From: the human T2T-CHM13v2.0 reference genome, Homo sapiens
Length of the DNA: 64,000 nt
Reading direction: 5' to 3' (one strand)
NCBI RefSeq assembly: GCF_009914755.1
Contig: NC_060941.1
Part shown: positions 1 to 64,000 of the stretch, one piece after another
Position numbering within the stretch: position 1 is the first letter of the stretch
How the letters are laid out: every line of letters starts with the position of its first letter
Program-made: the position numbers and the translations under genes
The notes under the pieces: generated by a model
Told to the model about the DNA's origin: nothing
Database searches by the model: none
Seen by the model: only the letters and a program-made list of their open reading frames with translations

Positions 1-109
1 ATTAATGTTTTTCCTCAGTGTTATCGCTGAAATTAAAGAACTTGAATATACTGTTGAATATAGAATGGTGAGAAGAGACAAGTAAAAAATATATATATTT
101 GAATATATT

Positions 110-488
110 TGATATGGTTTGGCTCCATGTCCCTACCCAAATCTCACCTTGAATTGTAGTTCCCATAATCCCCACAACGTCATGGGAGGGACCTAGTGGG
201 AGGTAATTTAATCATGGTGGCGGTTACCCTCATGCTGTTCTTGTGACCAGTGAGTGAATTCTCATGAGATCTGATGGTTTTATAAGGGGCTTTTCTTTCT
301 TTTGCTCAGTACTTCTCCTTCCTGCCATCACGTGAAGAAGGACGTGTTTGCTTCCCATCTGCCATGATTTTAAGTTCCCTGAGGCCTCCCCAGCACTGCA
401 GAACTATGAGTCAATTACACCTCTTTCCTTTATAAATTACCAAGTCTCCGGCATGTCTTTATTAGCAGCACAAGAACAGACTAATACA
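110..488 (+). mobile_element. Solo MaLR LTR, THE1-type
   Basis: Starts TGATATGGTTTGGCT, ends GACTAATACA; 5-bp TSD ATATT at 105-109 and 489-493; 379 bp. Confidence 0.85.
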
Positions 489-639
489 ATATTTGTCACT
501 AATTCCCAGGACTGAAAAAGTGAGGACTTCTAGGAAGTAAAATTCTAAATACACGTTTATTGTGTCATTAAGATAACTTGGAGAGTATTGACTTTGAAAG
601 GTTAGAACACAAATGCAGTCATTATGTAAAGCTAGATAG

Positions 640-1180
<541 letters not shown>

Positions 1181-1273
1181 GCATAAGAACTATGCAGAGA
1201 AATTTTAACTTTCCAAATGTGACAGCCACACCTGACCATCATTCTTACAATCAAGTGTCTGTGGTGTACCTAC

Positions 1274-1470
1274 TGCTATGGTTTGAATGTGTCCCCCAAA
1301 ATTTATATGTTAAAAACTCGATCCCCAATATGGAGGTGTTGGGAGGTAGAACCTTTAAGATGTGTTTAGGTCACGGGGGCACCACTCTCATGAATGGATT
1401 AGTGCTATTGTCATTATAAAGGAAGTAGGTCGTTATGGCAGGAGTGGGTTCCTTATAAAAGGATGTGTTT
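1274..1470 (+). mobile_element. MaLR (MST/MLT1A-type) LTR 5' fragment
   Basis: tgctatggtttgaatgtgtcccccaaaa...ctcatgaatggattagtgc. Confidence 0.65.
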
Positions 1471-1739
1471 GGGAGACGTTTGAGGTCTCTTTCCATCTCC
1501 TTATTCTGCAGCCCTATGATTAAACCTCTTTCTCTGCTGCAACCCAGTGTCTCACTATACTGACTTGCCACGTGGGATTACAATTTAGCAGTGATCCTAT
1601 GAAAAGATGCCCCTTGTGGGCATTTAACCATGGCTCAGTGCCCCCTTTGTGGCAGTCCAGGTTTCCATCAGCAGCCAGAACAATCTGGTTCCACTAACCC
1701 TTTACTATAATTTTGATGAATGCATATGTTAAACATTAA

Positions 1740-2108
<369 letters not shown>

Positions 2109-2360
2109 TTAAGACACCACCTGGCCTTTCTCAGGCCCTAAAGTCTGATCAAATAATAATAGCATTTTTACACATACACCTTGTACCAAGGACCACTTAA
2201 GAAACTTTCCAAGACTCTAGAGAAAGCTTTCCAGACCCTAGATCCTAGTTAAAGATTAGATATAGATTGAATGAAACACTCCACCTTGTAGGTGCACTCC
2301 CGCTTATAGGCATGGACCTTGAATGTATAGAAGCTTTGGAAAAAAAAAAACAACTTGTAA

Positions 2361-2747
<387 letters not shown>

Positions 2748-3035
2748 TGACATTTCGGCACCCCAAAATGTGCTGGGATTATAGGCGTGAGTCACCGCGC
2801 CTGGCCAAAACTTTTAACTTTTTTAGTTGGTCTGCTGAGTTACTCCAACCTTCTCCCTGTAACCAGTTGCAGAAATAAACTCCCTTCTTTTTTTTTTTTT
2901 TTTTTCCTGAGACAGAGTCTTGCTCTGTTGCCCAGGCTGAAGTGCAGTGGTGAGAATGGCTGAAGTGCAGCCATTCTCCTGCCTCCGCTTCCTGGGTAGC
3001 TGGGATTACAGGCGCCTGCCACCACATCCAGCTAA

Positions 3036-3274
<239 letters not shown>

Positions 3275-4010
3275 TGATGCACCCGCCTCTGCCTCCCAAA
3301 GTGCTGGGATTACAGGCAGAAGCCACCGCACCCGGCGACTAATGTTTGTATTTTTAGTAGAGATGGGGTTTCATAATGTTGGCCAAGCTGGTCTCAAACT
3401 CCTGACCTCAGGTGATCCGCCTGCCTTGGCCTCCCAAAGTGCTGGGATTACAGAAGTGAGCCACCGCACCTGGCCAATAAACTCCCTTCTTTCCCAGTCT
3501 GGATCTCATTATTGGACTGTGAGAACAAAAAGCTGGACCTCATTCTGTCCTGGAACAGAATGTCAGAACCCTGACATTTCGGCACCCCGAGACGAGCCCT
3601 CCTTTAAGCCAGGGGCCATGTCTGGCACCTCCCTTGTAGGCAGGGGCATTGCCAACCTTAGGCGCATAAGCTGGCTTGCAGCAGAGAAATGGTTTCTGAT
3701 TCCGGAAGATGTCTCTGATGATTATTCCCAAGCATAATCCATATTCCCTTTCCCTTCTCCTGATCTGTTGGCCTCCTCAGAGGCCCTGTAAACTCTTTGA
3801 GGGTCCTGTTAAAGGGCACTGTTTTGGGGAAGTACTCCTGGGCCCTTTGGGTCTCAGTTCAGAAACCTGGTTTTGGTTGGGCGCGATGGCTCACACCTGT
3901 AATCCTAGCACTTTGAGAGGCCGAAGTGGGTGGATCATCTGAGGTCACGAGTTTGAGACCAGCCTGGGCAACACGGCGAAATGCTGTCTCTACAAAAAGT
4001 ACGAAAATTA

Positions 4011-4389
<379 letters not shown>

Positions 4390-4503
4390 TCATGAGGTCG
4401 GGAGTTCGAGACCAGCCTGACCAACATGGTGAAACCCCATCTCTACTAAAACTACAAAAATTAGCCATGTGTGGTGGTGGGCACCTGTAATCCCAGCTAC
4501 TCA

Positions 4504-4605
<102 letters not shown>

Positions 4606-4672
4606 TCAAAAAAAAAAAAAAGAAAAAAATTGGCCAGGCGTGGTGGCAAGCACCTGTAGTCCCAGCTACTCA

Positions 4673-5286
<614 letters not shown>

Positions 5287-5358
5287 TGAGGGGAATAACT
5301 GGTGTTTGTGTCTTTGTCATGTGTATATTATAATTTTGTCTGGGCAATACGGGAAATG

Positions 5359-5391
<33 letters not shown>

Positions 5392-5478
5392 AGACAGAGT
5401 CTTGCTCTGTCACCCAAGTTAGAGTGCAGTTGTGGAATCTCGGCTCACTGCAGCCTCTGCCTCCGGGGTTCAAACAAT

Positions 5479-6162
5479 TGAAACAGCCTTTGCAAAATTA
5501 TGACTGAGACAGTGAAAGAGATCTAACTTAACTTACTCCATCTTGCTTCTAACTTCCAAGCTGTCCTTGTTCATTCCCGGGTGTAGGCTGAACTAACTTT
5601 GGGAGAAACTTAGTTTATAATTTAAACAAAGATGGTAACAGCCTTTTCCCAAAGCAGACTTCCTTCTTGTCTGGGGACTAGATTGCCTTTGTAGGACTAA
5701 CATTAGCCACAAGATTAGAAATTATGGTTTAGGAGTCATGCAGCTGGATGCTACAAGATTCTGACCCTTCCTAAACTGCTCCTAAGATCAGTGCTTGACA
5801 TATTTTGCAGACCTTGCACTTGATAGATCAGCTGGCACCACCCAGATCAATAAACTGGCTCATCTGATCTTGTGGTCCCCACCCAGGAACTGACTCAGCA
5901 CAAGAAGACAGCTTTGACTCCCTGTGATTTCTTCCCTGACCAATTAGCACTCCTGGCTCACTGGCTTCCCTTTACTCACCAAGTTATCCTTAACAACTCA
6001 GTTCCTCGAATGCTCCACGAGACTGATTTGAGTAACAATAAAACTCCGGTCTCCTGCACAGCTGGCTCTGCGTGAATTACTCTTTCTCTATTGCAATTCC
6101 CCTGTCTTGATGAATTGGCTCTGTCTAGGCAGCAGGCAAGGTGAACCCCTTGGGTGGTTACA
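5479..6162 (+). mobile_element. Solo ERV1 LTR (LTR8-like) inserted inside an Alu
   Basis: TGAAACAGCCTTTGCAAAATTATGACTGAGAC...GGGTGGTTACA, 684 bp; Alu sequence resumes on both sides; imperfect 4-bp TSD CAAT/CTAT. Confidence 0.8.
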
Positions 6163-6269
6163 CTATTCTCATGCCTCAGCCTCCCAAGTAGCTGGGATTA
6201 CAGGCATGCACCACCTGTACCAGTGTGTACCACCTGTGCACCGGCTTTTTTTTTTTTTTTTTTTTTTGA

Positions 6270-6585
<316 letters not shown>

Positions 6586-6979
6586 TAAATTTATCTGCAC
6601 AGAAAAACTGAACTACAAGGGATGAGGTACTTAACTTCCCACCTGAAGACCCAGGAATTTTTTTTTTTTACTTTTCTTCATTGAGATAGGGTCTCTATCG
6701 CTCAGACAGGAGTGCAGTGGCACAATATTGGCTCATTAAGTCTCCATCTGGGATCAAATGATTTTCCCACCTCAGTCTCCCGAGTAGCTAGCACAGGTGC
6801 GTACCACATCAGTCTGGCTTATTTTTCCACCCTTCCTAGAAACGGTATAAAATACTTAGCGAGCATCTAATTAAAACAGACCGTAACCTAAGAAGACGTA
6901 AGGTCATAACCACAACTCCAAAACCAAACGCGCGCCACTACAACAACTCTGAAAATAAACACACGCAACAACACACAAG

Positions 6980-6992
6980 CCGTCTTTTAAAC
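6980..6992 (-). terminator. snRNA 3' box of U1-like gene A
   Basis: GTTTAAAAGACGG, 16 nt downstream of the predicted 3' end; resembles the GTTT-N-AAA-RNNAGA consensus. Confidence 0.6.
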
Positions 6993-7008
6993 TAGTTCAA
7001 TCACAGGA

Positions 7009-7163
7009 CAGAAAAGCGCAAAAGCAGTCCCCCACTACCACAAGTTATGCAGCCGAGTTTTCTCATTCGGGGAAATCGCGGGAGCAAACACATAGTAAAA
7101 ACCCTCCCCCAAGAAAAACACTTTATCAGGACCAACAGCGTCTCTCCCCCGCCACAAAGACAT
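7009..7163 (-). ncRNA. U1-like variant snRNA gene A (highly diverged 5' half)
   Basis: 3' half aligns with U1 (CGATTTCCCCGAATGAGAAAACTCGGCTGCATAACTTGTGGTAGTGGGGGACTGC); 5' end ATGTCTTTGTGGCGGGGGAGA; PSE, DSE and 3' box at canonical spacing; CpGs retained. Confidence 0.85.
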
Positions 7164-7205
7164 TATTTACTTAATATTGCTAATACCTTACCATCGTCCT
7201 CAACA

Positions 7206-7224
7206 CACAACATACTCATGGCAA
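7206..7224 (-). promoter_or_regulatory. PSE of U1-like gene A
   Basis: TTGCCATGAGTATGTTGTG starting at -61, the same offset as the PSEs of genes B and D. Confidence 0.65.
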
Positions 7225-7350
7225 ATTGTATTATGAGTTGTTTTTAGGCATCGCTTCGAAACTACCGCTTCTTCGTATGACACATCTCAGACTACACCTT
7301 CTTTGGTATTCGCTAGAAAATTTCTCCCGCGAAGAACGCACTAGAACCGG

Positions 7351-7400
7351 CAATCACTGCGCCCCTATCTACATATGCCCGCCTCTTATAGTAACGTCAC
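7351..7400 (-). promoter_or_regulatory. DSE of U1-like gene A (octamer, GC box, CRE-like site)
   Basis: ATGTAGAT at 7367-7374 (the octamer variant of human U1 genes), adjacent GGCGGG and GTGACGTTAC. Confidence 0.75.
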
Positions 7401-7500
7401 CACCTGCTTCTGTACGATCTGACTGAACTCCCTTACGGATCGGTTCGCTCTAGCTGCCGCTCCCAAGGATTCAAAAGAAATCGCATTGTGTGATAAGAAA

Positions 7501-8434
<934 letters not shown>

Positions 8435-9457
8435 TTAGCCCATGTTCTGTCGGTTGCCGTAGCCCCTAGGGTGGGTGTCCTTCCAGTCATCCCACTCTCG
8501 AGCTCTTTGGAGTGTTTGTTCATCATCCTCTTCCTCCTTTTCTTGATCTTCCTGTTGCTGAGTGGCTTTTCTGAATTCTTCTGGTGTTGCCTTGGCTATT
8601 CCCTGATCTGGTAACACTCCATGTTTCTGATGTTGATCATACCAGTCACTCACTGTCATGGAAGCCAGACTTGGATAGCCAGCGCCAAATACTTTGGCTT
8701 GCGCCATGTTCCGAGTGAGAATGAAGGGTTTCATTGGAGGCCTCTTCTGGTGACATGAGTTAGAAGTGGATGCCTCTCTTGAAGAGTCTTTCTCTCCCAG
8801 GATCTTTATTTCCTGATCAATGCTCTCAATCTCTTCTAAGCTGATATCAATCCACCTCTGAAGGTGAAGAAGATAATATTCACGAACACGCTCATTATCT
8901 GCTTGACCACTTTCCACAGCAGATTTCATTGTAGACAACTTATGCTCCAACACCTTCTTCTGCTTGTATCGCTCTATTTTAGCCTGTCTTTGAGATGCCA
9001 TAGCAACGAGGCTAGGATAAGCCGTGGAGGTAATAGCACCGTGATTTTCAGCTGAGTTGGTCTTGGTTTGGGGCAGCTCAAACTCGGCCACACGATAGTA
9101 ATGGCACTGAGTTAAGTATTTTATAAAGTGTTCGCGAGCCTGCTGCAAATGATCTAGACGCTTACGGGGGTTGACTTGTTTCATGGTGAGGGCTCCTTGA
9201 AACGCTGGCACCATCAGGTACTTCAGGTCGGTGGAAGTAATCTCCTCCAAATCTTCATTTCGGCTGAACAAGTCAAGCTGCGATAACATTTTGGCAACCT
9301 TGTCAAGGAGGTCGAGGCCCTTGAACACCTTTTCCTGGACTATTCGGGAACCGGTGGGTTCAGTCGCTCCTTCGACTTCGTCCAGAAGCTGTTTGCTGGA
9401 ATCGAACAGCTCGGGGAGCCGCGGCGGCGGCAGGAACTCGTCTTCAGCAGCTGCCAT
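8435..9457 (-). CDS. IGBP1C: IGBP1/alpha4 (TAP42-family PP2A regulator) retrogene, intronless, 340 aa
   Basis: Uninterrupted [12 protein letters not shown]...[20 protein letters not shown]; good Kozak (AAGATGG); TAP42 motifs [20 protein letters not shown] retained; no introns. Confidence 0.9.
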
Positions 9458-9479
9458 CTTGGGAAGGCTGATGCGAAAT

Positions 9480-9680
9480 GTTGATTCCTTTCCTTTCTGG
9501 ACACACGTAAAGATTCTGGCGTAGATTTCTAACAACCAGTCTGAATCGGGCGCTGCACGGCAGGGCAGTCAGGGAGGCGGTGGCGTTGGGGGCGGCATAG
9601 GGGAAGGCAACGGAGTCGGTTGTGCCGGGTCTGAATCGCTGCTCCACTCCGGGTCTTCGTCAAACTTTGTCTCTCTGTTT
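9480..9680 (-). promoter_or_regulatory. CpG/GC-rich leader of the retrogene with candidate 3' splice sites
   Basis: High CpG density, GGGCGG-type boxes; CTGAC-tgccctgccgtgCAG acceptor (AG at 9554-9553) and gtgtgtcCAG (AG at 9498-9497). Confidence 0.5.
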
Positions 9681-10271
9681 CCGTTTCCTAAAATTGTAAA
9701 GTGGGAATAATACTGCCTTCCTGGCTCACAAGATTTCTGTGAGGACTGAATAAGAGAATGCATGTAAAAATGCAGCTACCCCCAACCCAGGCTATTCTGC
9801 CCCTCGACTGCTGCCCCCTGTACTTTGGGACCCCCAAAGTGACTTTGCCAAGATTCAAGTATCTGCAGTTCCTGCCACACAGGGAAGTAGCATCAGGCCC
9901 GGATTTGGTAACAAACCGAGTGTTCCTGTATGTCTATATCTGTGTATGTATGATGTAAAAAGTACTGGGATTACAGGCGTGAGCCACCACGCCTGGCCTA
10001 AAACTCAGTTTTCAAAAATTACTGAGTGGCCAGGCGCGGTGGCTCACTCCTGTAATCCCCCACTTTGGGAGGCCGAGGTGGGCGGACTAGGAGGTCAGGA
10101 GACCGAGACCATCCTGGCTAACACGGTGAAACCCCATCTCTACTAGAAATACAAAAAATTAGCTGGGCGTGGTGGCGGGTGCCTGTAATCCCAGCTACTC
10201 AGGAGGCTGAGGCAGGAGAATTGCTTGTACATAATACATATTATGTGTGTACAGATATATAGCACACATAT

Positions 10272-10273
<2 letters not shown>

Positions 10274-10311
<38 letters not shown>
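10274..10311 (+). repeat. (CA)n microsatellite
   Basis: ~19 CA units. Confidence 0.95.
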
Positions 10312-10314
<3 letters not shown>

Positions 10315-10362
10315 TCAAACCAACTACATGACCAAATTATGACTAAATCAAAGACCCCAAAT

Positions 10363-10492
10363 AAGTTGAGATGGAGAAACACAGCCCCTCAGTACAGAAT
10401 GTTATTTGGAGAGTTCCCTTACGTGTGGGGAAGGGCAGCAACAGGCACAACTATTAATCTCAGATCATGGCTGTTCCTGCCAACTCAGGTGT
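10363..10492 (-). pseudogene. Highly degenerate U1-like relic E (Sm site lost, stem-loop II region shortened)
   Basis: Patchy alignment to reverse-complemented U1: aacacagcccctcagtac, gagttcccttacgtgtggggaa, gatcatgg...cctgcca; RNU1-promoter-like GGCAAAGTGA at about -63. Confidence 0.45.
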
Positions 10493-10758
10493 GCTGTCCT
10501 AAGACATGCCCCTCAGTTTGTGAGTCTCACCTCATCTCTGAATTTCCAACCATCACTTTGCCTCATGGGAGTCAAGGAAGGAAGGGTTGATGCTCAGAAA
10601 TATGAGAGTGACATATATACTCAATAATTTTTAAAAGCTGAGTTTTGTTACATAAGTTCACAAAGCAGTTGTGACTGTTAAAATGTCATTAATGTGACCG
10701 GGCGCGGTGGCTCACGCTTGTAATCCCAGCACTTTGGAAGGCTGAGACGGGTGGATCA

Positions 10759-11396
<638 letters not shown>

Positions 11397-13000
11397 TCAC
11401 GGCAACCTCCATCTCTTGGGTTCAAGCAATTCTCCTGCCTCAGCTTCCTGAGTAACTGGGACTACAGGGATGCACCACCACGCCTGGCTAATTTTTTGTG
11501 TTTTTGGTAGAGATGGGGTTTCACCATGTTGGCCAGGCTGGTCTTGAACTCCTGACCTCAGGTGATCTGCCTGCCTTGACCTCCCGAAGTGCTGGGATTA
11601 CAGGCATGAGCCAATGTGCCAGGCCACTAAATGTCTTACTCAACACCCTGAGTTGTGGGGAGCCAAATCCATTCACTCCTGAAACACACTGGCCCTGAAG
11701 CTGCATTTCTCAGCCACAAAGCTCTGCAATAAAAACCATACTAACTCTATTTAGGCCAGGGGCAGTGGCTCATGCCTGCAATCCCATCACTTTGGGAGGC
11801 CGAGGTGCTGATATCACCTGAGTTTGGGAAGGTGGAGGCTGTGTTGTGCCACTGCACTCCAGCCTAGTGAGAGTGAGACCCTGTCTTAACCGCTCCCCCA
11901 GCAACAACAAAAAAACAACAGCAAAAACCCAACTCCACACTATTTAGTACAATTGCTGATTTAGGACAATTGCTGGATTACCTTCATCCACAAAGTGTGA
12001 CCCAGCCCACCTCGGTTATACTATATAATCTCATTATTGAACTACCTTCCTAATTTTATTCCAGAAGGTTTGATTTCACATGAGGAAAGTAATACTTTGG
12101 CTTTCAATGGTATCCATGAATGCCAGGCTGACCACAGCTCTGAGGCCTCTATGATTATTTGTGCCCCCTCATGGCTCTGATATCACAGGTACTAACAGAC
12201 CCTTTTTCCTATGCTGGGAGAACTCCATTTCTGATGACCACATTGTCTACTCCAGTATTTTTGCCATTCATATTCTTGAATTTCTTTGCTGCTAATGATG
12301 AAAAACACCTGTTCTCAAGTCATTACTTACATGTAGCACATACTTCTCATTTACTGACAGCCACTTAAATGTTCAAGGTCCAGTCCGCTGGCCTAGCCAC
12401 TGGGGATACTAAGAGGAATAATGCAGAGACTGAGTCTGCCTGCAATAAATAAGATCATAGTCTGTAGGGAAAACAGACTTGCCAGACCTATAAAAAGTTC
12501 AGCAGGGCCACATTACGATTTTGAAGGGCCCATACTTTTGCCTTTGTGTGCCTGCCTCCTCTGATAAAATATATACATTTCCATTAAAATATATGTTAAA
12601 AATGCTATCTTATGACTGCATTGATTAAAAGATGAATATATTATTATATATGACATTTTCTTCCACCTAAAAATTCATTTTTTTCTTCTGATTTTTAAAA
12701 GAAGTGCCCCTAGGCAGTGTGCCTGTGGTACGTAACAGATAAGGCCACCCTGGGTTCAGTGGCACTGAGTGGATCCCAGGCAGTTTGGAAGGGCTGAAGT
12801 ATAAGTTTTCCAGGTAGATGAAGAAGGGCAGGGCAGGGAAGTGCATTCCAGGAAGAGCAGGCATGTAAGTTTGTGGAAGTAATACAGCAAGGCTCTCTGG
12901 AAACTTTAAAATAAGGAAACAGATTAAGTTAGAGCACTGCTTGTCCAGTGGAATATGATGTGGGCAACATTCGACATATTCAGTTGAACATTTTTAGTAG

Positions 13001-13153
<153 letters not shown>

Positions 13154-13344
13154 TGAAATTAACTTTATTATCATGTTTTGCCTGGGTGCAATGACTCATG
13201 CCTGAAATCCCAGCACTTTGGGAGGCTGAGGCAGGATGGCTTGAGGCCAGCAGTTGAAGATCAGCCTGACCAACTTGCCTAAACCCTGCCTCTACTAAAA
13301 ATACAGTTAGCTTATTGTGGTCATGCGTGGCTGTAGTCCAGCTA

Positions 13345-13755
<411 letters not shown>

Positions 13756-14393
13756 CTAGCCACGCGTGGTGGCGGGTGCCTGTATTCCCAGCTCTACTCA
13801 GGAGGCTGAGGCAGGAGAATCGCTTCAACCTAGGAGGCGGAGGTTGCAGTGAGCCGAGATTGTGCCACTCAACTCCAGCCTGGGAGACGGCGAGACTCTG
13901 TCTCAAAAAAAAAAAAAAAAATTGGGTGCCATGGCTCACGCCTGTAATTCCAGCATTTTAGGAGGCTGAAGGTGTGGATCACTTGAGGACAAGAGTTCGA
14001 GACCAGCCTTGCCAACATGGTAAGACGCCATCTCTACTAAAAATGCAAAAATTAGCCAGGCATGGTGGTGCATGCCTGTAATGTAATCCCAGTTTCTAGG
14101 GAAGCTGAGACACGAGAATAGCTCGAACTCGGGAGGTGGAGGCTGCGGTGAGCCGAGATTGCTCCACTGCACTCCAGCCTGGAAAATAGAGCAAGACTGT
14201 GTCCCAAAAAAATAAATAAGGCAAAACCTAAAACAACCAAAGAAGGCTGAGCGCATGAATTCGGATGCCACTGCACTCCAGCCTAGATAAACAAAGTGAA
14301 ACAAACCTTCCACGGCAAAAAAAAAAAAAAAAAAAAAAAAAAAAGCAAAAGCTAATACACAACTAACAAAACTTGCATTTCAACTACCACAAC

Positions 14394-14554
14394 CAGCAGC
14401 AAGTGCGAACGCAATCTCCCGCTACCACAAATTATACACTGTAGTTACCCACATTTGGGGAAATCGTAGGGATCAGCACAAAGTGCAACGAATAAGCCAC
14501 ACACAGGGAAAAACCACCTCCATAATCACAGTATTTCTCCTGACAGGTAATTAT
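14394..14554 (-). ncRNA. U1-like variant snRNA gene B
   Basis: Full-length U1 alignment; 5' ATAATTACCTG (C4A); intact Sm site ATAATTTGTGG; SL4 GCGTTCGC retained; PSE and DSE present. Confidence 0.9.
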
Positions 14555-14596
14555 GAGGTACTTGCGTGACCCCAGCAATCCCCGGTGCCGCCCACA

Positions 14597-14615
14597 TCAT
14601 TGCAAGTGCGGGTAA
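14597..14615 (-). promoter_or_regulatory. PSE of U1-like gene B
   Basis: TTACCCGCACTTGCAATGA starting at -61. Confidence 0.75.
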
Positions 14616-14751
14616 CTCCTGAAATGACTCTAATTGGACTTTATCCACATATAGTGAACAAAATAAACAGATTTTTTATACTATATCTTGGTGTTGGTAA
14701 CAGAGTTGTGCAAATCCTTCCAAGGAACGCGTTTCCAAAATGCAGTCTTTA

Positions 14752-14783
14752 ATCTACATACTCCACCTCCCGGCGTGACGTCA
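14752..14783 (-). promoter_or_regulatory. DSE of U1-like gene B (octamer + perfect CRE)
   Basis: ATGTAGAT at 14752-14759; TGACGTCA at 14776-14783; CpG-rich flank to ~15050. Confidence 0.75.
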
Positions 14784-15441
14784 TGCATAGGCCTGGCTGG
14801 TCAGAGAGCGCAACTGCGTTCTCATCTCGGCCCGCTTCCAACCAGCAGTTCCTTCTCCTGCTCGCGTCAATGCAAGTGACGTCTGTCAGGCCATTTTCCT
14901 GACAAAAACGCACCACCTCACTACTTTTGGCGTAGCCTAAGGCCTTCGGATCTCCCTGTATGGAGAGTTTCCTTGAGCTAACAGACGTGAATGAACTTTT
15001 AGTCACGGGATACCCACGCTGTGAACCACCCCGGCATCATTTCCTCTTATTCCAAGAAGGGGAACAGGGCATGCTAGCAGGCTGTACTGCAGAGTGGAGG
15101 GTTTTGGAATCCAAGATCTGGACTGCAATATAGCGTTCACAATGCAAGACTTTCGATGAGCTTATGGCCTCAACTTGTTCCTCAGTTTGTAAAACCTGCA
15201 TTACTGTCCTTGGAGGAGTTTTTGTGAAGACTAAAACAAATACATTAACGAACAGCTTAAACCTTAAAGCATAATTATAACATGTGAGTCAGGCAACCCA
15301 ATAAAAACCCTAAAGCAAACCAAGAAATACTAACAGCTAACATCTACTGTTTACCATGCATCTGGACTTTATGGTTAATCCTCACAACGTTGAGGTAGGA
15401 AATGGAATCATCCCCATTTCATGGATAAAGAACCTGAGGCA

Positions 15442-16200
<759 letters not shown>

Positions 16201-16889
16201 AAAAAGTGCACCTCTCCCAGCTACCAAAGCCTCTTCTACTGATGTGCCTGGAGGAGCTGCAGTAACTATAAACCCCTGCAAATGTGGAGGAAGTAACTGG
16301 AGCCTGGGTCCAGTCATGACTGTCTACTGAATCATCTTAGCCAATGCCCACTGAAGGCTCAGGGTGCTCCCAGCACAGGGAGAAGAACTTCACACACCTT
16401 AACTCATTTAATCCACTCAACAATTCTACAGAGTACACAATATCTCCATTTTGCATATGAGAAAACTGAGGCCAAGGGAGGCTGAAATGTGCCCAAGTGG
16501 TAGAGAAGGAATTAAAATCCATGTAGTCATCCCCAGAGAGGACTTCTTTTTTTTATTTTTATGCACACACAGACAAGGGTGACATCTACAGAAAATAATC
16601 TGGATCACCCAGAAAGCATGTGGCATCCTAGGTGAACTGCTATGCGAGGTAACTGGCCCAAGGGCTCTAGTCACCCACCCTAACATCCTACCCAAAGGCC
16701 CTGAGGACTGGGGGGTCAATATATTACATCACACAGTTTGAGAAGCTGTAGGGTGGAGACATTCTGGCAAGTGAGTGTCATTTGTTCCGGGTATATATCA
16801 AATTAGAAAAAAAGGCTGAGAACCACTGTTCTAGGTAGGCATAAAAAATGGAACCTGGCAATTATCAACACTGTATGAATGGAGGATTA

Positions 16890-17271
<382 letters not shown>

Positions 17272-17639
17272 TCACCAGACGATGGCTAAAGAATGTAACA
17301 AGCCAGCTGCTGGGCGTGGTGGCTCACGCCTGTAATCCTGACACTTTCGGAGGCCGAGGTTAAGTGGATCATTTGAGGTCAGGAGTTCGAAACCAGCCTG
17401 ACCAAAATGGTGAAACCCCATGTCTACTAAAAATACAAAAATTAGCCAGGTGTGGTGGCGCATGCCTGTAATCCCAGCTACTCAGGAGGCTGAGGCAGGT
17501 GAATCACTTGAACCTGGGAGGCAGAGGTTGCAGGGAGCTGAGATCACGCCACTGCACTCTAGACTGGGCAACAGAGAGAGACTCCGTCTCAAAAAAAAAA
17601 AAAAAAAAAAAAAGCCAGCAACAGCTTGAGACTTCATTG

Positions 17640-18180
17640 AGGTTTAGCAAGAAGCACCCTCATGTGAATACATGTTAACAAAATGTCAGGAAGGAGCATT
17701 GGTGCTGCTCTAATCTAATGTTACTCCCTTGCCCAAAGCCCTTCAATACTCCTTACTGCCCTCTGGATAAAGCACCAACTCCATCCCACGCTCCTTGAGG
17801 CTCTGCATGGGCTGGCTCCATAGCTTTTCCAGCCTGCCTGTACTGTCCACCATACCGCCGTGGCAGCCACAGCTACAGCCGCAGCCTCTTTCCAGCCTCA
17901 GAGCCTTTGCCTGTGTAGTTCCCCTTGCTTAAAATGTTTTTACCCTGCCTCTCCTGACAAATCTAACTTCTCTTCCCACGCTGAGCTCCCTCTGTTATCA
18001 TAGTAAGAGTCCTTTAATTTCTCTTTTAGTCTTTATCTTCAGTCCATTCATTATTCCACTGTGTGATTATCAGTCAGTTTCCTGGGCTAGACTACAGACT
18101 GTCGAAGGACCTGAGAGTTTTCATCTGTCACTGCTGGAGTCTCAGGCTAGCAAAGTACCTGGCATGGAGATTTCTGCCTA
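17640..18180 (+). mobile_element. L2 3' fragment
   Basis: aaagcccttcaatactcc...cctcagagcctttgcc...ggctagactacag...tacctggcatggag L2-like motifs. Confidence 0.55.
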
Positions 18181-18421
18181 TCTATCCATCTATCTATAGG
18201 ATGTGTGTGTGTAATGATTAGAAAGCTAAGAAATGTGATAGAAAAGGAGTGTGAGAAGCCTAAATAAACTTTGGGAAGATTAAAAAAAAAAACAACAAAC
18301 AGCTTTGGGAAGGTAAGAATAAGGATCAGGGACCAAGAAACTAAATTCAGCCAGGAGCCGTGGCTCACGCTTGTAATCCCAGCACTTTGGGAGGCTGAAG
18401 TGGGTAGATCACTTGAGGTCA

Positions 18422-18700
<279 letters not shown>

Positions 18701-19800
18701 TTAAGCATCTTTACCACAATAAAATGATAGAAGTACATACAGTAATGCATATATTAATTAGCTCCCTGTAGCCATTCCACAATGTATAATACTTCAAAAC
18801 AACGTGTACACAATAAATATATACAATTGGGACACTGATTACCATTACATGTCCAAATATTGCTTCCACTCCACCTTCTGGAACTCTCATTGCATTTATC
18901 TTGACCCTCTCATTCTATTCTCTATCTCTTTGAAACTTTCTTGCATTTTCCCATCTCTATATTTCTTTGAGCTACATCCTGGGTAATTTTTCAGATCTGT
19001 CTTCACTAATTCTGTCTTTGGCAGTGTCTGCTGCTTAACCCATTCACTAAGATTATTATTTCAATTATTGTAGTTTCATTTTGAGAAATGAATAGACTAG
19101 AGAGGGTTTCTTTTGTTTCTGCCTGGTGCTGGGGGACATCACCAAGCCAGGCTAAAGTAACTTTTTGTGCCATCCCCTAACATATACACATAGCAGTATG
19201 AATTCTGGCCCATTTTGAGGGACTGTGAATGTGAGATAGTGGTGAAGATTTCTCTGCCCCTTCCCATTCTCAGGCTGAGGCTGAGACCAGCACATATCTC
19301 TAACATCTTTCTCTTGGGGAGGGGGCATTCCTCAGAACTGAGAGTGTTCTTCTCCTGGGGTCGCAGCTTTATAGAATGAGGAGGGACTCTCTAGTCAGAC
19401 CTCCCACCCAGCTCAGGCCCCAAGCTTTGTCTCCTGCCTGTGGTCCATTAAAAGCCAGCCCCAGAGCTTCTAAGGATGGCCAATGTCCTTAGGAAATAGA
19501 CAGGGTCCATCCCTGCCTTTCCTTTCTGGATTTGTTTCTTTCTCTGGGTCTCTGTGGATTTCTCTTTTTGCTAGATCAGAAATATATTTTAAAAACTCGT
19601 TTTCTTGTTCTATTTTCTCACCATTTTACATGTTTTGAGCTTACAAAAGCCTTCCCTGGACCTCAGGTCTACTCACTGCCAGAGAAGCTCATCCCTCAAT
19701 TCATCTAATCCTTTAGACTTTCCACGCCATTTCACTCACTAGGCCCCTAGCCCCATCTCTCACCTACTTCATGCTGCAGCACAGCGTATTTCCTCTATCT

Positions 19801-20479
<679 letters not shown>

Positions 20480-20485
20480 TAGTAG

Positions 20486-20806
<321 letters not shown>

Positions 20807-21125
20807 TGAACTCCTGACCTCAAGTGATCTGCTAGCCTCGAACTCCCAAAGTGCTGGGATTACAGGCATGAGCCACCACGCTCAGCCGGCATTCCTTTTA
20901 TACATACTTTTTTTAAAAAAAATTTCTTACAATTGAGTGGTTCTCCATGACAGTGGAGCCACTCCCAAAGGGAAATTTTGAAACTCTGAGGGGATGTTTT
21001 TGTTTCCCTGGGTAGTCATGCCAAGCCTTTACATATTAAAATATTGTATTGTAGGGCAGGGCGCGGTAGCTTATGCCTGTATTCCCAGCACTTTGGAAGG
21101 CCGAGGTGGGTGGATTATAAGGTCA

Positions 21126-21311
<186 letters not shown>

Positions 21312-21343
21312 CTACACGACAGAGTGAGACTCCATCTCAAAAA

Positions 21344-21380
<37 letters not shown>

Positions 21381-21433
21381 GTATTGTAACTTATTTTTCT
21401 CTCTCCTTTATATTTGTATTGTTTTGTTTTTGA

Positions 21434-21622
<189 letters not shown>

Positions 21623-21825
21623 TAAGCCATGTTGCCCAGCTTGGTCTCAAACTTCTTGGCTCAGGCGATCCTCCCACCCTCCCAAAGTCCTGGGATTATA
21701 GACGTGAGCCACCCCACGTGGCTTCTCTCCTTCATATTATAGTTAGGACATATTATCTGTGGGGTAACTATATGTAGTTTATATTTTCTACAAACATCTT
21801 CAAGGTAGTAAATGGAATGTTACTA

Positions 21826-22632
<807 letters not shown>

Positions 22633-22676
22633 TCAATTATCCTTCAATAAAGTGGTTAAAAAAAAAAAAAGATTTA

Positions 22677-23063
<387 letters not shown>

Positions 23064-23143
23064 TCAGGGTAATACAAATCAAAATCACCATGAAATACCA
23101 CTTCACCCTCACTATGATTGCTAGAATCAAAATGACAAGTATC

Positions 23144-23390
23144 TGGCTATGGGTGGGCAAACTAGTTGATTTTCCCGAAAAAAGCTAAAACTACAAAGAA
23201 GATTGTGCCAAGCCTTGAGTGTGTTGAGCCCAACTGCAGAACAAAGAGAATGCTGGGTATTAAGAGATGTAAGCATTTTGAAGTGAGAGGAGATGAGAAG
23301 AGAAAGGGCCAAATGATATCCAGTTCTAAGTGTCATCTTTTGTTTTATAATGAAGACAATACAATATTGGGGTTATGTTCACATAAAAAA
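23144..23390 (+). pseudogene. 5'-truncated processed pseudogene of ribosomal protein L36a (eL42)
   Basis: Translates to [48 protein letters not shown], matching the RPL36A C-terminal half, with frameshifts; short 3' UTR and A-tract; abuts an old L1 fragment (23015-23140). Confidence 0.85.
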
Positions 23391-24125
23391 GTCTCCAGAC
23401 AATCTCTGGCTCTTTCTAAAAATCAAACTATCTTTTAAATGGGTGAATTGTATGGTATAATATTAACAGATGGTTTCCCCATCTCCCTTCCCCAGACAGA
23501 CTCCTGATTATGACAAGGACTATGTTCCAAGGGTATCTGCATTCCCCTCACCCAGAATAAGCTTTGTTTACAATAAGTACCCCATTATATATTGGCTGAA
23601 TTGAATGAACTGGAAATCAAACTCAGGAAGCATTTCCAAAAGGATTTCCTTTAAACATGTTTTTAATTTTTAGAGACAGGTTCTTGTTCTGTCGCCTGGG
23701 CCTCCAAAGGTACGGTGATTACAAGCACGAGCCACTGAGTCTGGACTTTTTGCATTTTTAAATTGATATATCATAGTAGTATGTAAGCTTTTCCCTTTTT
23801 AAAACTACTATGGGCCAGGTGCCGTGGCTCACACATGTATATCCCAGCACGTTGGGAGGCTGAGGTTAATGGATCACCTGAAGTCACGAGTTCGAGACCA
23901 GCCTGACCAACATGGTGAAACCCTCTCTACTAAAACATAAAAATTAGTCGGCCAGGTGCAGTTGCTCACGCCTGTGATCCCAGCACTTTGGAAGGCTGAC
24001 GCAGGCAGATCACCTGAGATCAGGAGTTCAAGCCCAGCCTGGCCAAAATGGTGAAACCCCATCTCTACTAAAAATAAGAAAATTAGCCAGGCGTGGTGGC
24101 AGGTGCCTGTAATCCCAGCTACTCA

Positions 24126-24414
<289 letters not shown>

Positions 24415-25429
24415 TCAAACAAAAGAAAACAAAACAAAACAAAACCAACAAACTACTATGTCAGAACCTAAAGGTGATCATTCAAAGTAGTCATTTTAGA
24501 ATGCAATGAATGAATTTCAATTCTATAGTCATTGTTAAGAGCAGGTTAAAATCCTTTAGGGGCCAGGTATGGTACTCATTTTTGTAATCCCAGCACCTTG
24601 AGAGGCCGAGGTGGGAGGATCACTTGAGGCCAAGAGTTCGAGACCAGCCTGGGCAACATAGCGAGACCCTATGCTACAAAAAGTTCTTTTAAAATTAGCC
24701 AGCTGACCAGGTGGGGTGGCTCACGCCTGTAATCCCAGTACTTTGGGAGGACGAGGCAGGCAGATCACCTGAGGCCAGTCTGGCCAGCATGGCGAAACCC
24801 CGTCTCTACTAAAAAATACAAAAAAGTAGCCAGGTGTTGTGGCGGGTGCCTGTAATCCCAGCTACTCAGGAGGCTGAGGCAGGAGAATCGCTTGAACTCA
24901 GGAGGTGGAGGGTGCTGGGAGCCGAGATCAAACCATTGCACTCCAGCCTGGGCAACAAGAGGGAAACTCCGTCTCAAAAAAAAAAAAAAAAAAAAAATTA
25001 GCCAGCCGTGGTGGCACATGCCTGTACAGCTACTTGGAAGGCTGAGGCAGAAGGACTGAGTCCAGGAGGTCAAGGCTGCTTTGAGCCATGATTGAGCACC
25101 ACTGTACTCCAGTCTGGGAGACAAGAGCAAGACCCTGTCTCTAAAAATAAAAATGCTTAAAGGAAATCCTTCCTGAGTTTGATTTCCAGTTCATTTGACT
25201 CAGCCAACATATATGTGGTACTCATTGTGTACAAAGTTTATGCTGGATTAAGGGAACACAGCCAAGAAAAAACACCAAGGAAGCCTGTTACTATCACAAA
25301 CTAAATAGTAGTACAGCTTCTCACTTCCATGGAAATTTAAAGACACAGTTCACAAGAAACAAGCAAGGAGAAGCCAAACACGGCCACAGACAATCACATT
25401 GGCTACTTCCCATTTGACAAAGAATAACA

Positions 25430-25592
25430 CAGGGGAAAGTGTGAACACAGTCGCCCACTACCACAAATTATGCAGTTGAGTATCCCACATTTGGGGAAAT
25501 CACAGGGGCCAGCAAACACAGAATGCAATGAGTGAACCTTGCCCTGGGAAAACCACCTTTGTGGTCAGGGTATCTTCCCTGCCCGGTAAAGT
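25430..25592 (-). pseudogene. U1-like gene C, probably inactive
   Basis: Full-length U1 alignment; 5' ACTTTACCGGG; canonical U1 CpGs decayed to TG/CA; PSE kept, but the DSE position is occupied by an Alu. Confidence 0.85.
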
Positions 25593-25636
25593 GGAAGGCA
25601 TGGTTGTTGCCTGACATCTCACCCTCAGATTCAAAA

Positions 25637-25655
25637 CACTCTTCACATAGGGTCA
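25637..25655 (-). promoter_or_regulatory. PSE of U1-like gene C
   Basis: TGACCCTATGTGAAGAGTG at -63, close to the RNU1 PSE TGACCGTGTGTGTAAAGAGTG. Confidence 0.7.
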
Positions 25656-25788
25656 CTCTTCTTGCACAAGTTCTAGCCTGCTACTTACAAGATAAAGACT
25701 TTTCCAAAGTTTAAGAGCCAGAAATGGCTGGGCACGGTGGCTCACGCCTGTAATCCCAACACTTTGGGAGGCCAAGGCAGGCAGATCA

Positions 25789-26058
<270 letters not shown>

Positions 26059-26107
26059 TTATCCAGATGGGCCTAATGTAATCACAGGGTCCTTAAGGGA
26101 AGGACAC

Positions 26108-26673
26108 TGGAAGACAGTGTGGCGATTCCTCAAGGATCTAGAACTAGAAATACCATTTGATCCAGCAATCCCATTACTGGGTATATACCCAAAGGATTAT
26201 AAATCATGCTACTATAAAGACACATGCACGTGTATGCTTATTGCAGCACTATTCACAATAGCAAAGACTTGGAACCAACCCAAATGTCCATCAATGATAG
26301 AATGGATTAAGAAAACGTGGCACATATACACCACGGAACACTATGCAGCCATAAAAAAGGATGAGTTCATGTCCTTTGTAGGGACATGGATGAAGCTGGA
26401 AACCATCATTCTGAGCAAACTTTGCAAGGACAGAAAACCAAACACCGTATGTTCTCACTCATAGGTGGGAATTGAACAATGAGAACACTTGAACACGGGG
26501 TGGGGAACATCATACACCAGGGTCTGTCATAGGATGGGGGAAACGGGGAGGGATAGCATTAGGAGACATACCTAATGTAAATGACGAGTTAATGGGTGCA
26601 GCAAACCAACATGGCACATGTATACATATGTAACAAACCTGCACGTTGTGCACATGTACCCTAGAACTTAAAG

Positions 26674-26720
<47 letters not shown>
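26108..26720 (+). mobile_element. 5'-truncated L1PA (ORF2 C-terminus + 3' UTR) with (AAT)n tail
   Basis: ORF 26117-26464 WRFLKDLELEIPFDPAIPLLGIYPKDYKS = L1 ORF2; ends CTAGAACTTAAAGTATAAT; 17-bp TSD. Confidence 0.95.
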
Positions 26721-26722
<2 letters not shown>

Positions 26723-26799
26723 GAGAAGGACACTGGAGCCAGGCGCCGTGGCTCACACCTGTAATCCCAGCACTTTGGGAGGCCGAGGCAGGTAAATCA

Positions 26800-27094
<295 letters not shown>

Positions 27095-27367
27095 CTAAAT
27101 TGTTAGCTTTGAAAAGGAAAGGGCTACAAACAAGGAAAATGTGAAGGTAACACTCCCTTAGAGCCGCCAAAGGTATTCAACTGCGTACTTCTGATTGTAA
27201 TGGCAAATCACTGTAGTACTCAATGACAACACCAACCACGAGGGGTGTGAGACCAAAAGCGTGTGTGGAGAAAAAAATGACCATTAGAAGGCATCAATCT
27301 CTCGCTATTCCAAAACAGGAGGTTACAATATAACACAGGAAAACCTACGAAGCAAAGATACAACGTA

Positions 27368-27381
27368 CGCCTTTTATAAAC
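27368..27381 (-). terminator. snRNA 3' box of U1-like gene D
   Basis: GTTTATAAAAGGCG, 9 nt downstream of the CCCCTG 3' end. Confidence 0.65.
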
Positions 27382-27390
27382 AAGCCAGAT

Positions 27391-27555
27391 CAGGGGAGAG
27401 AACCAACATAGTCCCCACTACCACAAATTATGCAATTAAGTTTCCCACATTTGTAGAAAACCACAGGGGTCAGCACATCCACAATGCAAGAGACAAACCT
27501 CACCCTGAAAAATCCACCTTTAATGATCATGTTATTTCCCTTGCCAGTTAAGTAT
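27391..27555 (-). ncRNA. U1-like variant snRNA gene D
   Basis: Full-length 165-nt U1 alignment; 5' ATACTTAACTG (C8A); Sm site intact; PSE, octamer and 3' box all present; internal CpGs decayed. Confidence 0.85.
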
Positions 27556-27597
27556 GAGTCCCCAGCGCTGCCTGAGAGTTCACCCTTAGATTCAAAC

Positions 27598-27616
27598 CAC
27601 TCTAAATATAGGATCA
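27598..27616 (-). promoter_or_regulatory. PSE of U1-like gene D
   Basis: TGATCCTATATTTAGAGTG starting at -61. Confidence 0.7.
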
Positions 27617-27754
27617 TTTTTCTCATGTGCTCTTTAGACCCCCTAATTTCTGGAATAAAGATATTTTCCAAACTACAATAACCCAGCACCTGTATTTTTA
27701 ATATCTGGCTATTCAAAATCTTAAGAAATATAAGCCTAGGGTGCAAATAGCCAG

Positions 27755-27776
27755 CAGTCACTGCGCTTATCTACAT
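27755..27776 (-). promoter_or_regulatory. DSE of U1-like gene D
   Basis: ATGTAGAT at 27769-27776 followed by AAGCGCAGTGACTG, similar to GGGGCGCAGTGATTG in gene A. Confidence 0.7.
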
Positions 27777-28767
27777 ACTCCACACCCCTTTGGATGATCT
27801 CATTCAGTATGTCCTTTCCTAGTATGCTTGGTGACACGACTGAAATAAAACTTAAAAATGCTCTACAGATTAAAAGGTAAATAACGTAAACTAGCTCCTG
27901 CCTTTAAGGGTTTGGCACTAATGATGCCACTATGGTGTCTTTTTTCTTTTTTTTTCCCCCCAGAGACAAAGTCTTGCTTTGTTGCCCAGGCTGGGGTACA
28001 GTAGTTATCGAACTTCTGGCCTCAGGGGATTTTCCTGTTTCAGTCTTCCCCAGCAGCTGCAAAAACAGGCGCGCACGGCTTTCTTGCGCAGTTAAACAAG
28101 CTGCTATACACGTAACCTGAGTAAGTTTGAAAACATGAAATTTGGTAAAATTATTTCTGAAAATCCAGTCTACATATCTGAAAATCCAATCTCTGTATAG
28201 GTTACCTACCAGTCCAAAGTGTCATGCTTACATACAAAATGCTGTCTTTCAAACATGCAGCAAATGATCAATCTTACTTGAAAGATCAATTGCACAAACG
28301 CTAATTCTAATTTTGAATGAAGCAGGCCGGACGCTGTGACTCCTGCCTGTAATCCCAGCCCTTTGGGAGGCCAATGCGGGCAGATCACTTGAGGTCAGGA
28401 ATTCGAGACCAGCCTGGCCAACATGGTAAAACCCTATCTCTAATAAAAATACAAAAATCAGCTGGGCATGGTGGCAGGCACCTGTAATCCCAGCTACTCA
28501 AGAGGCAGGAGAACCTCTTGAACCTAGGAGATGGAGGTTGCAATGAGCTGAGATCACGCCGCTGCACTCTAGCCTGGGCGACAGAGCAAGACTCTGTCTC
28601 AAAAAAACCCCACAAAAACCAAAAAAACAAATTAGAATTGGAGTTTCAGAGTTAACAGTGTTCTTCAATTGTCTTTCCAAGATCACACTAGAACCACCCT
28701 AATATCCCACATCTTTTATTTTACAGAAGGACTCTTCTGGTATCTTCTCTTCTGCCAAAATAAATTA

Positions 28768-29161
<394 letters not shown>

Positions 29162-29386
29162 CTAAACAAGCAACAACTGAGAACATAGAGGTGTCTTAGA
29201 TGGGGAGAAAAAGAATATTGGGACAAGGAGGTAGGGGATTCTGTGATGCAACCAGACACTTGTTCTCAAGTCTGATGTTCTGACAGTCTATCAGTTTTAT
29301 TTTTATATACTTTCCTTTTCAAAGAAGTATTATGTAATATATATATACATACACACATATGTATATGTATGCTCTATAAATTGTCA

Positions 29387-29800
<414 letters not shown>

Positions 29801-30918
29801 TTACCACCAAACAATTCTTACAACCAAAATGCCAGTTTCAGAAGATTTGTGACTAGCAGTGCCTTCTTCAGGCTAGAGTGCAGTGGCACCATCACAGCTC
29901 ACTGCAGCCTTGACCCCCAGGGGTCAAGTGAGCCTCCTGAGTAGCTGGGACTACAGGCACACACTACCATGTCTGGCTAACTTTTGTATTTTTTGTAGAG
30001 AGGGAGTTTCACCATGTTGCCCAGGCTGGGCTCAAACTCCTGGGCTCAAGCAATTGACCCGTCTCCGCCTCCCAGACAGTTGGGATTAGAGGCATGGAAC
30101 CACCATGCCCAGGCCACAGAGTCTTTCTTTTTTTTTTTTTGTGACAGAGTCTTACTCTGTCGTCCAGGCTAGAGTGCAGTGGTGCCATCTCAGCTCACTG
30201 CCACATCTGCCTCCCAGGTTCAAGCGGTTCTCCTGCCTCAGCCTCCTGAGTAGCTGGAATTACAAGCACATGCCACCATGCCCGGCTAGTTTTTGTATTT
30301 TTAGTAGAGATGGGTTTTTGCCATGTTGGCGAGGCTGGTCTCGAACTCCTGACCCCAAATGATCCACCTGCCTCAACCTCCCAAAGTACTGGGATTACAG
30401 GTGTGAGCCACCACGACCACTCCTCCAACCAGATTTCAAAGTGTGTTTTATTTCACAAAACAAAATGTTGATAATTTACAGGCCCACCTCAGCTTCCCAA
30501 AGTGCTGGGATTATAGGCGTGAGCCACCATGCCCGGCTGCCCAGCCTACAGAGTCTTAAGTGGCTCATGAATCCTCACAAGTCCCAGTTTCAATGTTTCA
30601 CAAAAATTTCATTGCTATTGGCCTAGTTATCAAAATATCTGTTCAAGGGAGTCAGCCTTAGGCAAAAAGATGTCTGTCCTCCACTGCCTTGTAACTCTAA
30701 GCAAGTTAAGAAAAATGTTACTGTTATAATCCTCACAGAGGTCCTGCATACCTTAATATCCTTTGAGAAGAGCCTCATTTCTTTGATTAGAAAAAAATGA
30801 GGAGCTGGATGCGGTGGCTAACACCTACAATCCCAGCACTTTGAGAGGCCAAGGTTGCAATGTGTCGAGATCGCGCCATTGCACTCCAGCCTGGGCGACA
30901 GTGCGAGAGTCTGTCTCA

Positions 30919-31276
<358 letters not shown>

Positions 31277-31326
31277 CTAACATAAGTAAACATATAAAAT
31301 CTTTATAAACTGAATCTAGTAGATTA

Positions 31327-31958
<632 letters not shown>

Positions 31959-32001
31959 TCATATAGAAGGGGAAGGAACTGATTATTTCAAAGACTGCTC
32001 A

Positions 32002-32386
<385 letters not shown>

Positions 32387-32498
32387 CTACTCTGGAGGCT
32401 GAGGCAGGAGAATCACTTGAACCAGGGAGGCAGTGGTGGCAGTGAGAAGATCGTGCCACTGCACTCCAGCCTGGGCGACAGTGAGACCCTGTCTCAAA

Positions 32499-32545
<47 letters not shown>

Positions 32546-33194
32546 AAAGCTTTCTTCCTCCTACCACTTATTTTTTAAAAACTCATATAGATTAATAGGG
32601 AGGCAGAGGTGGGCAGATCACCTGAGGTCAGGAGTTCGAGATCAGCCTGGCCAATATGGCAAAACCCTGTCTCCACTAAAAAATACAAAAATTAGCTGGG
32701 CGTGGTGTCTCACACCTGTAATCTCAGCTACTCAAGAGGCTGTGGCATAAGAATTGCTTGAACCCTCAAGACAGAGGTTGCAGCACGCAGAAATCATGCC
32801 TAGGTGACAGAGCAAAACTCAGTCCCCCAAAAAATCATATAAATAGTCAAATGTTGAAGGAATGGATGGTTAGAAAATAAAATTAAAAATTAAAAAAGAT
32901 TCAAATGTAGATCTAAACCATATGTAGAAATAATACGAATGAAAAATCCATTTATAATTTTGTATAGACCTTCTAAACATGTTACCAAAGTCAGAATACA
33001 AAAATTGAATACATTAGATTTGGCCTAGTTTTGAAGGACCTGTTTTGAAGCACGTTGGGAGGCCGAGGTGGGTGGATCACCTGAGGTCAGGAGTTCAAGA
33101 TCAGCCTGGCCAACATGGTGAAACACCGTCTCTACTAAAAAAATACAAAAATTAGCTGAGTGTGGTGGTGCACACCTGTAATCCCAGCTACTCA

Positions 33195-33320
<126 letters not shown>

Positions 33321-33531
33321 TCAGATTTGACAGATAAATAGTAGTTAATTAGGTGAAGGAGGGAGAGGTAATATTATAGACATATGCAAACACTGTTGAG
33401 GGATGAGGTCTAGCACACACAAGGAACTAAGAAAAGGCCAAAGTAGCAGGAGTATAGGAAGCAAATGGGAAAGAGGAAAAGGAAGAAGGTAAAGAGGAAA
33501 AACAGGGGCCAAAACATGCAAGCTTTTTTTA

Positions 33532-33750
<219 letters not shown>

Positions 33751-34671
33751 TCAGGAGGTTGAGGCAGGACAATCGCCTGAACATGGGAGGTGGAGGTTGC
33801 AGTGAGCCGAGATCACACCACCGCACTCCAGCCTGGGCGACAGGGCAAGACTCTGTCTCACAAAAAAAAAAAAAAAAAAAAGATCAAAATAAGGAGTGAC
33901 ATAACTGAAATGTACTGTAAAAAGATCATGCCAGGAGGATCATGGTGGCTCGCACCTGTAATCCCAGAACTTTGGGAGGCCGAGGAGTCCTTGTGACCAG
34001 GAGTTCAAAACCAGTCTGGGCAACACCTTGTCTTTACAAAAATTTTTAAAAATTAGCTAGGCACGGTGGCATGTGCCTGTTAGTCTCAGCTTCTTAGGAG
34101 GCAAAGGCAGAAGGATCTCTTTCTTGAGCCCAGGAGTTCAAGGTTGCAGTGAGATATGATTATGCAGAGTGAAAGGGAAGGAGGTGTCAAGGATGATTCT
34201 AGGTTTATGGCTTATGCAAATGGAAGGATGGATATGTGGTTCATGGAGGCAGGAAATGCAGGAAGAGGGCAAGGTTCTGGGAATGGGGTGAAGGTAATGA
34301 GTTAGGCTGAGTTGGAGGAGACTTTGAATTGTCCAGTAGGCAATTAGATATTTGCATCTGGACGGCAGAGGGTCAGGGCTAGAAATACAAATTTGAGAGT
34401 CACTGCCATGCCCAGGTTATGGAGGATGTGCTTGCAAAGCAAACAGAAAAGCCAAATATGTAGAAAGGAAATCAGAAGTGTGGCATTAAAAAAGCCAAGT
34501 AAGAGAATGTTTCAAAGAGTCGTGGACAACAAATACATATTGGGCTTCTATTATGTATAAGGTCCTGTAAAATTGATACTGCTAGTATATATGTCTGAGG
34601 CCTTAAAGAAGCTTTATCATAACCACCTCTAAAGCTATGCCTTTATTCAGAGGTTTTTCTCCTCAGTCTGA

Positions 34672-35355
<684 letters not shown>

Positions 35356-36011
35356 CACACCTGCCTAAGTTTTGTATTTTTAATAGAGACAGGGTTTCAC
35401 CATGTTGGCCAGGCTGGTCTTGAACTCATCTCAAGTGATCCACCCACCTAAGCCTCCCAAAATGCTGGGATTACAGGTGTGAGCCACTGCACCCGGCCGT
35501 GGTCACCATTTTTTAAAGTTCTATGTTCTTAGGCTAAAAAAAAAATAAACTTCTCCCCAGCTATAACAAAAATTTCATATTATTCCTCTCCTATGTCTCC
35601 AGAAACAGCCTAGTCAACCTGAAAATGTCTCGTTATTGGAATACTCTGACAGGTTAACTATAGACATTAACAGCAATAGGTCCTTCCTACCCTTAGAATT
35701 ACATCAAGATAGCTACACAAGTCAGAAATGCAACATGTCAGAAATACTCAATAAAGATCCTGATAGATTATAAGCTCCATGAGGGCAGAGAATCTATCTT
35801 GTTTACCCTGTCATCTGGCACATAACTAGCATTTAATCAATATTTAATCTTGTTTTAGTGATCTAGTCTTCAGAGTGCTAATCCTGAATGTAGACCCCAG
35901 TCATAGGATTACTGTGGATCAAGTCAAAGAAAATAAAATATATAAAAGTACTCTACTTCGGCACTTTTACAATTATAGACTTTTTTTGTTTTGTTTTGTT
36001 TTTGAGACTGA

Positions 36012-36164
<153 letters not shown>

Positions 36165-36697
36165 TAGTAGAGACGGGGTTTTACCACATCGCCCAGGCTG
36201 GTCTTGAACTCCTGACCTCAAGTGATCTGCCAGCCTCAGCCTCCTAAAGTGATGGGATTACAGGTGTGAGCCACAGTGTCTGGCCTAATTGTAAACATTT
36301 TTAAAAAACGTCTCAGCATTAGCATTCTGCTGAGCTAGGTATTCTATAAGGATTTATTCCAACTGAATATGCGCATTAGAATGCTGTAAAAACTGAGAAA
36401 CAGACTCAGATTTATTATGTACTTTTTTGTGTGATAAGTACTGTATATGTGTTAATTTAATCTTGACCAAAACCCCAGGAGATATTATCTTCTACTTGCA
36501 GGTGAGGAGACTGAGTAACTTGCTGAAGGTCACATAGTTGGTAACTTCCAGACATGTGATACAAATCCAAATCTGTGTGACTCCGCAGCCCATGCTGGTT
36601 TGCCCATAGCAATGTCTCTCAAATTTTTTCATGAAGTAACCTCAAGTTGCAAGAAAAACCAAAACATATTCCCGGGGGGGGTTTGGGAGATTACTGA

Positions 36698-37001
<304 letters not shown>

Positions 37002-37631
37002 TAGCCAGGATAGTCTATCTCCTGATCTCGTGATCCGCCCACCTCGGCCTCCCAAAGTGCTGTGAAACAGGCGTGAGACATCACGCTCAGCTAATTTATT
37101 TATTTTTAGAGGGAGTCTCTCTCTGTTTCCAGGCTAGAGTGCAGTGGCCTGATCTCACTCACTGCAACCTCTGCCTCCTGGGTTCAAGCTATTCTCCTGC
37201 CTCAGCCTCCTAAGTAGCTGGGACTATAGGCACACATCAACATGCCCAGCTAATTTTTGTGTTTTTAGTAGAGACAGGGTTTCGTCATGTTGGCCAGGAT
37301 GGTCTTGATCTCTTGACCTCATGATCCACCCGCCTTGGCCTCCCAAAGTGCTAGGATTACAGGAGTGAGCCACCGTGCCCGGCCTACCCCATGTTTTATT
37401 AAAGTTTATTTTCTTTTTCAAAAATTTTAATGATTTATCCACACTACACAGATGTAATGTCTGCTTAATATAAACCATTTCAAATGACTTAGGTAAATCA
37501 TTTAACTCTTCCCTCCCTGAAAGATTTTTTTTGAGAAAAGTGATTACACAAGAAGGTGCACCTTCCATATTTATCCCATAGCTTTGTTTAGTTCCTAGTG
37601 CGTGGTTTCAAAAACCTGGATCCCAGTTTGA

Positions 37632-37895
<264 letters not shown>

Positions 37896-37996
37896 TAGTA
37901 GAGACGGGGTTTCATCATGTTAGCCAGGATGGTCTCGATCTCCTGACCTTGTGATCTGCAGAAGATATTAATAGCACTTAAATTATACAGCTATAG

Positions 37997-38195
<199 letters not shown>

Positions 38196-39849
38196 TAATT
38201 TTTGTATTTTTTGTAGAGATGGGGTTTTGCCCTGTTGCCCAGGCTGGTCTCAAACTCCTGAGATCAAGCGATGTGCCCTCTTTGGCCTCCCAAAGTGCTT
38301 GGATTCCAGGCTTAAGCCACTGTGCCAGGCCAAAGTAGTTTTGAACTTTCCACTGTCAACGAAAGAAATTCTAAACACGACTGATTCCACTGAGTTTGAC
38401 CAAACTAACTGAAGACTTATTGTTGAATGTGGTAATACCATGTTTTTTCTTCACCCAAGAATCTGGGTGCTTTATAAGCATAAGCATGAAATCTCCCTGA
38501 AGATAGTATTTATGCATCCACTGAGCGCTCAAATATAGACCATATTAGAAGTTAAGCAATGGGTTGAGTGGCCAACCACATTTTGGCCAGTCCTACAAGA
38601 CTTTCTTTGACCTACCAAATGGGGTATAAATGCTTCTCGTATTCTCCCCGCCAGTAGGGACTCAAAATCTTAATAGCTCGGGGTAGTAAAAAGGATGCTA
38701 GGTTTGAATCTTGGCTTTAAGAAAACTGTGCTGAGGTGTTTTGTTTGTTTGAGACAGGGTTTCACTCTATCACCCAAGCTGGAGTGCAGTGGCGTGATCA
38801 TAGCTCACTCCCAGGCTGAAGGGATCCTCCCACCACAGACTTCTGAGTAGCTGGGACGACCGGTGCATGCCACCATGCCCGGCTAATTTTTTGTACTTTT
38901 GGTACAGACAGTGTTTCGCCATGTTGTCGAGGCTGGTCTCAAACTCATGAGCTCAAAGAGATCCACCTGCCTCGACCTCCCAAAGTGCTGGGATTACAGG
39001 CACGAGCCACTGCGCCCGGCCAGCTTTTTTTCTTTTATCAGAATTGATATTAAACTATATGCTGAGCTTCCATGTCCTTATCTTCCTTTTGGCATGGCTA
39101 TGGCCATTTGAAATGTGTGGGATTTGCTAAAGTGCTCAACATACGTTGTTTCCTTTTTTAGATCTAAGTATGTAGAGGGCTCTGATTTGCAATATTTAGA
39201 AAGTTCTTCTAAGCTGGGAAGAAAAGTCAAGACTAAGAATCATTGCCAACAGGGCCGGGCGCGGTGGCTCACGCCTGTACTCCCAGCATTTTGGGAGGCC
39301 GAGGCAGGCGGATCACGAGGTCAGGAGTTCGAGACCAGCCTGGCCAATATGGTGAAACCCCTTCTCTAATAATAATACAAAAATTAGCCGGGCATGGTGG
39401 CGTGCGCCTGTAATCCCAGGTACTCAAGAGGCTGAGGCAGGAGACTCACTTGAACCCGGGAGGCGAAGGTTGCAGTGAGCCGACATCGTGCCACTGCACT
39501 CCATCATGGGCAACACAGTGAGACTCTGTCTCAAAAAAAAAAAAAAAAAAATCGCCAATAGGTAGGGAATAAGTTACCCCCTGCTAAATAAGTTACACTC
39601 ACCTAGGCAAGGAAGGAACTCATAAACCACCTTCTAAACTGCTTGCCTTCCTCCCCGAAGTTCTGTAATTTAGAGGCGGTCACTACCACTGCTTGAACAC
39701 CCCTTCCCAAGTCTGTACCACAAAAGGAGCTCTTGTGTAGCCCAGCCCCTCCTTCTCAGGACCCCAGGAGCCCAGACACACTAATGGGGACATTAGTTGC
39801 TTACTTTTCCAGCTACTGCTTAAGCTAGGCAGGCCATGAAGAAATAACG

Positions 39850-40780
<931 letters not shown>

Positions 40781-42768
40781 CAGCGTGAAAGAGCTCCTCG
40801 ACTCCACTTACAAGTTGTCTGAATGGTTAGGAGAACTGTGGTCGTGAAAACATTTACTAATTGCTTTTCCTCTGGCAATGCCTGCTGAATGCTTTGAGGA
40901 TTGTCTCATTTAACCCTCAACCCGCTTACGTAGATTATTATATTCAGTATATGGATGAGAGAACTGATATCTTGGGGAGCTTAGGTAACTTTTCATGCTA
41001 ACTGGGTTAGGAAATACTGGAGTCAGAATTGGTTGTCTAATTTTTGCTGTTCCAAGATCCAAGGGGTAAGGGTTAAATTTCAGAAATGCAGGATTTTGTG
41101 TAGGACTAGAGACACTAAGAATGAGAAAGAGAGTAGAATCCCCGGAATCTTGAGGAAGCATAGAAAGAATATTCTCTTACGTAATTAACTGAAACACCCA
41201 AAACCTCATATTCCAGAGCATTGCAGATGGGAACCACTGCATCCTGAGACATACAAATATGAGGCTGGCGGTGGTCACTTGTTGTGCACATCTCTCTATG
41301 ACATGTCTGGACCTGTGCTATTCACTGAAGAAGATGGAACAGAATTTTAAGTTACTGCCCTTACTGATGGAAAATACAGAGGTTTCAATTCGCCTCTAAA
41401 GAATAAGTCTCGTGGACCCAGCCTTAACTGTTTAAGTCATACCGCGCGCAGACTGTGTCCCCCAAGATTTGATGGGCTCTTTTTTCTTCAACAAGTTGGC
41501 TTTTCAAAGAAGAAATGTGAGACCCTGAATAATAATGATCACTAACAACTATTGACTACTTTAGATGGTCTTGATATTCTACCAAGCTTTTTACATGTAT
41601 CGTCTCATTCCCATTTTATAGACGAAAAAAATCTGAGCAAAAAAGAAAAAGTGAAGTAACTTGCCCAAAGTCATGCAGTAAGTGGTGCCAGGATTTACAA
41701 ACCCAGGCAATCTAATTCCAGCATTCAGGCTCTTGATAGGATTTTCATTTCCTAAATGCTGTCATCACCATTGTCTTTTATTAGCCCCATATTTATGGCT
41801 CATATTCTTATCAGATCAAGCACTGATATATCAAACTGATAAGTGATGTCATCCTCACCATTATTTCTTCACCAGCTTGTTTTGTAATTGCCATTTTCTT
41901 TTCTCAGGCCACACTGTCAGATGGGTGAAATTGTGTAGTCGAGGAAGCATAAATGTATTCTTTAAAATGCTTGTGCCTTGAATAATTGTTCTCATTAGTT
42001 TGGAGTGATACATGAATTTTTTACATCAGTTATTTCCATGAAAAGTTTTTATTATAAATAATACATGCATATGTGCTTCTTAAAGTTGTACCTTGTTTTA
42101 GGCAGTTAAAACATCTATTTTCATTCTCATCTGAAAAATAATTTGTATACCTTATGAGAGCGAGATAATTATGGCTTCATAAGACCAAAAGGGATAGTAA
42201 AAATATGGTAATAGTGAGTACATTTTTATTTCTGCTTCCTGAGACACTTGTAGGTACTCAGAAATGCTTTAGTTGAATTGTTTCTGAGGTAATAGGTAAT
42301 TCTTTATGTGATGACTAAGAAAACGAATACCTTTATTAAGCTGAATTTTTTTTTTTTTTTTTTTGAGACGGAGTCTCGCACTGTCATCCAGGCTGGAATG
42401 CAGTGGTGCGATCCAGGCTGGAGTGCAGTGGTGCAGGTTCAAGTGATTGTCCTGCCTCAGCCTCCCAAGTAGCTGGAATTATAACGCGTGCCACCATGCC
42501 CGGCTAATTTTTGTATTTTTAGTAGAGACGGAGTTTCACCATGTTGGCCAGGCTGGTCTTCAACTCCTGACCTCAGGTGATCTGGCTGCCTCAGCCTCCC
42601 AAAGTACTGGGATTTTAGGCATGAGCCACTGTGTCCGGCCAAACTGAAAAATTAAATGGTTGATAGAATGTTGCATTTTTATGTTTCTCCACTCCTAGCA
42701 TCACTGTTGTCTACAAATTAATAAAGACAATCGATTATCATGTTACACTTTTAAATCTCTAAAATTAG

Positions 42769-43056
<288 letters not shown>

Positions 43057-43374
43057 TAAAATAAAGTGTTCTCCTTTTAAGGGTGGGTTTAATAACATAT
43101 TATGAAAGTAGTATTTTGTACTATCGTCAGGAAACCAAATAAGATATATATGTGCTCTTAATTTTAAGTGTGTATGTGCATTAAACAAAAATTAGCTTAC
43201 TATTTGTGTTACTTCATTATCCCTTCTTGATAAATGTATGCAATTATTCTGATGTGAAAAAGTGTTTCTTTTGCAAATTGTACTGCAGTCATAAGGTTAA
43301 ACAGGAAGTTTCTGCGTTATTCATTCCTGAGACTATATTTGAAAGTCAGATGTTTGAAAGTAGATTTATGGCTA

Positions 43375-43533
<159 letters not shown>

Positions 43534-43634
43534 CTAGCTACTTGGGAGGCTGAGGCAGGAGGATAGCTTGAGCCGGGGAGGTCAAAACTGCAGTGAGCCT
43601 TAATCACATCACTGGGCAGCAGAGTGAGACCCTA

Positions 43635-43739
<105 letters not shown>

Positions 43740-43742
43740 CTA

Positions 43743-44084
<342 letters not shown>

Positions 44085-44135
44085 TCAGGAGATCGAGACC
44101 ATCCTGGCTAACACGGTGAAACCCCGTTTCTACTA

Positions 44136-44372
<237 letters not shown>

Positions 44373-44472
44373 TTACATATAGTCGATTGGTTCACATTAT
44401 ATCTGGAGTCATGAAGAGTTAGACATTTCTGTTGCCTTGGGGAGTATATTTACATTTATAAAACTTTAGTGA

Positions 44473-44826
<354 letters not shown>

Positions 44827-45184
44827 TAATTACTGGACAGTTAACTAGTGTTAAACTCTTTTACTACTGTTACAAAATGAGAAATGCCACAGCCTGGACT
44901 GGCTTTTTTTTGTTCCCCTTTTATGGCCCTCACTTCTTCCTGTAGGAGCTTTGGGACAAAACCTATGTATGTATTTCAGTCATCATACTCCATCTTATCA
45001 GGTGTAAGTTAACGGTGCCGGACACCTTAATATAAGCAACTGTTGTTAAATGCTTTCCAATGTATAAGGACTTCCATATTGGTTTTCCAAAAACCAAAGG
45101 TAGCTTTGAAAACCACGTCTGAGGCCGGATGCAGTGCTCATGCCTGTAATCCCAGCCCTTTGGGAGGCCAAGGCGGGTGGATCA

Positions 45185-45511
<327 letters not shown>

Positions 45512-45566
45512 CTAATTGTTAAAGTGTTTGGGAGGTGTTGTTTTGGTGCTTGTTATGTGAAAATAA

Positions 45567-46286
<720 letters not shown>

Positions 46287-46333
46287 TGATCTGCCTGCCT
46301 TGGCCTCCCAAAGTGCTGGGATTACAGGCATGA

Positions 46334-46495
<162 letters not shown>

Positions 46496-46625
46496 TAAAC
46501 AGTTTTTTGAAAGATAATTTATAGGCCGGGTGCAGTGTCTCATTCCTGTAAACCCAGCACTTTGGGAGGCCGAGGCGGGCGGATCACCTGAAGTCAGGAG
46601 CCATGGCGAAACCCCGTCTGTACTA

Positions 46626-46820
<195 letters not shown>

Positions 46821-46863
46821 TTATTCTTTCAATTACTTATAAATTAAATGGCTTATGGGTTGA

Positions 46864-47052
<189 letters not shown>

Positions 47053-47370
47053 TAGCAGAGATGGAGTTTCACCATGCTGGCCAGGCTGGTCTCGAACTCC
47101 TGACCTTGTGATCTTCCCGCCTCGGCCTCCCAAAGTGCTGGGATTACAGGCATGAGCTACAGCGCCCGGCCTATTGTTTTCTTTTTCTTTGTTTTATTTA
47201 TTTTTTGGATGTGCGGTCTTTATTCTTTCCAATAAAAGTTTTAAAAAAAATGCTTTTCATAAGATTTCCTTTAAATGAGTATATTTCCTTTAAATGAGTG
47301 TAGTCAGCTGGATTTTTTTTTTTCATGGAGGTACTAAGTGTCCCATTTCGCTGATGACCAGCATGGTTAC

Positions 47371-48200
<830 letters not shown>

Positions 48201-48308
48201 CCTTAAAGCTACCTATTTCACAATGTGTGTTTGTAATAGTGTCTTAAAACCTTACTGTAACTAGAGTAGGTGTAGCACTAGGATATAAAGTTTTTATTTT
48301 TATTTTAA

Positions 48309-48542
<234 letters not shown>

Positions 48543-49210
48543 TGATCTGCCCACCTCAGCCTCCCAAAGCGCTGGGATTACAGGCGTGAGCCACCACACC
48601 TGGCCTAAAGTTTTTAAATGATTGATATGAGATTAAATTGTCATTGTTTTGGTGAAAATTTGACTCTGCTAAGTGTCTATTTGCAATAGGAAATGTTTTC
48701 TATTTTAAAATATAGCTTCTTGTTTTTTCAGTGTTAATATTTAAGTACATTTTATTTATTTTTAATATTTTACTTTTTGTGAAACAGGGTCTCACTTTGT
48801 CATCCAGGCCGGATTGCAGTGGCATGATCACAATTCACTGCAGCCTTGACCTCCCTGGGCTCAGGTGATCCTCTCACTTCAGCCCCCCAAGTAGCTGGGG
48901 CTACAGGTGGGCACTACCATGCCCAGCTAATTTTTTTTGCATTTTTTGTAGAGACGGAGTTTCACCATGTTGCCCAGGCTGGTCTTGAACTCACGGGCTC
49001 AAGAGATCTGCGTGCCTTGGCCTCCTAAAGTGTTAGAATTACAGGCGTGAGCCACCACGCCTGGCTAAGTGCATTTTAAAATGCAGTAACTGGCCGGGTG
49101 TGGTGACTCACGCCTGTAATCCCAGCACTTCAGGAGGCAGAGGCAGGCAGATCACGAGGTCAGGAGATCGAGACCATCCTTGCTAACATGGTGAAACCCC
49201 GTCTCTACTA

Positions 49211-49666
<456 letters not shown>

Positions 49667-50451
49667 TAGTGATCCACCCAGCTTCCCAAAGTGCTGTGAT
49701 TACAAGTGTGAGCCACCACGCCCAGCCTCAAACTGTTTGTTTTAAACATCCAATCTAAGAAAGATTTTATATAATTGTTGCCAGTTAAATATCAAATTAT
49801 ACTATAGCATTCAAGAGAAAAAATGCTTCATTTGAACATTTTTTCTAACTGTGTTTTATTTTTTTGTTTTTTTTTTTGAGACAGAGTTTTCATTCTGTCA
49901 CCCAGGTTGGAGTACAGTGCCGCTATCATTGCTTACTGCAGCCTTGACCTCCCAGGCTCAAGCAATCCTCTCACCTTAACCTCCTGAGTAGCTACGACCA
50001 GAGTTGCACACCATCACACCTGACTAATTTCTGTATTTTTTGCAGAGATGGGGTTTTCCATGTTGCCCAGGCTGCCGTTAACTCTTAATTTGTAGTCCTA
50101 TAGAAAAAAGCAAGAAAGAGAAACTTCCATTATGTTACTTCTGTTCAATGAAGCCAGTGACTAGAAATATGAAAAGGCAGGCATTAAAACACTAGTTGTA
50201 TATGTTTATAAATAATTTTACATAGCCTAATATGTAAGGAAACAGTGGAAAAATGTGAAAATAATAGATCAGGTCGGGTGTGGTGGTTCATGCCTGTAAT
50301 CCCAGGCGTGAATTTGGGAAGCTGAGGTGAGCAGATCACTTGAGGTCAGGAGTTCAAGACCGGCCTGGCCAACAAGGTGAAACCCCGTCTCTACTAAAAA
50401 TACAAAAATTAGCTGGGCATGGTGGCGAGTGACTGTAATCCCAGCTACTCA

Positions 50452-50550
<99 letters not shown>

Positions 50551-50749
50551 TTATCTAAAAAAAAAAAAAAAAAATCAAGTGGCTGGGCACAGTGGTTTAT
50601 GCCTGTAATCCCAGTGCTTTGGGAGGCTGGGGCAGGAGGATCCCTTGAGCCTAGGAATTCGAGGTTGCAGCGAGCTATGATTGTGCCACTGTGCTCCAGC
50701 CTGGGCGTCAGAGTGAGACCTTATCTCTAAACAGATTAAGAGAGACATC

Positions 50750-50885
50750 AGGTGGGGGGCGGCGACGGATAGCATTAGGAGATATACCTAATATAAATGA
50801 CGAGTTAATGGGTACAGCACACCAAAATGGCACATGTATACATATGTAACCTGCACGTTGTGCACATGTACCCTAGAACTTTAAT
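50750..50885 (+). mobile_element. Short L1PA 3'-end fragment
   Basis: ggatagcattaggagatatacctaat...gtgcacatgtaccctagaactt. Confidence 0.85.
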
Positions 50886-51041
50886 TAAAAGATCAGGAAT
50901 TATGAACTGTTTATAGTAATTTTGCTATAATTTGTCATCTTTCAGTTAAAGAATTTTGTTATCCAAAGGAGAACATTTTGTTATTAAAAAGCATTGTTTT
51001 TCTACAATTGCCAATACATCCAAACAGGTAAAACTAATTAA

Positions 51042-51197
<156 letters not shown>

Positions 51198-51513
51198 TGA
51201 GTCAGACTACTGAAATGTAACTAACCAAGTATTTTTTGAGGTGTTTGATAAGCATGAAAAAATAACCAGTACAGTAGCATAAAATCAAAGTCAAAGCCAA
51301 TTGAGAAAATCTCTTCCTTCCTTGACCTACAATTTATTTATATTTATATTTGTTTTGTGTATGTATATGTATATATAGTTTATGCTCAGAGTAAGAAATT
51401 GAAATAATATAGAAGTTTCATTTCCAGTAATAGTGGAATAGCTCCTATCAAACCACATTGTATAGAAAGGTATGAAATGAAAAATAAAAACTTCCTTGTG
51501 CTACTGTTTTCTA

Positions 51514-51702
<189 letters not shown>

Positions 51703-51945
51703 CTACCAAGGGCTGGGTGGAGCAGGCCTGAGGTGGGAGGATTGCTTGAGCCCAGCAGTTCAAGGCTACATTGAGCTACCGTGCCATCATGTATCACCTT
51801 TTTTTTTTTTTTTTTTTTTTTTTTTGGGTAGAAATGGAGTCAACTCCTGGGGTTAAGCGATTCTCCCACCTCAGCCTCCCAGAGTGCTGGGATTATAGGC
51901 ATGAGCCACTGTGCCTGGCCCTTTAATTTTGGTAAACATTATCAG

Positions 51946-52620
<675 letters not shown>

Positions 52621-52808
52621 ATATCGCCCTTCAGAAAGACTGCACCAATTTCTACTCTTACTGACAATATATGAGAATGCCTATTACCCATCATCCTGAC
52701 CTTTTGAATATTTTTGCCAAGATTCTGCATGGAAAATGCCATCTCTTTGTTATTTTATTTATTTTAATTAATTAATTAATTTTTTTTTTGAGTCGCCCAG
52801 TCTGACTA

Positions 52809-55935
<3,127 letters not shown>

Positions 55936-56225
55936 AGCAGTGGTCATGTGTGGAGTCATGAAAAATCGAATCAACCTGTGCACATATTCCCAGCTGACGT
56001 TGAACAAGGTCATGTTCTGCCTTTTTATTTCAGCTCTCTACTGTAAACAAGTGTCCTTTTCACAGTCTTTATAATGCCACTTTTTTTTGCATTTTTGTGC
56101 TTTTTATTAGTGTTCACCTGTTCTTCATCACTTCAACCAGTTTCATTTTCTTATAATTATCGGAAATTACCTTATTTGTGTGTTTGTTTGCATATTAATG
56201 GTCCCTTACTCCACTAAAACATAAC

Positions 56226-56456
56226 CTCCAAGAGAGCAGGGACCTTCTCTCTTATTTACTATATTCTTCTCTCTTATTTACTATATCATCCCCAATGCCT
56301 GGAACAGTAAATAGCATATAGGAAAGGAGGTGTCAATTAATACTTGCTAAATGAAGAAACAAATACTCTAAATAAAACAACTTACTTAGGCATTGCTTCA
56401 TAAAAGCCTCTTGTTTAATCCAACCCTTACTAGATAGAAAAAAACATAGCATTGGA
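56226..56456 (+). repeat. Inverted repeat left arm (231 bp, partly L2-derived)
   Basis: Reverse complement of 57423-57653 with 3 mismatches. Confidence 0.95.
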
Positions 56457-57422
56457 GTCTTTTGTTTGTTTACATTTGGGTTAGTTTCCAGATTCTTTTT
56501 GATTTGGGGATCTTAAGGTTTATATATTGGTTTATTTTTCTAACTTCACTGTTTATTTTTTGCTTTGGGGGGGGCTTTCTTTTGAAAGGGTTTTGCTCTG
56601 TCCCCCAGGCTGGAGTGCATGGCAGGGTTTCACCACGTTGGCCAGGCTGGTCTCAAACTCCTGACCTCGTGATCCACCTGCTTCGGCCTCCCAAAGTGCT
56701 GGGATTACAGATGTGAGCCACCGCGCCCAGCCTGAAGGTTTTTTTGTTTTTTGTTTTTTGTTTTAGGAAACATAAAAAGAACCCGGAAGGTAAAATTGGT
56801 ATATTTAATTGACAAATGTGTTGTTTTACCAAGACTTTTTCTTTAAGCCTTTTCAGAATGTTTTACAAAGACTTTAAATGTGCTTTTTATCAGTAAAGAC
56901 TGTGTACAGTGGCAAGTTAAAGAAAATTATAATTATTCCTTTTTCTTTTTGAATTACTTTTTTTTTTTTTTTTTTTTGAGACAAAGTCTCACTCTGTCGC
57001 CCAGGCTGGAGTACAGTGGCGCAACCTCTGCCACCAGGGTTCAAGAGATTCTCCTGCCTCAGCCTCCTGAGTACCTGGGATTACAGGTGCCTGCCACTGT
57101 GCCTGGCTAATTTTTGTAGTTTTAGCAGAGATGGGGTTTCACCATCTTGGCCAGGCTGGTCTTGAACTCCTGACCTCGTGATCCACCTGCCTCGGCCTCC
57201 CAAAGTGCTGGGATTACAGGTGTGAGCCACCGCGCCCAGCCTTTGAATTACTTTTTTAAAGTTGAGAAATTATCAAAGCAGAGTCCGTTTTAACTTTTAG
57301 TGATTATTGCAGAAAGCACTGGCTGAACAGCTTTGTAACTTTCCAAAAGAAAGCCATACTTTAGACAGTTGGAAATAAAGCCCTGGGTTTTAAGGTTTTT
57401 TCCTGTAATGGACTATGGTTTT

Positions 57423-57653
57423 TCCAATGCTATGTTTTTTTCTATCTAGTAAGGGTTGGATTAAAGAAGAGGCTTTTATGAAGCAATGTCTAAGTAAGTT
57501 GTTTTATTTAGAGTATTTGTTTCTTCATTTAGCAAGTATTAATTGACACCTCCTTTCCTATATGCTATTTACTGTTCCAGGCATTGGGGATGATATAGTA
57601 AATAAGACAGAAGAATATAGTAAATAAGAGAGAAGGTCCCTGCTCTCTTGGAG
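57423..57653 (-). repeat. Inverted repeat right arm (231 bp)
   Basis: Reverse complement of 56226-56456. Confidence 0.95.
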
Positions 57654-57723
57654 AGAGAGAGCATTTTTATTATTATTATTTTATTTTTCGTAACAAATCT
57701 AATATTATCTCTTCTGTATTTAG

Positions 57724-57867
<144 letters not shown>

Positions 57868-58053
57868 TAGTGAAGAGAGTTTTATAACAAAGTCAAGACT
57901 GTATAAAATGTTAATGTCTAGAAATGTCAAAATAGCGTTTGCCTGACAAATAATATAGACATGCAGTTTTGAGTAAAGTTACGTTTGGTTGGTTTCCATT
58001 AAAAAATTCTGGTCATAAGTGTCAGTTTTCCTGGAAAATAACAAGCATAATTA

Positions 58054-58359
<306 letters not shown>

Positions 58360-60885
58360 TCAAGGCAAAAAAAAAAAAAAAGGACTTTGTTTGATAAAGA
58401 AATGCCACCTTTGTTAATTGCAGTGTCTTCTTTGTTTAAATATACTTTGGATGTTTTTCAGGTTAACTCTTCCAACATCCCTGGTTTTCTTCTCCTTTGA
58501 GTCTTTGATTATTATGTGGTATGTAATCACAGATTCAGATGGATTGAAACATAACCGGTGTAAACAACCTAGATGCTTTGAGGTAGAGCTAAATAACTCT
58601 TGAAGATTTGAAATGTGAGGAGAGAAGTAAATATCGGCTCAGAAGGGAAGAGATTTTTTTTTTTAAAGTTTTACCTCACTCCTCTTTAACTGCTTGTTTG
58701 CCATTACTTCCCACCCTGAATCCACATCCCACCACTGACACAAATACACACATTTGTCTGGGAGTAAGATGTAAGGTCAAACTGCTTAACTTGATTTCTT
58801 TGTCTTTACCTTAATTAGAGAGACCTTAGCACATACCTGTAATACATCATAAGTAAATAAAGAACTTCCTCAGTAAAGTCATTTTAAAGCATACTTTTTT
58901 CTTTGAATTTCCAATTTTTTTTGCCATATGCTGAAAAGCATAGTGCCCTGTGTTTGAATTACTTTTTGCTTAAATTAATTGTAATTTAGCCTTTTGTTAA
59001 TATCAGTGAAGAGCCTCCAGTAGGGGGCACTCAAGACTAATAGGTTGCATAGTTCCTTATGTTTTTAACAGAAATAGCTTCACCTTTTCCGACTAAAAAA
59101 GCAATCCAAACAATAACATCAAATAGTAGGTAGTGTTTAAGAAGAGTGATGTAAATATAAACGTCCTAACATGGAAGAAGATATATACATATATGTTATT
59201 GAGTGAAGAAATTTAAGTTGTATATAAAATATATTTAATGTTACCTCAGTTTAGAGAAAACTTATAATTATATGTATGCATTTATATTTGTATATATGAA
59301 GAGAAAGATCTGAAAGGACCAAAACATTAACAGTGGCTACTTCTTTTTTATTTTTTTGGAGACAGAATCTTACTGAAGTGCAGTGGTACAATCAGGGCTC
59401 GCCACAGCCTCGACATCTCGGGCTCAAGTGATCCTGCCACCTCAGCCTCCCTAGTAGCTGAGACTAGAGGCACATGCCACCATGCCCGGCTAATTTTTGT
59501 ATTTTTTTTTTTGTAGAGATGGGGTTTCACCATGTTGCCCAGCTGGTCAGAAGGCGGAGGTTGGGCTCAAGCGATCATCTGCCGGCCTCAGCCTCCTAAA
59601 GTACTAGGATTACATGCATAAGCCACTGTGCCCAGACTTGGCTTCTTCAAAGGATGGGATTTTGTAGGGTTAGGGACACACTTTCCCTCTCTTACTTTAT
59701 AATTTCTTTGCTTGAAGGTTTTTTTTCCCAATTAACATATATATAACATGTATGGCTTTTGATAATGTATTTTATAATTTTAAGGCCAGATGTGGTAACT
59801 CACACCTGTAATCCCAGCACTTTTGGAAGGCCAAAGTGGGAGGACCGCCTGAAGCCAGGAGTTTGAGACCAGCCTGAACAACAAAGCTTGACCCCATCTC
59901 TAAAAAAAAAAATACATAAAATAAGAATAATTGGCCGGGCACGGCGGCTCACATCTGTAATGCCAGCACTTTGGGAGACTGAGGTGGGCGGATCATGAGG
60001 TCAGGAGTTCGAGACCAGCCTGACCAACATGGTGAAACCCCATCTCTACTAAAAATACAAAAAATAGTCAGGCGTGGTGGCATGCCTGTAATCCCAGCTA
60101 CTCAGGAGGCTGAGGCAGGGGAATCATTTGAACCCAGAAGGCGGAGGTTGCAGTGAGCCAAGATTGCGCCACTGCACTCCATCCTGGGCGAGAGAGCAAC
60201 ACTCCATCTCAAAAAAAAAAAAAAAAAAAAAGAAATTTTAAGTTATGTATGCTTTTTGTAAAAGAAAAAAAAAGTTCTAAACAATAAAAAATGTAGGAAG
60301 CGATTATTCATTACTCAGAGATTGTGTAAATATTGTTGTCTGGTGTAAATATTTTTGCAGACTTCATGCATATACAAACTTACGTTTTAGAAAATGAGGT
60401 CATAGGCCAGGTGTGGTGGCTCACGCCTGTAATCCCAGCACTTTGGGAGGCCAAGGCGGGCAGATCACGAGGTCAGGAGATCGAGACCATCCTGGCTAAC
60501 ACGGTGAAACCCCATCTCTACTAAAAATACAAAAAAGTAGCTAGGCTTGATGGCGGGCGCCTGTAATTTCAGCTACTCGGGAGGCTGAGGCAGGAGAATG
60601 GCATGAACCCGGGAGGCGGAGCTTGCAGTGAGCTGAGATACGCCACTGCACTCCAGCCTGGGCGACAGAGCAAGACTCCGTCTCAAAAAAAAAAGAAAAT
60701 GAGGTCATGCCACCGCAGTGGCTCACGCCTGTAATCCCAGCACTTTGGGAGGCCAAGGTGGGAGGATCACTTGAGCCCATGAGTTTGAGACCAGCCTGGG
60801 AAATATAGTGAGACTTCATCGCTACAAATTTTTAAAAAAATCTTAGCCAAGCATAGTGGCATGCACCTATAGTTCTAGCTACTTA

Positions 60886-60990
<105 letters not shown>

Positions 60991-61417
60991 TCAAAAACAC
61001 AAAAAGAAATGAAAATGAGGTCATATTATACATGCTATTATGCAAAGCAGTTTTCTGTTTTTCACTTAATATATTGTGAACATCTTTCCATGTATACTAC
61101 TTTTTTTTTCCATGTACACTACTTATAAGTCTGCTTTACACTAACAGCTGCATAGTATTTTGCTGTATGACTGTAGCATAGGTTTTTTTTGTATTTGTAT
61201 TTGTTTTTGGGTTTTCTTTTTTATGAGACAGGGTCTCGCTCTGTCATCCAGGCTAGAGTGCAGTGGCATGATCTTGGTTCACTGTAGCCTCAATCTCCTG
61301 GGCTTAAGCAATCCTTTCACCTCAGCCTCTTGAGTAACTGAGACCACAGGCACACACCACCACACCCAGCCAATTTTTAAATTTTTTGTAGAGGCTGGGC
61401 ACGGTGGCTCACACCTA

Positions 61418-61666
<249 letters not shown>

Positions 61667-62223
61667 CTAGCTCCAAAATAAATAAATAAATAAGTTTTTT
61701 GTAGAGATGAGGTCTCACTATGTTGCCTAGGCTGTTCTTGAACTCCTGGGCTTAAGGGATCCATCTGCTTCAGCCTTCCATAGGCATGAGCCACTGTGCC
61801 CACCCTGTAGCGTAGTTTTTTTAACCACCTCCTTATTGATGGTCTCTCTCTTTTTTTTTTTTCTGTTTTAGATAGAGTCTTCCTCTCTCACCCAGGTTGG
61901 AGTACAGTGTCACACTCTTGGCTCACTGCAGCCTCCACCTCCCAGGTTCCAGAGCTTCTCATTCCACAGTCTCCCGAATAGCTGGGATTACAGGCGTGCA
62001 CCACCACACCTGGCTAATTTTTGTATTTTTAGTAGAGATGGGGTTTCACCATGTTGGCCAGGCTGGTCTCAAACTCCTGACCTCAAGTGATCGACCCTCC
62101 TCGGCCTCCCAAAGTGCTGGGATTACAGGTGTGAGCCACCACAGCTAGTCTAGAATAAATTTCTTAAAGTGAAAATATTAAGCCAAAGGAATCGATTTTT
62201 GAACATTTTGTTTTATGTTATAA

Positions 62224-62559
<336 letters not shown>

Positions 62560-62902
62560 TGATCCACCCGCCTCAGCCTCCCAAAGTGCTGGGATTATAC
62601 GCGTGAGCCACCACGCCCAGCTAGGTACCAGTCTTTTAAATCTTTGCCAAATTGATATGGAGAAAGTCCTTTAAAAATATGTTTTTTGGATTATTGGCAT
62701 AATTTTTTAAACAGCCTTAATGACATATATGATTCATCCTTGCAGTGTGCACAATTCAGTGATTTTCAGTGTATCCACAGAGTTTTGCAAACATCACCAC
62801 TGTATAATTTTAGAATATTTCCGTCATCCTAAAAAAGAAACCCCAACCTCACAGTGAATTTCAGAATATTTAAAATGTCTGCTCCTTCAGTGTCACGTTT
62901 CA

Positions 62903-63364
<462 letters not shown>

Positions 63365-63681
63365 CTATTCTACCCTCCCCCAGTCCCTCACAACCACTAG
63401 TATGCTTTCTGTTTCTGTGAATTTGTCTTTTCTGGACATTTTATATAAGCAGATCATACAGTATATGGCCTTTTATGTCTGACTTCTTTCACTTAGCGTG
63501 ATGTTTTCAAGGTTTATCTGTATTTTAGCACCCATCAGTATCTTTTTAATGACTAATTTTGCATTTTATGGATATATCACATTTTGTTTATCTGTTCATT
63601 GGTTGAAGGACATTGCATGGCAGAAATATTTTTAAAGCTCTGAAGTTCATAATTTCAAGTGATTGTTACTTTACTGTTTTA

Positions 63682-63999
<318 letters not shown>

Positions 64000-64000
64000 T

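What the first reader, a model, noticed from the sequence alone, without database searches (positions are those of the whole stretch)
7009..7163. Variant A: U1 chassis with a wholly rewritten 5' guide and lost U1-70K/U1A sites, yet the best-preserved promoter
The 5' end AUGUCUUUGUG cannot pair with GU donors; its complement is CACAAAGACAU. The SL1 loop is GGUCCUGAUA rather than GAUCACGAAG, AUUGCAC is absent from SL2, and the Sm site is ACUUGUG. SL3/SL4, PSE, octamer, GC box, 3' box and many CpGs are retained. Divergence concentrated in the specificity half, together with CpG retention, suggests continued transcription and possibly a new guide-RNA role (inference).
Basis: partly seen in the sequence, partly recalled or inferred. 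Interest (0 to 1): 0.75.

Follow-up and report, generated by a model that had tools for sequence, protein, structure and literature searches.

The report
Eroded U1 gene copy, likely self-mutated
This is a badly decayed extra copy of the U1 spliceosomal RNA gene whose altered "guide" end looks like mutational wear caused by its own transcription rather than a new function.

Summary
The sequence facts hold. Window 7004-7163 (minus strand) is a full-length but strongly diverged U1 copy: Rfam U1 58.8 bits, below the 69.5 cut-off. It has a changed 5' arm, a changed SL1 loop, a deleted U1A loop and one U-to-C change in the Sm site.

It is one of four same-strand U1 copies in TEX14 intron 1. The claim of a best-preserved promoter holds only in part:
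- The octamer and GC box are intact, and the 3' box is the best of the four copies (10/12).
- The PSE is down to a chance-level match (8/12, null P = 0.36).
- SL3 no longer folds.

Two features stand out. The locus has the highest CpG observed/expected ratio in the window (about 1.2-1.3). Its substitutions are strand-asymmetric: 21 raise sense-strand G+T and 6 lower it, against 65:64 in 13 dispersed U1 pseudogenes. The G+T skew starts near the start site and lasts about 300 bp.

This matches the published hypermutability of Pol II snRNA genes. I read the locus as a promoter-bearing, unconstrained U1 relic eroded by its own germline transcription. I found no evidence for a new guide-RNA role. 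Primate conservation and expression could not be tested here.

The parts
7004..7163 (-). U1-homologous body (RefSeq LOC124904122 spans 7007-7163). It is 70.6% identical to canonical U1 over 170 aligned columns.
7153..7163 (-). Altered 5' arm, ATGTCTTTGTG. It matches canonical U1 at 5 of 11 positions without gaps, or 7 identical / 3 mismatched / 2 gap columns with gaps.
7124..7133 (-). Enlarged and changed SL1 loop, where U1-70K binds in canonical U1. The SL1 stem itself still forms: 11 bp, of which 4 are G.U.
7038..7046 (-). Sm-site homologue AACTTGTGG, with one U-to-C change relative to the canonical sequence in L007.
7207..7224 (-). PSE homologue at -61..-44, TTGCCATGAGTATGTTGT. It scores 8/12 against the published consensus, which is chance level.
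   Evidence: Consensus taken from PMC5493778.
7351..7400 (-). DSE-like block: CRE-like TGACGTTAC, GC box GAGGCGGGCA (7376-7385) and the U1-type octamer TATGTAGAT (7367-7375).
   Evidence: The alignment contains the motif in the 1p36 rows and in the A, RNVU1-34 and RNU1-108P rows; the chr14 and chr1q rows each carry one change.
6979..6992 (-). 3' box-like GTTTAAAAGACGGC, 12 nt past the homologous 3' end. It scores 10/12 (null P = 0.046).
6835..7003 (-). G+T-rich, C-poor downstream flank. I take it to be the read-through part of the snRNA-type transcription unit. It ends at an Alu.
6800..7500 (.). Low-GC block with high CpG observed/expected: 0.83-1.57 in the 100-bp bins from -300 to +300, and up to 1.30 in 300-bp windows, the highest in the window. 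This is read as long-term germline hypomethylation.

Best explanation
Variant A is a DNA-duplicated U1 gene copy that carries its own promoter. It is one of four same-strand copies in TEX14 intron 1 and no longer makes a working U1.

Its enhancer part (octamer and GC box) and its 3' box survive, and the locus has stayed unmethylated in the germline.

Inferred: it has been transcribed from its own start site for a long time with no selection on the RNA. Transcription-associated hypermutation of the exposed non-template strand (C>T, C>G, A>G, A>T on the RNA-sense strand), plus two loop indels, then rewrote the 5' arm and destroyed the U1-70K and U1A sites.

Many stems survive only as G.U wobbles, because C>U and A>G are exactly the changes that turn G-C and A-U pairs into G.U.

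Any RNA still made is expected to be short-lived, degraded by the nuclear exosome, and without a guide function.
For: - Family and divergence (shown). Full-length U1 homology at 58.8 bits, against 175.1 for true genes. Flank homology to true U1 genes has the DSE, PSE position and 3' box at the correct distances.
- CpG (shown). CpG observed/expected of 1.2-1.3 in 300-bp windows at 7051-7550 is the highest in the window, above the TEX14/RAD51C CpG island at about 1.0-1.07. The body has 7 CpGs (3 ancestral, 4 new). Neighbours RNVU1-34 and RNU1-52P have 0 and 2. In 13 dispersed U1 pseudogenes, 55 of 150 substitutions are CpG transitions; in A, 2 of 31.
- Strand asymmetry (shown). In A, 21 substitutions raise sense G+T and 6 lower it (binomial P = 0.006). 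The dispersed controls give 65:64 (Fisher P = 0.011). RNU1-108P gives 18:7 and RNVU1-34 gives 18:7. RNU1-52P, whose upstream is interrupted by an Alu and whose CpGs have decayed, gives 9:11. The three asymmetric copies pooled give 57:20 against 65:64, P = 0.0012.
- Position of the skew (shown). In 50-bp bins the skew jumps at -50 and lasts to +300. Only 9 of 790 300-bp windows in the TEX14 intron reach 0.3. The nine highest windows lie by A or RNU1-108P.
- Literature.
  - Active Pol II snRNA genes are hypermutable in primates, with non-CpG C>T biased to the non-transcribed strand (bioRxiv 10.64898/2026.10.12.758683; abstract, section 7 and passages read).
  - Pol II runs a few hundred bp past the 3' box (PMC5493778, passages).
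  - Neighbour RNU1-108P overlaps a cCRE and H1 H3K27ac and is hypermutable, observed/expected 2.46 (PMC13083260 Supplementary Table 1). It is also ranked a high-confidence gene-like pseudogene (PMC13640761, passages).
  - Far less diverged U1 variants have half-lives under 10 min (PMC7328512, passages).
Against: - There are no expression, Pol II, methylation or population-variant data for A itself. It has no row in the held text of the Ensembl-based table of PMC13083260.
- The PSE match is at chance level (8/12), so present-day snRNA-type initiation is doubtful.
- The transition-only asymmetry in A alone is weak: 12:5, P = 0.14.
- None of the 9 C>T changes lies in a TCW context, so the APOBEC3A/B motif reported for active genes is not seen. 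Numbers are small.
- True U1 genes also have a G+T-rich +200..+300 flank, skew 0.24-0.36. Part of the downstream skew may therefore be inherited.
- The TEX14 host transcript runs on the same strand. Its intron-wide skew is small but positive, 0.034.
- The asymmetry could date from a past active phase rather than from continued transcription.
Confidence: 0.6

Rival explanations
1. Silent pseudogene inside an enhancer. The U1 copy is transcriptionally dead. The CpG-rich, unmethylated state reflects the old DSE, or the surrounding element, working as an enhancer or some other regulatory element. The strand asymmetry comes from TEX14 host transcription, an inherited G+T-rich flank, or chance.
For: - The hub annotation lists RefSeq enhancers at 6433-7203 and 5749-6301 (given with the finding, not checked here).
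- The PSE is at chance level.
- TEX14 is transcribed on the same strand, and the intron has a small positive skew of 0.034.
- True U1 flanks are also G+T-rich at +200..+300.
Against: - RNU1-52P lies in the same intron on the same strand and shows no asymmetry, 9:11.
- The skew starts at the U1 start site and ends about 300 bp downstream. That is the published reach of snRNA transcription (PMC5493778).
- Within the body the ancestral state is known, and the shift from skew 0.098 to 0.338 is due to substitutions.
Confidence: 0.3
2. Neo-functional U1-derived guide RNA. The locus makes a stable small RNA whose new 5' arm pairs with non-splice-site targets.
For: - An snRNA-type layout is kept: DSE, 3' box at 10/12, and correct spacing.
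- The SL1 stem is stable: -10.6 kcal/mol, z = -2.5.
- The Sm region differs by only one base.
- One pair at the base of SL2 changed on both sides and stayed paired.
- Known U1-like RNAs without 5' splice-site complementarity are reported as expressed. This is cited from passages of PMC3561869; the original paper is not held.
Against: - The whole-RNA fold has z = 0.07, against -1.90 for canonical U1.
- SL2, SL3 and SL4 are weakened.
- The covariation term over the five copies is only -0.64 kcal/mol.
- The 5'-arm changes are of the same types as the bulk mutation spectrum.
- The excess divergence in the 5' half comes from loop indels, not substitutions.
- Mildly variant U1s are already unstable.
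- The neighbours show almost no small-RNA signal in embryonic brain.
- Searches for the locus name found nothing in print.
Confidence: 0.04

Closest known systems
Canonical U1 snRNA genes (RNU1-1 to -4, 1p36; Rfam RF00003)
   Same: Homologous over the full length. Same gene layout: octamer plus GC-box enhancer at about -210, a PSE-homologous site at -61..-44, and a 3' box about 12 nt past the 3' end.
   Different: - 58.8 bits against 175.1.
- 5' splice-site arm changed.
- U1-70K loop changed and U1A loop deleted.
- One change in the Sm site.
- SL3 no longer folds.
- PSE at 8/12 against 10/12.
Variant U1 (vU1 / RNVU1) genes, formerly class I U1 pseudogenes at 1q12-21 (O'Reilly et al. 2013, PMC3561869; passages read)
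   Same: DNA-mediated copy with flank homology and recognisable promoter and 3' box elements. Base changes lie in the 5' arm and the protein-binding loops. vU1.8 also lacks the U1A site.
   Different: It lies on chromosome 17, not chromosome 1. It is far more diverged: about 30% against a few changes. Expression is untested, and it is absent from the Ensembl-based list examined.
Hypermutable Pol II-transcribed snRNA genes (Seplyarskiy 2023, as cited in PMC13083260; Xue et al. 2026 bioRxiv)
   Same: Sense-strand (non-transcribed strand) excess of C>T and C>G, starting at the start site. The local neighbour RNU1-108P is listed as hypermutable, observed/expected 2.46.
   Different: In true genes selection removes the mutations. 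Here they appear to have been fixed, so the RNA itself has eroded. No TCW enrichment is seen (0 of 9 C>T). Population-level hypermutability of A was not tested.
[quoted passage not shown] 2006)
   Same: U1-derived sequence whose 5' end cannot pair with a GU donor.
   Different: Those RNAs were isolated from cells with caps and Sm proteins. That detail is recalled and seen only as a citation in PMC3561869; the paper is not held. A has no RNA-level evidence at all.

Membership tests
U1 spliceosomal RNA (RF00003), functional U1 snRNP RNA | Score at or above Rfam's gathering cut-off (69.5 bits) | tested here: not met
   58.8 bits, E = 1e-13, full-length match. True genes score 175.1.
U1 spliceosomal RNA (RF00003), functional U1 snRNP RNA | 5' arm complementary to the GU donor consensus | tested here: not met
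   Only 5 of 11 positions match canonical U1 without gaps.
U1 spliceosomal RNA (RF00003), functional U1 snRNP RNA | SL1 loop (U1-70K site) and SL2 loop with AUUGCAC (U1A site) | tested here: not met
   The SL1 loop is enlarged and changed. The SL2 loop has a 10-11-nt deletion and ATTGCAC is absent.
U1 spliceosomal RNA (RF00003), functional U1 snRNP RNA | Intact Sm site followed by SL4 | tested here: inconclusive
   There is one U-to-C change in the Sm heptad. SL4 folds at -6.5 kcal/mol against -13.8. Sm binding cannot be tested here.
U1 spliceosomal RNA (RF00003), functional U1 snRNP RNA | Four-arm fold that is thermodynamically distinct | tested here: not met
   Whole-RNA z = 0.07 against -1.90 for canonical. 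SL3 alone gives z = 0.23.
Pol II snRNA-type gene (DSE + PSE + 3' box) | Octamer and Sp1 enhancer about 200 bp upstream | tested here: met
   TATGTAGAT at -212..-204, the same 9-mer as in the 1p36 genes, with a GC box next to it.
Pol II snRNA-type gene (DSE + PSE + 3' box) | PSE matching TCACCNTNA(G/C)NNNAA(A/T)(G/A)N near -55 | tested here: inconclusive
   8/12 at the homologous position. A random 50-nt window reaches 8 or more in 36% of cases.
Pol II snRNA-type gene (DSE + PSE + 3' box) | 3' box GTTYN0-3AARRYAGA shortly after the 3' end | tested here: met
   10/12 at +12, null P = 0.046. True genes score 12/12.
Variant U1 (vU1) genes | Transcribed, capped and processed RNA detected | not testable with these tools
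   No expression data are available for this locus. It has no row in the held text of PMC13083260 Supplementary Table 1.
Hypermutable active Pol II snRNA genes | C>T (and C>G) excess on the non-transcribed strand | tested here: met
   Fixed substitutions on the sense strand: non-CpG C>T 7 against G>A 3; C>G 4 against G>C 1. All G+T-raising against G+T-lowering changes are 21:6, compared with 65:64 in controls.
Hypermutable active Pol II snRNA genes | Excess of rare or de novo variants, and TCW enrichment | tested here: inconclusive
   0 of 9 C>T changes lie at TCW (few such sites exist). Variant density cannot be tested here.

The most novel reading that the evidence does not exclude
The locus is still fired from its snRNA-type promoter in germline or early embryonic cells and yields a capped, U1-derived small RNA. 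Its rewritten 5' arm, kept single-stranded next to a stable SL1, would pair with non-splice-site targets. That would make it a new guide RNA born from a U1 gene through self-inflicted hypermutation.
Probability: 0.04. Interest if true: 0.75.

Novelty: new member of a known kind. Interest (0 to 1): 0.3.

Why it matters
As a splicing RNA the locus is ordinary: a decayed U1 copy. Its value is as a natural record of a mutational process. Hypermutability of active snRNA genes has so far been shown mainly with rare variants, in genes where selection removes the damage. A copy that keeps an open promoter but has lost all constraint shows what that process does when left to run. The result is a C-poor, G+T-rich sense strand, CpGs at equilibrium, and stems surviving as G.U wobbles. 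The case also warns that a rewritten guide in an snRNA paralogue need not signal new function. Finally, it flags the little-studied chromosome 17 U1 cluster, where RNU1-108P is already ranked gene-like in print, for expression and population-variant checks.

Tried and rejected
- **Primate or mammalian orthologues.** No non-human eukaryote genome is held; the genome search states the window's genome has no relatives here. Conservation of the 5' arm was therefore not tested.
- **Papers not held.** Kyriakopoulou 2006 and Seplyarskiy 2023. Both are used only as cited by other papers. bioRxiv supplements are closed, so the gene lists of Xue et al. were not seen.
- **Searches for the locus or cluster in print.**
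  - The four local gene names: LOC124904122 has 0 occurrences; 3 papers hold at least one neighbour name, 2 listed.
  - The same names searched inside words: 3 papers hold a term, 2 listed.
  - snRNA + TEX14 + RAD51C: 2 papers listed; judging by title and abstract start, neither concerns U1.
  - Rnu1a1/Tex14 and mouse chromosome 11 synteny: nothing relevant among the listed papers.
  - O'Reilly 2013, Mabin 2021, Kosmyna 2020 and the Cancer Sci 2025 paper contain no chromosome 17 U1 in the passages searched.
- **Idea that the cluster is the remnant of an ancestral mammalian U1 locus.** From memory, mouse adult-type U1 genes map to chromosome 11, which is syntenic with human 17q. No call tested this and it stays an untested lead.
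- **Second copy of A's sequence in the genome.** None found; the other matches cover only the 3' half (query 388-471) at 77-88% identity.
- **Compensatory changes as evidence of selection.** Rejected. Over five sequences, 6 of 43 predicted pairs have a double change in at least one sequence, and the covariation term is -0.64 kcal/mol. The dominant C>U and A>G changes keep pairs as G.U without any selection.
- **GC-biased gene conversion as the cause of CpG retention.** Rejected. Body G+C is 0.50. T>C (2) is rarer than A>G (5), and C>T (9) is the commonest change.
- **Search for targets of the 11-mer complement.** Not run. An 11-mer is too short to be informative in 3.1 Gb without crosslinking data.

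Full report
**What is there**

On the minus strand, window 7163 down to 7004 is a full-length homologue of U1 snRNA.
- Rfam's U1 model matches 7007-7163 end to end (model 1-166) at 58.8 bits, E = 1e-13. That is below the family's gathering score of 69.5, so the default scan does not list it.
- The three other U1 matches in the window all lie on the minus strand and all pass the cut-off: 25430-25593 at 112.6 bits, 27392-27555 at 101.4 and 14396-14554 at 72.9.
- A permissive scan of the whole window gave 274 matches, of which 150 were listed. The only U1 matches among them are these four; the rest are Alu-derived look-alikes.
- Genuine U1 genes in the same genome score 175.1 bits. They share one 164-nt sequence in 7 loci, which I used as the ancestral reference.

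All the literal statements are correct:
- The 5' end is ATGTCTTTGTG.
- The SL1 loop region is GGTCCTGATA.
- ATTGCAC is absent, because about 10-11 nt of the SL2 loop are deleted.
- The Sm region reads AACTTGTGG, one U-to-C change.

Overall, 120 of 170 aligned columns are identical to canonical U1 (70.6%). The neighbours reach 78.8%, 84.2% and 79.5%. A BLAST search of the whole genome with A plus its flanks finds no second copy. Other U1 loci match only the 3' half, at 77-88% identity.

**Where the description is too generous**

Aligning A with its flanks to 1p36 genes shows that the gene layout is homologous. There is a CRE-like site, a GC box and the U1-type octamer TATGTAGAT at about -210; a PSE-homologous site at -61..-44; and a 3' box-like element 12 nt past the 3' end.

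I scored these against the consensus sequences printed in PMC5493778:
- The 3' box is 10/12. Random 40-mers reach this in 4.6% of cases, and it is the best of the four local copies.
- The PSE is 8/12. Random 50-nt windows reach this in 36% of cases. True genes score 10/12 at the same place, and RNU1-52P scores 9/12.
- Upstream identity to a true gene is 118/285 for A, 119/261 for RNVU1-34 and 105/256 for RNU1-108P.

So "best-preserved promoter" holds for the enhancer motifs, the 3' box and the CpGs, but not for the core promoter.

The description of the arms is also too generous:
- SL3 and SL4 look retained by identity (22/26 and 20/26). Folded alone, however, SL3 gives -1.5 kcal/mol (z = 0.23) against -8.3 for canonical, and SL4 gives -6.5 against -13.8.
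- SL2 is truncated: -8.5 against -16.3.
- Only SL1 is still a good hairpin: -10.6, z = -2.5, 11 bp of which 4 are G.U.
- The whole RNA folds no better than shuffles, z = 0.07, against -1.90 for canonical U1.

The claim that divergence is concentrated in the 5' half depends on gap columns. Counting them gives 38/97 against 12/73 non-identical columns, P = 0.0013. With substitutions alone it is 20/79 against 11/72, P = 0.16. The excess is mostly two loop indels.

**Two features that are not ordinary for a pseudogene**

*CpG content.* In 300-bp windows, the highest CpG observed/expected values of the whole 64-kb window lie at 7051-7550 (1.2-1.3). That is above the TEX14/RAD51C CpG island at about 40.2-40.6 kb (about 1.0-1.07). 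G+C, however, is only 41-46%, so it is not a classical island.
- The body has 7 CpGs: 3 of the 8 ancestral ones plus 4 new ones.
- RNVU1-34 has 0 and RNU1-52P has 2.
- In 13 dispersed U1 pseudogenes, 55 of 150 substitutions are CpG transitions; in A, 2 of 31 are.
- CpGs that are gained as often as they are lost point to long-term absence of germline methylation. This is an inference.

*Strand asymmetry.* Relative to the canonical sequence, 21 substitutions raise G+T on the RNA-sense strand (C>T 9, A>G 5, C>G 4, A>T 3) and 6 lower it. The binomial P is 0.006, and the body skew rises from 0.098 to 0.338.
- The pooled dispersed pseudogenes give 65:64 (Fisher P = 0.011 for A against controls).
- RNU1-108P gives 18:7 and RNVU1-34 gives 18:7.
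- RNU1-52P gives 9:11. It lies in the same intron and orientation, but an Alu interrupts its upstream region and its CpGs have decayed.
- The three asymmetric copies pooled give 57:20 against 65:64, P = 0.0012.
- In 50-bp bins the skew jumps at -50 and lasts to about +300, where an Alu begins.
- Within the TEX14 intron part of the window, the mean for 300-bp windows is 0.034 (SD 0.097), and only 9 of 790 windows reach 0.3. The nine highest all lie next to A or RNU1-108P.

**What this most likely means**

The pattern matches what has been published for active Pol II snRNA genes.
- They are hypermutable in the human germline. PMC13083260 says so, citing Seplyarskiy 2023 (passages).
- In primates the non-CpG C>T changes, and marginally the C>G changes, are biased to the non-transcribed strand. 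APOBEC3B-associated single-stranded DNA rises at the start site and stays raised across the gene body (Xue et al., bioRxiv 10.64898/2026.10.12.758683; abstract, section 7 and passages).
- Pol II runs a few hundred bp past the 3' box (PMC5493778).
- In Supplementary Table 1 of PMC13083260, neighbour RNU1-108P overlaps an ENCODE cCRE and H1 H3K27ac and is hypermutable (observed/expected 2.46). RNVU1-34 overlaps a cCRE and H3K27ac. RNU1-52P overlaps only H3K27ac. All three have almost no small-RNA signal in embryonic brain.
- A itself has no row in the held text of that table near its estimated hg38 position. Searches for its name found nothing.

My reading is as follows. A is a promoter-bearing U1 copy that lost selection on its RNA but kept an open, unmethylated and probably transcribed state. 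It has been eroded by transcription-associated mutation of its own non-template strand. Because C>U and A>G convert G-C and A-U pairs into G.U, the stems partly survive without any selection. The Rfam alignment of SL1 shows 11 pairs, which I read by eye as about 5 G.U wobbles; folding that arm alone gives 4 G.U among 11 pairs. The "rewritten guide" is then a by-product, since the changes in positions 3-9 are of the same types as the bulk spectrum.

Any RNA made today should be unstable. U1 variants with only a few changes have half-lives under 10 min and are exosome targets, and Sm-site changes trigger decay (PMC7328512, passages).

**What speaks against this reading, and the rivals**

- There are no direct data on expression, methylation or variants for A.
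- The PSE is at chance level.
- The transition-only asymmetry in A alone is 12:5, P = 0.14.
- None of the 9 C>T changes is at a TCW site.
- True U1 genes also have a G+T-rich flank at +200..+300.
- The host gene runs on the same strand.

A silent pseudogene sitting inside an enhancer therefore remains a serious rival; I give it 0.3. A real guide-RNA function is not excluded, but nothing I could compute supports it; I give it 0.04.

**Comparison, novelty and verdict**

A works like, and descends from, a Pol II snRNA gene. It is not a member of functional U1 by the tests I ran: score, 5' arm, both protein-binding loops and fold all fail. It resembles the vU1 genes of 1q21 in kind, but it lies on chromosome 17, is far more diverged and is untested for expression.

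It is a new member of a known kind. Its modest interest lies in being a possible natural mutation-accumulation record of snRNA-gene hypermutation, and in drawing attention to the chromosome 17 U1 cluster.

Noticed in passing
window 14101-14554 (RNU1-108P and its downstream flank): This stretch has the strongest sense-strand G+T skew of the whole window, up to 0.41 in 300-bp windows. The body keeps 5 CpGs and its substitutions are asymmetric, 18:7. Two recent papers list the locus as hypermutable (observed/expected 2.46), overlapping a cCRE and H3K27ac, and 'gene-like'. An Alu at 14055-14207 overlaps the far end of the skewed stretch.
   Followed up: partly
window 25430-25910 (RNU1-52P): This is the best-scoring U1 body of the cluster (112.6 bits) and has the best PSE match (9/12). 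Its upstream region is interrupted by Alu sequence, only 2 of 8 CpGs remain, and its substitutions are strand-symmetric (9:11). It serves as an internal contrast to A.
   Followed up: partly
window 27392-27555 (RNVU1-34): HGNC names it a variant U1 gene. It has lost all 8 ancestral CpGs, it has one change in the 5' arm (ACTTAACT), and its best PSE match is off-position. It shares derived promoter bases with A next to the octamer (GCGCAGTGA.TGC), which suggests a common local ancestor.
   Followed up: partly
L051:1494-1689, minus strand (about 27 kb below the window start; hub-listed LOC124904154): This is a U3 snoRNA-like copy: Rfam U3 78.3 bits against a cut-off of 34, with an internal deletion of one stem. 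It lies on the same strand as the U1 cluster inside TEX14, so a second Pol II snRNA-type gene relic sits in the same host gene.
   Followed up: partly
window 9250-9650: This is a second CpG-rich stretch, observed/expected about 0.9-1.0 with 19-24 CpGs per 300 bp. It lies inside the IGBP1C retrogene exon, about 2 kb from A.
   Followed up: no
whole window: Many sub-threshold Rfam hits to Metazoa_SRP, mir-1268, mir-3135 and mir-1972 are listed. I take them to be Alu elements, not RNA genes.
   Followed up: no
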